Source of the DNA: a virus
Taxonomy: Duplodnaviria > Caudoviricetes
Virus record (IMG/VR): IMGVR_UViG_3300017911_001490
Location: 1 to 64,000 of that record
Length of the DNA stretch: 64,000 nt
Reading direction: 5' to 3' (one strand)
Shown here: positions 1-64,000 of the stretch, piece after piece
Layout: each line of letters begins with the position of its first letter
Numbering within the stretch: position 1 is the stretch's first letter
Translations under genes and position numbers: made by a program
The notes under the pieces: generated by a model
Databases searched by the model: none
What the model saw: the letters and a program-made list of their open reading frames with translations, nothing else
Told to the model about the DNA's origin: nothing

Positions 1-3000
1 GTCGAAGCATTTGATTCAACATTTAAGGCATCCAAGACCAAGCAATACAAGCGATTAATTGATATGCAGTCAAAGGGATGGTCATTGCAAGGCAAGTTTG
101 GGACCAACGATATAGCGAAAGATATAGATATTCTATACACAGGGATTGATGCATTCAGTCGTGATCCAAAGATTCTCGATGCAGTTAACAACCTGCAGGA
201 GGGAATAGCTCAAGCAGAAGAGCAAGCAGTTCAAGCTAATAGAAATAAAATAAAAGACCTTGAGAAGAAGAAGGCAGACTTGGTTAAAGCAAAAGCTAAA
301 GCAAAAGCTGAAGCCGCAAAAAAAGCAAAAGAGACCCCCAAGAAGACAGCCAAGACAACCAAGAAGAGCAAGGCAAAGGAAACAGAAACACCTGCACCAA
401 GTAGTGAACCAAGTAAGATTGAGCAGTTGCTTGCGAGGCAGGCTGAATTAGCACAGAAGGATCAAGAAATTTCTAGTACGATAGCCGACCTTGCAAGGCG
501 TTTACGATCCGAGGATCAAGGAGCAAAAGCCAAGGGCACGCCCGAGAAAGATGACAAGTCAGAACTCCGTGCGATTTACCAAAAACTTCTAAAGGAGCAG
601 AAAGCATTACGAGAAGAACAGGATGCACTAAATGCAGAGATTGAGAAACTATTAGACGAGGAGCAAAAAGCACCTGGAGAATCTAAAATAGATGAGGAGA
701 TAGCAGTTGTAGAGCAAGAGATCAGCAGGGCGTATGATGTAGAAGCCGCTCAGCAGAAAAAGAAATCCAAGGCTGAAACAACTGAAGCTCGTACAGGACA
801 GGTAAGTATACAACGGGATGGCGGGACTGAGGATGGTGGCGCTGGTTTTGATCTTAAGGATCAAAGTGGTACTCGTGGAGCATCAAAGGTGACCACAGGA
901 AAATCTAGTTCGGGTACTACAGTTGTAAATCAAACCAAGCAAACAGCACAGAAGTCGGCATTAAGAAGTATTACGCAGTTGAGTCGTGGTGATTTCGGTA
1001 GACTGCTCCTTGATGTTGGTCTTTACGAGGATTATTTAAATTCATTGGATTATGCCGCAGGTGGAATCAAGAATTATGCTGATATAGATGTTACAAAACT
1101 ACAGGTTAATCGAGTTCCCCCGAAAACCTTTACCGACAGAAGAGGTAAAAAAGTATTATCCTTGGAGGAGTTGCTCAAGACTGCATACGAAAGGGGTGTA
1201 GCTGAAAACAGGATCAAGCCGTTTTATAAAGGCAAGGCGGTTGCCGGGCAGAAGAGAGAAATACAAAGAGAACTCACAGATGATCAACTAGCAACGCTTG
1301 CAAGGATGGTGTTTAAGCATGTCAAGGCGGCACCTGATATCGTAGCTAACTACAAAATGAAACAGGATGAGGCCCAAGGCATAGAGCTTGAGCGGGCTGA
1401 ACCTGAGAAAAAGGAGGAATCGGGAGTTGTTCCCAAGCTTGTTAAATTTCTACAAGAATATGAAGTACCTATAAGTTCTAATCAGATAGAAGAGATTACT
1501 GGTGGTGATCTATCGTTTGCTGTCAATCGGGACACAATGATAAATGATGTCGCTTTGGAGATTTCAGATATACTTGATATTGCCGAGCAGGATGAATTTG
1601 TAACAGACTTCAAGAACTCTTTCTCCAAGGAGGAGATTACAGAATTAGTAGACCCCAAGGGAACAGAGCGGATACGAGTTGCCGAAGAACCTCAAGGTCT
1701 TGAGATAAAGGAACCATATCAGCTTGATGAGTCTCGATTAAATGATGGTGAGGCTAGGCTGGATAATATGATTGATCCACAAACTGGTAAGGTGATTTGG
1801 AGAAACCATGCCCCTATCGATGTGGATAGTATTGAGAAGTCAATCAGTGAGGCCCGAAGATTACTCAAGCAAGCTCAAGCACCCGAGCAAAATCCATTGA
1901 TTACAATGGGGAGAGAGGATCGTGTTACAGAAGGTATGGCGGCAATCCGAAGATTCTCCCCCGACCTCAAGGGTGGTAGAGCGCAGACCGCCATCAATCA
2001 GATCATAGATCAATTTCCTAACCTGGCGGGTGTTGGTCCGGTTGCTCGAATGATAAGCGGGAGTAAATTCCTACAGGACTACAATGTGGAGTTCATGGAG
2101 TGGAAGGACTACAGGCAGTACGCAAGTGTAAATGGAGTAGTTACTCAAGCGGTTCACATGCCGAGTCAAAAGAGAATTATAATATCAGATGCCTTCTGGA
2201 ACCCTTCGGATCCATTAACGGCAGATGAATCTCTAGCGGCTAATATAGTACACGAACTCTTACACCCCGTAATACAACCTGCAATCGACATCGGTCACGC
2301 CATGGCTCATGGCAACGATTTCGATATCGATCCGTCTGTATTAAACACAAGCAAGGAAGCACTTGAGAAAATATACACCGATGTAAATGATACACTACTT
2401 CCGTATCTGCGAGAGCAATCAAAGGGCAACCTTGATCTTCGTTACGGGCTGTCATCCATAGATGAGTTCTTTAATGTATTCGCATCAGATGCTCAGTTCA
2501 GGGAGTTCCTAGCAAACACACAACTACCCCAGTCTATGCGACGCAAGGGTATCATGCAGACAGTGTTGGATTTCATTTACCACTTACTCGCAAAGCTAAA
2601 CTTCCCCGTGGCTAAGACAGACTCTGCGATGAAGTATGCTACCGAACAACTTGATATATTGATTAGGGAGAGCGGAGCGATCGGAGCCGACATTGATAAC
2701 TATGGTGAACCTCAAGGGAATCAGATGAGGAAATTCATGGATAAGTACGGGTCATCAAGATTTAAAAATCAGTCAGTAGAAGCCACGAATATAGGATTCA
2801 GAAACGCACAAATAAAGTACGATGATGAGTTTTTCGAAGACTACCCTCACGACACAAGCCTTGATATAGTAGCTACAATAAATGGAGAGACTAAGGTTAT
2901 TGGAAATATAACAGGAAATGCGAACGATGTGTGGAACACAGAAAAGGGTAAAGATGAATACGAGTTCCATATTGTGGGTGGACATATCAATGAAGAGTTC

Positions 3001-6000
3001 AGGGGGAAGGGTAACTACAAGAAAGCATTACGGGCACTGCTCGATAGGTATGACAAGGTACATAGCCATACAAGTTTAACATCCGCAGCCGAGGGTGCAT
3101 GGAAATCCATAGGTGGAAAAGCAGAAACGGATCGTTATGGTTATACCACTTACTCCATATCAAATACAGCTCAAGGGAATGCAATCAAGGGACTAACTCC
3201 TGACGAAAAGAAACATTTAGAAAACAAACTTGACCCAAAAGCAACATACGACAAAGATACAATTTTATTCTACGATGAGACACTCCAAGAAATCAGCAGA
3301 AGAGCAACCCCCGGAAGCCAAGAATATGACATCATCCGCGCGATCAATGTCGCAAGAACAGGCGAGGCAGGTAGCGGAGCAGGCCTGGGGATACAAAAGA
3401 CCAAGACAATCACTAACGCCCAAGGACTTGAAAGACTTAGACGATTTGCAATCGAGAGCGGAAAAACTGTTGACCGAGCTGAGTTCGACGACCAATTAGA
3501 TTGGGGAGAGATCATGAGTGGTGAACATAGGGTTCACTACGACGATCAGAATAATAGATACTTCAAGGAGTATGTAACTTACAGGACTAGCGGGAACATA
3601 CAGGGAGAGAATAGACTCGCAGACCAAACACTCGATACATATCTCGAGCGATTACTTGTACATAATTATTTATTCCCCGAGGTAGCCTATCAATTCGAGG
3701 GACTAATAGAAGAGAGGGACGGACAATCATTAAATCCTGTGGTTAGTCAGGAAGGGTTTGGAGAGTCCAATCCGCCTCCTGCTATGATAAATGAATACAT
3801 GATTAGCAAGGGGTTCCGATTGGTTCCTGAGTTAGGGTTCTCCAGAATTGAAAAACAGATTCCCAGTGAGGGTAATCCAATATTTAGAAAATTCTCATAC
3901 GGAGGATACCAAAGGGGAGATATTGTTGTAAGAGATTTAGGTGAGCGGAATGCAAAAGTTGTGGATGGCACATTGTATCCTTTTGATCCACTTGTTGAAA
4001 TTGGCTTTAAACAATCAATCGAAAGACTTCAAGCTCAGCTCGACCTTATTGAAAAGTCAGTGAAGGAGACTAAAGGTTACAGGGGACTATCCAAGGCACA
4101 GCTACTGGAACAAGTAAATCTGATTGTGTCTGAGATCAAAGACCTTCGCAGAAGAGGTGAACAGGAGAATGCACAAGGTAATGCAATAAAGGAGCAACTC
4201 GGATCACCCAATCCCGACGATAATGCACGGGTAATGATGGAAGCAAATGCCGCGGGCTTCAATGAAATGGAAACTGAACTCATCAAGGTATATAACGAGG
4301 TGGGTAATAAGACAGGGATGGAACTGAAAGAGTTCCTTGATTACTACGGAAAACCTGGTCGTGATAATCTCTCAACGATTCGCAAGCGACTGGACAAAGA
4401 CCTCAAACCATTCATGGAGACATCCGAGAATGTAAGGATCAGTGACGCAGGACTTAATCGAATTGCTAGGAATTGGGGCATCCGCAAGGCAATAGCTAAC
4501 CTAGAAAAGGTACGTACGAAAGCACGAAAGAAGTTAGCCGCCCTCAGTTTCCTAGAGGAAAGGCATGAGAAGAGCATCATCGACAGCAAGCAACTCTATG
4601 AGGATCTACTTAATGGTAGGTTTCCACCCACGGGCAAACAGGTAGATCATATACTCAAGAAGGTACAGGCGGTAAACTTTGATAAGCTCAGTGAGTATGT
4701 AAAAGCATTACCCAAGTCGGGGATGACCCAGGATAACATCAAGTCCTTAAGGAATATAAGCAAGGCAGACCTAGATGGTATCATAGAGTCCCTTGTGAAT
4801 ATGCCTGGTGTCATAGAGGATCAAAGTAAGCAGGAACTTTATGATGCAATAGAAGTATCAAATGATACCACGGGTATAAAAAGAATGGCAATTATGTACG
4901 CGATCAAGGAGAGCCGAGCTAACATGGCACTCTATAGATTGAGTAAAGGGAAGATAGGGGAAGACCAAAAACAAATTTTAGATGTTGCCCAAGCAATAGT
5001 TAAGGCACGCAAACCCGAACAGATAGATGCAATCTCTATACAAAAAGGAATAAAGGGTACACCGCTCAGGCAATTCGCAAAGATGCGAAAACAGGAACTG
5101 GAGGCACAGGAGTCTATAGGTAAGACAAGAGCTGAGATGGATACCTACAAGGCAATAAATGAAAAGTTGTTTGCTCGTAGTTCCCGACTCCGTGTAGCAC
5201 TTGGTGAACTCCAACCAGTTAATATATTTGACGGTGCAACTATTCTGACCATGGAGTGGGATGACAAGGAAGCTGAATGGAAAAGAGGGGAAGATTTTAA
5301 AGTACAGATAAAGAACGGGAAGATCGTGGATCGACCTAAGTTCGTTAAAGTAAATAGGGAAACCTTACGCTTTGTGAATGACCCCGAGATGCAAAAGAAG
5401 TATGGGCAGGAGCCATGGTTTGACATCATGAAGGAGCAAGCACTCCTAGCTATGTCTGAACCGATTGGGGAGGAATACTTTCATGTCCAAAGAGCATCAT
5501 GGATGACTGGATTACAAGGACTCACAGAGAGATTTAGTAAGCTAGGGTACGAAGGGATGAAATTGGCACAAATGAGTTCTCGTACAGTTGCCCTATTCCG
5601 TGACTACTCGTCTAAATCTCAAGCACTATCCTTGCAATTCAATGCCTCAGCTCAAAGGCTTATGTCTTCACTTAAGCTTAGTGGTAGAGAATTTTACTCG
5701 GGATTGTACCAAGACATATGGTGGTGGTTTGATAATCATCCTGAGTATGCAGGTAATGAAGAGAAGGCATTTGCCATGCTCTGGAAACACCTAAGAGAGA
5801 ACGCCAACATACCCGATAAGTCATTACTGACTGAAGATGCGAGAAGGCTGACAAAGGATATGATTGCCAAGACCCTAGCCGCTAGAGACTACGAGACACA
5901 AATAAATCGACAGTTGGGTAACAGGATCAGGGATGACGAGTTTCAGGTTGAATCATTTGTTGATGGTGAACTCACAGATTTCTATCGTCTGCCATTGGAT

Positions 6001-8844
6001 ATTGGATATGCAACCATGCCTAGATCAATCAACGATTCGTTAGTTGAAACAACGGTCGAGCGGATGGAGTCGCTTGGTTGGAGAGGTGAGACAGGTAAGG
6101 GTCTAATTGAGGAGGCGGCCAAAACCACAAGCCTGGAAGACATGGAGAAGATATACAAATCTCTATTCACAGAAGAAGTGGTTGAGAGGTTTGTCGAGCC
6201 ATACACCAATACGGATGTCAGGCAGTCCATGTTCCGTGGTCCTGCTGAAGAGGATGGTCATCAGTCATTCATAGGTAACACGTTTATTCGTGAAGCATAC
6301 AATATGAGTAAAGGTGACATCTACTTGATGTCGGATATAATTTTTGATCGCCTGGCAGAAGACCCAACCGATAGAGCTAGGATTGAATGGAAGTATAGCT
6401 TCCTAAAACAGATCGATAGCAGGTTTGGGCAACTCAAGAAGGTGCGGGATAACATAGTTGGAAAGAAGGTTGGTCAAGGCTTGCATGATCCCAAGCTAAT
6501 GAGAAACACCCCACAGAGTCTTGATTCCCGCATGATGGAGTCCCGCTTACCCAAGGAGTTTTTCTATTACACAATGTTTGATGAAGTAACATCGAATATT
6601 AGATTAGCACTTTCAGTTGCCACTTCCACATTCGGGCGAAGCGGAGATCAAGCCCAGCAAGCATTCGAAGGAGGAAGAGATACATATCGTCAGGCACGAT
6701 CTGATTTCAATACACTCATGGAGAAAGTTGTTGAGGGTAAGCATCAAGAACCACGCAGACACTATTCGCGTGCAGAAAAAAGAGATGCATACAAGGAACT
6801 TCGAAGACAGGGTGAGACTGATCCTGAGAAGAAGTTCAATGAGATGTATGGAAAGGCAGTTGCCTTGGGTGAGTTGGAAAGAGCTATGGAGCATCTCGCC
6901 AGGTATTACGGAAAAGACAACGCCGCCGGACCCTATAAGGATGCCAACTTATTACTTGAATTACTAGGTGTACAATCACTTGCTGTACTGAATAACCCGA
7001 AGTCATCCTTCTGGCAGAACCTTGGTTTGTTTGAGTTCCCTATGGCATTCCGTGGACTCAATAAGATGGCAGGTAAAGGTACTGCTACAGCACTTGGCAA
7101 CTTTGTGAATCAGACCTTTGGTGGGATGGTTGAGGCATTTGGCTTTGAGATGGATAAGGCGGGCAGGTACTCCCAGTATCTAAATAATACACACTTCCGT
7201 CTCGATGAGATGGAGGTAGGGTTCAAGGATTATGTTACCGCTCAACTCGGATCAGGTGGTGACCTAGCAGGTTATAATCCGAAGAAGTACCTCCGTATGG
7301 TTAAGCGTGCGATGATGCACAGTAAGGCGAAGAAAGGCGGAACCAGGGCTCCGTTTGATTTTCTCACTACCGTCAAGGGTATCTTTCCTTACATCAATAA
7401 TGTGGTTAATCATTCGATTGGTGTAGGTGCGATCAATGCATACAGCGATCTCGTGCTACAGGTTGCTAAAGAAATAGAGACCCGAGGAATTACAGAATTT
7501 AAAGAGTTCACTCCCGAAGAACTGGGCATGGGCGACAAGATGGGTGAGTGGATTATTGGTGAGAAGGATGGATACTTGAGGATGAATGAACTCCTTATAT
7601 CTCACGGACTACCTACTGTTTCACGATTAGCCTTTGACTTTATAGATCGAAAAAAGATCGAGAAGAATGCATTCCCTATCGAGAAGAATACAGCTTTATT
7701 AATTAACACAATCGCAATGGATCAAATCTCCGGGGATGGGTTCAACGCAAAACCTGCATGGTTGTACTCAAATGAGTACCTTAGATACTTTAATACATTT
7801 CTTGGTTGGCCTCTAGGTAAGATGGGACGAGATCTATCTGCAGTCATTCGTGACTCAGAAGACCCAACCACTACCTATATGGCACTCCTCAAGTATGTGG
7901 GACTTCTTTCCGCAGTATACATGCCACTATCTTTATCCTTCGCAATGATGATTGATTGGTATGATGAAGAGATGCTAGAGAAACCAAATAACTTGCCCCC
8001 GATTAGTCCTTGGGCGGCACTCCCTGTGATTGGTATTCCGTTGGCAATGCAAGACCCTAATTTTTCGATCTACTCGGTCACATCAAGGATCGCGAAAGCG
8101 GGTGTACCATTTGGTATGGGTGGTGAGTTAGTGAATGGTATGTTTGCAAAGGGTGATCCTTACGGAGCCGCCCGTGACCTCAGCTTGGATAGTAGAATCT
8201 TTATCTTTGGTATGTTTAAAAACATCTATGACGCTATAGGCACATGGGTGCATCAAGGCGAGTGGGACTGGGAAACTGTTGGTCGTCCGATTGCTTACGG
8301 AGTGGGTGGAAACTCTGTCATACAGATGATTGACCTCGCTACTGCCCAAATGGATATTGATTCAGAAGAACGCAGGGTGGCGGATTACATTGGCATAAAG
8401 AACACCATTAAGAAGACTGCTTTCATGATGGGGCTCGAGCTTCGCCCTCCATTCAAGGGTGGCGGTCGCCCAAGTAAAATGAGTATCAATACCAGGCAAA
8501 TGGCAAGAGCGGCATATGCGGGGGATAGTGATACATTTCTTCGAGAATACCAAGAGGCACTAGCGGCGGCACGCGAAGCAGGCAAGGAAGACCCCGAGAG
8601 GGATGTAATTACAAGTTATAAATCTAGGGATATAAGGACCGGGATTACTAGAACTAAATTATCTGACTATGAGTGGCAGTTAATATTGAGTGCCCTGGAT
8701 GAAGAGGATCGATTGCGGGTTCAACGGGCTGTAGCATCACATGAACATTACCTCAGGATGATTGGAGGAAGCTATAGAGCTGAGTCTCCTAGACGAATTT
8801 ACGACAGTATGGAGGCAAGAAGAATTGCAGCTTCCTTGTTCTAA
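1..8844 (+). CDS. Giant virion/ejection-type polyvalent protein, 5'-truncated (zincin metallopeptidase, GNAT and kinase-like modules)
   Basis: Frame is open from base 1 to the ATG at 64. HELLH zincin motif at 2251-2265; GNAT motif-A-like EEFRGKGNY at about 2995; kinase-like RYFKEY...RDLGERN...YPFDP at about 3550-3995; hydrophobic segments near the C-terminus. Confidence 0.8.
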   Translation, partial: VEAFDSTFKASKTKQYKRLIDMQSKGWSLQGKFGTNDIAKDIDILYTGIDAFSRDPKILDAVNNLQEGIAQAEEQAVQANRNKIKDLEKKKADLVKAKAKAKAEAAKKAKETPKKTAKTTKKSKAKETETPAPSSEPSKIEQLLARQAELAQKDQEISSTIADLARRLRSEDQGAKAKGTPEKDDKSELRAIYQKLLKEQKALREEQDALNAEIEKLLDEEQKAPGESKIDEEIAVVEQEISRAYDVEAAQQKKKSKAETTEARTGQVSIQRDGGTEDGGAGFDLKDQSGTRGASKVTTGKSSSGTTVVNQTKQTAQKSALRSITQLSRGDFGRLLLDVGLYEDYLNSLDYAAGGIKNYADIDVTKLQVNRVPPKTFTDRRGKKVLSLEELLKTAYERGVAENRIKPFYKGKAVAGQKREIQRELTDDQLATLARMVFKHVKAAPDIVANYKMKQDEAQGIELERAEPEKKEESGVVPKLVKFLQEYEVPISSNQIEEITGGDLSFAVNRDTMINDVALEISDILDIAEQDEFVTDFKNSFSKEEITELVDPKGTERIRVAEEPQGLEIKEPYQLDESRLNDGEARLDNMIDPQTGKVIWRNHAPIDVDSIEKSISEARRLLKQAQAPEQNPLITMGREDRVTEGMAAIRRFSPDLKGGRAQTAINQIIDQFPNLAGVGPVARMISGSKFLQDYNVEFMEWKDYRQYASVNGVVTQAVHMPSQKRIIISDAFWNPSDPLTADESLAANIVHELLHPVIQPAIDIGHAMAHGNDFDIDPSVLNTSKEALEKIYTDVNDTLLPYLREQSKGNLDLRYGLSSIDEFFNVFASDAQFREFLANTQLPQSMRRKGIMQTVLDFIYHLLAKLNFPVAKTDSAMKYATEQLDILIRESGAIGADIDNYGEPQGNQMRKFMDKYGSSRFKNQSVEATNIGFRNAQIKYDDEFFEDYPHDTSLDIVATINGETKVIGNITGNANDVWNTEKGKDEYEFHIVGGHINEEFRGKGNYKKALRALLDRYDKVHSHTSLTSAAEGAWKSIGGKAETDRYGYTTYSISNTAQGNAIKGLTPDEKKHLENKLDPKATYDKDTILFYDETLQEISRRATPGSQEYDIIRAINVARTGEAGSGAGLGIQKTKTITNAQGLERLRRFAIESGKTVDRAEFDDQLDWGEIMSGEHRVHYDDQNNRYFKEYVTYRTSGNIQGENRLADQTLDTYLERLLVHNYLFPEVAYQFEGLIEERDGQSLNPVVSQEGFGESNPPPAMINEYMISKGFRLVPELGFSRIEKQIPSEGNPIFRKFSYGGYQRGDIVVRDLGERNAKVVDGTLYPFDPLVEIGFKQSIERLQAQLDLIEKSVKETKGYRGLSKAQLLEQVNLIVSEIKDLRRRGEQENAQGNAIKEQLGSPNPDDNARVMMEANAAGFNEMETELIKVYNEVGNKTGMELKEFLDYYGKPGRDNLSTIRKRLDKDLKPFMETSENVRISDAGLNRIARNWGIRKAIANLEKVRTKARKKLAALSFLEERHEKSIIDSKQLYEDLLNGRFPPTGKQVDHILKKVQAVNFDKLSEYVKALPKSGMTQDNIKSLRNISKADLDGIIESLVNMPGVIEDQSKQELYDAIEVSNDTTGIKRMAIMYAIKESRANMALYRLSKGKIGEDQKQILDVAQAIVKARKPEQIDAISIQKGIKGTPLRQFAKMRKQELEAQESIGKTRAEMDTYKAINEKLFARSSRLRVALGELQPVNIFDGATILTMEWDDKEAEWKRGEDFKVQIKNGKIVDRPKFVKVNRETLRFVNDPEMQKKYGQEPWFDIMKEQALLAMSEPIGEEYFHVQRASWMTGLQGLTERFSKLGYEGMKLAQMSSRTVALFRDYSSKSQALSLQFNASAQRLMSSLKLSGREFYSGLYQDIWWWFDNHPEYAGNEEKAFAMLWKHLRENANIPDKSLLTEDARRLTKDMIAKTLAARDYETQINRQLGNRIRDDEFQVESFVDGELTDFYRLPLDIGYATMPRSINDSLVETTVERMESLGWRGETGKGLIEEAAKTTSLEDMEKIYKSLFTEEVVERFVEPYTNTDVRQSMFRGPAEEDGHQSFIGNTFIREAYNMSKGDIYLMSDIIFDRLAEDPTDRARIEWKYSFLKQIDSRFGQLKKVRDNIVGKKVGQGLHDPKLMRNTPQSLDSRMMESRLPKEFFYYTMFDEVTSNIRLALSVATSTFGRSGDQAQQAFEGGRDTYRQARSDFNTLMEKVVEGKHQEPRRHYSRAEKRDAYKELRRQGETDPEKKFNEMYGKAVALGELERAMEHLARYYGKDNAAGPYKDANLLLELLGVQSLAVLNNPKSSFWQNLGLFEFPMAFRGLNKMAGKGTATALGNFVNQTFGGMVEAFGFEMDKAGRYSQYLNNTHFRLDEMEVGFKDYVTAQLGSGGDLAGYNPKKYLRMVKRAMMHSKAKKGGTRAPFDFLTTVKGIFPYINNVVNHSIGVGAINAYSDLVLQVAKEIETRGITEFKEFTPEELGMGDKMGEWIIGEKDGYLRMNELLISHGLPTVSRLAFDFIDRKKIEKNAFPIEKNTALLINTIAMDQISGDGFNAKPAWLYSNEYLRYFNTFLGWPLGKMGRDLSAVIRDSEDPTTTYMALLKYVGLLSAVYMPLSLSFAMMIDWYDEEMLEKPNNLPPISPWAALPVIGIPLAMQDPNFSIYSVTSRIAKAGVPFGMGGELVNGMFAKGDPYGAARDLSLDSRIFIFGMFKNIYDAIGTWVHQGEWDWETVGRPIAYGVGGNSVIQMIDLATAQMDIDSEERRVADYIGIKNTIKKTAFMMGLELRPPFKGGGRPSKMSINTRQMARAAYAGDSDTFLREYQEALAAAREAGKEDPERDVITSYKSRDIRTGITRTKLSDYEWQLILSALDEEDRLRVQRAVASHEHYLRMIGGSYRAESPRRIYDSMEARRIAASLF

Positions 8845-9254
8845 TGAGTGTTCATAAACGAGCGGGTACATTGTATGAAAGTATGTTCAAGGTTGAGGCT
8901 ATGAAGCGTGGCTTAGAGATAAGTGAGACCGAAGGCGACTACTTGCCGTACGATTGCATCATAGATAACGGAAAGAAACTATTTAAGGTGCAGGTCAAAG
9001 GAACTAAATCAAAGCAATCCAATACGGGATACAACATCACAACAGGGATGGGAGCGAAGACTAGCGAGAAGCACCGATATAGTGATACCGCCTTTGATAT
9101 TCTAGCCGCCCTTGTCGTAGGAGATGGAGCCACCCATTGGTATATAATACCCCGTGATAAATTGGGGAAAAATCTAACAATTAAACTCTATCCAAACGGG
9201 AGCAGTAAGGGGAGATGGGAGAAGTTTAGACATAGTTGGGATTTAATTTGTTAA
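8844..9254 (+). CDS. Free-standing PD-(D/E)XK endonuclease (PDDEXK_5-like, homing-endonuclease type)
   Basis: G..YE...PYDCIID...KVQVK motif. Confidence 0.8.
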   Translation: MSVHKRAGTLYESMFKVEAMKRGLEISETEGDYLPYDCIIDNGKKLFKVQVKGTKSKQSNTGYNITTGMGAKTSEKHRYSDTAFDILAALVVGDGATHWYIIPRDKLGKNLTIKLYPNGSSKGRWEKFRHSWDLIC

Positions 9255-9268
9255 GTACTCGACAACTT

Positions 9269-9290
9269 GTAACACGATAAAGTAAGTTAC
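9269..9290 (+). promoter_or_regulatory. 22-bp phage regulatory palindrome, copy 1
   Basis: GTAACAC-GATAAAGT-AAGTTAC, 4 nt before the ATG at 9295. Confidence 0.6.
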
Positions 9291-9294
9291 TACA

Positions 9295-9432
9295 ATGCAC
9301 ACTCATATCATTTTAAATCACGATGTCGGACTTCACCTTGTTATAAACTCGGAGGAGGAAAATATTGATTTAAGTGAAGTGATTGACCAGCTAATCATCA
9401 AACAACTTTGCCATGCCGAAGCCGGGATATAG
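9295..9432 (+). CDS. Small hypothetical protein (45 aa, not in ORF track)
   Basis: MHTHIILNHDVG...AEAGI; directly follows the palindrome and overlaps the next gene start. Confidence 0.4.
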   Translation: MHTHIILNHDVGLHLVINSEEENIDLSEVIDQLIIKQLCHAEAGI

Positions 9433-9643
9433 AGATCCAAACGCTAAGCCAAGGAGTAAGCGACAGCGCAAATACCAGGGAAAGCCCGAACAGCGTAAGA
9501 ACAGATCCTCCCGCAATAAAGCGAGAAGGAAGCTAAAGAGATGCAAAGGAAAGGATGTTCACCACAGGGACGGTAACCCAAGAAATAACAAGCGTTCCAA
9601 CTTGGTCTGTATGTCCAAGAAGAAAAACCGTAGCAAAAAATGA
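9413..9643 (+). CDS. Small basic HNH endonuclease-like protein
   Basis: DVHHRDGNPRNNKRSNL HNH motif. Confidence 0.75.
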   Translation: MPKPGYRDPNAKPRSKRQRKYQGKPEQRKNRSSRNKARRKLKRCKGKDVHHRDGNPRNNKRSNLVCMSKKKNRSKK

Positions 9644-9849
9644 CCCCGCAACAAGAAGATGATGCTAAGAGGAAGTGTATCCACGAGATCAAGGCATTGA
9701 TACACAGATGGGCAGGAGAGGAGTCAGACCTAGAGGACGAGGATGTGATCGATTGTCTGACTGAAGCAGTTAACGAATACTACGAAGAGGAGGTTATTGA
9801 TTTTGAAAGTGACATTGATTTGGGGGATGACGAGGAGACGGGAGACTGA
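9640..9849 (+). CDS. Acidic hypothetical protein
   Basis: ATGA coupling to the HNH gene. Confidence 0.6.
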   Translation: MTPQQEDDAKRKCIHEIKALIHRWAGEESDLEDEDVIDCLTEAVNEYYEEEVIDFESDIDLGDDEETGD

Positions 9850-9974
9850 AGAGTATTCTATCTACTCGGAAAGATTTAAGCGTGAAGTAGACGAAGCGCA
9901 TCGCAGGTTCTTTGAGGCTCGAGGCATAAACCCCGACAACCTAAATGGAATGGACGGTGACTTCTTATTTGGCT

Positions 9975-11030
9975 CTAAGAGCTATCGGAAGTTTCGTGCA
10001 AATAACCCTTCGTTGTCTCAACATTCGAATGACCTACCCATTTCGCAATCTTATCTAGGGATGAATCATAATCATCTGCTTTAATACGAGTGACAAATGA
10101 GTGCCGGAAGCTATGGAAACTCTTCCCCTCAATCTCAACTCGTTCCAGAAATCTCCTGAAGTAAACACTAAACCTTGATCTTTTTGTTGGGTCCTTGGCT
10201 AACTTAGCCCATTCAGGAAAACAATACTTCTTATCTTCTGCCTTTATGCATGACATCATTTCTCGTAACTTACCTCCACCGATCAATGGATTATCTAAAG
10301 GTAGTTGCACTCTCTTGTCCTGCTTCTCTGTCCAAACTGTTAAATATTTATCAGACCAAGAGTCCCACTCTAGGGTGGATATATCTATTATTCTTAGTCC
10401 AGTCCACCAACCAAGCATGATCGCCTGCTTCATGAAGTAAGGAGGATCGTAATCCATCATTGCCTTGTATTCCTGCTTGGTGAATGGTGACCTCTCCTTC
10501 TTTTCCTTTTGCTTGTGGGATAGCTTTGATAGATCAACCCTCACTCCATAGCAGGGGTCTTTGATTATATAACTATTAGCTAAACCAAATTGAAATAATG
10601 ATCGGAGGGCTGATAATCTTTGCTTCCTCGACTCTGCTTTCTCATCTCCCTTGCCGTTGACGAATTTAGAAACTTCTTTGCTAGTTACTTCTGATAACTT
10701 ATCAATTTTAAATTCCTCTCGAAACCTATTAAGTAAACCTGATTGTGTATAGATTGTGTTGCCTGATTTAGCCTTAATTTGAGAGAACTCGTACCACTCT
10801 CTTACGCAGTCCTGAAACGCAATATTACTATCTGCTACAATAGATGTGATCGCATCTCGTTGTAATGCACCGATCTTTGCGGCAATCTCAATTTCCTCAA
10901 TCTTTGCCTCTTTTACAATTCGCTTTGCTTCGGACAACTTTTTTGTATCAAGTGACTGAGTAACATACTTGGTGCGGGTCTTGTACCTGACCGAATAATT
11001 TCCAGTCTTATCGCTTTTGATTAATTTCAT
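9975..11030 (-). CDS. int: Tyrosine recombinase/integrase 1
   Basis: TGLRIID, FHSFRH, VGHS...TKGY catalytic motifs; N-terminal arm-binding-like domain. Confidence 0.92.
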   Translation of the reverse strand: MKLIKSDKTGNYSVRYKTRTKYVTQSLDTKKLSEAKRIVKEAKIEEIEIAAKIGALQRDAITSIVADSNIAFQDCVREWYEFSQIKAKSGNTIYTQSGLLNRFREEFKIDKLSEVTSKEVSKFVNGKGDEKAESRKQRLSALRSLFQFGLANSYIIKDPCYGVRVDLSKLSHKQKEKKERSPFTKQEYKAMMDYDPPYFMKQAIMLGWWTGLRIIDISTLEWDSWSDKYLTVWTEKQDKRVQLPLDNPLIGGGKLREMMSCIKAEDKKYCFPEWAKLAKDPTKRSRFSVYFRRFLERVEIEGKSFHSFRHSFVTRIKADDYDSSLDKIAKWVGHSNVETTKGYLHETSDSS

Positions 11031-11036
11031 CGTGCC

Positions 11037-11058
11037 GTAACATATCGTTTTGTGTTAC
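11037..11058 (-). promoter_or_regulatory. 22-bp phage regulatory palindrome, copy 2
   Basis: Minus strand GTAACAC-AAAACGAT-ATGTTAC, just upstream of the integrase 1 ATG. Confidence 0.7.
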
Positions 11059-11064
11059 AATCTG

Positions 11065-11928
11065 TCAAATAAATTGAAGCTGAACATTGTTATGGACGAT
11101 CTTATCGTGGAATCTGATGGATGATTTGACTCGCTCTTCGCTAGTACGCAAGCCGCCTTTCATCTTATCATCGAAGTCATAAGCGAATGAGTCAGCAGAG
11201 TAGATTCTATCCTTGATCCGTGAGTTCTTGAGACCCGTAGTCTTGAATCCAAACAGGTGAACCTTAGTCTTATTGTAATCAATTCCAGCACACGCTTCGA
11301 AGTTCATCCAAGGATGAGCGAAATATCCTCTGATCTGGTACTCAAGTGAATCTAATATCTCAACTACAATCTCAGGGTTCTTGTTGCGCTTGCATGTTGA
11401 TCCAATTCCGATCCAAGCAGGATTCCATCGCATCCTTCCACTACCCGCCATGAATGCAGACTTGTACATACAATAGTGATCCCAGTAGTCCTCGACCTCC
11501 CACCCTTGTAGAACGGGCATGACCGGAACTTGCAGGTGATACTTCCTAGCGAGATCCACAAGCTTGATGTACCTTTCGACTGTCTTTTGTTGATGTATGC
11601 GAACTGATGCTCGGTTGCCACTTTCATTGAGTTTTTTGATTACATCAGGTTCACACATATAGTCTTGGGTCACTATGCAGGCGAGTCTGCCATTGTATTG
11701 GAACTTGCAAGCCAACTTAATGTATTCCTCGGGAGACATAATAAAGTCCCCATATAGATTGATCTGACTAAACGCACCCGAATCCATCATCCATCTATTT
11801 ACAACCAAGGGGTCTTGCCTATACCTCAGTTGACCACGCTCATTACGAACCAAAGCATTAGCAGAGATCATTGCATTCCGTTTATTTGCTCTGGTTAATC
11901 TATCTGTACCTACGAAGTATTCCTTCAT
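11065..11928 (-). CDS. TGT/DpdA-like (queuine tRNA-ribosyltransferase-like) base-exchange enzyme
   Basis: MMDSGAF, PVLQGW, GIGSTCKR, VHLFG and SADS motifs typical of phage DpdA-like TIM-barrel transglycosylases. Confidence 0.7.
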   Translation of the reverse strand: MKEYFVGTDRLTRANKRNAMISANALVRNERGQLRYRQDPLVVNRWMMDSGAFSQINLYGDFIMSPEEYIKLACKFQYNGRLACIVTQDYMCEPDVIKKLNESGNRASVRIHQQKTVERYIKLVDLARKYHLQVPVMPVLQGWEVEDYWDHYCMYKSAFMAGSGRMRWNPAWIGIGSTCKRNKNPEIVVEILDSLEYQIRGYFAHPWMNFEACAGIDYNKTKVHLFGFKTTGLKNSRIKDRIYSADSFAYDFDDKMKGGLRTSEERVKSSIRFHDKIVHNNVQLQFI

Positions 11929-11929
11929 T

Positions 11930-12748
11930 TTACCTCCTAACTATTATGTCATAGTTGCCTATAACGGGTTTCATTTTGAAGTGTTGCAAACCACCAGGGC
12001 GAAAGTATGTGTAGTCTTGACCTACTATATACTTCTTCTCCCACTTCATGTAACCTGCCTCTGGGAACTTCATTCCCTCTGCGGATAACTTTTCAAGTAG
12101 GGCGATCATTTCATCCGTACCAATGGGTTCCTTCAATCGTGCCTGCCTTATGTCGTAGACAGTTTCATGCCCACCATGCCATTGATATTCAGCCATTCGT
12201 TTCGCATCCATTCGATCCTTAGCTTCGAGCTTCACTGAATCCACTACCTGCTTCCTACCTCTCTTACTCTTATCTACTAGATCGACTGTGTACTTCTTGG
12301 AATCTGGCTTTATCTCTCGTAGACCAAGGTAGACATGATCCATCATGCTCCCGCGAAACTTATAGGGAACACGGGGAAACGCATCATAGTATATACACCT
12401 CTCAATCGCTCGGCTCTGATGTAGGTCACGGATTCGTATGTCTATATGTTCCCATGTCTCAGGCTTCTTAGCTTTGTACATCTCCTCAGCCGACCACTTG
12501 GCACAGAAAACATGACTGAATGCGAATCCATTGTGAGTAGCGTATGCTTTCTCCTCATTGTCATCACTAATAGCATAAGGACGCAGGGCGGTGGGATGAC
12601 CACAATGATCTACCCGCCAACCCGTATACTTAGCCCGATCATACAGAAAGTAGGATGGCATATCTCCGTCTGTCTTTTCCCATCGAAGACCGGGGGCGAC
12701 ACACGACTCTTCATCTAACTGTAAACTGAGGTCTAGTTGGTTAGGCAT
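11930..12748 (-). CDS. Hypothetical protein
   Basis: Probable start MPNQLD at 12748 overlaps the helicase stop. Confidence 0.65.
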   Translation of the reverse strand: MPNQLDLSLQLDEESCVAPGLRWEKTDGDMPSYFLYDRAKYTGWRVDHCGHPTALRPYAISDDNEEKAYATHNGFAFSHVFCAKWSAEEMYKAKKPETWEHIDIRIRDLHQSRAIERCIYYDAFPRVPYKFRGSMMDHVYLGLREIKPDSKKYTVDLVDKSKRGRKQVVDSVKLEAKDRMDAKRMAEYQWHGGHETVYDIRQARLKEPIGTDEMIALLEKLSAEGMKFPEAGYMKWEKKYIVGQDYTYFRPGGLQHFKMKPVIGNYDIIVRR

Positions 12749-15389
12749 AGTCTTCCATTTCCTCGAGCAATTCATTGACTGCGTCCTTGTCATCATCGTT
12801 AATGCCAAGCTCCTCACCGCGCGTGATAGTCAATAGTCTGTCTTTCAGGTTAGACCAACCTGCCTCAACCTCCTGCTCGGTCTCCTCCGTATCCAGGTTT
12901 AAGTTGTCATACCCAAGAACATGCTCCGCAAGGATAGTATCCTTATCTACCGTCATGACATCTTTCTCCACACGCTCACCACGCAGGGCAATCGTTGCCG
13001 CATCCTCCTTCATGCCTAGCTTGTCGAACATCAAGTCCTCGACACTATTTTTGTGTAGCATGACATATACATTGATGTCCCTCTCGGAGTTAACACGATA
13101 CACACGACCCAATGCCTGATTGAACACACCATATGACCACTCGAGTGAACCGATGATTAGGTTACGACACTGAGCGAAGGACAAAGCCTGAGCGCACTTG
13201 ATCGACATGAGCAGAACCTTTGCCTTACCGACAATGAAGTCATTCGCTTCCTTTGCCTTATCCTCAATGTCACCATTGATTACGCATGTACTAATCTTCG
13301 CATCCGCAAGCCTTGCTTCCAACTCATCCAACTGATCCCTGCGGGCTGCAACCATAAGAACCTGTTCACCTTGACTGATGTGCTTGTATGCTGTCTCAAG
13401 CATAGCGGCAATCTTTGGAGTGTAGTTACTACTGGCAAAGACATTATGCTTTGCAGTCGCTGGGTTGGCACAGGCACTACGAAGGATATTCAGTTGAATA
13501 CCATACCTAAACTTAGGGTCTTTACATACAACATTACCTGGATCCATGTAGTGGGCATAGTTCTTGCGTTGCTGTTCGGTCATTGGAACCTGTACCTTCA
13601 TGACATTACACTTAGGGAGATTGGGGTTACATTGCTCCTTGCTGATGAACGCAACCTTACCACGCAGTATCTTGAGTAACTTCTCAGGCTGAGATATACG
13701 AGGAGAACGCTTCCTGCAACTAGGACCAATCCCACCATTGTCTGCATTCATGGCGGCTTGAGTTAGATCAATCTCCGCAGTCATGAACTCACCCTTGAAT
13801 CCATTCCTACCATCAATCTCACTTGTCCGATAGGGCCAAAAGGCATTGGACTTATCTCCGTGATACCAGTTAGGCACACTCAACCAACCCATTAGGGAGA
13901 AGATATTGAATACCATATTTGGTATTGGGGTAGCAGTCAGTGCAAACTTGTACTTGGGTTGCAAGCGAATGAAATTCTTACTGATCTGAGCGTCCAAGTT
14001 ACACACCGCATGTGCCTCGTCCATGATTACCATATCCCAAGTATCTAGTCCCATCTCGGTCGCTAGGCATGGCTTAGCAATACAACGGATACTGTGTGTC
14101 TCTCCTGTCTGTTGTCCCAGTCGCTGAACTTGCTTAAGTTCATCAGTGCCTACACCCTGGCAATAGTTGGTTGTGTCTCGATTACCAAGTGAGTCCTCAA
14201 GTGGTGGTAACTTATGACCAAGTCTCTTCATCTCCTCGCGGAACTTCTTCTCAGGATCAGGAGATGGTTCACCTTTCTTGCTGACATACCAAGACTTTGG
14301 CATGTGTTCAAACCCCGAGTAGAATAAGGCATGGTCGTATGTAATGAACACACCGTATGGTAACTGCCCACCATTCTCCATCTTCAGACTTATGTAATCC
14401 TCACGGGAGAATATCCTGTGGACAGGTACAGTTGGAGCAAACTTGGCAAACTCACGAATCCATTGTGCTTGCATCTCATTGTCCTTTGACTTGACCGTAC
14501 CCTTCGGGGCACAGATCAGAGTGCGACCGGGTTGCTTAAGCATGGTTAGTGCAATAGCGATGAGCGTCTTACCGCACCCCGTCTCGGCAGAGATGAGAGC
14601 AGAATCAGCACAGGATGCCTGAGCGATATACTTCATCTGACCAGGATAGAAACTAAACTTGCCTGCCGATTCCATGAACCGTAGCACAGACATTGCTTGA
14701 TCGAATTTATCCTTGTTCTCAGCGGCCAAGGTTGGGATCTCCGGTTTCTTGAAGTACTCCCATATCCTTTCTGCTGACATCTCGTTATTGAGCGTTGGAT
14801 GCTCACGGAATCGTAGTGTCTGTTTCTCGATTATCTTCTGCCCATTCCTCTTGGTTCGGGGAAACTCACGATCATCTTGGAACTCCAAGGCATAATCATG
14901 ACCGTCGAACTGCATCTCATGGACACGAGAGCCGAGTCCGTCAGCTTCTGAGTAGGTGTACTTGGTCTTAGTGAACGATTCCTTGTACTGCATCTTCTTA
15001 GATACAAACTCATACTTCTTTCCTGCTGTTAGTTCGAGACCACAGAAGTCATCATCCGCAGGGATGAATACATCCTTTATGCAGGTCAGTTGCTTGACCT
15101 CCTCCACATAACCGAACAACTCGTATTCAGTTGGTTCAGTAAGAGGTCGTGCAACCTTCGCACCTGATTCCAGTGCGATACTGATTCGTTCTCTTGCATC
15201 ATCGGTAATCAAACACTTTGGACTTTTGAAGAGACGCATTAGTCTCCTGTAGTCCGTCAATGATATGACAAGAGAGATTGGTGTTCTTCCCGCTACCAAC
15301 TGCAGATCCATCTGCAATTCATACGGGGCGGTATTTGGATATGTCCGAAGTCTACCGTCGGACGTTAGTTCCACATCATAGAGAGCCAT
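12741..15389 (-). CDS. SNF2-family (SF2) helicase/translocase with N-terminal extension
   Basis: AETGCGKT Walker A, IMDEAH Walker B, LTATP, QALGRVYR motif VI. Confidence 0.9.
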   Translation of the reverse strand: MALYDVELTSDGRLRTYPNTAPYELQMDLQLVAGRTPISLVISLTDYRRLMRLFKSPKCLITDDARERISIALESGAKVARPLTEPTEYELFGYVEEVKQLTCIKDVFIPADDDFCGLELTAGKKYEFVSKKMQYKESFTKTKYTYSEADGLGSRVHEMQFDGHDYALEFQDDREFPRTKRNGQKIIEKQTLRFREHPTLNNEMSAERIWEYFKKPEIPTLAAENKDKFDQAMSVLRFMESAGKFSFYPGQMKYIAQASCADSALISAETGCGKTLIAIALTMLKQPGRTLICAPKGTVKSKDNEMQAQWIREFAKFAPTVPVHRIFSREDYISLKMENGGQLPYGVFITYDHALFYSGFEHMPKSWYVSKKGEPSPDPEKKFREEMKRLGHKLPPLEDSLGNRDTTNYCQGVGTDELKQVQRLGQQTGETHSIRCIAKPCLATEMGLDTWDMVIMDEAHAVCNLDAQISKNFIRLQPKYKFALTATPIPNMVFNIFSLMGWLSVPNWYHGDKSNAFWPYRTSEIDGRNGFKGEFMTAEIDLTQAAMNADNGGIGPSCRKRSPRISQPEKLLKILRGKVAFISKEQCNPNLPKCNVMKVQVPMTEQQRKNYAHYMDPGNVVCKDPKFRYGIQLNILRSACANPATAKHNVFASSNYTPKIAAMLETAYKHISQGEQVLMVAARRDQLDELEARLADAKISTCVINGDIEDKAKEANDFIVGKAKVLLMSIKCAQALSFAQCRNLIIGSLEWSYGVFNQALGRVYRVNSERDINVYVMLHKNSVEDLMFDKLGMKEDAATIALRGERVEKDVMTVDKDTILAEHVLGYDNLNLDTEETEQEVEAGWSNLKDRLLTITRGEELGINDDDKDAVNELLEEMEDYA

Positions 15390-15539
15390 TTTTTAACTTT
15401 CACCTCAATAATTTGAGATTCTATTCCTTTCTTTTTTAGATATTTAACGATGTCTTTAGCTTCCTGTTTGCTAAAGGTGACCGTACCCTCGGTACGATCA
15501 TCGCATAAGCAATGACCGTCCGAGGATACAAGGTACCTA

Positions 15540-15929
15540 CTAACCATTTGTTTTCTTGAAGTACTTGATCGCGACTGCGTCACGGAGTTTGTACCTTCCC
15601 TTTCCTGCTTGATCTTCCACAATCCATGGAGCCTTGCGTGCCCTTGAGTTATATCCCCAGAGCTTCATCTCCTTGCCATCAATATTGATGACCCGATCGG
15701 TGTCCAACTCGTGGTAGCGTGCGTACATTTCGAGTGACTTCTGTTTTGGATCAAGTGCCCCATCAACACGCATCTCCAACTTGAAGCCGAACGAATCTTC
15801 TGAGTATGTACCGGAAGTTGGTACTGATTTTAGTCCGTACTTATCGAACAATGGTTGTAGTGTTTTTAGTATTTCTCGTTTTACAAGGTCTGCTGTAGGG
15901 CCAGACCATTCCTTTATTATTTGTGACAT
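15540..15929 (-). CDS. Hypothetical protein
   Basis: 129-aa ORF whose start overlaps palindrome copy 3. Confidence 0.65.
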   Translation of the reverse strand: MSQIIKEWSGPTADLVKREILKTLQPLFDKYGLKSVPTSGTYSEDSFGFKLEMRVDGALDPKQKSLEMYARYHELDTDRVINIDGKEMKLWGYNSRARKAPWIVEDQAGKGRYKLRDAVAIKYFKKTNG

Positions 15930-15944
15930 GATATTTCGTGTTAC
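15923..15944 (-). promoter_or_regulatory. 22-bp phage regulatory palindrome, copy 3
   Basis: Minus strand GTAACAC-GAAATATC-ATGTCAC, overlapping the ATG at 15929. Confidence 0.7.
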
Positions 15945-15947
15945 TTT

Positions 15948-16181
15948 CTATTGTTGATCGTTGATGTCGTCTTCCGACATATCGTATTCGTTACTGAGAT
16001 AATCGACGACGCTCTGCATCGTCTCTTCAGATTCTTTGATGGTTTCGAGACATCCGTCCCGATCCGCTTTAGCGTTGTGATACCTTTTGACATGATCTTC
16101 GATGTCGTCCTGTATCTGTTGTCTGCTTGGTTCAGGCGGGCTGTCCCAACCTGGGGGTTGTATGCTTAGTGGATGTGTCAT
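15948..16181 (-). CDS. Hypothetical protein
   Basis: Coupled co-directional ORF. Confidence 0.55.
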   Translation of the reverse strand: MTHPLSIQPPGWDSPPEPSRQQIQDDIEDHVKRYHNAKADRDGCLETIKESEETMQSVVDYLSNEYDMSEDDINDQQ

Positions 16182-16444
16182 TTTTGATTTGGTGATTTAA
16201 TTCCTCTTTCTTTGAATTTCTGTTGTAGAGCAGGTCTATATTCTACGGCGGTCTCATGTACTGGTAGGTTGTAGTCAGTTGATCTGATTACACGGGACAC
16301 ATTGGCAGACCATGTATCGTCCGCTTTACATAGAGCCTCGTATCTCCTATGTGCATCCGGCAGATGCTCGAATACTTCGTATTGATCGCGGAACCGATCA
16401 GGACTCAGCATCTTTACATAAGTGACCAAGAATGTGTTCTCCAT
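16178..16444 (-). CDS. Hypothetical protein
   Basis: Coupled co-directional ORF. Confidence 0.55.
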   Translation of the reverse strand: MENTFLVTYVKMLSPDRFRDQYEVFEHLPDAHRRYEALCKADDTWSANVSRVIRSTDYNLPVHETAVEYRPALQQKFKERGIKSPNQK

Positions 16445-16803
16445 TATATTCTCCTTCCATTTATTAGTGTTTGAGCCACCTTTCTTTTAGTTTTCTCTCT
16501 CCACTTCTTCACTCTTTCTTGTGACCTCTTGTTCTTTTCCTTTTTTTCCTGTTCGGTAAGTACGCCATTGTGCCACACTCTGACCATCTGATTTGAGTAG
16601 TTCGTTCCTCTTGGGGTGGTCTGTCGCAGAACAGGATGCACACCATGATTCCTCATATAATTCTGTAGCTTGACGCCTTCATCATACGAGAGATGTACAG
16701 AGTCACCCTTCTTCATTGCAGACAAGACCTCACTCCACCTGGAAGAATTATTACGCAAGGGAGGTATTGGTATTCCTCTTTCTATAATTACAGTGGTGTT
16801 CAT
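16444..16803 (-). CDS. Hypothetical protein, possibly DNA-binding
   Basis: IERGIPIP...MKKGDSV N-terminal pattern; basic C-terminus. Confidence 0.55.
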   Translation of the reverse strand: MNTTVIIERGIPIPPLRNNSSRWSEVLSAMKKGDSVHLSYDEGVKLQNYMRNHGVHPVLRQTTPRGTNYSNQMVRVWHNGVLTEQEKKEKNKRSQERVKKWREKTKRKVAQTLINGRRI

Positions 16804-17426
16804 TTACTGAATGCTATGCACGCAGGTAGTATGCGTTCCAGTTGCCTGTCCTGTTCAATGGTTAGCTTGGTGCGATCCTTATGGAAGTCTGTCTTTGGCT
16901 TATTGCCGAATTTCCAGACAGCCACATCTGTACCACATACCTCATTGATCTGCTCGAGGAGTCCATCCACCTCATCTTGCTTGTCAGCAGGGACGAGAGA
17001 GAAGTCCACGACACAGGATGTTGTCTCCGTGACTGAGTTCTTGACAAATGCTTCACCTGTTATGGCAACGATCCGTTCCCTGGTCTTGTCGTCGAACTCA
17101 CCATATCCTCCCTCCTTGACCTGCACGGACATTTGATGAGGCACACCATAAGTCTGACCCTTGAAGCGAAACATCTTTGGTCTGTCTGCCGCTCGGTTAT
17201 TGAGTACCATTTCCCGAACAACACGATGAATTACTCGGGACTTATCAATGAGTTCCTTACCTTCAGCCGCTTTCAGTTTGCCCATGTAGTTATCATTGAG
17301 GGCTTGTTGTATTGTTGTGTCAGAAGAACTGCTGGCATCAATAACTGTTACCCTGTCCCCTGACGATGTTTTTGGTGGAGGAGCAGATTGAGCCTGCTTC
17401 TTCCTTCTTTCTTCTAAACGAGACAT
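16800..17426 (-). CDS. Hypothetical protein downstream of PRTRC ThiF
   Basis: 208-aa ORF 4 nt after the ThiF stop. Confidence 0.65.
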   Translation of the reverse strand: MSRLEERRKKQAQSAPPPKTSSGDRVTVIDASSSSDTTIQQALNDNYMGKLKAAEGKELIDKSRVIHRVVREMVLNNRAADRPKMFRFKGQTYGVPHQMSVQVKEGGYGEFDDKTRERIVAITGEAFVKNSVTETTSCVVDFSLVPADKQDEVDGLLEQINEVCGTDVAVWKFGNKPKTDFHKDRTKLTIEQDRQLERILPACIAFSK

Positions 17427-17430
17427 ATTT

Positions 17431-18105
17431 CTATGTCCTTTCTATGTTTATGGGGTTACATATACCCTTTGATATATCAAAGAATACACCCCGTTTTGTT
17501 ATTTGTTTGAAGCGCGTCATCTCCCACACCATGTGGCATGCTTGAATAGCAACTTCATTGTTGATGAAAAGGTCTTGGCGAGCTAGGTGATCCGTGCAGG
17601 TAGGCACATCATCTTCCTCCTCCTCGCCATCCCATAACTGAGGGTTCTCCTCGTATGGGTTAGGTAGTTCACCCTTGAACTGACCAAGCAATACTTGACC
17701 TGATGTCCGAGCATTACCGCAATCCATAAGGTACGCACCCTCTCGATACCATGACTTGGCAATAGCTTTGCGTGATGCCTTGGTATCCACACAAGATATA
17801 ACAAGATCGAACTGACCCGATGAGGGTGCTTTAGACTCACGATGTGACCAATTCAGATGGAAGTAATCATTCACCCTCCTGGTCAACACCTTTGCCTTAT
17901 TCTGTCCGACATCACACGGGAAGAATGCCTGTCTACCCACATTGTAGTGGGATACTACATCAGGATCGAAGGCAGTAACATATATCTTACCATGGTTAAG
18001 TCTAACCAACTCGTTGTTTATCTTTGCTAAACCATTGATGACATGGCTACCTGTGCCACCACAACCATACACACCAATGTTTCTTATTGTTTTATTCCGT
18101 ATCAT
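17431..18105 (-). CDS. PRTRC-system ThiF-family protein (E1-like)
   Basis: GCGGTGS loop, DPDVVSHYNVGRQ, NKAKVL, SCVD...R, DCGN...GQV, PTC...RQDLFIN (catalytic-Cys region). Confidence 0.9.
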   Translation of the reverse strand: MIRNKTIRNIGVYGCGGTGSHVINGLAKINNELVRLNHGKIYVTAFDPDVVSHYNVGRQAFFPCDVGQNKAKVLTRRVNDYFHLNWSHRESKAPSSGQFDLVISCVDTKASRKAIAKSWYREGAYLMDCGNARTSGQVLLGQFKGELPNPYEENPQLWDGEEEEDDVPTCTDHLARQDLFINNEVAIQACHMVWEMTRFKQITKRGVFFDISKGICNPINIERT

Positions 18106-18700
18106 CTAGCACCTCCCTTAGTGTTATTTCTGTTTGTTTTAGTCGGTTACGAGGAGTTGGCATATAGTTGAATGCTGACATATAGAATGCCTCTTCATAC
18201 TCTAACCAACCCTTGCGCTTGGGGCAGTAGGTGACATCAAGGTCAGGCAATGCTGTCCTGACACCACAATGTCCCATCAGTCCATTAGCTGAGTGAACAT
18301 CAGTCCCCCTGTATGGATAGTCATACACTTTACTGTCCTCTTCGGGTAGGAAGTTAGGATCATTCCTGTTCACCACCACCACATGAAGGTTCTGCTTGCG
18401 GAGAATAAACACCAAACCCGGATGCGAGTACATGCGTCTATCTGCGCGTGATAGTATGATCTTCCTTCTGCATGGCTTCTTGTACCATATAATGCACTGA
18501 TTCTTCTGATACCATAGGACATTAGGTAGAACTACTGGTTGAATCATTCGCCCATTGTTAGTAATAGCATCAAAGCAGGCAGGCGTGAGTGTCCGTGGGT
18601 TCACCCAATCTCCATCTGTGTTCTTGTCATAGGCAACGGCAAAGGTTTCCCTGTCGTCACCATAGATCATTATACTGTGTTTAGCTTCAATCGTTTGCAT
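18092..18700 (-). CDS. PRTRC-system protein B (prokaryotic E2-like)
   Basis: Position directly before ThiF; PNVLW...IIWYKKPCRR...HPGLVF...YP...G..C...F..SAF pattern. Confidence 0.7.
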   Translation of the reverse strand: MQTIEAKHSIMIYGDDRETFAVAYDKNTDGDWVNPRTLTPACFDAITNNGRMIQPVVLPNVLWYQKNQCIIWYKKPCRRKIILSRADRRMYSHPGLVFILRKQNLHVVVVNRNDPNFLPEEDSKVYDYPYRGTDVHSANGLMGHCGVRTALPDLDVTYCPKRKGWLEYEEAFYMSAFNYMPTPRNRLKQTEITLREVLDDTE

Positions 18701-19679
18701 AAGATATATATTTTAGTAGGTCATAGAATGGACGGAACAGATAGATAACATGCTCCTGTGCCTCTCTAGTGTGTAGTGCGTAGCACAAGCTAGTGACTTG
18801 CGCTCCTGTTTGTGTGTAATGAGCAGTCATATCCTCAGTGAGCATCCAAGATGGATCCCTTGGTCCACCCTGATCCGGTGGCCCCGATGTTAACTCCTCC
18901 CTTCGTATCCTCTCATGATCGGGACCATAGTCAGACATATGATGCAGGAACCTGGGGGCGTATCTGCCATACCATGGCTCCAAGCCATACCAAGTACATA
19001 TCAACGCAGGGAATAAAAAGAATTCTTCATTAGATATATCAATAAACTCATACTGCTTGAGTTCATCAATGGCATCCTCGCATTCCCGTATCAGTCTGCA
19101 TAGAATAGGTAATTCTGTTGGCTGGGTATGATTATCCTCCGCATTCGCCTTCACCCATTCCGGGCAGAACCCATAGTTGTGACCCTTCTTCTTCTTCCTC
19201 TCTACCTCGTTGTAGTCCACCCGTGGATTAGCATCAATGCAATCTTCGGTGAGGAACTCAATAGACCCATGAGCTTCCCAGTTGATAAGATCGGGAGTCA
19301 GTATATGTATCGGAGAGTGGGATAGTAAGTGTATCAAGTAATTGCCTATACTATACCTCTTGTGCAACATACTGAGGCGTGGTCCGACTGCATATCGTTG
19401 AACATCCTCGGGCTGATTGATGATTGGAATGAGCATGTCGTTCCACGGGTAGATATGTATCTCGTGCTTGAGGTCAGATATACTATGCAGTAGATCAGTG
19501 AGATAATCATCCTTACATTCATCTTGGTATGTCTTATATACTTTTCCTGTTCTTGTTATGTATTGAGGTAAGCTATGTGGTGTCTCTAAAAAAGGGGAGG
19601 CACGGTATGCGAGGGGAGTTCCCCCCGCATCCGAACATCCGTGATTGCTTGTTTTAGTTGGAACGAGTATCTCGACCAT
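18687..19679 (-). CDS. Probable PRTRC-system protein F
   Basis: Position between C and B and size (330 aa); sequence motifs not confirmed. Confidence 0.5.
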   Translation of the reverse strand: MVEILVPTKTSNHGCSDAGGTPLAYRASPFLETPHSLPQYITRTGKVYKTYQDECKDDYLTDLLHSISDLKHEIHIYPWNDMLIPIINQPEDVQRYAVGPRLSMLHKRYSIGNYLIHLLSHSPIHILTPDLINWEAHGSIEFLTEDCIDANPRVDYNEVERKKKKGHNYGFCPEWVKANAEDNHTQPTELPILCRLIRECEDAIDELKQYEFIDISNEEFFLFPALICTWYGLEPWYGRYAPRFLHHMSDYGPDHERIRREELTSGPPDQGGPRDPSWMLTEDMTAHYTQTGAQVTSLCYALHTREAQEHVIYLFRPFYDLLKYISYAND

Positions 19680-19688
19680 TGTCCGTAG

Positions 19689-19928
19689 TTATCCTTTAGT
19701 ACCGTATTTCCCTGAGAATTGGTATCGTTCTGTTCCGCCACCTTTTCCTTCGAGTTTGTACTTTTCTTTACCTTTTTCATATATTGGTCCGGCTACCTCC
19801 CCGTTCGTTAATGATGGATATACACGCGCATACATTTGCATTACCTCCTCAGGCTTCAGGTGATGACCGAGATCTTCAAGCACCCGATCACCAAAGATGA
19901 ACTCACGCTTTGTTTTCTTCAGGCTCAT
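19689..19928 (-). CDS. PRTRC-system protein C (ubiquitin-like)
   Basis: REF.F....L.D.....PEEV...YA..YP.L...V.GP...GTKG-COOH pattern. Confidence 0.88.
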   Translation of the reverse strand: MSLKKTKREFIFGDRVLEDLGHHLKPEEVMQMYARVYPSLTNGEVAGPIYEKGKEKYKLEGKGGGTERYQFSGKYGTKG

Positions 19929-20473
19929 AGGTCATCCAAGGAGAGTGCTTTCTCCTCTGCTTTCTCCACTGCTGATTTGAGTTCTTTGGTTTCCTCCTTC
20001 GGTGGCTCCTCCTTCGGTTCCTCCTTTGCTAGTCGATCAGGCTCATCATCAAGATTCAAGTCCTGTTGGTCAGCACTCTCGGCTTGCTTCTTGCGCAGTT
20101 CCTCACGCTGTTCAGCTTGAGTCTTCTTCTTCCTGGTTGTTGTGGTCTTGCCCGCAGGCTTCTTGGCTGCCACCTTCTTCTGCTTTGAAGCAACTGCACC
20201 CTTAAGTTTTTTCTCCAACTCAGTCAGGTCAGTTGTGGCGGCAACCATTGGGTCTCTGTAATCATTTAAGTCCTTAGTGAACTCCTGATTAGAGAAGTTG
20301 GATAGGTCATAGCACTTGGTCATAGCACCTTCTAGTACCTTACGATCCTCATCCGGTAGTTTGATGTCTTCCTTTAGTGTAGGAATGACAACTACATGTA
20401 ATAGTTCCCCGTCCAACTGGAGATCTATATTTAGTCTGTGTGTTTTTAGCAGTGGTATGTATTCAGTGATCAC
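19925..20473 (-). CDS. PRTRC-system protein E
   Basis: Beta-rich N-terminus (LNIDLQLDGELLHVVVIP) and K/A/E-rich tail; canonical position before C. Confidence 0.7.
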   Translation of the reverse strand: MITEYIPLLKTHRLNIDLQLDGELLHVVVIPTLKEDIKLPDEDRKVLEGAMTKCYDLSNFSNQEFTKDLNDYRDPMVAATTDLTELEKKLKGAVASKQKKVAAKKPAGKTTTTRKKKTQAEQREELRKKQAESADQQDLNLDDEPDRLAKEEPKEEPPKEETKELKSAVEKAEEKALSLDDL

Positions 20474-20871
20474 TGTATTTTCCTTTCTCTGTGTGTTTTA
20501 GTGTAGACCTTGCGAATGTCTTCCTCTTTGAATCCATCCCCGTAGTCTTTTAATTTGTCTACCGTGTCGTCTATGCAACCCGTGTAGTATGCTTCATGGT
20601 TTTCTAGTTCGCGCAGTATGATCTGCTCGGCAGTATGATCCTTCTTGTCCTGGGCAATGCCTTCATCAATGATGTTACTGATACCATCTATTAGTTCTTT
20701 GCTCTTGTCCTTGGGTACAATCATACCTGCACCAAGATGTGAATACTTCACACCCTCGACAGCATGATCTTTGAACTGGAACTTATTGAATGCATAGAAA
20801 GCACCGAGGCGCTTCATCAATGCGTCATGCTTATCCTCAATATAATCAGACAGGTATTTTAATCCCTCCAT
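20470..20871 (-). CDS. Hypothetical phage protein
   Basis: Coupled ORF, GAFYAFN...QF...GAG. Confidence 0.65.
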   Translation of the reverse strand: MEGLKYLSDYIEDKHDALMKRLGAFYAFNKFQFKDHAVEGVKYSHLGAGMIVPKDKSKELIDGISNIIDEGIAQDKKDHTAEQIILRELENHEAYYTGCIDDTVDKLKDYGDGFKEEDIRKVYTKTHRERKIQ

Positions 20872-21302
20872 AATCTCATTTCCTCCGCTGTCTCAATCCT
20901 ATCGTGGATAGGAAAGGCACCAGGATACCTGATCCCTATCTTTGTGTAGACATAATCGCTCACTCTTGAGTCTCCCGAGTAACAGAAGTTACCCCCGAAC
21001 ATCACGCTACCTCGTTCTTCAGTGTCCATGGTTCTATCGTCCTCGATCCATTCATCCTTGAGTTCAGAATCCATACGCTTACGAGCGGGCACTACCTTAC
21101 AGTACTTGCTCACCTTATCGCATATCAATAAGACTGGGTAGTACTTGTCGCAGGGTTCGAAGGGACATTTAAATCCATGCACATCATGAGTAATATTCAC
21201 AATGCACACACCCTTGTATTTATATTTGGGACCACTGAACCCACCCTTCGTGGTGTCAGTGCCAAGGAAGCGATCTGTGTATATACTAGCTATAAGCCCC
21301 AT
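20859..21302 (-). CDS. Conserved-looking hypothetical protein
   Basis: MFGGNF..S.DSR...PIHDR.E pattern. Confidence 0.6.
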   Translation of the reverse strand: MGLIASIYTDRFLGTDTTKGGFSGPKYKYKGVCIVNITHDVHGFKCPFEPCDKYYPVLLICDKVSKYCKVVPARKRMDSELKDEWIEDDRTMDTEERGSVMFGGNFCYSGDSRVSDYVYTKIGIRYPGAFPIHDRIETAEEMRLWRD

Positions 21303-21528
21303 CGTAGCAATGCCTCACTCCTACACATTCAATTCTTGAAACCAGGTCTTCGCGACGCTCTCTAACAAGGTAATCCCTGTCGGTCTCGCATCGTACCATA
21401 CATGAGGTAAGTCCGAGTTCATCAATCGCAATGATCTTAGATACATTGAGTGTAAGAACCCTTGATTCCTCCTTACCCTTTGCTCCAGTATAGTGGTGCC
21501 TGATGGTTAATAACTGAGTGCCAGTCAT
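21286..21528 (-). CDS. Hypothetical protein
   Basis: Coupled ORF. Confidence 0.55.
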   Translation of the reverse strand: MTGTQLLTIRHHYTGAKGKEESRVLTLNVSKIIAIDELGLTSCMVRCETDRDYLVRERREDLVSRIECVGVRHCYDGAYS

Positions 21529-22391
21529 AGTTCGTCCATACCTCCTTCTTTCTTTGGAGCCTTGAGTGCCTCGATCTCGGCATTGTGCTTCATGATGAAT
21601 TGCTTCATCTTCTCACGCTTGGTATCCAAGTCCTTGATCTGGTCTTGCATCTCCTTGACGACCTTGCCTAGCTTGAGTACAGCATTCTCGAGCTTCTCAG
21701 CTATATCTATATCGAACTGTTCAGTGATACCACCTTGTAGCTTGTCGATCTCTTCTACCATTACCTCACGAACGAAGCATCTAAGCATACCGGTCAGTGT
21801 TGATCCATGAGACCCAGCTGGATACTGATGGTTGGCTAGCTCACTACCAAACTTAGCTTTACGCTTAGTGTTAGCCTTGGCTTCCTTGGCTTCCTCCACC
21901 CTGTCGGGTATCTCCTTGACCTGTTGGTCAACCACCTGATCGACTGCCTCACGCTCTTCACGCTCGACTACTTCATCGTGTGTTTCTTCGTCATCATCAA
22001 TGAGGTTAGTAACATCCTCGTATGTTGAGTCATCATCCTTGACTTCCACCTTGTCAGCACCTGCACTGATAACAGGAGGTCGATCAAACTCACCAGCCAT
22101 GGTACGCTTGATCCAGTCCTCATATATCTTTGATGCAATCTTGGCATAGAACTCCTTGCGTTGTGCTTCATCGCGTGGTGGTTCCTCACCTTCGGGCCAA
22201 TATGGATTAACTGTACCATCTGCAAGTCTTGGCTTGATATACCTGGCGTGATCACCAAGGAAGAAGATTACATTGGTTAGTGATGGGTCGAGTGCGGTTA
22301 AGCACTTGTCTCGGAAACGAATCTTTACTTCGTCCCCGTGTTTTGCTTGGCGCTCATCGAGTGCCTGATTTAGTTTTTCAGAGAGTTGCAT
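21525..22391 (-). CDS. Hypothetical protein with coiled-coil C-terminus
   Basis: Probable start MQLSEK at 22391. Confidence 0.65.
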   Translation of the reverse strand: MQLSEKLNQALDERQAKHGDEVKIRFRDKCLTALDPSLTNVIFFLGDHARYIKPRLADGTVNPYWPEGEEPPRDEAQRKEFYAKIASKIYEDWIKRTMAGEFDRPPVISAGADKVEVKDDDSTYEDVTNLIDDDEETHDEVVEREEREAVDQVVDQQVKEIPDRVEEAKEAKANTKRKAKFGSELANHQYPAGSHGSTLTGMLRCFVREVMVEEIDKLQGGITEQFDIDIAEKLENAVLKLGKVVKEMQDQIKDLDTKREKMKQFIMKHNAEIEALKAPKKEGGMDEL

Positions 22392-23121
22392 ATTCTTCTG
22401 ATCTCTTTCTATTTTTGATTTGGATTGTGCTAAGAAGTTTGTCGAAATGCTTGAGTGAGGCGCGAATATCCCCACCGCCGTTTTCAACGCAGATCTTAGC
22501 GGCTTTAAGTTTAAGTTGAGCATTCTCTTGTTGATCTAATCCTTTCTTCATCTGCACACCCTTGAGGCACATCTTAGCCAACTCCATAGCTAGCTCATTC
22601 GTGGGTATCTTGGGTGCTTCATACCATGTGAACCTAGATGCAAACTTCGGAGTCAAATGCTCAGCTTTCTCCGATGCGGACATCTTTTCGTACTGGTCCC
22701 GATGGCAGGGTTTCTTGTTGGTAGTTACAAAGAACGCGTATGACTTAGGCATCTCGTCCTGTAACCAGTCATGCAGGCTGTCCTGCACATCCTTGTGAAT
22801 CCGATCACACTCATTGACGAGTATCGCTCGGCGAGAGCCGAACATAAATGTCGTAGCTGACTGCTCCTCCCATTCATTAGTGGTAGCCATAGTTACCTTG
22901 GCACCCTTAACGACTTGGTAATTGAGCGGATCATCTATCCATTCCCTCGCGAGCATGTCAGCGATAGTGGTCTTACCTCTGCCTTCATACCCATGAATCA
23001 GAAAACACCGCTCGCCCTCGGGCTGTCCGAGTGCGTATCTGATGAGTTCTGCTTGGGTTCGGATTCCGTCTCCGATGAGTTCATCGAAGCTTTTGGGTTT
23101 CCATGTTGCCCATGTTTGCAT
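22378..23121 (-). CDS. Clamp-loader-like (DnaX/RFC clade) AAA+ ATPase, short form
   Basis: W.PKSFDELIG, GYEGRGKTT, LVNECD, FVTTN, SRF, GDIRAS motifs. Confidence 0.8.
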   Translation of the reverse strand: MQTWATWKPKSFDELIGDGIRTQAELIRYALGQPEGERCFLIHGYEGRGKTTIADMLAREWIDDPLNYQVVKGAKVTMATTNEWEEQSATTFMFGSRRAILVNECDRIHKDVQDSLHDWLQDEMPKSYAFFVTTNKKPCHRDQYEKMSASEKAEHLTPKFASRFTWYEAPKIPTNELAMELAKMCLKGVQMKKGLDQQENAQLKLKAAKICVENGGGDIRASLKHFDKLLSTIQIKNRKRSEEYATL

Positions 23122-23294
23122 CTCTTATTATTTTCCTCCTCCCACTGACGGATGTACTCCTCGTGGTTTAGTTGCTCCATTGGTTTATCTTCCAACGGAA
23201 GGTTATCTTTTGCTCCTCTCATAGCGTCACGAATCATGTGTTGCACGAAGACCTCCGGGTCCCCGATAACATCCTTTATGTGCGTTACACCCAT
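22998..23294 (-). CDS. Hypothetical protein
   Basis: Co-directional; 3' part overlaps the AAA+ gene start. Confidence 0.4.
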   Translation of the reverse strand: MGVTHIKDVIGDPEVFVQHMIRDAMRGAKDNLPLEDKPMEQLNHEEYIRQWEEENNKRCKHGQHGNPKASMNSSETESEPKQNSSDTHSDSPRASGVF

Positions 23295-23590
23295 GCGAAC
23301 GACTCCAGTTCATCGACATGCTCACCATCCTGACTAAGCATAAGCCAATCATACTCGGCGGGTATCCGTTCGAGTAGTTCATGTATGAATTGCCTGGAGT
23401 ATCCTTTCTCCTCCAACCACTTGCGTGTATGCTTATTGGATGCAGGAGTCGTATCGAACATAATACCCTCTTTATGATTGAGGTGTAGTACGAAGAAATC
23501 CTCCTCCTTCTTGAGTAGTAGGAAGTCACTTGGTTTGATGTGAGCGATATCAAGATGCAGAAAGGAGAATGCCTCCTGTACTGCGATCAT
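23285..23590 (-). CDS. Hypothetical protein
   Basis: Coupled ORF. Confidence 0.55.
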   Translation of the reverse strand: MIAVQEAFSFLHLDIAHIKPSDFLLLKKEEDFFVLHLNHKEGIMFDTTPASNKHTRKWLEEKGYSRQFIHELLERIPAEYDWLMLSQDGEHVDELESFAWV

Positions 23591-24267
23591 CGGAACTTAT
23601 ACTTGGTATGCATACCCAAGTTCATCGACTGCTTACGGGTTAGATCGTAAGGAAGGGTAGCATCCACCACGACAACACCCTCCCAGTTGTATGCAGAGGA
23701 AGTATTGATCGCCACGAAATGCTCATAAGCATTCTTCATAGTATCAAACGCATCCTGTGCATGCACCTCGTCCCACACAGGGAACCGAGTAACTAGCCAA
23801 GGCATATCAATCATTGACACGAAAGGATCAATAGTTGGCACATCGACTAGGTTGCGGCGCGTGTGATAGTCGACAATCGACCCATCGCATACATCAATGA
23901 TGCAAGCACGCTTATGCCTACATGAGTACTCCAAGTCCCACCACTGCACGGTGGAATGAGAGCATTGCAGAAGGACATCATGTATGTCTCCCTGTACTCC
24001 CTTGTCCATGCGTGTATACTCTTGGGTCTTCCGGTTATATACATTCCCATTACGATCCATGAGGACACGGTCTGAGTCCGCATCCATCTTAGGTGTACCC
24101 ACCTCATGGTCACGCACGGTGACATGGTATGAGCCTGTGGTTGCACGGGGTGGATACCCGATGCTCACATTGATACGGTCAAGTATATGTCCCTGCGTGT
24201 AGTGATGTCCTTTATGGGGCATAGTTAATGGTGTGACCATTAGTGTACCTCCTCCATATGGTAACAA
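23587..24267 (-). CDS. Hypothetical protein
   Basis: 226-aa co-directional ORF. Confidence 0.55.
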   Translation of the reverse strand: MLPYGGGTLMVTPLTMPHKGHHYTQGHILDRINVSIGYPPRATTGSYHVTVRDHEVGTPKMDADSDRVLMDRNGNVYNRKTQEYTRMDKGVQGDIHDVLLQCSHSTVQWWDLEYSCRHKRACIIDVCDGSIVDYHTRRNLVDVPTIDPFVSMIDMPWLVTRFPVWDEVHAQDAFDTMKNAYEHFVAINTSSAYNWEGVVVVDATLPYDLTRKQSMNLGMHTKYKFR

Positions 24268-24467
24268 TCAGCATCCTGGTTGGCGGGCCAATCCATTGGA
24301 TGTTTACTTGGGGTGATGAAGTAATTACCTACGGCTTTACCATCAAACATTACCGTGCCTGACGCTTGCCCATCCCTTACCTCTACTGATATTTGCTCGA
24401 CAGCATTACCCAACTGCGTGGGTGTCATATCCGTCAAGCCTGTGTCTATTTCAACTTGTAGCTTCAC
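24240..24467 (-). CDS. Hypothetical protein
   Basis: Co-directional ORF. Confidence 0.5.
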   Translation of the reverse strand: MKLQVEIDTGLTDMTPTQLGNAVEQISVEVRDGQASGTVMFDGKAVGNYFITPSKHPMDWPANQDADCYHMEEVH

Positions 24468-24705
24468 TTGCTACCTCCTTTACTACTTGTATTGATTTTA
24501 GTCGTTTAGCTTCCATTAGAAGCATTATGAATGCACTATACTCGGGGTACCTGTTCTTAATGAACGAGGGAACCTCAAGCATTGTGATTTCACCCGTTGT
24601 AACACGGGTTTCTCCTGCCTTCTCAATGCAGTCCAAGATTATCTTGGCATCACTGAGGGCATCTATTCTATCGGGATCGCAGTCCCAAACCTGTACTCTA
24701 TCCAT
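24451..24705 (-). CDS. Hypothetical protein
   Basis: Co-directional ORF. Confidence 0.5.
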   Translation of the reverse strand: MDRVQVWDCDPDRIDALSDAKIILDCIEKAGETRVTTGEITMLEVPSFIKNRYPEYSAFIMLLMEAKRLKSIQVVKEVASEATS

Positions 24706-25072
24706 GATCTTCTATCTCTAGCACCACATCCTCGGGTGCTAGCCTTTCTTGTTTATGTGTGAAGTAGTATCCTTGAGCCTTGTATCTCTCAGGGAACTCT
24801 TTGATGAACTGCTCCGCTTCCTCACGGGTTTCACATGTAGTGGCAGGTATGCCATCTGTTCTGTTCCATACGGTGAATCTTGGGTGAGGTTCGGGAGGGT
24901 CTATGATGTCTTGTATCTGTACCAACCTTCGTATTGCCTCTTCACCTACTTGAAGTGCATCAAGGGCTGCCTGTACGACATCCATACCCTTCTCACTGAG
25001 GAACACTGGGTCCTTGATCCAAATCTCGAGATCCTTACGAGCCTTGCTTAGTTGCTTGTAGTCTCCTGACAT
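24698..25072 (-). CDS. Hypothetical protein
   Basis: Co-directional ORF. Confidence 0.55.
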   Translation of the reverse strand: MSGDYKQLSKARKDLEIWIKDPVFLSEKGMDVVQAALDALQVGEEAIRRLVQIQDIIDPPEPHPRFTVWNRTDGIPATTCETREEAEQFIKEFPERYKAQGYYFTHKQERLAPEDVVLEIEDHG

Positions 25073-25125
25073 ATCGCTTCATCCTTTCTACATTTATGGG
25101 TTTTGTGTTGTAGTATATGCACATG

Positions 25126-25947
25126 CTATCGTCCTTTCACTGTGTACTCGGGTATGTCTGCGATGTCCCAACCAACAGCACCGGACGCACCCTGTTGCAC
25201 ATCGAAGTGTGGTGTGGGTAGTAGTGACATCAGTTGCCCATCCCACTTGTCAGGTAATCCCTGAGTGAGTGGTCCAGGATATGTTGTCCATACCTCATCA
25301 TCATCGCCCTCATTTTCACCGGGACCGACGATCAACCAGGCACCATACTCATCATCTTTTGTACACTCAGACACAGCTATGCTGTCTATGTTATCCGAGG
25401 TGATCTCATACTTACCTGTCTTGACCGAAGGCATCACGAGAATGTTATGAAGATCAATGCACTTCTGAAGATCACGATAATGCACAAACGGTGTTGTCCA
25501 TTTGCTAGTCTTATTAATCTCACTCACTGTAGCAGGCATCCGTTGCATCCATTGACGCAAGGTCAGTATGTTCTGACTAGCGTATGGAAACACAGCAGAT
25601 AACTGCTTCGCAGTCACTGCATAGTATGTGCAGTCAGGACGCATAGCTTTGTTCAGCTCGTCATCCTGTCTACGAGAGTTAACCTCCCTCCAAGGAAGAA
25701 TAGCAAACCCATTAAGCGGTAGCCTCTTAGCCTCACCACTGATTAAGGGAACGAATGTATCTATGTCGCTCAACTGAGCCTCACCCTCATGCTCGATACT
25801 GCCCCACACTGAGCCACCTATACGCTCTTCAGATAGTATCTTGGCACGCTTGGGCTGTTGCCTGGCGGTGGTAAAGAACGCTTGTTGCACTCGTTGATTT
25901 ACCCACACAGCGGGCAAATGCTTAGTATTTAAGTATCCTTCTTCCAT
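25126..25947 (-). CDS. Hypothetical protein
   Basis: 273-aa co-directional ORF. Confidence 0.6.
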   Translation of the reverse strand: MEEGYLNTKHLPAVWVNQRVQQAFFTTARQQPKRAKILSEERIGGSVWGSIEHEGEAQLSDIDTFVPLISGEAKRLPLNGFAILPWREVNSRRQDDELNKAMRPDCTYYAVTAKQLSAVFPYASQNILTLRQWMQRMPATVSEINKTSKWTTPFVHYRDLQKCIDLHNILVMPSVKTGKYEITSDNIDSIAVSECTKDDEYGAWLIVGPGENEGDDDEVWTTYPGPLTQGLPDKWDGQLMSLLPTPHFDVQQGASGAVGWDIADIPEYTVKGR

Positions 25948-25949
25948 GA

Positions 25950-26579
25950 TTAGTTCCTCTGTGCTTGGGCAATCTTAGCCTTGTATTGATCTATTGATCT
26001 CTGAACTAGCGTGACGATTGCGTTGTAGTCCTCTGGGTGGAGATAGTTGTTAAACTTCTTGTTGCTTGGTCGGCACATAAGGTGCAACTCCTCGAACGGA
26101 ACAAACTTCATGTCAGTGATTGCCGGATCACGCTTAGCCGAGAAGTCGATCTTGTCCAAGTCTTTGCATAACCCCAAGTAGTAGGTGAACTTCCTCTCGG
26201 GACCAAACCAACCGAGCTTGACGGTACCTGGCTCCCCATCAGGGCGACAACCGAATGTAGGGCGCGTAATAGTCGTGCTTAAAGGCACATACTCATCCTT
26301 AGAGGACAAGTCTTTATCCTTTGCATACACGAAGCGATGCTTAGGCATACCCACATTGGTAATCGTAGATAATCTTTCTCCTCCCTTAAGGACGGAGTTG
26401 TAACCAGTCTCCTCTCGCAGTTCACGCGAAGCAGTTTTAATAGGATTACCACCATCCACTTCCTCCATGCGTCCCTTTGGTGGACACCATGTTCTTCCAT
26501 GCTGTTGTACAAGTAGGACGCGGGTTGGGTCTGTTGGCACCATACCGAAACTTGGTAAGGGTTTATGATTAAGGGTCAT
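25950..26579 (-). CDS. Nudix hydrolase
   Basis: Nudix box PKGRMEEVDGGNPIKTASRELREETGY; probable start MTLNHK at 26579. Confidence 0.85.
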   Translation of the reverse strand: MTLNHKPLPSFGMVPTDPTRVLLVQQHGRTWCPPKGRMEEVDGGNPIKTASRELREETGYNSVLKGGERLSTITNVGMPKHRFVYAKDKDLSSKDEYVPLSTTITRPTFGCRPDGEPGTVKLGWFGPERKFTYYLGLCKDLDKIDFSAKRDPAITDMKFVPFEELHLMCRPSNKKFNNYLHPEDYNAIVTLVQRSIDQYKAKIAQAQRN

Positions 26580-26608
26580 ATATTTCTTCCTAACATTTAT
26601 AAGGTTAA

Positions 26609-26630
26609 GTAACACGTAAAATCGTGTTAC
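26609..26630 (-). promoter_or_regulatory. 22-bp phage regulatory palindrome, copy 4
   Basis: Perfect arms GTAACAC-N8-GTGTTAC, upstream of the Nudix gene. Confidence 0.75.
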
Positions 26631-27022
26631 AAGATAGACACACCTGCATGAGCAAGTGCATCAGCCATGCCGTTGTTAAAACGACGATCCACACCACGAC
26701 CTGCACCGGGAACTCCCTTTGGTGTGGCCCTAAACTCCGCTTTCTTGCCACGACCCGTGACAGAAAACTCGAAGTGTTTATTGAACCATGCACCGACTTC
26801 ACGACGGAAGTCAGCATCGTACCGCTTTTTGCGCAGATACTCTGTACCGGCATGCTTGCCGTATTTACTACGACCCTCGCTTGACGCCAGGAACATAGAC
26901 ACCGTCTCATCAGACGGATAGCATTTCCCATTGGCATACGTAAAACCTATGCCTAACTTCTGCTGCGCACTGGATTGTGATGGGAAGCGCAACACTCTCC
27001 CACTTTTTGATTTTATACTCAT
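26627..27022 (-). CDS. Hypothetical protein
   Basis: 131-aa basic ORF. Confidence 0.6.
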   Translation of the reverse strand: MSIKSKSGRVLRFPSQSSAQQKLGIGFTYANGKCYPSDETVSMFLASSEGRSKYGKHAGTEYLRKKRYDADFRREVGAWFNKHFEFSVTGRGKKAEFRATPKGVPGAGRGVDRRFNNGMADALAHAGVSIL

Positions 27023-27134
27023 TGTATTTGTATTTGTGGTTTGTAAGTAGCACTACAGGGCGACATAGGTGTCACCACAGCACTACTTGGTGAAATATAT
27101 CGGAGGTTAAGAGTATCCGCGGGAGCAAACATCA

Positions 27135-27437
27135 TCATCCTCCATGCCTAGTAGGCGATATACGAGCTAAACAAGTCCCATAGTTCTGTCTCCTGGTCAG
27201 ATTAATGACACGCTTGGAGATCTTGAACACCTCACGTTCGGTCTTACCCGACGCAACAGAGACCCATTGAGAGCCCGCAGCTTCGTCCAATGCATCTTCC
27301 TGCTTTTGTCGTACTTCAGTAGGAGTACTGAGTATGTCAGCAGGAGACGCACTGGGTAGATTGTTGATTGTATTATCCATAAAGAGTGAGCCGCTTCGAT
27401 AGCGCGTGATAGTCACGCATCCTCGACAAGTAGGCAC
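27135..27437 (-). CDS. Hypothetical protein
   Basis: Co-directional ORF; start uncertain. Confidence 0.35.
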   Translation of the reverse strand: MPTCRGCVTITRYRSGSLFMDNTINNLPSASPADILSTPTEVRQKQEDALDEAAGSQWVSVASGKTEREVFKISKRVINLTRRQNYGTCLARISPTRHGG

Positions 27438-27465
27438 AAAAAAGCCGACCGTTTCCGATCGGCTC
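27438..27465 (-). terminator. Rho-independent terminator
   Basis: Minus strand AGCCGATCG-GAAA-CGGTCGGCT followed by a T run, just after the 27474 stop. Confidence 0.8.
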
Positions 27466-27473
27466 TTTTGTAA

Positions 27474-28049
27474 CTACCTGTTACGCTTGCGAGGTACTTC
27501 TCTCCAAAATGACGATACTCCATTCGGATTGTATATACGATGGTACTTGTTTTCCCGTGTATAATACTCGATCGCATTGTTGATCTTGTTGTTATGTGAC
27601 TCAATAAACTTGTCATAATTGATGCAATCCATCGCCGCTTCATAGTTGCCACTCTTAGCGTGTATTACTCGCATCGCATATGTAGGATTCGGATTGCCAC
27701 CATATGATTGGTATTTGCCAAACCTAGTTGGAAATGCGATACCACTAATTGTAACTTGACGATTGCAATTGCGTTTATGACCACGTTGTATGATGGTCCC
27801 GCCCCAAGATTGAAAACCTTTTATCTTAACACCATCTTGAAACCATATCGCACGCTCAATGCGTTGAGCCTTGAAGCCTTGACGATTGGGACCATTGTGC
27901 TTGCGAACGCATCTTTGTGCTTCCGAAAACATTTTGGTTGCCGTCAAGCCTAGCTTGCGAGGTTTTAATGATTTGAGATAGCGTTGTTGCCTACGCAACT
28001 TCTTAGCTTTCCAACGGGGTGAGCCTTTACGGTCTCTTGCTTTACTCAT
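27474..28049 (-). CDS. Basic hypothetical protein
   Basis: 191-aa K/R-rich ORF. Confidence 0.55.
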   Translation of the reverse strand: MSKARDRKGSPRWKAKKLRRQQRYLKSLKPRKLGLTATKMFSEAQRCVRKHNGPNRQGFKAQRIERAIWFQDGVKIKGFQSWGGTIIQRGHKRNCNRQVTISGIAFPTRFGKYQSYGGNPNPTYAMRVIHAKSGNYEAAMDCINYDKFIESHNNKINNAIEYYTRENKYHRIYNPNGVSSFWREVPRKRNR

Positions 28050-28125
28050 TGTTTGATCCTTTCGTTACATTGTTGATGGTGAAAGGGGTGGCGACCATAG
28101 CCTCGCCTAGCATGGGTAAGAGATA

Positions 28126-28908
28126 CTATTCTGCAGATGCGAAAGGTAATGCCTTTACGCCATCATTAGAGATGTAACCTTGATCGATACCATCTTGAAG
28201 CACTCGCCTCATATCAGTAGTGGTAAAGGTAACCTTGCAAGTCACATTGAGCCTGCCTTGATCATCTTTCTCTACCTTTTCCGGCTCGGGAACATCATGG
28301 AATGTTGTATTCTCATGTCCGGTGATCAATCGCATCACCTTTTGAGCCTGTACATTCTTACGGAAACCTAGCTTCCGTTGCTCAACTTGCCAAGCGAAGT
28401 ACTCGCTTAATGTAACGGTCTTGGTAGTGACCTTTTTGCCGTCTCGAATGATCGTAATTGCATTTTCAACTTCAAGAATAGAATCCTTGACCTTGCTATG
28501 CAACTTGCCATCGCGAGATACAATCTTGTACATTTCAAGTTGAGCGTTGCCATTGCCGTCACCATCTCGCTTCCACTTGCCTGTCTCACAATAGGTGTCT
28601 ACACCATCCATGAGACATTGAGTAGCATCTTCGATGGTCTTGCCTGTCAGTTCCCACTTGGAAAGCTTAGATACATCTTTCGTTGCGTTTTGATACGCAA
28701 TCAAACGATTGGCATCTTTTGCTTCCTGTTTGCGAGCCTTGGCATCGACTAGTCTCTTAGCGTGGTTGTCAGTGTGTGGAATAATCGCATCATCCCACAT
28801 ACCGATTGCGTTGTTGTCTTGCGAAGCATCAATAAACACGGTTGCGTTATTGTCAGCAGTTTCCTCAACTGCATTGCTTGCGTTAGGCTGATCTTTATCT
28901 TTTGCCAT
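28126..28908 (-). CDS. Hypothetical protein (first gene of the leftward block)
   Basis: 260-aa ORF. Confidence 0.7.
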   Translation of the reverse strand: MAKDKDQPNASNAVEETADNNATVFIDASQDNNAIGMWDDAIIPHTDNHAKRLVDAKARKQEAKDANRLIAYQNATKDVSKLSKWELTGKTIEDATQCLMDGVDTYCETGKWKRDGDGNGNAQLEMYKIVSRDGKLHSKVKDSILEVENAITIIRDGKKVTTKTVTLSEYFAWQVEQRKLGFRKNVQAQKVMRLITGHENTTFHDVPEPEKVEKDDQGRLNVTCKVTFTTTDMRRVLQDGIDQGYISNDGVKALPFASAE

Positions 28909-28914
28909 AAAGTG

Positions 28915-29230
28915 CCATCAACAATGCGAACCAAACAGAGTTCACATCAATGTAGAGGGTTGCCCCAACTCATTCTTTCGAGTGTCATTCGTCCACTCTC
29001 CCCGAGTCAATATTCATCGCCACATAGTCACCACTTGCGTGTGGTTTCCACTACCAATCGTTCATCGAATAGCGTTCGCCTTGCCACTACTGCACCATGT
29101 CGCCATGGGAGGGAATGTACCGTCTGCTTTTGCTTTCGTGAGAGATAGTCTGACCTAAAGACCATTGGTCTTGATGCGTCTTGTCTCGCTTCGGACACTT
29201 TCGGATAGTGTCATCCATGATGGATAAGTA
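28915..29230 (-). ncRNA. Candidate structured RNA or long structured leader
   Basis: No long ORF; serial hairpins, several closing GNRA loops on the minus strand (GGG-GCAA-CCC, CAC-GCAA-GTG, CCATG-GCGA-CATGG). Confidence 0.35.
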
Positions 29231-29400
29231 GTGGTCATAAGTTTCAATTAAGACGGATGCCCCGACTACTTAAATGTATTTGTATTTTGTGCGTTTTCTA
29301 TAGTTCCTTTCGTTGAGTTAATAATAACAGAGGGGAACGGCGACCCTTTCGCCGAACCCATCCTAGAAAACCTTGCTAATAAACGACTTACGACATATCT

Positions 29401-29500
29401 GTAACACTACACCCATAGTGTAACATACCCCCCTTGGGGGGGACGGGTCTTGGCGTGCGTGCATATATATACCCCGATTCTCTAGTTTCCAGCCCCCCTG
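29401..29500. other. Divergence point / possible genome terminus or packaging signal
   Basis: N10-spacer variant of the palindrome (29401-29424), then the inverted repeat CCCCCCTTGGGGGG (29428-29441) and GCGTGCGTGCATATATATA. Confidence 0.3.
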
Positions 29501-29534
29501 ACAAAATCAGGTATCACCACAGGACTACTAGCAG

Positions 29535-29572
29535 TTGACTTTTGCGCATTGTAACACTAAATTTCGTGTTAT
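29535..29572 (+). promoter_or_regulatory. Sigma70-like promoter overlapped by palindrome copy 5
   Basis: TTGACT(29535)-N17-TAAATT(29558); GTAACAC-TAAATTTC-GTGTTAT at 29551-29572 overlapping the ATG at 29571. Confidence 0.7.
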
Positions 29573-30593
29573 GGAAAAGAAGCAAGAGGTCTCAACCGAG
29601 GTTCCGAGTTATTTCATACCTGGTTTAGGTAGTATAATTAGCGGCATAGGCAACTTGGCAACAAATGCAGGTAGTGCCATAGCAAATGGAGCGGGACACC
29701 TAGCTAGTGCGGCCTCTCACATACCAGTAGTGGGTAATGTACTACAGGGAGGGATCACTAGCATGGGGAACGGGCTTGGTCAACTGGTGTCAGGTAACCT
29801 TACTGGTGGCTTAAACAGTATGTACTTAGGTGCAGATAAGCTTTTGGGCGGAGTTTTGCCTGGTGGACAAGCGTTTGGTGCGGGTTATTTGGGAAATATG
29901 TATGGCGCGGCAGACCGTGCGTTGGGTGGATACCTTCCAAACATAGGTGGAGTGGGTGCTACTCCTGCACAAATGAGTGGTGCGGCATTAAATGCGGCAA
30001 GTGGTGGAGTACCGGGTGCAATGCCTGTCGCTGGACAGGGTAATGGATTTGGTGGAGTTGCTGTAAATGCTCCAGGAGCAGTACCGGGTGCAGTGCCTGC
30101 AGTGCCTCAGATGAGTAATTGGGATAAGTTGGCAACGGGAATACAGGGTGCGGGTCTACTTGGATCAATATTTTCGGGGAATAAAGGTACGGCACAAGCG
30201 GCAATGATGTATCCTGGTCAATTAGCACCGGGTGCAGGAAGGTCATCAAGTCCGTTAGGTCAGACAATTAAGCAAGATCCTGTTATGCAGGGTGATGGAG
30301 TAGGTGCATCTGCTACGGGTCAGGGCAAGAATAAGACTCCAGGACTAGATTCCGTTGAGGTTGGTGTAAACCCTGCGGCTCCGCCATCAAGTCCCGAAGA
30401 GATGATTACTGAAGAAATTGGTTTAACTTTGGATAAGTACCTAGAGGGAGCAGGAACACCGATGGAAGAAGTGGAAGAGAATAGTCCATTAAGCCCAAGG
30501 AACCGGAAGAAAAGATATACGAACCGAGACGCTAATAAAGCCGCCAGGACACCAAGGACTGTTACTCCAAGACCTAATAGGAGAAGTGGATAG
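29571..30593 (+). CDS. Gly/Ala-rich protein, possible minor virion or pilot protein
   Basis: Amphipathic Gly-rich repeats; acidic then basic C-terminus. Confidence 0.6.
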   Translation: MEKKQEVSTEVPSYFIPGLGSIISGIGNLATNAGSAIANGAGHLASAASHIPVVGNVLQGGITSMGNGLGQLVSGNLTGGLNSMYLGADKLLGGVLPGGQAFGAGYLGNMYGAADRALGGYLPNIGGVGATPAQMSGAALNAASGGVPGAMPVAGQGNGFGGVAVNAPGAVPGAVPAVPQMSNWDKLATGIQGAGLLGSIFSGNKGTAQAAMMYPGQLAPGAGRSSSPLGQTIKQDPVMQGDGVGASATGQGKNKTPGLDSVEVGVNPAAPPSSPEEMITEEIGLTLDKYLEGAGTPMEEVEENSPLSPRNRKKRYTNRDANKAARTPRTVTPRPNRRSG

Positions 30594-30892
30594 TGGGATT
30601 TAAGAGGTTTAAAGAATTTCTCAGAGTTGCCTTCGGACCGAAGGTTTCTTTCAAAGACTGGCTCGCAATACTCAAGGCGAGCTTTTTGGTATATAGGAGT
30701 CCTTACTCACAGGCAATGTGGCGGGAGAGGATGCGTAAATGCTACAACTGCCCAATATTTGATAAGACCCGCAAGACATGCCGACCATTCGAGGGTTCGG
30801 TTATGGGATGTGGGTGCTACGCACCATATAAGGCATTGGTTAAGGAACATTGCTGGGGGCGTGAAAGATTTGGAGATAATTTCGGATGGTAA
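30593..30892 (+). CDS. Cys-rich hypothetical protein
   Basis: CYNC...C...CGC...C pattern. Confidence 0.6.
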   Translation: MGFKRFKEFLRVAFGPKVSFKDWLAILKASFLVYRSPYSQAMWRERMRKCYNCPIFDKTRKTCRPFEGSVMGCGCYAPYKALVKEHCWGRERFGDNFGW

Positions 30893-31092
30893 TGAAGTGG
30901 TCAGGACTAAAAGGGGAAGTGAGTGACGGGAAGTACTACGCAACCCTAGAACTAAGCACCGAAAACGGAGAGCCCGAGTGGTTTTGTTTATTCAGTAAAG
31001 ACACTGGAGATTGGGCGATTAGAGAATTTTTTGAAGTGGGTAAGCTGGAGCAGGCTTATAAGTGGTGTATAAACCAACTGAAAAGCAAATGA
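30886..31092 (+). CDS. Hypothetical protein
   Basis: Coupled ORF. Confidence 0.5.
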   Translation: MVMKWSGLKGEVSDGKYYATLELSTENGEPEWFCLFSKDTGDWAIREFFEVGKLEQAYKWCINQLKSK

Positions 31093-31271
31093 GCGGAGAA
31101 CAAGATAATAGCCTACAGGCTGTCCTTGAGAGTCGTAAGCAGAATATACAGATGGACTTGCAAGTTCTTGAAAACAGTCAGAAACGACTGGAAGATGAGA
31201 AAGCAAGACTCCTTCTTAAACTGATGCACACTCGGGAGAGCTTACTGGCGATCACCGAACAGGATGAGTAA
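31089..31271 (+). CDS. Coiled-coil hypothetical protein
   Basis: ATGA coupling at 31089. Confidence 0.55.
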   Translation: MSGEQDNSLQAVLESRKQNIQMDLQVLENSQKRLEDEKARLLLKLMHTRESLLAITEQDE

Positions 31272-31518
31272 ACCTGCCTTCGTTGTCCGGGCTGACCTGG
31301 GCAATCTTGGGTGGGTGGTAAAACTATCCCATGAGACCATGGGGGAAGTTCCTGTCGGCCCAAGGCTTGCCAAGGGAACTAGATTCCCAAATGAAATTGG
31401 CACATTTTTTGAAAATAAATCGGATGCGCTTCGCGCATGTGAGGTATGGGACGAATGGTATTTTAATCAGCCGTATGTAAAGAAACCCAAGAAACAGAAT
31501 GCGAAGTATCTTGCATGA
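31264..31518 (+). CDS. Hypothetical protein
   Basis: Coupled ORF. Confidence 0.55.
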   Translation: MSKPAFVVRADLGNLGWVVKLSHETMGEVPVGPRLAKGTRFPNEIGTFFENKSDALRACEVWDEWYFNQPYVKKPKKQNAKYLA

Positions 31519-31522
31519 TCAT

Positions 31523-31544
31523 GTTACACGAATTAAAATGTTAC
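31523..31544 (+). promoter_or_regulatory. 22-bp phage regulatory palindrome, copy 6
   Basis: GTTACAC-GAATTAAA-ATGTTAC, 1 nt before the ATG at 31546. Confidence 0.7.
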
Positions 31545-31545
31545 T

Positions 31546-31680
31546 ATGCCTAAGAAAGCTAAATCCAAAAAGGATGCCTGTTACCATAAGGTAAAGCGTT
31601 CATATAAGGTATTCCCTAGTGCGTATGCTAGTGGGGCTATAGCTAAGTGTCGTAAGAAAAAAGCAGGGAAGAAGAAGTGA
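31546..31680 (+). CDS. Small basic phage protein (44 aa, not in ORF track)
   Basis: MPKKAKSKKDACYHKVKRSYKVFPSAYASGAIAKCRKKKAGKKK. Confidence 0.75.
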   Translation: MPKKAKSKKDACYHKVKRSYKVFPSAYASGAIAKCRKKKAGKKK

Positions 31681-31922
31681 GGGGTACGCAGTATGATGAT
31701 GCTAAACTTATGGATAAGGCTCTTGAGGAGTTTCAGAAAAAGGCTCGGGCAAAGTTCATTGATGGCATCTTTGAGCATAACCCTGACGGTACTAAAGGAA
31801 TGTGCCGAATGTCTTTCGAGGATCGTATTAAAAATGCGAAGGAGGAAGTAATAGACCTTTGGTTCTACTTAACATCATTGGAATATGGCAGTAAGAAAGA
31901 CAGCAAAGGGAGCGGCTCTTAA
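31677..31922 (+). CDS. Hypothetical protein
   Basis: GTGA coupling; AKEEVIDLWFY pattern. Confidence 0.55.
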   Translation: MRGTQYDDAKLMDKALEEFQKKARAKFIDGIFEHNPDGTKGMCRMSFEDRIKNAKEEVIDLWFYLTSLEYGSKKDSKGSGS

Positions 31923-32121
31923 GCGTTGGTTTAAGGAGAAGTGGAAGGATCAGGATGGAGATGCCTGTGGTAAGAAGAAGGGGAAGGTAAAGAAATGCCG
32001 ACCCACAAAAAGAGTTTCTAAAAAAACACCTAAGACTTGGAAACAAGTCGGAAAAAACAAGAAAAAGCTCGTAGCTGAAAAACGGCGAGTAGGCATGGGG
32101 CGCAGGACAAAAAAGGCATAA
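31885..32121 (+). CDS. Small basic phage protein
   Basis: LKRWFKEKW...CG...CRPTKRVSKKTPKT. Confidence 0.75.
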   Translation: MAVRKTAKGAALKRWFKEKWKDQDGDACGKKKGKVKKCRPTKRVSKKTPKTWKQVGKNKKKLVAEKRRVGMGRRTKKA

Positions 32122-32123
32122 TT

Positions 32124-32249
32124 ATGGCATACGGTAAGAAAACAAAGGCAAAGAAAGCAAAAGTGGCAAAAAAGCCCTTTAAACCATGCAGTAAGTGCAA
32201 GTTCCCGGCTAAGTGTAAAAAGGCTGGTAAATGCTTAGGAAAGAAATGA
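32124..32249 (+). CDS. Small Lys/Cys-rich protein (41 aa, not in ORF track)
   Basis: MAYGKKTKAKK...CSKCKFPAKCKKAGKCLGKK. Confidence 0.65.
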   Translation: MAYGKKTKAKKAKVAKKPFKPCSKCKFPAKCKKAGKCLGKK

Positions 32250-32282
32250 ACTGCGGTTGTACAAAATGTAGAGGAGGCAAAC

Positions 32283-32555
32283 ATGGCAACAAAAAGAAAG
32301 TCAGCAAAGCCAGCAAAAGGAAAACGGTTCGCAAAGGTCGTAAGAAATCCTAAGACTGGCAGGAAGCGTAAAGTATCTTACGGACAAGCAGGTAAAGCCA
32401 AAGGTGGTGGGGATAGGATACGCCCTGGCACCAAGAAGGGTGATGCCTACTGCGCCCGTAGTGCGGGCATAAAAAAGTGCAAGAACCCACCATGTGCCAA
32501 TGACCTCTCTCGTAAGAAGTGGAAGTGTCGCGGCAAGAAGTCTATGCGTAAATGA
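32283..32555 (+). CDS. Small basic phage protein
   Basis: VSYGQAG...GTKKGDAYCARS...LSRKKWKC. Confidence 0.75.
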   Translation: MATKRKSAKPAKGKRFAKVVRNPKTGRKRKVSYGQAGKAKGGGDRIRPGTKKGDAYCARSAGIKKCKNPPCANDLSRKKWKCRGKKSMRK

Positions 32556-32875
32556 CCCAACTAGGTGAAGAGTCTACCGCGCGGGTAAATCTGCAGTTCG
32601 CCGCCAAGGTCATAGCCCTGGTCGGAACATGTGTCTGGGGATACAGTGTGGTGTGGAATAAGATCAACGCCATAGAACTGGACATAGAGCGTGTGAAGCA
32701 TGAGCTTGAACTTAACTCAGAATTTAGGGTCAAATGGCCTCGAGGTGAATTGGGGTCGTTACCCGATGATGCCGAGCAAAATATGCGCCTTAAATACCTA
32801 GAGGGTGTAGTAGGGAAAATGGAGGAACAAGTTGACCACCTCAGATACAAGTTTGGATCATCTTCCGGTAATTAA
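32552..32875 (+). CDS. Single-TM coiled-coil protein
   Basis: Hydrophobic FAAKVIALVGTCVWGYSVVW followed by a coiled coil. Confidence 0.6.
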   Translation: MTQLGEESTARVNLQFAAKVIALVGTCVWGYSVVWNKINAIELDIERVKHELELNSEFRVKWPRGELGSLPDDAEQNMRLKYLEGVVGKMEEQVDHLRYKFGSSSGN

Positions 32876-33050
32876 GATTGTCTCCGAGGAGGAGGAGATG
32901 CATGTAAGGATGAACCTTGAGATGGAGGATTCTACACACGCTACGCTAGTCAAGATGGGTAAGGAAGTAGCCACAGATGAGGACTTTGTGCAAATAGCCA
33001 TTACCCATGGGTTAAAGGAATATATTGACCAATCAGAGTCACACGAATAA
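32832..33050 (+). CDS. Hypothetical protein
   Basis: Co-directional; start uncertain. Confidence 0.45.
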   Translation: MTTSDTSLDHLPVIKIVSEEEEMHVRMNLEMEDSTHATLVKMGKEVATDEDFVQIAITHGLKEYIDQSESHE

Positions 33051-33059
33051 CATAGTAAC

Positions 33060-34454
33060 ATGTTTGGATTCGGTACAGCCCTCAAAAGTATATTTGACCA
33101 AGGACCAAGACCCGCACGTAGTGGATTCGGCTTATCAGGCATAGCAAGTGGTTTCGCTAAACCATCATACGGTGGATACACAGGAATGGGTAGAGGTTTA
33201 TCAGGTCTTAGTAGGGGAACTTACGACTTTGGTGGTGGATTCAGAAACGCTTATGATCCCGTAACATCTGCACAGAGCGTGGGTCGCAGGCCAAAGAGAT
33301 TAGCTACAGATTTATTCAGTAGATTCAATGACCGTGATCTGCGTACAGCACCTCGTCCTGATGCACCTATGCTTACGAGGCAAGTACCTGAAGAGTATCA
33401 GGAGTTGGTAAATTACCAAGACCCCGACTACTTTAATTATGTCAGAAACACACCTGATCTAAGAAAAGCATTTGAAAATTCACCTGAGGCTAAAGCTCTA
33501 TATGAACCCGCATGGGATTCGACTGCAGGTAAGATAGACGAAAGTAAGCTAGACCTAGATGCATACAGAGATGCCGCAATAAAGTTTGGTGAAACTCACT
33601 ACAATGATTTCGGAAAGGGCGAGGGTCGTGATCTTCCAATGATTGATCGTCAGCGGTATGAGACCAAAGAGCGTATGATTGATGAGATGTATGAGGGTGA
33701 GCGTCCCGATCGTGAGCAACTCTTTGATACAGCCCGTAACGCAATTCAGGATAGACTTTATAGTAACATGGGTAGACAGCGTGAGTTTAACCCGTATAAT
33801 TTTGATTCATATTCTCCTAGCAGACGCGGAATGGGTAGAGGGCCTCTCAATATGGGGCTAGACTCTATGTTCGGAGGAATGTTTAGAAATAGTTCTCCAT
33901 ACGGACAATTCCCTGGATTTGGAGGTATGCAGCCATTCAATCCTTACGGAGGTGGTAGAAGAGGTATGTTTGGCATGCAACAACAAGCACCCTTCGGTGG
34001 TATGTTTGGTGGATCCCCATACAATACTTCATTCAGTGATGACGGTATGAGTGGTGGAATCTTTGGAGGTATCGGTCGTGGACTTGGTGGTATGTTTAGT
34101 CGTCCAAGTATGGGAGGAGCTATGGATCCTTTCATGACACCAAGAGGTGGACGCGGTATGTTTGGTGCGATGAATGATATTGCCCGACGCGGTATGCAAG
34201 CTAACAGGCAGGGAGCTGGTGGACCACGAGTTCCAGCGATGCGCCACGGGCAATCAGAAGGTGGTGATTTACCTAGCGGATATAGCTACAAACCAACTCC
34301 AGGCATGGCATACTCAATGGATATGCCAAAGAATGGTGGTAGATGGGCATACGGTCCCGAAGGGGACAGAATCGAAGTAGGTGGCACTCAGCCAAAACCA
34401 GTTGGAGGCAGGGGACTCATGGGTATGAGTTTCCTAAGAAATCTATTTGGATGA
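33060..34454 (+). CDS. Gly/Met/Phe/Arg-rich low-complexity protein
   Basis: Repeated GGMF, GMFG and GRG units flanking a central domain. Confidence 0.7.
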   Translation: MFGFGTALKSIFDQGPRPARSGFGLSGIASGFAKPSYGGYTGMGRGLSGLSRGTYDFGGGFRNAYDPVTSAQSVGRRPKRLATDLFSRFNDRDLRTAPRPDAPMLTRQVPEEYQELVNYQDPDYFNYVRNTPDLRKAFENSPEAKALYEPAWDSTAGKIDESKLDLDAYRDAAIKFGETHYNDFGKGEGRDLPMIDRQRYETKERMIDEMYEGERPDREQLFDTARNAIQDRLYSNMGRQREFNPYNFDSYSPSRRGMGRGPLNMGLDSMFGGMFRNSSPYGQFPGFGGMQPFNPYGGGRRGMFGMQQQAPFGGMFGGSPYNTSFSDDGMSGGIFGGIGRGLGGMFSRPSMGGAMDPFMTPRGGRGMFGAMNDIARRGMQANRQGAGGPRVPAMRHGQSEGGDLPSGYSYKPTPGMAYSMDMPKNGGRWAYGPEGDRIEVGGTQPKPVGGRGLMGMSFLRNLFG

Positions 34455-34690
34455 TGAAGTGTGAATGGATGGAAGCAAAGCGTTTCCTCCTCACAAGCTT
34501 ACAAAACCCTGAGAATGTACATCTAGTAGACCTAGATGAGTTTGACGGATACGGTGAGTGTTCTTGCGAACACTACACCTTCCGCCTCTTGCCTCGATTA
34601 AAACTTAGGAAACGACCTCTAGTTCCGGCTTGTCGGCACCTTCGGATGGCGCGTCGGGAGCTTGCGCGTTTGCTCGTGCCTGACGAGTAA
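34451..34690 (+). CDS. SWIM-type zinc-finger-like protein
   Basis: GECSC...ACRH motif; ATGA coupling. Confidence 0.6.
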   Translation: MMKCEWMEAKRFLLTSLQNPENVHLVDLDEFDGYGECSCEHYTFRLLPRLKLRKRPLVPACRHLRMARRELARLLVPDE

Positions 34691-34868
34691 TTCTCTCATA
34701 GACATCCATCTTGGCACATTCTATGTGTCCGATCAGTTCGCCCAGAGTTAACTCTTGCTCCTGCCCGAGTTTAAGTGCGAGTCCAATAATAGCTTCCGCT
34801 ACAGGGACTTTTTCGTTAGTCTTTTCCTCGGCTTTAGCCTCGGGTGTTGCTGTCTTTTTCTTAGCCAT
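34605..34868 (-). CDS. Hypothetical protein
   Basis: Last gene of the leftward block; converges on the SWIM gene. Confidence 0.55.
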   Translation of the reverse strand: MAKKKTATPEAKAEEKTNEKVPVAEAIIGLALKLGQEQELTLGELIGHIECAKMDVYERITRQARANAQAPDAPSEGADKPELEVVS

Positions 34869-34939
34869 ATTTTTACTTCATTAGGAGTTTCTCTAGGACT
34901 AGGATGCCTAGAATTAAAAAGAGTGCGTATGTGAGTAGC

Positions 34940-35767
34940 TCAATCATCCTTAGTTGCTTCCTTCTTGTCTTCTTTGAGCCAAAATACGAATAGGTATCGA
35001 TCACCTGACTTGAGGGGTAAACCTCTATGCAAACATCCGTATGTTGGGAATATAAGTGCATGACCATTGGGAAGTGGATCAACTACACCCGTATTCCAAA
35101 ATTCTGTACCACCACCTTCGTATCCACCCGTGTTAAGTGGTACGACCATAGTGATGTCTGCATCGCCATCATGATGCCAGGTTGTTTGAGTGATTTCCTT
35201 TGGGTTGTAGTTAGCTAACTGAATGATCCCATCGGTTACGATTCTCTGAAACAGAGAAGCAAAGATGACATTTATCTTACCTGCAATAATCTGCCACATG
35301 GAGTAATACCAACCGGGTGATTTCTCTGCTAATTTAAACTCTTCGATCTGTACTTCCTTCTCCTCGCCTTCATTGACTGAAAACCCATTCGTCTGCTTGA
35401 TGTGGTTAATCTCATCAAGAACTACCTTACAAAAGGTATCAGAGAATAAAGGCATAGAGTACACTCCATCAAAGTGCTTGGTCACATGATCCAGTACTGG
35501 AAAGTCAATGGGTTGTGCGTCATTCCTATACTCCACATCATCCAAAAATTTCTTACAGACAGGCTTACTCTCCTCGATTGATTTTGATACATCTTCTTGG
35601 ATCATCCACTCAGCAGGCACGCAGAGTAAGTGATTCTTCAGCAAGTAAGCTGAGTCTTTAGGCTCAAGGAAGTCTAGGTTCATTGTTCTCGTAAAAACAT
35701 ATTGGACAACTGCCATGCCCTGGCATCGGGCAACAGGTCTTCCTTTTGCAGTTCGAACTGCACCCAT
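34940..35767 (-). CDS. 2OG-Fe(II) dioxygenase (prolyl/lysyl-hydroxylase-like)
   Basis: WHHD...TMVVPLN...YEGGGTEF...HRGLP...GDRY (HxD...H...R); start may be 35683. Confidence 0.85.
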   Translation of the reverse strand: MGAVRTAKGRPVARCQGMAVVQYVFTRTMNLDFLEPKDSAYLLKNHLLCVPAEWMIQEDVSKSIEESKPVCKKFLDDVEYRNDAQPIDFPVLDHVTKHFDGVYSMPLFSDTFCKVVLDEINHIKQTNGFSVNEGEEKEVQIEEFKLAEKSPGWYYSMWQIIAGKINVIFASLFQRIVTDGIIQLANYNPKEITQTTWHHDGDADITMVVPLNTGGYEGGGTEFWNTGVVDPLPNGHALIFPTYGCLHRGLPLKSGDRYLFVFWLKEDKKEATKDD

Positions 35768-35800
35768 TAAGGAAAATGATAATGATCAGAATTAAAAACT

Positions 35801-36082
35801 TCATATTAGGAATCCTTTCTCTCTTGCCCATGCGGGCTCTCTATGAATCTTGTCATGACAGGATCTGCATACGGATAACCAAGTATCGACATCAAGGTAA
35901 TGTTTCCCCCGTCCCGCCTTGTGGTGAATGTCTGTTGAGTTTGCCTTCATACACACTTCGCAGATAGGAAGCTTTTCCATAAACTCGGTCCTTAGTGTCC
36001 CATACTCCCGCATTTCTTTCTGCCTCTTCTTGCTCGCTCTGCGCAGGGGAGTTTTTCTTTTGAGAGGCCCTGAACGCTTCAC
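35801..36082 (-). CDS. HNH endonuclease
   Basis: CEVC...DIHH...CRSCHDKIH. Confidence 0.85.
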   Translation of the reverse strand: MKRSGPLKRKTPLRRASKKRQKEMREYGTLRTEFMEKLPICEVCMKANSTDIHHKAGRGKHYLDVDTWLSVCRSCHDKIHREPAWAREKGFLI

Positions 36083-36171
36083 TGTTTATCCTGATTATTG
36101 TTTCCAGGTCCCACATACAAATATCCACAGAAAGTTAATATAATTATCAATAAAAGTATTGCCCACATCTT

Positions 36172-36193
36172 GTTACACGATTTTATGTGTTAC
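36172..36193 (+). promoter_or_regulatory. 22-bp phage regulatory palindrome, copy 7
   Basis: GTTACAC-GATTTTAT-GTGTTAC abutting the ATG at 36194. Confidence 0.7.
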
Positions 36194-36403
36194 ATGCAAA
36201 CCGATGTCAACCCCGATACGGAGGAAATGGAGTTTGATTACTATCTTTCCCTCGCGAAACTTTTCGACGAAGGTTATCCTTCGATACCCCACGCACACTG
36301 CGCCAACGCTTCAGTCCCTGCATCCCCGACTCATGGTATACCCGAGAAACGCGACCCCACACCAGAAGAGTGCGCCACAACTGACGCACCCTTCCGGGAA
36401 TAG
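36194..36403 (+). CDS. Lone plus-strand hypothetical protein (69 aa)
   Basis: Fills the gap between HNH and SSB; ATG directly follows the palindrome. Confidence 0.5.
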   Translation: MQTDVNPDTEEMEFDYYLSLAKLFDEGYPSIPHAHCANASVPASPTHGIPEKRDPTPEECATTDAPFRE

Positions 36404-36435
36404 AGTAAGCACTCCTGACAAGTAGTCGGACAACA

Positions 36436-36780
36436 TTAAATGTCCAATCCCTCATTGCCTGAGTTCCGGTTGTCGAGAAGATCGAAATCCTCAAGTCTGT
36501 AACGGTAGGTCTTAACCTTATTGCCGTTTTTATCGTCGTAGGTATCTTCTGAAATACTTCCACGAACTGACACATTTTTACCCTTCTTGAAGAATTGCAT
36601 GATGTGCTTGTTCTTGTACTCCGACCAGGACTCGAAGTTTGCGAAGGAAGCAATGCTTTCTCCTTTGCGTTTCTCATTCCATGCTCCGCGGAACTTTACC
36701 AAAGTCCCATCTCCAACTTTTACCTCTTCAGCGTCCGCCACGAGCGTTATATTTCCGTAGAATAACATTTTACCGTTCAT
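36436..36780 (-). CDS. ssb: Single-stranded DNA-binding protein
   Basis: OB-fold pattern GNIT...FKKGKNVSVRGSI...Y.DKNG; acidic/hydrophobic tail. Confidence 0.85.
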   Translation of the reverse strand: MNGKMLFYGNITLVADAEEVKVGDGTLVKFRGAWNEKRKGESIASFANFESWSEYKNKHIMQFFKKGKNVSVRGSISEDTYDDKNGNKVKTYRYRLEDFDLLDNRNSGNEGLDI

Positions 36781-36907
36781 ATTTATGATTCCTTTTGTTG
36801 TTTGTTAGACGAGGCGTTTTGCCTCGTTGCTAAATATCTGATTTGTGCCCTTCTGCGTTTCCCTTTCAGTCCGCCGAACGCACCCTTTTGTCCTTTGCTT
36901 TTACTGC

Positions 36908-38290
36908 TCATATTCTCGTAATGTCATCGAAGTCTAAAGTTTCACGGAATGATACCTCTCGTCTTCCGTCGTTGAGTGCATTATTTTCCTCTTGGATAAA
37001 TCTTTGGCACATTGGTTTGAATTTGATCTTATCTCCCGAATGACCACATCCACCGAACCTTTGCTTTGCCACAATTACTTTCACATCCTCTTTGTCATCC
37101 CCAAGTAGATCTCGGTGAAGAAGGATTACCACATCTGCGTCCTGTTCGATCTGTCCGCTTTCTCTGAGGTCATGAAGTTGTGGTTCTGATCCACGCTTGA
37201 CTGAATCTCTGTTTAGCTGAGCGATTAAGAATACTGGAAGATTTAATTCCTTTGCCAATGCCTTGGATAATCTACTGATCTCAGCGACCTGTTGCTCTCT
37301 TGGCATTTTTGAATCCTCAGGTTTTACGAGTCCTAGATAATCAATGACTATGCAATCAAGTCCATGCTTCCTATCCATGATCCTAGAGGTCGCACGAATA
37401 TTTCCCATGTTTGATCCTGCAAAATCATCAATGTAGATCGGTAGGTCTTTGCACTCCTCGATATTGCGAATCAAGGTTTCTGCATTCCTCTTATTGGTTT
37501 CTGCGTTGGTGGTTTTGTATGGCAATCCATTCTCTGCACCTGATCGGATGAGTCCTAGCTTTTCCCAAAGCGATTCGGATTTCATTTCGAGTGAGAAGAA
37601 TAAAGTTTTCTTCCCTTGGAGGGCGGCATGATAAATGAAATTGAGAACGATGGTTGTCTTCCCAACGGATGGACGAGCCGCAACAATGTTTAGGTGACTA
37701 TCCTTAAACCCACCATTCAATCCGTACCTCAACCAAGGCAGATGGGGTTCTATTCTAGCGGGACCCTGCTCCAAGCTCTTTCTAATTTCGCTAATGGTTG
37801 ACTTGGTCAACTCCTTGGAATCCATGAGCGTACTGCTCTTTGGTTTAATCAGATTCTGAAGTTCTCTTTCGGATGCCAATGCGTAATCCATTGGATCATC
37901 CATTTTGTTTCTATCCTTCACCCTAAGGTGTAAGTCCGACCCAATGCTTTCGAGTTTACGGAAGTTTGCTTCCTTGACCATCTGATCAACGGCATACTTT
38001 CCTTTAGCAAAAGTTACCATCTCGTGGGCTGGGAGAACTTCTTCACTGAAGTGTGGATATTCGCTGTAGAACTCCTTGGATAATCTTTGGTGCGTGCCGA
38101 TCATTCCGAAGTCTCCTTCTTTCTCAGCTAGTACCGTTGCCATCCAATATTCCCTACAAGCGGGTTCTTGGAAGTGTTCTGCGGTTATGCCTTGCTCGAT
38201 TGCGTAGGCGAATACTTTGTACATCTCATCCTCTTCATCTCTGATGCAAGAAATGAGTCCTCGTTCTGAGTCGAATTGCTCAGAAGTCAT
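36908..38290 (-). CDS. dnaB: Replicative DNA helicase
   Basis: AARPSVGKT, FSLEM, IDYLGL, AQLNR, DLRESGQIEQDAD; probable start 38290. Confidence 0.95.
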   Translation of the reverse strand: MTSEQFDSERGLISCIRDEEDEMYKVFAYAIEQGITAEHFQEPACREYWMATVLAEKEGDFGMIGTHQRLSKEFYSEYPHFSEEVLPAHEMVTFAKGKYAVDQMVKEANFRKLESIGSDLHLRVKDRNKMDDPMDYALASERELQNLIKPKSSTLMDSKELTKSTISEIRKSLEQGPARIEPHLPWLRYGLNGGFKDSHLNIVAARPSVGKTTIVLNFIYHAALQGKKTLFFSLEMKSESLWEKLGLIRSGAENGLPYKTTNAETNKRNAETLIRNIEECKDLPIYIDDFAGSNMGNIRATSRIMDRKHGLDCIVIDYLGLVKPEDSKMPREQQVAEISRLSKALAKELNLPVFLIAQLNRDSVKRGSEPQLHDLRESGQIEQDADVVILLHRDLLGDDKEDVKVIVAKQRFGGCGHSGDKIKFKPMCQRFIQEENNALNDGRREVSFRETLDFDDITRI

Positions 38291-38837
38291 AATTACCTGT
38301 TGGTTCATTCGATTCCTTTGATTGAGTGTTTTTCCATCCATGTCCTGCGATCCATGAGTTTGGGTGACTGAACTTGTCCCCATCTCTTTTGGATTGCTTG
38401 ACATATTCGTTGTAGGCTTGCGCCATTTCTTTTCCGCTCATCTTCGAATCGAGGATTTCATTCCATTGGTCTTTGATTGCCTTGGAGATTCTTTCGGGGA
38501 ACTTTACAAAGTCCGAATGCCCGAGAAACGATTTGAAGAATTGCTCATGCTTGTCGACTTCGACAGAGTTAGATTTATCTAACGATAAATTCTTAGTATC
38601 CCCCGCACGCGTACGAGGCAGGTAGACCTGTGGTGATACTTGAGCATTTATTGGTTTATTTTCTAAGTAGACCTCTGGTGATACTACAGGGCTACCTATG
38701 TACTTTGATAATTTTTCGGCTACCAAAGATTTTATTACCGCAGAAGGAGCCATATCCACTTGATCGCAATACCATTCTAGCAACCCACGAAGATTGCCTT
38801 TGAAGCGTACAGCGACCTTTAAATCGTTATCGTTCAT
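38280..38837 (-). CDS. Replication initiator-like protein with N-terminal ribbon-helix-helix
   Basis: Upstream of dnaB; C-terminal HPNSWI..HGW motif; internal direct repeats. Confidence 0.6.
   Translation of the reverse strand: MNDNDLKVAVRFKGNLRGLLEWYCDQVDMAPSAVIKSLVAEKLSKYIGSPVVSPEVYLENKPINAQVSPQVYLPRTRAGDTKNLSLDKSNSVEVDKHEQFFKSFLGHSDFVKFPERISKAIKDQWNEILDSKMSGKEMAQAYNEYVKQSKRDGDKFSHPNSWIAGHGWKNTQSKESNEPTGNYDF
38622..38685. repeat. Iteron-like 19-bp direct repeats (candidate origin)
   Basis: GTAGACCT(G/C)TGGTGATACT at 38622-38640 and 38667-38685 with an AT-rich spacer. Confidence 0.55.
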
Positions 38838-39165
38838 CTTGAGACCTCCACCCACGTTTCTTCGTTTTTGTACGAGGAGACTTTTTCCTGACTGACTTCG
38901 AGGGTGATCGCTTTTGGATCGTCTTCTGGTATAATTCCCGCAATCCTGAGCGCATCGACGAGATGCTTGACTCCCCCAACCAAATTATCCGGGTCGCAAA
39001 GTCTGACGCGTTTGCTAACAATGCGGACTCGATGGCGAGGAGAGTCTCCATATTCATATCTCGTTTCTCCCTTAACCTCTCCCACTCGTTCATTCGAAGA
39101 AGAGTATTTAAGGAAGGGGTTCGCTTCGCTATCCTGAGGGTTATTATTTCTCCCGATTCCATCAC
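38827..39165 (-). CDS. Overlapping alternate-frame ORF with a RusA-like N-terminus
   Basis: ITLRI..RTPSLN..LR..W.R.R.K pattern. Confidence 0.4.
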   Translation of the reverse strand: MMESGEIITLRIAKRTPSLNTLLRMNEWERLREKRDMNMETLLAIESALLANASDFATRIIWLGESSISSMRSGLRELYQKTIQKRSPSKSVRKKSPRTKTKKRGWRSQDER

Positions 39166-39169
39166 CCAT
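38834..39169 (-). CDS. rusA: RusA-like Holliday junction resolvase (catalytic frame)
   Basis: RVRI...DPDNLVGGVKHLVDALRIAGIIPEDD. Confidence 0.75.
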   Translation of the reverse strand: MGDGIGRNNNPQDSEANPFLKYSSSNERVGEVKGETRYEYGDSPRHRVRIVSKRVRLCDPDNLVGGVKHLVDALRIAGIIPEDDPKAITLEVSQEKVSSYKNEETWVEVSR

Positions 39170-39557
39170 TGTCTTTAACGATTGAAGAGGCTTTAGGCTT
39201 AGTTTTAACAATGTCCTTTAGCCTATCCTTAAGATCCACTCTAGCTTTCGCTAAAGAGATACCACGCTTATCTGCCCATTGCTTTGCCATGGCTCCATCC
39301 ACATACTTGCATCCCTTTAGGAAATCATTCCATTGAAGTACATTCGTACTCATTAGAATCTCCGCTACTTCAAATGCCTCGTAGGTAGAAATGTTTCCAC
39401 CTTTGCGAAGTTTAAATCCTGGTATGCTACTTGGATCCTCTTCTAGTTTTTCTCTCACCAAGGCTTTTACTTGCTTCACGAATTGTTCCATAAGTGGAAC
39501 TTTTGTCATGCAGTCAGCAATGTCCTCAATGCTATCCATCCACCGTTTCTCTGTCAT
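39162..39557 (-). CDS. DUF2800-like C-terminal domain protein
   Basis: EDIA...MEQFVKQVK...IPGFKLRKG; GGAGG SD and ATGA coupling. Confidence 0.6.
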   Translation of the reverse strand: MTEKRWMDSIEDIADCMTKVPLMEQFVKQVKALVREKLEEDPSSIPGFKLRKGGNISTYEAFEVAEILMSTNVLQWNDFLKGCKYVDGAMAKQWADKRGISLAKARVDLKDRLKDIVKTKPKASSIVKDNG

Positions 39558-40258
39558 TTTTCCTCCTGTAGTTTTTGTAAACACGAAAATAAGTGTGACT
39601 TTGCTTCGGGACATGCCCACATCGCAGAACACCACTTACATTGTTTTGGTCCGAATATTCTCTCGGGATTCTCTGCGTAGCTTTTTGCTACAACTTCATT
39701 TAGCCACTCTAGCTTCTTTTTTAGGACATCTGCCGTGTAAAGCACGGTAGTGTAAGTCGGCTCATTAAAAGGCTCAATCAACGCACAATAGAAATTCTCC
39801 ACTTCTTGGTTATTATACCAATAGAGAACCGACTGAGCGATTAACTGAACATTTTCGGGGGCAGGGGAATGAGAGCCGTGGAGGGTCTTATAGTCTGCTA
39901 TAAGAACGTCTACCCCCAAACGCTCAACATAATCTAGTTGTCCACTCCACGACTCATCAACCCATAGCCGTAACTCACGCTCGACCAACCCTTCGCCGAG
40001 CTTGCTACCAAATACTTTTTCACGACACTCTGCCAATGCTTGTCGACATCTGTATGCACAAAGTCTTCTTTCATCATCCTCAATTTCCTCAAGGGGAACT
40101 TCATTCTCCTCGTTTTCATGTCGGACCGTTCCTTCATTGGCAGACTCGCGATCTGCTTTCCACATGAACTGGCGATTAGCTTGGAAGTAGGATGGGCAAA
40201 GACTTGCCGCCTCCATTTTAGAAGCAGATAGTTTTGCATCTATTTCCTCACTTCTCAT
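39554..40258 (-). CDS. PD-(D/E)XK Cas4-like/DUF2800 exonuclease
   Basis: LSAS...C, ERE, GQLD, ADYKT, QL..Y, CKWC...C. Confidence 0.8.
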   Translation of the reverse strand: MRSEEIDAKLSASKMEAASLCPSYFQANRQFMWKADRESANEGTVRHENEENEVPLEEIEDDERRLCAYRCRQALAECREKVFGSKLGEGLVERELRLWVDESWSGQLDYVERLGVDVLIADYKTLHGSHSPAPENVQLIAQSVLYWYNNQEVENFYCALIEPFNEPTYTTVLYTADVLKKKLEWLNEVVAKSYAENPERIFGPKQCKWCSAMWACPEAKSHLFSCLQKLQEEK

Positions 40259-40463
40259 TAGCTACCTCCGCTACATGTGAAAATTTACATTTAATAAGAT
40301 CGGCAAACTTAAGTGCCCGCTCTCTAGCCTCTTCTCGATCGTAGCATTCAAAAACCATTGCGTTTCTCATCTTACCGAAACCATCTTCGTAAAACGCATT
40401 GTATTTTCTAAGCTTTCGATAAGGTCTAGTTACCCTTTTGAAAATCCTGCTTCCCATTGTCAT
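40248..40463 (-). CDS. Hypothetical protein
   Basis: Co-directional ORF. Confidence 0.45.
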   Translation of the reverse strand: MTMGSRIFKRVTRPYRKLRKYNAFYEDGFGKMRNAMVFECYDREEARERALKFADLIKCKFSHVAEVANEK

Positions 40464-41172
40464 TCATTTTGGAAACCACCCATTCAACTGCTTTAAGCAA
40501 CTCAGGGTCGGATTCGGATAAAACTTCGTAAGCATTTTTAAGGATGCCTTTAAGGTAGTTCGGGTCTTCCTTGGCGATAACTTCAAGCATCTTTCCTGTA
40601 TGCTTTTTCTTTCCTGGCCAAATCACCTTCCCAAGTATCCAATCGCCTTCAACGGTAGTGTCATCCACTAAATCCTCAGCAGGAACTTCCTCTTGATCTT
40701 TAGGTAGCGGGTTATTGGTGGACTGACGAATTTTCCCCTCTTTAATAGGGTCGCCTTGTTCTTCCCGTTCCATGGGGTCGTCCTTACTCCACATCTGCCA
40801 AGCGTAACCGAACAATGCCGCCGCCGCTTTACATGCTCCACGAACAAAAGAATCTGCCACATCACGGGCTCCGATTTTGTCTCCCGGCAGTGGGTTCATC
40901 TTATGATCCATAATCGCATGAGGAATCCCTGCGGTCATAGTCCCATCAATGTGTGTGAATCTTACTACTAAATATCCTGAGCCATCGGGTGCTTTATGAA
41001 TCTCATTCCCGTCAATGTCTGTTTGCATCTCGGGCATCCATCCCTGTGCGTGTTGTCGGATATCCTGAAGAGTCCGAGCCCAGTTTATGTAGTCGGCAGT
41101 AAATCTGCCTGTTCCTTTTTGGCTGACATTTTGCGGATCAGCTATTCCGCTTAAGTTTGGTAGTATTTCCAT
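40426..41172 (-). CDS. Single-strand annealing protein (DUF1071/Sak3-like)
   Basis: YINWA...IMDHKM...RGACKAAA.LFG.AW pattern. Confidence 0.7.
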   Translation of the reverse strand: MEILPNLSGIADPQNVSQKGTGRFTADYINWARTLQDIRQHAQGWMPEMQTDIDGNEIHKAPDGSGYLVVRFTHIDGTMTAGIPHAIMDHKMNPLPGDKIGARDVADSFVRGACKAAAALFGYAWQMWSKDDPMEREEQGDPIKEGKIRQSTNNPLPKDQEEVPAEDLVDDTTVEGDWILGKVIWPGKKKHTGKMLEVIAKEDPNYLKGILKNAYEVLSESDPELLKAVEWVVSKMNDNGKQDFQKGN

Positions 41173-41414
41173 TATCTGTATGACTTGAATTGAGGTAACT
41201 GATCGGCTTCATCCTTAGCAGAATCAATAACTGCTTGAACTTCTTCCCTCCGATACCTCGGGGTTTTAAGTGCTGGCAAGAAGATCGGTTTTAACACACC
41301 CAATCGAGCAAGATGATCTAAGTATCTGTACCCTGCGGTTCCGCCAAAACCGAGCAACTTAGCCGTTTCTCCCTTCTTAAGTAGGGTAATTTCTTCTATG
41401 TCGCTTCGTAACAT
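41172..41414 (-). CDS. Excisionase-like winged-HTH protein
   Basis: LLKKGETAKLLG...RYRREEV; first gene of the block divergent from the int2 operon. Confidence 0.7.
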   Translation of the reverse strand: MLRSDIEEITLLKKGETAKLLGFGGTAGYRYLDHLARLGVLKPIFLPALKTPRYRREEVQAVIDSAKDEADQLPQFKSYR

Positions 41415-41558
41415 AGTTATGCGTTATGCAATAAAGTTGTGCATCGGAAAAGAAAAAAGTGCTTTTATTACTAACTAAATTTATTTTGTATATTTTTACT
41501 TGACGAAACGATAAGAAACGATAAAAAGAACTAAATCCCAAATTAAACAGGAGAAAAA

Positions 41559-41780
41559 ATGACAAAACCAGTAGCAATAAACTCACGCATTGATGCAGAC
41601 TCTTACGGTCTCATTACCGAGATTTGCGAACTCACTAACAAGTCGGTAGCGGCTTATGTGAAGGATGCCTGCCTCGCGTATTATTCTTTGGTCAAAAACC
41701 CTAAATCAGAACCCACGGACGCACTCAAAATTGACCAATTTGCGTGGTCCTTAAAAACGAAAGGAAGTAAAAATAAATGA
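41559..41780 (+). CDS. Ribbon-helix-helix repressor-like protein
   Basis: VAINSRID...ITEICELTNKSVAAYVKDAC; AGGAG SD. Confidence 0.6.
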   Translation: MTKPVAINSRIDADSYGLITEICELTNKSVAAYVKDACLAYYSLVKNPKSEPTDALKIDQFAWSLKTKGSKNK

Positions 41781-42163
41781 ACTCCCACCGCCAAGAAATT
41801 AAAATTAACTACGACTCGCAAGAGTGGATAACGGATTTCGATGGCGGAATTGCCTCGGTGGAGGTGGATGGAAAAAAACTCTACGGACATGAGTCGTGGA
41901 GGGATTGGATTAGAGATAGAGCATTACTTTTTAGTGCATGCATATTAACGATTGGTTTTTCAATCGGGTATATTAGCCCTAAAGGTAATGTTATATCTGA
42001 CGAGCAGTTCAATAATATGAAAAACCAAGCAGGAATCTCGCATGAAGGGGCAACGATGCTTCATCGAGCAGGTGTGCAATGGGATGCAGAACTGCGCGAT
42101 TGGGTATGGAGTGGCAATAGATTGGCAATATCTAGCCATGATAAGCATGAAATAAGCGAATAG
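41777..42163 (+). CDS. Single-TM hypothetical protein
   Basis: ALLFSACILTIGFSIGYI TM segment. Confidence 0.6.
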   Translation: MNSHRQEIKINYDSQEWITDFDGGIASVEVDGKKLYGHESWRDWIRDRALLFSACILTIGFSIGYISPKGNVISDEQFNNMKNQAGISHEGATMLHRAGVQWDAELRDWVWSGNRLAISSHDKHEISE

Positions 42164-42247
42164 CATCTCATTCGTAATGAGAAATTGCATAAAAATGATA
42201 CTACTCTAAACTATCCACTAAATACGCGGTATTCCCGCTTAAACAAA

Positions 42248-42276
42248 GGGCTTCACTTCGGTGAGGCTCTTTTTTT
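42248..42276 (+). terminator. Rho-independent terminator
   Basis: GGGCTTCAC-TTCG-GTGAGGCTC followed by a T run. Confidence 0.85.
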
Positions 42277-42330
42277 GTTGTAAGTAAATCCTATCGCTTT
42301 ATACCGAAATATACCCCTATTTCACACTTC

Positions 42331-42354
42331 AACTGGCAATAAAACTGGCAATAA
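42331..42354 (+). repeat. Tandem 12-bp repeat abutting the integrase 2 start
   Basis: AACTGGCAATAA x2 then ATG. Confidence 0.7.
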
Positions 42355-43371
42355 ATGAAAATAAATATCCGCAAAGGCAAAGCGAATGGTAAAGATACAT
42401 GGATACTAGACATTCACTCTAACGGAGTACGCACTCGTAAGTTTTTTAAGAAGTATACAGATGCCGTAAGATTCGATGTGGAAGCATGGATTAAGGAGAA
42501 ATCAAAAACAATTCCACAAGGTTATGAAACCACTACAGAGTTTGCGTTAAAAGAATATATAGCAGACTACCAAAGAAGGTATCCGCGATCTAATACGCAA
42601 ATGCTACAGCACAAACTAGAGATGCTACTCAAGTGGGAAAAGATAAGGGACATTAGCTTGAAATCTTTAAGTCAGACTTTAGAATTGCAGGTTGCTAGAT
42701 CGGGACCCAATAAAGGTAAGCTTTGGACGAAGTCTACAAGGAAGACCTATAAAGTTGTTTGGGAAGTTTTTCTTAGATGGTGTCATTATAAAGATTATAC
42801 TCCGCAGAAAGATTGGAATATCGAATTGCTCAATGTAAAAGAAACACCGAGTCCGATTGGGATATTAACACCACAACAAGCCTTACAGATCCTCCGAGGG
42901 ATAAAACCATCTCACCAACCTGCATTTGCACTTATGTGCTTCACAGGGATTAGACCAAATGGAGAAATGAGTAGGCTTGAATACAAGCATATTAAATGGG
43001 GAGAGTATATTGAGATACCAGGTGAAATTGCCAAATGGGGAGAACGCACCCTCTACGATCTGCCTGAGAACTTATGGTCATGGGTACCCAAGAAGAGAAG
43101 TGGTAAAGTTATGTCCTCTTGGTCAGGGATAAATCAATCGAGACGGCGGGCTTGCGTAAGGTTGGGATTTAAATATCCCGCGGATGGAGCAAGGCATAGC
43201 TTCGGAACATACGGATATTGGTACAAGGGAATGGAGTGGGCAATGCACACAATGGGTCATTCTAACTTCCAAACATTCCAAAGGTTTTATCGTAACAAGA
43301 AGGTATCTAAGGATGTAGCACTTGAATATTTCAAACTGGAGCCATCGACCGGAATCGAACCGGTGACCTAA
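42355..43371 (+). CDS. int: Tyrosine recombinase/integrase 2
   Basis: TGIRP..E, IAK, ARHSFGTY, MGHS...FY; N-terminal arm-binding-like domain. Confidence 0.92.
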   Translation: MKINIRKGKANGKDTWILDIHSNGVRTRKFFKKYTDAVRFDVEAWIKEKSKTIPQGYETTTEFALKEYIADYQRRYPRSNTQMLQHKLEMLLKWEKIRDISLKSLSQTLELQVARSGPNKGKLWTKSTRKTYKVVWEVFLRWCHYKDYTPQKDWNIELLNVKETPSPIGILTPQQALQILRGIKPSHQPAFALMCFTGIRPNGEMSRLEYKHIKWGEYIEIPGEIAKWGERTLYDLPENLWSWVPKKRSGKVMSSWSGINQSRRRACVRLGFKYPADGARHSFGTYGYWYKGMEWAMHTMGHSNFQTFQRFYRNKKVSKDVALEYFKLEPSTGIEPVT

Positions 43372-43412
43372 CGCTTACGAAGCGTTTGCTCTACCAACTG
43401 AGCTACGATGGC
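43337..43412 (-). tRNA. trnT: tRNA-Thr(CGT), complete with CCA; probable attP
   Basis: GCCATCG acceptor, GCTC/GAGC D arm, AACGC-TTCGTAA-GCGTT anticodon arm, ACCGG-TTCGATT-CCGGT T arm, TCCA end (76 nt). Confidence 0.97.
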
Positions 43413-43474
43413 AAATAAACTACGGTTTTATAAACCATAGTTTTTCGGGGAGGTAAAGAAATGTTTAGCCCCCC

Positions 43475-43573
43475 GATCGCTCCCAATCGCTCCCAATCGC
43501 TCCACGGATTATTCCACCTAACTCCACCTTATTCCACATAAACTCCACATAAACCTCACATATATTCCACATA
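43475..43573 (+). repeat. Helically phased short direct repeats (candidate arm-type or Xis sites)
   Basis: 3x ATCGCTCC at a 10-bp period, then TCCAC cores at 43501/13/23/33/44/66. Confidence 0.65.
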
Positions 43574-43592
43574 ACACGAAAATTCGTGTTGC
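43571..43592 (+). promoter_or_regulatory. 22-bp phage regulatory palindrome, copy 8
   Basis: ATAACAC-GAAAATTC-GTGTTGC upstream of the packaging operon. Confidence 0.65.
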
Positions 43593-43624
43593 ATTTTCAG
43601 CGTGTGTTTTGTTAATTCTAAAAC

Positions 43625-43843
43625 ATGGAGGATGACAAAAGGAACCAGGAAGCACTTTCATGCTTTCGGAGAATTAAACCAATCATGGAGGAGTATTTCG
43701 ATAACTGGATATTGACAGCTCACCGTGCTGGCTGCGGAACAAAAGTAATTATAGGCGACTACGATAGAAAGAAGCCTGACATGAACAAACTAATGTCCAA
43801 TGCCAAAAAATGGAAAAAGAACACCGTGGGAGATACTGACTAA
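43625..43843 (+). CDS. Hypothetical protein
   Basis: First ORF of the packaging operon. Confidence 0.6.
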   Translation: MEDDKRNQEALSCFRRIKPIMEEYFDNWILTAHRAGCGTKVIIGDYDRKKPDMNKLMSNAKKWKKNTVGDTD

Positions 43844-44183
43844 GTACCCTCCTGTATTTGTAAGACTCTACGCCAAAGAGCGTGAGGGTGCTAGGATGCA
43901 CTGTGCCCTTAGTGATCAAGAGGTTGCTATTCGTGGGAGCTTGTCGCTAGATCGGGTAAGGAAAATATCCAAGTTAACCTCATGGGATGATGTAACAGTC
44001 GGGGAGGCTAGGAATTTCTGCAAGGGCTGTAACTTTGACCCATTTAACTACTTAGATCGAAATCGCATATCTGCATACTCACGAAAAGGAACTTACGCAT
44101 TTCTTCGTAGATCAGACCATTGGAATACAACATTCCTTCCCCTTATAAAAATACTTCAAGATGCCCAGGTCGCACAAAATTAA
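43800..44183 (+). CDS. Hypothetical protein, possible HTH
   Basis: SDQEVAIRGSLSLDRVRKIS. Confidence 0.55.
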   Translation: MPKNGKRTPWEILTKYPPVFVRLYAKEREGARMHCALSDQEVAIRGSLSLDRVRKISKLTSWDDVTVGEARNFCKGCNFDPFNYLDRNRISAYSRKGTYAFLRRSDHWNTTFLPLIKILQDAQVAQN

Positions 44184-44838
44184 AACTGATGTTCTTGCCC
44201 AAGCCCTGAAGGAGTTTGACGGAGATTACGGAAAGGTGGCGGAACATTTCGGGACAAGTGCCAAGAAAATTAGGGAAAGAGTTTATCATGACCCACAGCT
44301 ATATGCTATTTGGGTAAAGAATGGGACTAAGGATGTTAAGCCTGACGGGATCGAGTTAATGGAACGCCAGGAGGAGCATGACGATGGCAAAGGCACTAGA
44401 TTGCTCGAGGCATTAGACAAGAATAGTAGGTTTGTATTCAATAATGAGCTAGAGAGCATCTTGACGAACCAAGACAATGTTAAAAAACTACAAATATTCT
44501 CAGATTTCGATGATTCGGTAGGATTGCTTATGGCAGAAGCACTTCGTGTGACCCAAAAAGTAAATATTAGGCAGAATATGAGTTTGTTTGAGGTTACGGA
44601 GGCATTAAAAGACCAGCTTGATGGGGATGAAATGGATCCCGAGGAAAGAATACTGCAAACTAGACTATTTCTACAGGCAACCGAACAGCAAGGTAAGTTC
44701 TATGACCGATTACTCAAAGGATTGGAGTTTCAACTGAAGCTAGCCAACGAGAAGGACAAGAGGGAGACTAAGAAAAAGCCAGGATTCCGACCATTAAAGG
44801 AGTTGCAGAAGGATGCCGAAGAAGAAGACGAAGGTTGA
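44161..44838 (+). CDS. Probable terminase small subunit
   Basis: N-terminal HTH-like segment, helical; directly upstream of terL. Confidence 0.55.
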   Translation: MPRSHKIKTDVLAQALKEFDGDYGKVAEHFGTSAKKIRERVYHDPQLYAIWVKNGTKDVKPDGIELMERQEEHDDGKGTRLLEALDKNSRFVFNNELESILTNQDNVKKLQIFSDFDDSVGLLMAEALRVTQKVNIRQNMSLFEVTEALKDQLDGDEMDPEERILQTRLFLQATEQQGKFYDRLLKGLEFQLKLANEKDKRETKKKPGFRPLKELQKDAEEEDEG

Positions 44839-46351
44839 TCATAAAATCCTCATCGAGAAGTTTGCTCCCGTTGAGCAGGTTGATGAAAAGGATGCTGAGC
44901 CATGGATGCCATCGCTTACTATTACTCAGCGTAAAATATTCGATGACCCCGCCAAGTATATCCTTGCATATGGGGAGAGAGGTTCCGGAAAAACCTACTC
45001 ATTGGGTGGTCATAAATTAGTCAGGCATTGCTACGAGAACTTTAACGCTTTAGCACTAATTATCGTTGGTGTCAGATCACAGGCGACTATGGGTGGTGTG
45101 TGGCATAAGCTCCAGGTGGAGATTCTACCCGAGTGGGTGGAAGGGATTGGATTAAATCACACGGAAGAAAGACAGGATACACAGAAGAACTTATATATGG
45201 ATATAGAAAACCGATTCGGTGGTTACTCACGAATATGTTTAATTTCTATACCTTATGGTTCCTTTATTAAAGATCGTATCAAGGGTTTTGAGCCTAGCTT
45301 AGTATTCGTGGACGAGTTAACCAACTTGGATACAAACGATTACTTCAATGCAGTTGTACAGCAGTTAGGTCGAAGACAAGGAATCCACGGCCCTCAACAA
45401 TATCTCGCCGCTTGCAATCCTGACGGACCGAGTCATTGGGTATATAAAAGATTCTTTGAAGACCCATACGATAAGGATGGGAACTGGAATAAGGACTATG
45501 CAGTCTACCATGTAAAAATAGAGGATAATATAGCTAACCTTCCTGATGGATACTATGATCGGATTCAAGAAGCAGTTAAGGCTGACCCGATTGAAGAAGC
45601 ACGAATGGTTCGGGGTGAATGGATTGACCGTCCTGCGGGTAATGCAATCTTTGGTCCTTACTTCAATAAAACCATGCATGTCCGTGGGGACTCAAAGAAA
45701 GGCATCCTTCCTAATAAGAATTATCCAATCACCATTGGATACGATCCCGGTTCAGTAAATAACGCATGTATTTTCATGCAAGCATTACCTGGGGCAGATA
45801 AGACTATATGGATAGTGTTCGATGAGTTTGTGACTATAAACAAGAAGTTACCATACACCACGCTCGTTCCCCTACTCATGAGAAAGATGGCATACTGGAA
45901 CAGAAAGTGTGATCACAAATTTAAGTATGTGCATGTATCGGATAACTCAGCATTCAATCAGTTCCGAGCCAAGACGGGCTCCTATGATGTCAGAGACTTT
46001 GAGGATATATCTAAAGATAAAGCAGAGACCTTTGGCTTAGAACCTATTCGCATGAAAGCGGCACCTAAGTTTAATGGATCAGTAGAGTCTCGCGTGAGAT
46101 TGACCATCGCAAAACTTCAACAGGAAGAACTGCTTGTATCGGCACAATGCACATCCATCCTAAAGATGTTTCAAAACTTAATATCTGAGAAGCCAGGTAA
46201 AAGTTACGACCCGAATATTGCATTTAAGCCTAAGCGATCTGTGTATGTTCACCCGTTCGATGCCATGTCTTATGTGCTGTTGTATTACAATGCGCTACAC
46301 TTGGATACGCAACCTGTCGTTAAAACGGAAATTATGGATTTAGGAGGTTGA
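44813..46351 (+). CDS. terL: Terminase large subunit
   Basis: GERGSGKT, VDE, ACNP, GYDPG, HPFDAMSY. Confidence 0.93.
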   Translation: MPKKKTKVDHKILIEKFAPVEQVDEKDAEPWMPSLTITQRKIFDDPAKYILAYGERGSGKTYSLGGHKLVRHCYENFNALALIIVGVRSQATMGGVWHKLQVEILPEWVEGIGLNHTEERQDTQKNLYMDIENRFGGYSRICLISIPYGSFIKDRIKGFEPSLVFVDELTNLDTNDYFNAVVQQLGRRQGIHGPQQYLAACNPDGPSHWVYKRFFEDPYDKDGNWNKDYAVYHVKIEDNIANLPDGYYDRIQEAVKADPIEEARMVRGEWIDRPAGNAIFGPYFNKTMHVRGDSKKGILPNKNYPITIGYDPGSVNNACIFMQALPGADKTIWIVFDEFVTINKKLPYTTLVPLLMRKMAYWNRKCDHKFKYVHVSDNSAFNQFRAKTGSYDVRDFEDISKDKAETFGLEPIRMKAAPKFNGSVESRVRLTIAKLQQEELLVSAQCTSILKMFQNLISEKPGKSYDPNIAFKPKRSVYVHPFDAMSYVLLYYNALHLDTQPVVKTEIMDLGG

Positions 46352-46357
46352 CTTTTT

Positions 46358-46379
46358 GTAACACTAAAACAAGTGTAAC
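46358..46379 (+). promoter_or_regulatory. 22-bp phage regulatory palindrome, copy 9
   Basis: GTAACAC-TAAAACAA-GTGTAAC, 4 nt before the ATG at 46384. Confidence 0.65.
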
Positions 46380-46383
46380 AACT

Positions 46384-46650
46384 ATGCAGATGGAATCATT
46401 AGTAAACTTCGACCTCCAAATGTATCCCGATCTGGTGGATATGCTTGATGGGGTTTCCGTGGGTGATAAGGTACGCATTTCAGGCGGGTTCGTAGTTAAG
46501 GAACTATCCGATAAGCGCATTTCAGCATCCTTTGACGATAACGATTCGAGTATCTCGATAACAAAATCAGGTGGAGATGAAGATGAAGACTCCGAAGACG
46601 AAGACGATTCAGACGCAGAAACACCCGAGACAGAAGAAGCTTCCGGGTGA
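46384..46650 (+). CDS. Acidic hypothetical protein
   Basis: D/E-rich tail. Confidence 0.6.
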   Translation: MQMESLVNFDLQMYPDLVDMLDGVSVGDKVRISGGFVVKELSDKRISASFDDNDSSISITKSGGDEDEDSEDEDDSDAETPETEEASG

Positions 46651-46681
46651 TTCAGAATATACTACCTCAGCTTCGATCCTT

Positions 46682-46945
46682 ATGGATGCGCATTATGCGC
46701 GTCTGGGAGTGGTTAAGAAATGGAATAAAGCGAGGGTAGATCGGTTATGCGGTTTCCTAAGAATGAACTATGGGGAGATAGCAAGTCTACTTCTAATGCC
46801 TCACGCAGAGTTCAAGAGGATGATAATAAGCACAAAACCTTTTCCTGGTCCTCTATGTTTACTCCTCTCAATCATCGAGAGAAGGTATTTACAAAACTAT
46901 ACAAAGGACACGATAGACAACCTATTCAATTTTACCGATGGTTAA
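46682..46945 (+). CDS. Hypothetical protein, possible HTH
   Basis: RLCGFLRMNYGEIASLL. Confidence 0.55.
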   Translation: MDAHYARLGVVKKWNKARVDRLCGFLRMNYGEIASLLLMPHAEFKRMIISTKPFPGPLCLLLSIIERRYLQNYTKDTIDNLFNFTDG

Positions 46946-49199
46946 TAAGGACATACTAAGAGAGTACGGGTGTACGCAAGAACGCCTTCGAGATATATTT
47001 ACAGCAACGGAAGGAAAAGACCTAGAGACTAGGGAGCGATTCCAGGACATTATACAATCTCGCATACTTGAGGGTATCCGTCAGTGTGCAAAGGACGCAA
47101 AGTTGTATATGAGTGTTGATATGGCATGGGACTCCTTGCCGATCAATAAATCAACCATTCCGTTATTACAGTATGCACAGGGCAAAATTGATATAGATCA
47201 GTGTGCCGATAAACTCGGCGATCTAGGTGTAGCGGATAGGTTTTGTGAGTATGACGATCAGAACCAACTGAAATCAATCAATGCACTTAGGCTCTATGAG
47301 GTGTCTGTTAATATCATACGATCGTATGTCACTCGTCGGGTTGCCGCTCAGGCTAGTAGATTCTGCAATCTATTCCCGTATTTCAAGTATGAGCCTCGCA
47401 GTACGGCACTTACCGACAAGTTGCGTGCAGATGTACTTAGTCAGCGTGTTGAGATCATGGCTGAGCAGTTTGGGTATCGCCATCAGTTTGAGCAGACTAT
47501 CCGCCAGATGTTCATGTATGGACATAGTATCGCTTTCCCTGAAACCTCTTGGACAGAAGATATTCAATGGAGATACTCCACGGACGATCTGACTGGAGAA
47601 AAAAGCAAGGAGTCTTATGCTGAGCGTGCAGGAGTAAAATTTGTGACCCCACACCCAACTCGGGTGGTAAGAGATATTTCTCGCCCACTACACGATGTAA
47701 ATAATAACCAAGGACCGGAATGGATCGGGTATTGGGATATTGTGCGGTACGGAGATATACACGGAAATCCTGCAACATGGAACTCCGACAAGATCAGTTT
47801 CACCAATAGTCTATCGTCTATATATAATACCTACGCAGACTTCTTTGGTTACTACTTCAAGGATGATATATCCTTCCCCAAAGTTGGGGATACATTCTCA
47901 ATGAACAATGAGCGTGTAGCTCAGATCGGACTTTATGCCGCTGAAGACGAAGACAAGGGGATGTTCATCACACAGATGTATATGCGGGTGAATCCAAAGC
48001 GTGATGGTCTAGGCGAGTACCCACATGATGTTTGGTTAAAGCTAACCGTGGCAAGTGATGAAACCGTACTTTACGCAGAGTATCTCCCATCGTTACCAGC
48101 AATATATGGTGGCATAAATGAGAATGATGATCGCATGGCGAATATATCTGTCGCTCACGAAATCATGCCCTACCAAGACCAATTAACAAATATACTTACC
48201 TCTATGCTCGAGCAGATGAAGATGAGTATGTTTAAGATATTTGCAATAGACCAAGATGCCCTGGATGACGATGTGAAGGACTATATCAAGGATGCCATAT
48301 CCGAGGATAGTTTCTATGCTAAACCAAAGGCATTATTCTACTCAGGACAAAAAGCGGCAGACTTGGGTATCAATAATCATGACTTCATAAAGGTCGTAGA
48401 TGTACAAAGGGAACTTTCCGCAGGGGTCAACCAGTCGATCCAAGCGATTCTCCAACTACTAAATCTCGTTGAGCGTTTGCTGATCCTATCTCCACAAGAG
48501 TTGGGACAGCCCGCTCCGCGGGAGATCTCTGCAACGGAGGTAGCTGAAATCGCTAATACCACAAATAGTATATACTCATTCATATCAGAAGGCGTGGACG
48601 ACATGCGTTCTGCAATGAAGAAAGTAATCTACGAACACCTGGTATCCTGTTCATCCGATAAATTCGTTGTACCTATCCGTGGTAGATATTCTGAGAATAT
48701 AATCAGGGATGCAGGATTTGAGGTGGAAACATCTGGTGATCCAAATGCAGTGAAGCGTAATGTTATTGGTACACCTGATAATCTGATTTATGAGTACTTA
48801 TTTAGTTCACGGGACGGAGCCGAGCGTGCGAGAGATACACAATCCGCACAGGTTCTTGGTCAACTCATGATGCAACTCTTACAAGTACCCGACATGGCTC
48901 AGTCTTTGGGTAAAGAGAGAATCTTTAATATGTTCAACGAGATATTCCGTATGTCAGGCGCACACGATCTTAAGCTGGAGGTTGATGAAGCTGACGAGCA
49001 ACAAGAGATGTCGAATATCGGAAACGAGCAATTTATCACTCAACTGAAGGAGCAATGGCCACAAGTGACCGAAGCACTTCAGATGATTATGCAGAAAATG
49101 CAACAAGCAGAACAACCACCGCAAGCACCACCGGGCGCACCACCCATGGAGGGCGAGCAACAACCAATGACATCACCTGAGCAACAAGTCCAGTTATGA
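46938..49199 (+). CDS. Portal protein
   Basis: 753 aa between terminase and scaffold; EISATEV motif; Q/P-rich tail. Confidence 0.8.
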   Translation: MVNKDILREYGCTQERLRDIFTATEGKDLETRERFQDIIQSRILEGIRQCAKDAKLYMSVDMAWDSLPINKSTIPLLQYAQGKIDIDQCADKLGDLGVADRFCEYDDQNQLKSINALRLYEVSVNIIRSYVTRRVAAQASRFCNLFPYFKYEPRSTALTDKLRADVLSQRVEIMAEQFGYRHQFEQTIRQMFMYGHSIAFPETSWTEDIQWRYSTDDLTGEKSKESYAERAGVKFVTPHPTRVVRDISRPLHDVNNNQGPEWIGYWDIVRYGDIHGNPATWNSDKISFTNSLSSIYNTYADFFGYYFKDDISFPKVGDTFSMNNERVAQIGLYAAEDEDKGMFITQMYMRVNPKRDGLGEYPHDVWLKLTVASDETVLYAEYLPSLPAIYGGINENDDRMANISVAHEIMPYQDQLTNILTSMLEQMKMSMFKIFAIDQDALDDDVKDYIKDAISEDSFYAKPKALFYSGQKAADLGINNHDFIKVVDVQRELSAGVNQSIQAILQLLNLVERLLILSPQELGQPAPREISATEVAEIANTTNSIYSFISEGVDDMRSAMKKVIYEHLVSCSSDKFVVPIRGRYSENIIRDAGFEVETSGDPNAVKRNVIGTPDNLIYEYLFSSRDGAERARDTQSAQVLGQLMMQLLQVPDMAQSLGKERIFNMFNEIFRMSGAHDLKLEVDEADEQQEMSNIGNEQFITQLKEQWPQVTEALQMIMQKMQQAEQPPQAPPGAPPMEGEQQPMTSPEQQVQL

Positions 49200-50572
49200 G
49201 CGAAGAAACTAATAAACCGTCGGACGACGAACAAAAAACACAAGAGGAGACTCCCAAGGAGAATCCCTTATACAAAACTTTATTTGATGTAGCGGAGGAA
49301 GCTACCGAAGAAGTTGAACAGGAAGAGTCTAGTGGTAATGTTATCAATTTAAGTGAGGCAGTCGATGGACTCGACATGTCACAACCACAGGAGGAGGAAG
49401 TCAAAGAGGAAGCTAAGGAGGAGGCTAAGGAGGAAGAGCCTGAGAAAGCTGAACCTAAAAAGAAGAAACTTCGCAAAGTAGTTGATCCCGACATTCCTGA
49501 TGCGGTAGCTAAGCAACCAGCATTTAACCAAAATATTGAGATCGATCCACTTGATGATCCGGACGAGAAGGAGTTTATGGATACTCTTATTCCAGAGGAG
49601 AAGGTGGTGTATGAGAAAATTCTGTATGCCGACAAGAAACTAGGTGGCGAGTACGAAGGTAGGTCAAAGAAATTTAAAGCATTCTTAAAGAAGAGTAAGG
49701 ACTACTTGGATAAGAAGATGCAGGAGGATGACTTCTACGACCCTTCAACGGACGATCAGTACAAGGAGTTTATCAATAAGAATAGACCACAATTCTCACG
49801 GGCTGATGAGGATAAGGTTTATCGTGAAATGATTCTTGAGGAAGCGGACAAGCGTACGCAAAAGCGTACGGACGCAAGAGTTCAGGAACTGGAAGCCAAG
49901 TTGCAACGCCAAGAGGTACAACCAAAGGTTCAACAGGCTAAGGCTAACTTCCGTAAGGTTGCACAAGAAACAGTAATACCTGAGGAGTATCGAAAGACTT
50001 TATCGGGCGGAGATGAAGCAATACAGAAGTTTGCGGAAGAAAATCCTTTCGAGTATCAAATCCTTGAGAACTTCTCTCAGCAGTTACTTACTTATAGTGA
50101 TGCATTGACTGACATCTTCCTTGATCCGACCACTCGACTTGACCTGGAGAATAATCAGATTCACAAGGACTTGAATAATTGGCTAGAGAAGGAGCAAGAG
50201 AATTTCATTCAATCGGGTCAAACCGAACAGGATGGCAAATTATTCATGCGTCGTGAGCGTTATTATCAACTTCCGGAAGACAAGCGTTCTCAGTACTATA
50301 CATGGAGTGACAATGATCTATTGAAGATTCTTGCTCTTCGGTATTCAGATTTGGTTAAGAACGCTCTGCATCAACAAAGATCGCAATTAGAGAAGGCGGG
50401 ATATACAAGAAGTGAAGCACAACCTGTTCAACAACAAGCACCTGCGCAAACTCAAGCACCCGCACCAAAGCCTCCAGTTGTGGCAACTACACCAAGGCAA
50501 GGAACTACCGTTGATCCAAAACCTCAACAAAAGAATCCAAATAATGCACTACTCGGTGCGTTAGGTTTGTAG
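49196..50572 (+). CDS. Capsid scaffolding protein
   Basis: Acidic helical protein directly upstream of the capsid gene. Confidence 0.7.
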   Translation: MSEETNKPSDDEQKTQEETPKENPLYKTLFDVAEEATEEVEQEESSGNVINLSEAVDGLDMSQPQEEEVKEEAKEEAKEEEPEKAEPKKKKLRKVVDPDIPDAVAKQPAFNQNIEIDPLDDPDEKEFMDTLIPEEKVVYEKILYADKKLGGEYEGRSKKFKAFLKKSKDYLDKKMQEDDFYDPSTDDQYKEFINKNRPQFSRADEDKVYREMILEEADKRTQKRTDARVQELEAKLQRQEVQPKVQQAKANFRKVAQETVIPEEYRKTLSGGDEAIQKFAEENPFEYQILENFSQQLLTYSDALTDIFLDPTTRLDLENNQIHKDLNNWLEKEQENFIQSGQTEQDGKLFMRRERYYQLPEDKRSQYYTWSDNDLLKILALRYSDLVKNALHQQRSQLEKAGYTRSEAQPVQQQAPAQTQAPAPKPPVVATTPRQGTTVDPKPQQKNPNNALLGALGL

Positions 50573-50692
50573 ATCCAAAAACATAGTTTTAGGTTATAAT
50601 TAAAGAATAGGCTTAAATACCGATTTCAAAGAAAAACACCCTATTTTATTCGAATTGCTGATTCCTTGATTTAGTCACGCTATTGTTAGGTT

Positions 50693-50714
50693 GTAACACG
50701 AATTATCGTATAAC
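50693..50714 (+). promoter_or_regulatory. 22-bp phage regulatory palindrome, copy 10
   Basis: GTAACAC-GAATTATC-GTATAAC, 20 nt before the capsid ATG. Confidence 0.65.
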
Positions 50715-50734
50715 AACTAACACATATAATTACA

Positions 50735-52579
50735 ATGGCAGCAACTAACTCATCTCATTTAGCAGATCCAACAGCTATTGCTAACAGCAATCTAGTAAAA
50801 GATCCAGGGGTTGCTCGTATCATCAAATGTGATGACTCTACGGGCTGTACTCTTACTAACGCCTCCATCAAGGGTTTAACCCCTGCGGAATTCGAAGCTC
50901 TTTCCAATAAGGAAATTGACTTAGCTCGCGTTATCGCAAGCTCAGCAGAAGCAAGAATGTTAGGCGTTCAAGAAAGAGGGCTCGTTTCCTTACTCAATAG
51001 CTCGATCACAAACATCAAGCCTTTGATCAACAAGGTAAACATTTCCGAACAATCAATCATCCTTCCATACATTCAGCGTCGTCAGCGCTCTGTAATCAAC
51101 AGCGGATACTTCGCCGTTGAAGCAGGAAAACTTGCTGATGGAGGTTCACCAATCGATGCCGCTTACACCCGTTCAGGTGGTGACTGGGAAGCTACTGTAA
51201 ATCTTGGTGCATCCGACTGGGCATCCCCAATCGACCACATCGAGCGTTACTTCCTTACCGGTGGTGTTCTCATCGCTAATCATTGGGACGACAACAACGA
51301 ACCTGTTGAAGTTCAGTTCAAAATCATCGGAGCCGCTAATGCGACTGCAGGTGGTATTTCTAAAGCTAAGGTCACACTTCGCCCAATGGGTAAACAGATC
51401 AAGGCCGCAGGTTACACAGATGTTGAGTGGGGCGCTCTTAGTGCTGACTTCCAAGCTCAGTACGGTCCTGTTAAAGGTGTTGTTCAAACGATCGCTAACA
51501 ATGTTAACGACTTCGAAGAATGGTGCCGTAACCAACCAACCGACCTCAGCGTTAAGCTGATCGTCAACTGGTTGCAAACCACTCGTGAATCTCGCACCGT
51601 AGATCAGTCCTATCGTGAGACTCTTCAGAAAATCATGAACGGTGAAGTCAATAGCTTCCTTAAGTCCATGGTTTACACTCCGCTTGCTGAGCAAAACAAA
51701 ATTGCTTCTCAAGCATCTCAAGATCAGTGGTTGCGTGCTACTTGGTTCAATCAACCAATTAACGATGCTCAAACACCTGAGACCTACATGCAACTTCCTG
51801 CGGTCACCGACCCAGAGGATAGCTCCTGCACATTGGAGTACAAATCCAACGCATTGGGAATCAAAGCACTTTTGGCTGAAGCTAATCGTGTTAAAGATGG
51901 TGGCGGAGCCGCTCTTAACCTTGAGTCGTTGATGGCTGACATCTACTACTTGAAACGCAACCGGGAACAAGACGGATCAAACATCAGTGTTATCGACTGC
52001 ATGACCGATCGTTTCACCTACAACAAGTTGTTCGAAGTATTCAACAAATACTACACAGCTCGTTACGGATGGGGAATCGACCGCAACGCACAGATCAACC
52101 AGCAGATCACCCACAATGGTATCTTGTTGTTCAACTACTCGATGTACGATCTTCCTGAAGTTGGTTGTCAGTTGGCAGTCTTCCACGATCCTTACTTCGA
52201 CGATCTTATCAATCACCAATCCGCATTGTTCGGTTCTTCCGTTCAACCTGATGGTGACAAGGTAATTGACGAAGACGGAAATCGTTCCGGTCAAGCAGTT
52301 GTAGGTGCCGCTACTTACGCAAAGGTCATGAGAGCCATGTGGTTCGTTGATTGGTCTGATGTAAAAATCGGTATCGCTGGAACTAACTCCATCACCCGCA
52401 AGCAACCACATCCTGAAACGGATCGCTTGTACAAATGTCGCATGGCTCACAAGGAAACTGAGTACTCACTCCGTTCCACCAAGTGGACCACGATGATGGA
52501 TGTTCCTGCTCGTCACTTGATTATCGAGAACTTCGATGCTAACGCACAAGTTTCCGACTGGTCGAACTACATCACCTGA
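50735..52579 (+). CDS. Major capsid protein
   Basis: Position; strongly biased codon usage (TTC/AAC/ATC/GCT/CGT); followed by a terminator. Confidence 0.8.
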   Translation: MAATNSSHLADPTAIANSNLVKDPGVARIIKCDDSTGCTLTNASIKGLTPAEFEALSNKEIDLARVIASSAEARMLGVQERGLVSLLNSSITNIKPLINKVNISEQSIILPYIQRRQRSVINSGYFAVEAGKLADGGSPIDAAYTRSGGDWEATVNLGASDWASPIDHIERYFLTGGVLIANHWDDNNEPVEVQFKIIGAANATAGGISKAKVTLRPMGKQIKAAGYTDVEWGALSADFQAQYGPVKGVVQTIANNVNDFEEWCRNQPTDLSVKLIVNWLQTTRESRTVDQSYRETLQKIMNGEVNSFLKSMVYTPLAEQNKIASQASQDQWLRATWFNQPINDAQTPETYMQLPAVTDPEDSSCTLEYKSNALGIKALLAEANRVKDGGGAALNLESLMADIYYLKRNREQDGSNISVIDCMTDRFTYNKLFEVFNKYYTARYGWGIDRNAQINQQITHNGILLFNYSMYDLPEVGCQLAVFHDPYFDDLINHQSALFGSSVQPDGDKVIDEDGNRSGQAVVGAATYAKVMRAMWFVDWSDVKIGIAGTNSITRKQPHPETDRLYKCRMAHKETEYSLRSTKWTTMMDVPARHLIIENFDANAQVSDWSNYIT

Positions 52580-52594
52580 TTCTAACCTTTAACA

Positions 52595-52645
52595 ACCCTT
52601 ACTCCCCCTGACTGCGTAGCGGGCACGGGGGAGTGGGGTTTTTTT
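52595..52645 (+). terminator. Rho-independent terminator after the capsid gene
   Basis: ACTCCCCC...GGGGGAGT stem followed by a T run. Confidence 0.8.
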
Positions 52646-52649
52646 ATAT

Positions 52650-53012
52650 ATGAAACATTTATATTTCAAGAAGATGCCTTACGACTATGGTGCTGAAGTT
52701 CAGCCCTTAACCGTAGGAGTCAAGAAACGCGGAATTGGTAGTTACCAGGACAAGGATGCAAAAATTCTACTTAAACTCCACAAGGGTTTAGTTGAAGAGC
52801 TTAGCGAAGAACAATTCGAAGAGCTAAAAAAAAAGCTGAGGGTAGTTCCAACAAGTTTTCGAGCATTCAAGACGCTACCCCAAGACGCAACGAAGGATCC
52901 CAATGCAGTGTATGCCGAGACCGAAAACAACGAATCGGACCAGTCTAAGGCAGAGGATTTGATCGAGGTAGCAGAGGCAGAAGTAGAAGACCCTCTTGAA
53001 GGGAAAGAGTAA
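52650..53012 (+). CDS. Hypothetical protein
   Basis: 120 aa, acidic tail. Confidence 0.6.
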   Translation: MKHLYFKKMPYDYGAEVQPLTVGVKKRGIGSYQDKDAKILLKLHKGLVEELSEEQFEELKKKLRVVPTSFRAFKTLPQDATKDPNAVYAETENNESDQSKAEDLIEVAEAEVEDPLEGKE

Positions 53013-53167
53013 TGGACAGGCATTCTGCGGTCGGGTTGGCAGGAACTTTCGCTAGCTTTACCTTAGAAACAATCCATTTATACGCGGCTACCATCTGCGC
53101 TGTGTTGACGGCTGTCCATCTAGGTGTTAGCATTTATACGAAGCTAAAGGGGAAGGATAAGAAGTGA
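53012..53167 (+). CDS. Small two-TM holin-like protein (51 aa, not in ORF track)
   Basis: MDRHSAVGLAGTFASF...AVLTAVHLGVSIYTKLKGKDKK. Confidence 0.55.
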   Translation: MDRHSAVGLAGTFASFTLETIHLYAATICAVLTAVHLGVSIYTKLKGKDKK

Positions 53168-54030
53168 ATACTGTAAACTACAATAATCTAGGTGCCATAA
53201 CTGACCCAACCTATGTTGGTGTTGACGACAATCGTCTTGTCATAACTACTAAGGTTCGCAATTTTGGTACTTTCGGCGCTACGATTACTGGAGATTACAC
53301 ACCACTTCCTTGGTTTAAGGCAAGTAGCTTTAGAATATCCAACCTCACAGGTAAAACCATAGGGGTGCGACCTCGTCACATCTCCTCTATAGTAGATAAC
53401 TTCGAAGATAACTTATTCCCCGAATGGACAGGAACAATCGAGTCAAGTAAAAGACTTGATGAGGGACTTGTCGGGGCAAAGATTACAGGAACTGCATATC
53501 GTGCATTAGGAAATGATGTAATGCTGGACGGCACGGAAGTGGACTTTGTGGTCGAGCTTCCTGCGGGAGACTATTCCGTCAAGTTTTGCATCTATGATGA
53601 TTATTCCCGTGTCGGAATGACAGGAGCAGGTGAAGTAGTACTCACTCCTTCCAACTCAATAAGTAACACGAAATTAAAGGTAACAATTAGGATGAACCCA
53701 AATGCGGGTACATACAGTGCTTACCTTGAAAATATTGCCCAGGGTACAAGAACTACCCTTGTTACGGATGAAGCTGGTGTGTTTGGTACGAATAATATGA
53801 TCGGCTCCATCATATATATAGACACAGGGGATGATGAAATCTTCGTAGACCCAATCGTGTTACACCAAAAAGCCAATCAGTCGATCGAGCATATCGGTCA
53901 TGGTGGCAACTTTGTGTATCCTTGCATGGAAAATACCGCAGAATATGAGGTTATAAACTTAGGGAGTGAAGCCGGGAACTACGCCGATAACACTAATCCC
54001 GTATCCATAAGCGGGTTCTATGCAGTATGA
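53164..54030 (+). CDS. Beta-rich virion structural protein
   Basis: Composition and position. Confidence 0.55.
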   Translation: MNTVNYNNLGAITDPTYVGVDDNRLVITTKVRNFGTFGATITGDYTPLPWFKASSFRISNLTGKTIGVRPRHISSIVDNFEDNLFPEWTGTIESSKRLDEGLVGAKITGTAYRALGNDVMLDGTEVDFVVELPAGDYSVKFCIYDDYSRVGMTGAGEVVLTPSNSISNTKLKVTIRMNPNAGTYSAYLENIAQGTRTTLVTDEAGVFGTNNMIGSIIYIDTGDDEIFVDPIVLHQKANQSIEHIGHGGNFVYPCMENTAEYEVINLGSEAGNYADNTNPVSISGFYAV

Positions 54031-54755
54031 TTTCCTCAACCGTTACTCCTGGCTACAGTCCATCTCAGCAGTTCATAAGTTTTGTTGAAGGCTCTTCTTC
54101 GGAAGCACCTGATCCTGCAAACTATTCGCTCACGGTCTTAGCGGCCGACCATAACTTAAATACTCTTGATGGAGGTGATCCGACCAATGGGTTTGCCCCA
54201 TGGGTTACAGATGTCCTTATTTACCCAAGTAGCGAGTATTGGGAGACATTATTAGAAGAAGGAAGGGTTCGACCATACATTGATCTTAGTATCTCCAACT
54301 ACAATACACTCCGTGTTCCTAGTGCTGTACATAACTATGATCTTTATGCCGATACCGCTAAATTCTATGAGAATATAGAAGTAGATGGCACAGCATTAGT
54401 AAGTGGAACCCTAACAATAGGCACAGCTAGCATACAACCTAACGGAGACGCAGAGTTTTCCAATATAAAGGGAGTATCCAATACACGGGCTGTGGTAATG
54501 AACATCACTACCGACACTTTATTAGAGAACTCTCAGTCAGGTGCTATTATTAACTCTCAAGGAGGTTTAAACATTTCATTACCTGAGGTCGGGGAGGATG
54601 GAGTAACTTTCAGTATCGTTCATTGCGGAGGTGGAAACACTACAACCATTGACCATATTATCCGAGCAAGAGGAAAAGTCTTAGCTGAGCAATACTCAGC
54701 TTGTACAATCTATTGGAATACCGATTCGTGGTATGCCTTTGGGGATTTAGTATGA
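54027..54755 (+). CDS. Virion structural protein
   Basis: Composition and position. Confidence 0.55.
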   Translation: MISSTVTPGYSPSQQFISFVEGSSSEAPDPANYSLTVLAADHNLNTLDGGDPTNGFAPWVTDVLIYPSSEYWETLLEEGRVRPYIDLSISNYNTLRVPSAVHNYDLYADTAKFYENIEVDGTALVSGTLTIGTASIQPNGDAEFSNIKGVSNTRAVVMNITTDTLLENSQSGAIINSQGGLNISLPEVGEDGVTFSIVHCGGGNTTTIDHIIRARGKVLAEQYSACTIYWNTDSWYAFGDLV

Positions 54756-55504
54756 TCGCATTGCTTACATCCAGTACTGACACATCCAAGGCTAAACTGC
54801 CTGCTGATGCGATGCCTGCTGTATTTGCACTTTCTGTAAATCGTAAGCTTAGATACTTGTACGAAGGGCCTTACTTTCGATTCTCTCGAAACGGGCAAGA
54901 GTATGATTACCCCGAAACCCCCGCACAAGAGGGAGATAAGATCGTAAAGATATACGACCAAAAGGCACACAATGGGCACACATCGTATGATGCTATACAG
55001 ACAGACCCCGATCTACAACCAACTGTTGGTTTGGATAATGGAGTACCATTTGCAAAATTTGATTTAGGTCAGTACATGACCATCGGAGTAGCATCACAAC
55101 TCACAAGGACAGACTTTACTATTACCATAAAGGGTAGCAGTTCCCACCCTCGTCCATTATTTGGATGTTGGGGAGCAGATACTCTATCGGTGGAACCAGG
55201 GCAACAACACGGAAGATATAAGCTAAATAATAAGCAAGTCGTGCTTACAGATTCAAATAATCGCATGACACAAATCTTCGCAGGAGTGGATAAGGCACAA
55301 AATAATACCCGTGTCCTCGAGGCAAAAAGTAATACTTCCGAAGGTGCGGCACCCCTTCCCCTTGAGTTTACATCATTTGATAATGTCGCTATTGGCAGAA
55401 TTGATACCAGGTATTTTTCAGGAACATTTTCAGAGGTCACATACCACGACAACTTGACGGAGCTTGCGTCAAATAGAATCTGGGAGGGGTCTAAGAATGT
55501 TTGA
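54752..55504 (+). CDS. Concanavalin-A/LamG-like virion protein
   Basis: LSVNRKL..Y.G...VVKIYDQ..N...Q...QP...GTFSEV pattern. Confidence 0.55.
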   Translation: MIALLTSSTDTSKAKLPADAMPAVFALSVNRKLRYLYEGPYFRFSRNGQEYDYPETPAQEGDKIVKIYDQKAHNGHTSYDAIQTDPDLQPTVGLDNGVPFAKFDLGQYMTIGVASQLTRTDFTITIKGSSSHPRPLFGCWGADTLSVEPGQQHGRYKLNNKQVVLTDSNNRMTQIFAGVDKAQNNTRVLEAKSNTSEGAAPLPLEFTSFDNVAIGRIDTRYFSGTFSEVTYHDNLTELASNRIWEGSKNV

Positions 55505-55961
55505 ATTAATCACAATGTTTTTAACGGGCGGTGGATCGGCGGCTCTTGGATCAATACTCAAGGGGGTGTTTGGTGCAATCAATGATTCTCGTCAACAAAA
55601 GTTTGAATTAGAATTAGCAAGGGAGGCACGCGGAAATGAATTTGCACTCAAGTTTCAAGAACAGCTTAATAGCGGTGAAGGTGGTAAGTTTACTCGTGCT
55701 ACACGCAGGATGCTCGCACTCATCCTCGTCTCCACGCTCTCAGCAGTCGTCATACTCTGCACCCTCTTCCCCTCTGCAGAAATCATCACCCTCACCAACC
55801 CTAGTGGAGAAGGTGCAACGGAATTCCTCTTTGGGCTCTTCTCTTTTCCAGCTAAGCAAACCCCTATATCATTAACCACTGGACACCTATCAACCTATTT
55901 CGTTGTAATTATATGCCCTATGGTTGTCGGATTTTATTACACACCCGGAGGTAGACGATGA
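55497..55961 (+). CDS. Membrane protein, holin-like
   Basis: GGGSAALGSILKG; TRRMLALILV TM; C-terminal TM ending GFYY. Confidence 0.55.
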   Translation: MFELITMFLTGGGSAALGSILKGVFGAINDSRQQKFELELAREARGNEFALKFQEQLNSGEGGKFTRATRRMLALILVSTLSAVVILCTLFPSAEIITLTNPSGEGATEFLFGLFSFPAKQTPISLTTGHLSTYFVVIICPMVVGFYYTPGGRR

Positions 55962-56734
55962 TGACTTGGAAGGAATTTAACGAGAAGGTACGCGTATTCC
56001 TACTCGTAGATAGTGAGCGTAAAGGTAGAGGTGTGCAGGAAAAGATAGATTCACTAATTGCTAATGCAGTTCGTGATTTATCTACTTATGTAAAAGAGCT
56101 TCGGGAGCATCAGTTTAAACACTATGCAGGGAATGATTTAGTCGAGCCCGATCCATTGGATTTATCGTCGGTCAACTCGGAGAACTTGGAAGTTCACAAA
56201 GGTATTTTTGGCGTAGCTAATGCACGCATCAAGCAGATCATCGTAAGAAGAATCCCCACAGCAGACAATGGGCAAGAGATTTCGCAGTACTTCTATCCCC
56301 AAAGGATTCCGTGGGAACATAGATTTAAACTTATAGACAGCAGTAATATGGAGAAGACCCAAGGTATGCCTGGTCGGATCGCATTCGGAGAAGGTAAGTT
56401 TTGGATAGCTCCTAAGGTGAGAAGTGATGAAGCATTATACCTATATTACAGCGGAGAACTCTCCTACACACCCATATACAAGGCACTAGAGAATGACAGA
56501 GATAGACCTGTTATATTAGACGAGATGGAGGCAAAGGCAGTATCTGATTATGTCAAAGCCGAACTCGCCAAGGATGTTGAGAATGATCTTCAGATGTATA
56601 ACGCATACATGCAAATGTATCAAAAGGAACGCGCTCAGATTTACATCAATCGCAAACAATACGAGACCCCAACCGATCAGGCAGGAGTGACCAGTATGCT
56701 AGGTGGGGCATTGGAGGAGACAACCATAGGATGA
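55958..56734 (+). CDS. Probable head-tail adaptor
   Basis: Position; helix-beta-helix pattern. Confidence 0.5.
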   Translation: MMTWKEFNEKVRVFLLVDSERKGRGVQEKIDSLIANAVRDLSTYVKELREHQFKHYAGNDLVEPDPLDLSSVNSENLEVHKGIFGVANARIKQIIVRRIPTADNGQEISQYFYPQRIPWEHRFKLIDSSNMEKTQGMPGRIAFGEGKFWIAPKVRSDEALYLYYSGELSYTPIYKALENDRDRPVILDEMEAKAVSDYVKAELAKDVENDLQMYNAYMQMYQKERAQIYINRKQYETPTDQAGVTSMLGGALEETTIG

Positions 56735-59541
56735 GCGTACAAGACCGAATTACCCTTAAATCATACTTTATGTCAGGTGCGACTCTTGATGAGTCGGACT
56801 TTGCAGACCTTATTGACTCAACCTTATTGGTCGAAGACTTGGTCACCGCTCTTAACTCAACATCCACAACCTTACCCTTATCGGCATCGGCTGGTGGAGA
56901 GTTAAACACCAAGATCACAGACCTGACCGCAAGGGTCACTACCCTAGAGGACGGGGAGAACACATTTGCTTCTGCGTATTACGACAAGGCTGAGGTAGAT
57001 AATAAATTAGACGGAGTAGATAACTACATCAATTCCTTGCCATTTGAGGAGCAGATCTCCCAACTTCAGATAGATGTCCAGAGTGCCATAAATACGGCAC
57101 AGACAAAATCTGATTCCGTACATAGTCACACGATCGCTGAGGTTACAGGCTTGCAGGAGTTATTAGATCAAAAGGCAACGATTGATGAACTCAATAGCGT
57201 CAAAAACTCCTTAATAGCTAGCATCAATGCCATACAAATTTCAGATGAAACTACAGAAGTGGGTTCATTGCAGACCGCAGTAGATGAAATTAATGCAACG
57301 ATTGCAACTCTCGCGACCAAGGCAGAGCTTAATGGGATAATTACAAGTGATGGGGAGGTAGACCTTAGTGGATACTACACCAAACCCGAGGTTGATACTA
57401 AGATTGACTATGTAATGGGGATGCACACCCAAGAGCTTCCGGTATCTAACATTACTGGGCTTGGAGATGAGATCGAAAATAAGACCAATATTTTGGTCCA
57501 AGATCACTCAGCTAGAACAGATAATCCACATAGTGTAACCAAGGGACAGATTGGACTCGATAAAGTCGAGAACATGACACCCGTAGAAATGGTAACCGCA
57601 GGGGGCGGGTTATCCACGGAACTAATTGATGCAGTAGATGCAAGGGTGACGGAACACTTAGCCGCAAGTAATCCACATAGCATCAATAAGACGCATATCG
57701 GACTCGATAATGTTCCCAATATAAATGTACAGGATCTACTTAATGATCATCTCTTGTCGACAAATCCCCACAATATCGACATATCAACCTATGACATTTA
57801 CACGACATCGGAGGCAGATCAGAAGATACAGGACTACATCACTGCAACCCGTTATGAATTTACTCCACTTACCAATGATGATTCTGCGGGAGAAGTGGGA
57901 GACTTTGCATACGACAATGAGAATCTATATTTTAAATCAAGACCAACAGAGTGGGTAAAGATTCCATTTGGTCCTGTCTATGTTGAAGAAATTGTCGAGG
58001 TCGAGCAGACCAGTACTGTAAGTGAGGAAGATATAAGTTCCGGTACACCCGTTCAGCAAGAAGCAACCCAAGAGGATGTGGATGCTGGATTGGCAACTAG
58101 CGTTGGTGAGACCATAATCATTGTTAAGGAAACGGTAATTGTTGAGCGAGTAGCTACTCAGACCGAAATAGATGATGGTACTGCCACTGAAGAGGTTGCC
58201 ACCCAAGAACAGATAGACGGAGGTAACACTACTGAAAGAGTATCAACTCAAGCCGAAATAGATGACGGTACGGCAACACAAACAACTGCCACTCAAGAAC
58301 AGGTGGATGCAGGACTCGCTACATCAGTTGGGGAGACTATCTATGTAACAAATGTTGTCTATGTGGTTCAGGAGCCTACCGAGCAAGAGAGATTAGCAAC
58401 CCCTGAAGAGACAACAGGTAATGTGGCAGAGGAGACAGTTGCTACCCAGGAGGATGTAGATGAAGGCAGAGCCACTAGCGTAGGTGAAACTATCGTTATC
58501 GTAAAAGAAGTTGTACAGGAAGTTGTACAATCAAGTGAGGTTACCATTCAGGAAGTTAGTAATATCCAGGTAACAGAAGACTTCGCCCTCGAGGACGAGC
58601 AGGGAACACCTCTGTTTCAGATCAGTGATGAGAATAATATTCTCCAGGCACCTACCACGATTGACAACTTGTCAATCAAACAGGACGAAATTGCAACACA
58701 AACCCCGCTCACGATTGATGCACCACAGGTAAATATTACCAATACCTACATAGATGGTGGTGAGATTACGAATGTTACCAATGTAACAACCACAGAGTTT
58801 ACTTCTGCAAATGCAGTAATAACCGACCTAAACACTACTGATCTGACCGTAAACAGACTTAAAGCTCAGAACTTTAAGCTCTTTGATCCAAGTCATGAAG
58901 CGACTGTTCGTTACGATTGGAGTGATGACAGACTAAAAGTTGATGATGGCAATGGTGAGAAGACATTTGCATACACAACTGACCAACCTGATCTATCCCC
59001 ATATGCATTAAAAGCAGACATTCCATCTAATATCGGACCAGGTAAAGGAGACGGATCAGATGGTGCAAATGTAACAGATACTGTTCTTGACGCTACCTCA
59101 GGTGGATTAGCTTCGGGATATGCTTTCACGGAGGGTGCAGGACTTTATGCAGATGACCCAAATCTTGCGGGAGATCAGGAGTACTGGACATACGAAACAG
59201 AGGGTATAGATACCACGGGCTTTGTTATTAACATCGGAGTGGGTGCTAATAATCCTAGCCTTAAATACAACTACCAAGATAGTAATTGGGAGTTCTTCGA
59301 TGGTAATACTGCTGTTGCGGTTCGAAATGGTGCATCTCTCACGGAGGAGGTAATTGACGCAAAAATTGCGGCAGTAGTTGACTCGGCTCCCGCCCAACTG
59401 AATACGCTAAATGAATTAGCCGCCGCCCTAAACGATGACTCAAACTTTGCAAACAATGTAACAAATCAGTTAAGTGACCTGCAGAGCCAAATCAATGCCC
59501 TTAGGACTGAGATTACTAGCAACCTTTATGCTTACGGGTAA
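56731..59541 (+). CDS. Tail fibre-like protein
   Basis: HxxxxNPH/GLxxVxN repeats, ATQ repeats, C-terminal APAQLNTLNELAAALNDDSNFA. Confidence 0.75.
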   Translation: MSVQDRITLKSYFMSGATLDESDFADLIDSTLLVEDLVTALNSTSTTLPLSASAGGELNTKITDLTARVTTLEDGENTFASAYYDKAEVDNKLDGVDNYINSLPFEEQISQLQIDVQSAINTAQTKSDSVHSHTIAEVTGLQELLDQKATIDELNSVKNSLIASINAIQISDETTEVGSLQTAVDEINATIATLATKAELNGIITSDGEVDLSGYYTKPEVDTKIDYVMGMHTQELPVSNITGLGDEIENKTNILVQDHSARTDNPHSVTKGQIGLDKVENMTPVEMVTAGGGLSTELIDAVDARVTEHLAASNPHSINKTHIGLDNVPNINVQDLLNDHLLSTNPHNIDISTYDIYTTSEADQKIQDYITATRYEFTPLTNDDSAGEVGDFAYDNENLYFKSRPTEWVKIPFGPVYVEEIVEVEQTSTVSEEDISSGTPVQQEATQEDVDAGLATSVGETIIIVKETVIVERVATQTEIDDGTATEEVATQEQIDGGNTTERVSTQAEIDDGTATQTTATQEQVDAGLATSVGETIYVTNVVYVVQEPTEQERLATPEETTGNVAEETVATQEDVDEGRATSVGETIVIVKEVVQEVVQSSEVTIQEVSNIQVTEDFALEDEQGTPLFQISDENNILQAPTTIDNLSIKQDEIATQTPLTIDAPQVNITNTYIDGGEITNVTNVTTTEFTSANAVITDLNTTDLTVNRLKAQNFKLFDPSHEATVRYDWSDDRLKVDDGNGEKTFAYTTDQPDLSPYALKADIPSNIGPGKGDGSDGANVTDTVLDATSGGLASGYAFTEGAGLYADDPNLAGDQEYWTYETEGIDTTGFVINIGVGANNPSLKYNYQDSNWEFFDGNTAVAVRNGASLTEEVIDAKIAAVVDSAPAQLNTLNELAAALNDDSNFANNVTNQLSDLQSQINALRTEITSNLYAYG

Positions 59542-62201
59542 TGACAAAGAGGTACAAGAACATAACCATTCATCCTGCTCAAGGTGGTGCGTTAATAGGT
59601 TCCGCCTCTGATGATGTACCTACCACGCAGGAATCAAACTATTTATCATCCTCAGCCAATTACACCACAAAGGTAAACTTTCGCAGGGAGACCGATGGTG
59701 AGTTAAGGCGGGAAGGATGGGAATTATTTAACCCGAAGGATACTAAGGCAGAGCTTGGGCAATGGGGTAATAATATTGGTTTTGATCCAATAGACGCTCA
59801 GTACCCTATCCGTGCGATCCACCAATTCCCTGGCACAAACGGAACTCCTGTTATGATTGCTATCGCGGGTGGCAAGGTATGGAGACTCCGATCTGCCGAT
59901 GCAAGTTATGCTCAGGATTATGGCGGAGGTAATAATTACTCCATGGGTCCTGACGGGAAGGAGTATTGGCTTGATGCAGATGAAGACTTTTATTGGGAGC
60001 AGATATATGAGTTCACTCGTCACATGGATGTGGTTGAGCCAAACGGATCACTTAAATCACCATTTGAGGGAGGTGCGTATCGTTGGGAAGTAGTAAATGT
60101 AAAGAATCATGTCGTTATCAATAACGGGGTGGATCTTCCGATAGTTTACAAGAGTGAGTGGGATGTGGCGGAGCCAATCTATGGTCTCCGTGAAAATGGT
60201 GTAATATCCGTGGGAACAGTAGCATCCTACCAAGACAGACTCTTCTGTGGAGACCTAACGGTAATAGTAAAAGGATACGACAAGTGGTTCACACAATCAT
60301 CCGACCCATACGGATACATATACGAGAGCAGTCTATACGGCCCTCAAGTAAATGTGGAGAGATACCAGTACCGAATGGTCTACTCATCCGAGGGCGACCC
60401 CAAGCTATTTAACTCAGGTATTATATCCCAAGATGCAGTAGTCATGGAATCGGGAGGTATTCCTGGTGTACTGACTGTTCACGCAGATGGATTATACGAG
60501 TTCACACCTGACTACAATTTCAAGATAGGCACAGAGGGGAGCATGTATAACTTGTACTCGGACGGGATATATCAAAGTGATGAGGCGTACACATTAAACA
60601 TGGTGTCTCCAATAGCGAATGTCTACCTAGAGGATCAGAAAACCATGGCGGTAAGTAGTATCTTCTTGGATATAAACGCAAACTCGGCGGGAAGCTATGC
60701 AACTGATGATGACCCGAACGCACCCGCGGACGCAAATATACCATACTCAACAGATTATGGACCCGATAATATTTATAATACCTATGATGATGACTACAAG
60801 GACTACTGGGAAACATGGACATCTTATAAGCTAGTCGATACGGAACGGGAGAACTTAGGTTTATCCAACCCCAATGATGGGCAACTACTCGATCCCGCTA
60901 CCTATACGGTGGTGCTTCGTCCGTATGTTGAGCAACTTAGATCACCTGCCGCATTTCGTGAGTTCCCCGAGGATGGTTCACGCATCCTCCGAATGAAGCC
61001 ACTTGCTGATAAATTGGTTGTGTATCGTGACTCAGGCTTCTTCTTCATGTCTCGCACAAATAGCACGGCATTCCCATTCGCGGTTGAGCCGAGATATAAT
61101 GGTGGTCGAGTGGCAGACTTTAGACATACGATAATAGATATAGACGGGAAGCAACATCTGTTCATGGGGAATAGTGGAATCTACGCAATCAATCGTACAT
61201 CCACCGAACCCCAACAGGTAAGTATGTTTGAGATCGGTCCTCCGTTTTGGCAACGAGTACCACCGGATCTCGCTGAGTTTGTGTATGCCGTGGATAATCC
61301 AGTGACTCGTGAAATATTCATTATGTGCCCTCTAGGTCTACTAGAGAATGAGCATGGTGATTATATTAACGAAAAGGGGGAGGTCATATACAGTGAAGCC
61401 AACTTTGACTACGCAACGACTGAAAGCCGAGAGCTTTATGCAGACGATCCGTACAAAAGTGGAGATCAGGAGTTTTGGAACTTGGAGCCTACATATCCGC
61501 CACAACCAAAACTAAAATGGGGAGTTATAGCGTACGACTATGTAAATAAGACCCTCTCCGAAATAGATGTCTCCTTCACGGCATGCGCATATATTCGAAA
61601 ACCAAAGCATAATAGAATTGGACCTGAGGAAGCATGGTTTGTAATGGGTGTACATCAGGCGGATGGGGATGAATATGTTTATCCTGGCACTCAGTATCGA
61701 GAGGATGCGGAGTACGGAGGAGTGCTTTGTCGCTATGGATACGGGCCACCCAAGGTAAATGAGCGTGAGCCATATAGGATCTACTCGAGATTGGGCAAAG
61801 GGTATGATTCTGTAATCAAGAGCGGACTGATTGATTTTGGTGACTCTTACTCAGATAAAGAATGTCGAGCCTATGTATTGGAACTATCCAGTAAGTATGG
61901 CACAACTCCTGTTCGTGTGAGAATTAGCACAAGCACCGCACCGCAGGGAACTGAGATCATTGAAACCATGCAGACAGTTGATGGTGAGGAGATAGATTAC
62001 GTGGAACTTAATAACCTCGTAGACGAAAACATGATACCTATGTATGTGCGGGCTCCCTACATTAGGGATGAGATCACTGTACTACCTGAGTATGACAACG
62101 AGGGAAATGTGGTAGATAATCCAATCAAGATCGTAGGTCGTACATTTGAGGTGAGTGGAGTAAGTACAAGAGCAACAACCCAAGCATATAATCAAGGATG
62201 A
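59541..62201 (+). CDS. Tail tube/nozzle (head-stabilisation type) beta-propeller-like protein
   Basis: 886-aa beta-rich protein; NGVD.P, DRLFCG, DKLVVY patterns. Confidence 0.6.
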   Translation: MTKRYKNITIHPAQGGALIGSASDDVPTTQESNYLSSSANYTTKVNFRRETDGELRREGWELFNPKDTKAELGQWGNNIGFDPIDAQYPIRAIHQFPGTNGTPVMIAIAGGKVWRLRSADASYAQDYGGGNNYSMGPDGKEYWLDADEDFYWEQIYEFTRHMDVVEPNGSLKSPFEGGAYRWEVVNVKNHVVINNGVDLPIVYKSEWDVAEPIYGLRENGVISVGTVASYQDRLFCGDLTVIVKGYDKWFTQSSDPYGYIYESSLYGPQVNVERYQYRMVYSSEGDPKLFNSGIISQDAVVMESGGIPGVLTVHADGLYEFTPDYNFKIGTEGSMYNLYSDGIYQSDEAYTLNMVSPIANVYLEDQKTMAVSSIFLDINANSAGSYATDDDPNAPADANIPYSTDYGPDNIYNTYDDDYKDYWETWTSYKLVDTERENLGLSNPNDGQLLDPATYTVVLRPYVEQLRSPAAFREFPEDGSRILRMKPLADKLVVYRDSGFFFMSRTNSTAFPFAVEPRYNGGRVADFRHTIIDIDGKQHLFMGNSGIYAINRTSTEPQQVSMFEIGPPFWQRVPPDLAEFVYAVDNPVTREIFIMCPLGLLENEHGDYINEKGEVIYSEANFDYATTESRELYADDPYKSGDQEFWNLEPTYPPQPKLKWGVIAYDYVNKTLSEIDVSFTACAYIRKPKHNRIGPEEAWFVMGVHQADGDEYVYPGTQYREDAEYGGVLCRYGYGPPKVNEREPYRIYSRLGKGYDSVIKSGLIDFGDSYSDKECRAYVLELSSKYGTTPVRVRISTSTAPQGTEIIETMQTVDGEEIDYVELNNLVDENMIPMYVRAPYIRDEITVLPEYDNEGNVVDNPIKIVGRTFEVSGVSTRATTQAYNQG

Positions 62202-62476
62202 ACATACCAGTCAGAACATTCAGTCGTGCAATCGAGGTAAAATTTTCTGAGGACGAGGCAGTCCCTGAAAGTTTGAGACCATGGTGGGCAGACACAAGAG
62301 ATAACTTGGAGAGGATCGTGGACAGGGTAAGTGACATCGAACAGGGAGAGACTTCGGTTGCGACCACTTCGGTTTCAGGAAATCTCACAGATAGGACAGT
62401 CGAAGACTTGTTTGATCCAGGCACGGAATTTTATAGTCAAGCGAGAACTGATTTTCTTAGTGCGTTACACGACTAA
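62198..62476 (+). CDS. Hypothetical virion protein
   Basis: ATGA coupling. Confidence 0.55.
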   Translation: MNIPVRTFSRAIEVKFSEDEAVPESLRPWWADTRDNLERIVDRVSDIEQGETSVATTSVSGNLTDRTVEDLFDPGTEFYSQARTDFLSALHD

Positions 62477-62485
62477 TAGTGTTAC
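62464..62485 (+). promoter_or_regulatory. 22-bp phage regulatory palindrome, copy 11
   Basis: GTTACAC-GACTAATA-GTGTTAC, 11 nt before the ATG at 62497. Confidence 0.7.
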
Positions 62486-62496
62486 AATTACAAACG

Positions 62497-62742
62497 ATGA
62501 GCATATTAGGTTTAATTGGTAAGCATCTTCGGGAGCTAAAAGTTGAGTTAGCAAACAAGACTCTAATTAGCCTAACTGATGTTAAAACCGCTAGACCCGG
62601 CAACTTGTCAGTTCTTCAATACAACGGTTTACAAAACCAATGGATATTTGCTCCACCTGAAGAGATCGGTGCGGTCGTGGACGGAGGTATTGCAGGTACT
62701 GTACACTTAACGGAACTTACGCTCGATGGAGGAGGTGCTTAA
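62497..62742 (+). CDS. Small tail-associated protein
   Basis: Ends LDGGGA; LTDV...VLQYNG..QW. Confidence 0.6.
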   Translation: MSILGLIGKHLRELKVELANKTLISLTDVKTARPGNLSVLQYNGLQNQWIFAPPEEIGAVVDGGIAGTVHLTELTLDGGGA

Positions 62743-62984
62743 TGTCAGTCTTCAGGCGAATACTCGTTCGCAGAGATACCGCTACGAATTGGGAGACAGT
62801 CAACCCTGCCTTGCACCAGGGCGAGATCGGTATGGATCTTACGAACAAAAGGCTAAAGGTGGGGGATGGTTTCAATAATTGGAACGACTTAGAATATGTT
62901 GATGACGCAGGACTAGATAGCATACGAGCCGAATACGGCGATGAAGAGACTTTTAAACTACATTTCGAACTACATAAAACTTAA
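62742..62984 (+). CDS. Mtd_N/hyaluronidase-N-like small tail protein
   Basis: RRDTATNWETVNP.L..GEIG.D.....KVGDG...WN.L. Confidence 0.8.
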   Translation: MSVFRRILVRRDTATNWETVNPALHQGEIGMDLTNKRLKVGDGFNNWNDLEYVDDAGLDSIRAEYGDEETFKLHFELHKT

Positions 62985-63003
62985 CCACTAACTAACTACT
63001 ACA

Positions 63004-63732
63004 ATGCCAGCTACAGATATATTAGGAAAAATAGGTGAAACAGTCGGAGGGGAAATTAAATCCCTACGCACAACATTAACGGGCGATCTCGCAACCAAGG
63101 TATCCCTTGGAAATGTACAGACGCAAGTAACTACTAACGCAGGTGCAATTTCGGACCTTGATACCGCAAAAGCATCAAAAGTATCCCTCGCCAACTACGC
63201 AAACGGAACAAGTGTATTCTCACTTCTCTCTGCCACGCGGGCTACTACCACAGGTGATGTAACCATTGGAGGAAACCTTACGGTTTCAGGAACGACCACT
63301 ACGGTCAACTCAACCACTGTCGAGGTAGAGGATAATGCTATTGAGGTAAACCTTCAGTCTGACGGAGCCGCTACTGCAAATACCGCAGGACTTATTGTTA
63401 ATCGTGGAGAAAATATTGATAAGGCTCAGTTCTTATTCGATGACACCGTTGACAAGTTTACTCTCAAAGTAGGTACTGCCTTAGGTACTCTTAATGTTGC
63501 CACCGTTGAAGCTGCTCTTACAGGGGATGTCACAGGTAATGTTACGGGTAATGTAACTGGTAATCTTACGGGCAATGTCACGGGCAATGTCACAGGAGAT
63601 GTTACTGGTGGCGTTACTGCGGGTGCAGGGAAAGTGGTTGCTGTTGCAAATGGCAATGGATTTACCATTAACTCAACTTCAATTGGAGATTACTCCACAT
63701 TCGAGACTGCTTTTAATACCGCCAAGGCGTAA
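63004..63732 (+). CDS. Tail fibre/spike protein with GNVT repeats
   Basis: GNLTVSGTTTTVNSTT; tandem GNVT/GDVT repeats at about 63523-63612. Confidence 0.75.
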   Translation: MPATDILGKIGETVGGEIKSLRTTLTGDLATKVSLGNVQTQVTTNAGAISDLDTAKASKVSLANYANGTSVFSLLSATRATTTGDVTIGGNLTVSGTTTTVNSTTVEVEDNAIEVNLQSDGAATANTAGLIVNRGENIDKAQFLFDDTVDKFTLKVGTALGTLNVATVEAALTGDVTGNVTGNVTGNLTGNVTGNVTGDVTGGVTAGAGKVVAVANGNGFTINSTSIGDYSTFETAFNTAKA

Positions 63733-64000
63733 TGACTGACATTCTCGCCCAGATTGGAAACAAACTGGGTGCTGAGGTCAAGCTACTTCAGGCTCAGATA
63801 GATTCCGGCACAGGAGGTGGTGGCGGGAGCGGTCATACGCACCCCGAACCTTCTGACGACTTCACTGAACTTACCTTCATTGGAGGTAAACTGCTTGCGA
63901 CCACAACATATACGGATAGCACGAAAGCTGTAGTAGTTAGTAGCAAGGCGTTCTCGTACAATTCGAGTGATGTGCTTACTCAGATTGTGGAGTCTGAGGG
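63732..64000 (+). CDS. Tail-associated protein, 3'-truncated
   Basis: MTDILAQIGNKLGAEVK...; open to the window end. Confidence 0.6.
   Translation, partial: MTDILAQIGNKLGAEVKLLQAQIDSGTGGGGGSGHTHPEPSDDFTELTFIGGKLLATTTYTDSTKAVVVSSKAFSYNSSDVLTQIVESE

Follow-up and report, generated by a model that had tools for sequence, protein, structure and literature searches.

Why would a phage carry, among its replication genes, what looks like a ubiquitin-like conjugation system, and is the absence of the protease and of the ParB protein from this gene set the sign of something new? Both questions are raised by a PRTRC-type cassette in a phage genome whose first 64,000 nucleotides, hereafter the window, were the starting point of our analysis. 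The first-pass annotation of the window had described a tightly coupled run of genes E, C, F, B, and ThiF, encoding among others a ubiquitin-like protein (Ubl) that ends in GTKG, an E1-like ThiF with a nucleotide loop and a PTC cysteine, and an E2-like protein with a GHCG motif. All these motifs are indeed present, and the run consists of five overlapping or adjacent minus-strand open reading frames (ORFs) spanning positions 17431-20473. These genes and their two neighbors are as follows:

16800-17426, minus strand: clade-specific accessory gene, 208 aa, starting 4 nt after ThiF
17431-18105, minus strand: ThiF-family E1, 224 aa, with a GCGGTGS loop and Cys170 in a PTC motif (TIGR03736)
18092-18700, minus strand: B, E2-like, 202 aa, with an MGHCG motif and the candidate catalytic Cys145 (Prok-E2_D, PF14460)
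18687-19679, minus strand: F-position gene, 330 aa, mostly helical and fast-evolving, named from its position
19689-19928, minus strand: C, ubiquitin-like, 79 aa, ending in GTKG (Prok_Ub, PF14454)
19925-20473, minus strand: E, PRTRC_E-like, 182 aa (ORF call, with a weak TIGR03741 match and an iterated HMM)
20470-20871, minus strand: DUF7659 gene (PF24692, 97.7 bits), overlapping the start of E by 4 nt

Within the cassette, E and C overlap by 4 nt, C and the F-position gene are separated by a gap of 9 nt, and two overlaps of 14 nt join the F-position gene to B and B to ThiF. The source genome is that of a complete phage (80,597 bp, 100% complete) with terminal repeats and with genes for terminase, tail, and virion proteins, which confirms that the cassette is phage-borne, and the latter is located in a leftward DNA-replication gene block. 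In the complete relative G002 the cassette is syntenic, lying between SNF2 helicase and clamp-loader genes, and other relatives, among them the complete genomes G006, G009, and G012, keep the order E, C, B, ThiF; the F-type gene of this clade is also kept in all of them except at the G012 locus (L016). A DNA run of another study showed 90-99% identity over positions 16799-21471. Since complete genomes of related phages carry this block at the corresponding position, it is not a mis-assembled fragment, a case that the first-pass annotation had named as a possible refutation. The cassette is real and conserved, and it is an inherited part of a lineage of marine phages of ~73-81 kb. The phage studied here may be temperate, given that its genome encodes two integrases, one of them adjoined by a tRNA-Thr gene. 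Among its relatives, ThiF proteins fell into bins of Flavobacteriaceae and Opitutae MAGs. RNA-library contigs were limited to three short ones, all mapping within 18584-19200, and they may be DNA carry-over; a scan for sigma-70 promoters and terminators between 12 and 30 kb yielded fewer sites than shuffled sequence. The cassette DNA had no match among 50,697 GenBank phages, and a scan of IMG/VR with a single protein query returned nothing, the homologs having come through an alignment query. Across 185,579 species genomes, a pattern-limited scan found relatives of the phage-clade ThiF at no more than 36% identity and no close prophage copy.

Comparison with profile models, a check proposed by the first-pass annotation, confirmed three of the five genes, ThiF by its PRTRC model and B and C by their Pfam families; B, C, and E remain under their NCBIfam cut-offs, and F, A, and ParB have no match. 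ThiF reaches 203.1 bits against TIGR03736 (cut-off 144.75; 202.8 bits in the whole-genome search), as opposed to 16-35 bits against the ThiF and MoeB family models (cut-offs 152-275), and its closest solved relatives are the SUMO E1 UBA2, ThiF, UBA3, and Cap2. Its Cys170, Arg58, and Asp107 are kept in 100% of 72 non-redundant homologs, among which the GCGGTGS loop is also invariant, except for Thr18 (99%). The ten phage-clade rows of the ThiF tree form a subclade separate from the Bacteroidota ThiF (SH-aLRT 97). Protein B scores 39.4 bits against Prok-E2_D PF14460, above the GA of 25, and 34.8 bits against TIGR03737, under the cut-off of 131.45. Its candidate catalytic cysteine is present in every homolog inspected; in the phage clade it is preceded by two invariant residues, Asp134 and His136, that are specific to this clade. 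By contrast, the histidine that follows the cysteine in 34 of 39 other PRTRC B proteins is absent from the phage clade, which amounts to a rearranged active site whose function may have changed. The Ubl, protein C, likewise passes the Pfam threshold (Prok_Ub PF14454, 49.6 bits, GA 25) and falls under the NCBIfam one (TIGR03738, 38.4 bits, cut-off 45.95). It ends in G76-T-K-G79, with its last strand duplicated in tandem, and of 50 non-redundant homologs, 100% have G79 and 94% have K78.

The two remaining cassette proteins are more divergent. E matches TIGR03741 at its N-terminus with 12.4 bits (E = 0.008, cut-off 37.95) and has an N-terminal pattern in common with PRTRC_E-type proteins; moreover, an iterated HMM seeded with it recovers, 46 of 46, the set of E proteins obtained by starting from the RefSeq-annotated E of Ralstonia phage Dina. 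E is thus probably a genuine, though weakly matching, member of the PRTRC_E family. Its AF2 model (pLDDT 72 overall, above 89 over residues 1-80) comprises an alpha/beta head (1-60), a long helix (62-103), and a disordered Lys/Glu-rich tail, and found no fold match in the PDB, Foldseek returning nothing below E = 0.1. The name F that the next-but-one gene had first received did not survive the same scrutiny. Its product has no match to TIGR03742 even at E = 10, nor to any Pfam, NCBIfam, PHROG, or PADLOC family; BLASTP against the F protein of Dina is not significant, the iterated families of the two do not overlap, and hhalign comparisons with two other F-position families give E-values of 0.04-0.5. 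Since neither a TIGR03742 match nor a profile-profile link exists, the label rests on position alone, that is, on the slot between C and B that these genes share. Only 21 relatives were found among 1.84 billion representatives, and the AF2 model (pLDDT 69.5) had no usable match in the PDB (Foldseek), in the wide VIA-align search (best Z 4.3), or in the ESM Atlas. With a mean identity of 29%, versus 53% for ThiF, it is the least conserved gene of the cassette, and the rate of evolution of F, B, and E is roughly double that of ThiF and C. A predicted complex of B and ThiF with F as partner obtained a score of 0.08 and a mark of 0.32, which weighs neither way.

Two further genes accompany the cassette. 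Homologs of the 208-aa gene, which has no family match and no Atlas match, occur in seven of the ten loci of the phage clade at changing places: after ThiF in our phage and in L005, between E and C in L008-L010, and a few kb upstream in L006 and L007. The DUF7659 family is found beside the cassette in two viral contigs that lie outside the clade in the ThiF tree (L050 and L055) and 4.6 kb away in G002, in total in only 4 of 34 records; this weak association makes the gene a possible accessory of the cassette.

The JAB protease and ParB, reported as missing in the first-pass annotation, are absent from the whole complete genome, which also settles the objection that a JAB gene might lie elsewhere. 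Searches for JAB, RadC, and ParB domains (PF14464, TIGR03735, TIGR03734, PF04002, PF01398, and PF02195) and with a local HMM built from 50 JAB sequences gave no match in this genome, and the 14-nt overlap of B and ThiF leaves no room for protein A at its canonical site. A scan for JAMM-type motifs gave a single match, in an ORF at positions 70864-72519 of the genome, which we take as due to chance given its non-canonical 12-residue spacing. A weak Prok-JAB match in G002 was also discarded as a hidden PRTRC_A, as it corresponds to a RadC-family ORF (HNHPSG) that is absent from the genome studied here.

Does this absence define a new system, as had been suggested? Our results do not support this: the same layout is the rule in Bacteroidota, where nine of nine genomes with a PRTRC ThiF lack PRTRC_A. 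In addition, the survey for JAB-less cassettes in phages that the first-pass annotation had advised turned up the JAB-less and ParB-less E-C-X-B-ThiF layout in ~30 viral contigs belonging to several lineages. One Bacteroidota locus, the one covered by our scan of flanking genes, adjoins the conjugative-transposon genes TraJ/K/M/N. Sequence data had revealed PRTRC cassettes by 2006, as operon class 6d (Iyer, Burroughs & Aravind 2006, PMC1779556), and their presence in phages has already been reported (PMC13366799; bioRxiv 10.64898/2026.10.01.756045). They are already annotated in Ralstonia phage Dina (NC_055026, gp02-gp07) and in Burkholderia phages BgVeeders33 and AB2.

What is new in the present analysis is that the absence of JAB goes together with the form of the Ubl. 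In 33 of 33 non-redundant JAB-less cassettes, the Ubl terminates exactly at the glycine of the GxKG motif, whereas this is so in none of 21 JAB-containing PRTRC-proper cassettes of proteobacterial type, which encode instead a pro-Ubl with a tail of ~60 residues past an internal GRKG. A free C-terminal glycine in JAB-less cassettes is what a working conjugation system independent of processing would predict. The strictness of this link offers the first comparative argument that protein A processes the pro-Ubl and, at the same time, the first for continued activity, probably of an irreversible kind, in systems that lack JAB.

On these grounds, the cassette is probably a compact, self-contained, and working PRTRC-type module for one-way Ubl conjugation. 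In the scheme that we propose, ThiF would adenylate the C-terminal Gly79 of the Ubl and take it over as a thioester on Cys170, from where the Ubl would pass to Cys145 of B and then to lysines of one or several targets. A processing peptidase would be unnecessary, since the Ubl is translated with its glycine already at the end, and tagging would be one-way for want of a deconjugase gene, unless the tag is removed by a protease of the host or by a non-JAB one, conceivably the giant polyvalent protein. E and the F-position protein most likely would act as a specificity or adaptor part, as substrates, or as both. Its conservation as a module of a phage lineage, together with a layout common to the Bacteroidota cassettes, one of which stands beside conjugative-transposon genes, suggests a function that mobile elements may use when establishing themselves in a newly entered cell. 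The sequences themselves show which genes are present, how they are ordered and coupled, that the catalytic residues are conserved and the Ubl ends in a free glycine, that JAB and ParB are lacking, and that relatives keep the set, whereas the thioester chemistry, the one-way nature of the tagging, the functions of E and F, the timing, and the target are inferred.

If the module conjugates, its target is the crucial point, and several readings compete. The cassette may be, as the first-pass annotation proposed, a weapon for counter-defense or host takeover that tags host proteins early in infection (defense proteins or Ubl pathways); in that case, hypervariable F and/or B proteins would recognize the targets. 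Its place in a replication/early-type gene block and the conjugative-transposon Tra genes next to the same layout in one Bacteroidota locus would agree with such a role, as would the twofold faster evolution of F, B, and E, the lack of detectable homology among the F-position genes of different subclades, and the DGR-linked mutational hotspot reported for protein B of a PRTRC system in a Phocaeicola prophage (bioRxiv 10.64898/2026.10.01.756045). However, relaxed constraint, or co-evolution with other proteins of the element itself, would also account for the rapid divergence, and we found no match to any anti-defense family; we consider this explanation credible, if on the unlikely side. An extended form of the same idea, in which all JAB-less PRTRC systems would be one-way tagging weapons fired by phages and Bacteroidota ICEs on cell entry, with F and B forming an exchangeable E3-like receptor for host defense or competitor proteins and the pre-matured Ubl leaving an irreversible mark for want of a deconjugase, is speculative and appears distinctly unlikely to us. 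Conversely, the Ubl might be attached to the element's own proteins, such as ParB-type DNA-binding partners or E with its Lys-rich tail, and regulate replication, partition, or establishment. The helix and Lys/Glu-rich disordered tail predicted for E, the position between helicase and clamp-loader genes that is kept in G002, the historical link of the family to ParB through TIGRFAM naming, and a ParB-PRTRC_E fusion protein in one viral contig point in this direction, but that fusion is a single case and neither our phage nor the Bacteroidota-type cassettes have a PRTRC-type ParB, which leaves self-directed regulation a reasonable but rather doubtful candidate.

It is improbable that the cassette serves as cargo for defense or superinfection exclusion, an accessory immunity of the phage and of ICEs that would tag the proteins of competing phages in a Bil-like manner. 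Mobile elements often carry defense cargo, the phage may be temperate, and E1/E2/Ubl operons of Bil type are reported to defend against phages (bioRxiv 10.1101/2023.09.26.559546). Nevertheless, the only PADLOC matches were weak ones of ThiF to CBASS E1-E2 models (13-20 bits), with B, C, E, and F unmatched, the pattern-limited scan of species genomes mentioned above found no close prophage copy, and the cassette is conserved, in synteny, within the replication block of the phage lineage instead of forming part of a variable island. Finally, ThiF and C might not conjugate at all and could form an adenylation/sulfur-carrier pair for the modification of nucleic acids or cofactors, comparable to ThiS/ThiF and MoaD/MoeB, in which case B would not be an E2. 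The distant similarity of ThiF to ThiF and MoeB would allow it, but an E2-fold protein with an invariant cysteine is always co-encoded and translationally coupled, the ORFs scanned showed no partner of the sulfurtransferase or rhodanese kind, and no DpdA gene was seen beside the ICE cassettes, so that we hold this option to be very improbable.

One-way Ubl conjugation by the module, our preferred reading, has consequences beyond this phage. In the literature that we found, no tested function is reported for PRTRC (class 6d), despite its spread over plasmids, ICEs, and phages. The analysis defines a minimal PRTRC subtype of five genes, with neither protease nor ParB, that is found in this phage lineage, in other phages, and in Bacteroidota. 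Tractable models are Bacteroides thetaiotaomicron, whose genome is known here solely by a score above the PRTRC ThiF cut-off, and phage Dina for the JAB-containing type, and the residues G79, C170, and C145 are offered for mutational tests. Were the cassette a weapon, no ubiquitin-like conjugation system of an offensive kind would have been described before it from a virus of prokaryotes, and if its target were a host defense protein, it would represent a new class of counter-defense.

Compared with known systems, the cassette differs from the sulfur-carrier pairs ThiS/ThiF and MoaD/MoeB in that its E1 lies under the cut-offs of those families and an E2-like gene is always coupled to it. With Bil (BilABCD), Bub, and CBASS Cap2/Cap3 it has in common the logic of an E1, an E2, and a Ubl, and its E1 weakly resembles the E1-E2 proteins of the Cap2 type. 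The operons of those systems include a JAB-type deubiquitinase. They also reside in host defense islands, whereas this cassette is phage-borne and has the additional genes E and F. The PRTRC systems of the Dina type are closer: they have the gene order E-C-F-B-(A)-ThiF, a ThiF that is 35-41% identical, B and C proteins homologous by BLASTP (E = 2e-6, with the cysteine aligned, and E = 2e-8, respectively), and an E family that merges with that of our phage by iterated HMM. They differ in the JAB protein A encoded between B and ThiF, in a Ubl of 129-167 aa with an extension of ~60 residues in place of one that ends at the glycine, and in an F without detectable homology. In our phage, ThiF and B are also ~40 aa shorter, and B has lost the histidine after the cysteine and gained Asp134/His136 before it. 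The Bacteroidota-type systems, as in Taibaiella koreensis, have the same layout of E, C, an unnamed gene of ~390-460 aa, B, and ThiF, lack PRTRC_A and a PRTRC-type ParB in the same way, and encode a Ubl of ~72 aa that ends in GTKG; their F-position gene is likewise without a TIGR03742 match. In contrast with the phage cassette, their ThiF belongs to a separate subclade, their B and E reach or exceed the NCBIfam cut-offs that the phage versions fall below, profile comparison shows no relation between the F-position proteins of the two, and their carrier is an ICE instead of a phage. The cassette is a variant of a known, uncharacterized kind, and its layout is not special to the phage in which we found it.

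The full record, of which the window forms the first 64 kb, is a tailed phage genome of 80,597 bp with direct terminal repeats and an estimated completeness of 100%, encoding a large terminase, tail-fibre and virion proteins, together with a DnaB-type helicase, a clamp-loader-like ATPase, a SNF2-type helicase, two tyrosine integrases, and a tRNA-Thr. Inside a leftward gene block running from ~29.5 kb to 10 kb lie the five coupled ORFs of a PRTRC-type ubiquitin-like (Ubl) conjugation cassette:

19925-20473, minus strand, E
19689-19928, minus strand, C (the Ubl)
18687-19679, minus strand, F-position gene (330 aa)
18092-18700, minus strand, B (E2-like)
17431-18105, minus strand, ThiF (E1-like)

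These coordinates and the junctions (E/C overlap of 4 nt, C-F gap of 9 nt, F/B and B/ThiF overlaps of 14 nt each) bear out the tightly coupled E-C-F-B-ThiF order reported in the first-pass annotation. A mis-assembled fragment can be ruled out: in the complete relative G002 the cassette is flanked by the corresponding helicase and clamp-loader genes, the same cassette order is kept in other relatives of the clade (including the complete genomes G006, G009, and G012), which have the terminase in common, and the interval 16799-21471 is matched, with 90-99% identity, by contigs of a DNA run from another study. Metatranscriptome libraries of two studies contribute three short contigs within 18584-19200, which hint weakly, at most, that the cassette is transcribed.

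ThiF clearly belongs to TIGR03736 (203 bits; cut-off 144.75), B and C pass Pfam Prok-E2_D and Prok_Ub, respectively, without reaching the narrower NCBIfam cut-offs, and the similarity of E to TIGR03741 amounts to only 12 bits, at the N-terminus. Iterated HMM searches over the ORF sets of 80 viral loci and two annotated phage loci, started from the proteins of the present phage and of Ralstonia phage Dina (whose RefSeq annotation gives the gene order as PRTRC E, C, F, B, A, ThiF), converged completely for the E, C, B, and ThiF families. In the structural model of E, which as a whole has no fold match, a small alpha/beta head predicted with confidence is followed by a helix of 40 residues and a disordered tail rich in Lys and Glu. 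By contrast, the F families built from the two starts had zero overlap, so that the five-gene identification stands but its "F" label denotes position only. Family searches with this protein, including the PRTRC_F profile, gave no match, and three F-position families, compared profile against profile, showed no significant similarity. Its AlphaFold2 model (pLDDT 69.5, 18-sequence alignment) is mostly helical, matches no solved structure, and bears no likeness to a JAB domain. This operon class already appears in Iyer et al. 2006 (Table 1, row 6d; PMC1779556), where the helical protein is termed "rapidly diverging". A 1318-aa metagenomic protein (P0132) is a repeat protein made of one F segment, with 12 separate stretches matching F-position residues 187-235.

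The catalytic residues are well conserved. Across 72 non-redundant homologues, the ThiF GCGGTGS loop is 99-100% conserved and Arg58, Asp107, and Cys170 are invariant. Profile alignment to the SUMO E1 UBA2 puts Cys170 a few residues past the aligned adenylation core, in the region of E1 catalytic cysteines, suggesting that it occupies that site. The last residue of C, Gly79, is 100% conserved and Lys78 94%. The B cysteine is present in every sequence by inspection, the MAFFT alignment offsetting it; the phage clade has Tyr, Gln, Lys, or Met in place of the following His, which 34 of the 39 other PRTRC-proper B proteins keep, and Asp134 and His136, located nine residues before Cys145, are instead invariant in the clade.

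Whole-genome searches with Prok-JAB, PRTRC_A, JAB/MPN, and RadC, with PRTRC_parB and ParB_N, and with a local HMM from 50 diverse JAB proteins of PRTRC cassettes gave no match, confirming that JAB and ParB are missing. This layout is not, however, peculiar to the present phage, since the JAB-less, ParB-less subtype is broadly distributed among phages and Bacteroidota genomes. Of the viral records that encode a related ThiF, every ~40-kb Burkholderia/Ralstonia-type provirus places the JAB peptidase, protein A, between B and ThiF, whereas ~30 other loci have no A and B directly adjoins ThiF; among these are the clade of the phage itself (L005-L013, L016) and another large group (L033-L051, L055). 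PRTRC ThiF exceeded the cut-off in 9 of 301 sampled Bacteroidota genomes; PRTRC_A was found in none of the nine, and their ParB matches were only short chromosomal-type proteins, below cut-off and on other contigs. All seven Bacteroidota loci examined have the order E, C, a ~1.2-kb gene, B, ThiF, with a Ubl of 72-80 aa ending in GTKG; one adjoins TraJ/K/M/N conjugative-transposon genes. In a ThiF tree (quick search, midpoint root, and hence not used to polarise gains and losses), the PRTRC-proper clade (58 rows, SH-aLRT 100) splits into Deinococcus/Photobacterium, the phage's clade (10 rows, support 97), Bacteroidota plus viral sequences, and an A-containing, proteobacterial-type group. Two relatives of the phage have RadC-family JAB-fold ORFs (HNHPSG...PS..D motif) located 0.7-3.3 kb downstream of ThiF, and an unrelated 80-kb phage has one at a distance of 9 kb (L016:5467-5961; L006:10641-11090, equal to L085:9900-10349; L086:5324-5788); the present genome has none.

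In our view the cassette is most plausibly a working, one-way Ubl conjugation module. In JAB-less cassettes the Ubl stops exactly at the glycine of (G/A)-x-(K/L/N)-G in 33/33 non-redundant cases, against 0/21 in JAB-containing PRTRC-proper cassettes, whose Ubls run ~60 residues past an internal GRKG, counts that are inflated by shared ancestry and do not represent independent events. This rule would be expected with protein A as the maturation enzyme of a pro-Ubl and with JAB-less systems that have retained, under selection, a tag competent for conjugation; it argues against a decaying remnant. The last Ubl strand (C residues 53-76; 19689-19772, minus strand) is tandemly duplicated (GKEKYKLEGKGG / GTERYQFSGKYG), creating an internal KGGG, only in the present phage, L006, and L008-L010; L007, L011-L013, L016, and the Bacteroidota Ubls lack the duplication, and the terminal GxKG is kept with or without it.

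A DUF7659 (PF24692) gene (20470-20871, minus strand) is coupled to E, overlapping its start by 4 nt; two viral contigs that the ThiF tree places outside the phage's clade also have the family, L050 directly behind ThiF and L055 upstream of E, and the overall count is only 4 of 34 records with the cassette. A 208-aa gene (16800-17426, minus strand) accompanies the cassette at changing positions within the phage clade: it starts 4 nt after ThiF here and follows it in L005, lies between E and C in L008-L010, and is a few kb upstream in L006 and L007. A close relative's contig from an independent aquatic metagenome run skips 16440-16798 (359 bases), indicating that the 119-aa ORF there (16444-16803) is dispensable. 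The 295-aa ORF at 11930-12817 (minus strand) has only its C-terminal ~100 residues in common with a 147-aa ORF of G002, where three separate small genes, one RadC-like, lie upstream (compared region L085:9056-10669); the N-terminal region or gene block has been replaced.

Mean protein identity within the clade (ThiF 53%, C 48%, B 31%, E 31%, F 29%, the last being lowest also in the two closest pairs) indicates a conserved enzymatic core and tag and fast-changing B, E, and F. Two leads on function diverge. A preprint (bioRxiv 10.64898/2026.10.01.756045) reports that the PRTRC protein B of a prophage mutates recurrently close to a diversity-generating retroelement, which points towards target recognition. 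A single 538-aa ORF in another viral contig (L051:3198-4814, IMGVR_UViG_3300014872_000006), combining a ParB/Spo0J N-terminal domain (TIGR00180, 107 bits) with a PRTRC_E domain (residues 460-528), is a natural fusion linking E to ParB-type DNA-binding proteins and points towards DNA partition. The counter-defence role proposed in the first-pass annotation is one candidate among several. As far as the searched literature shows, the JAB-less, ParB-less subtype has not been singled out or studied.
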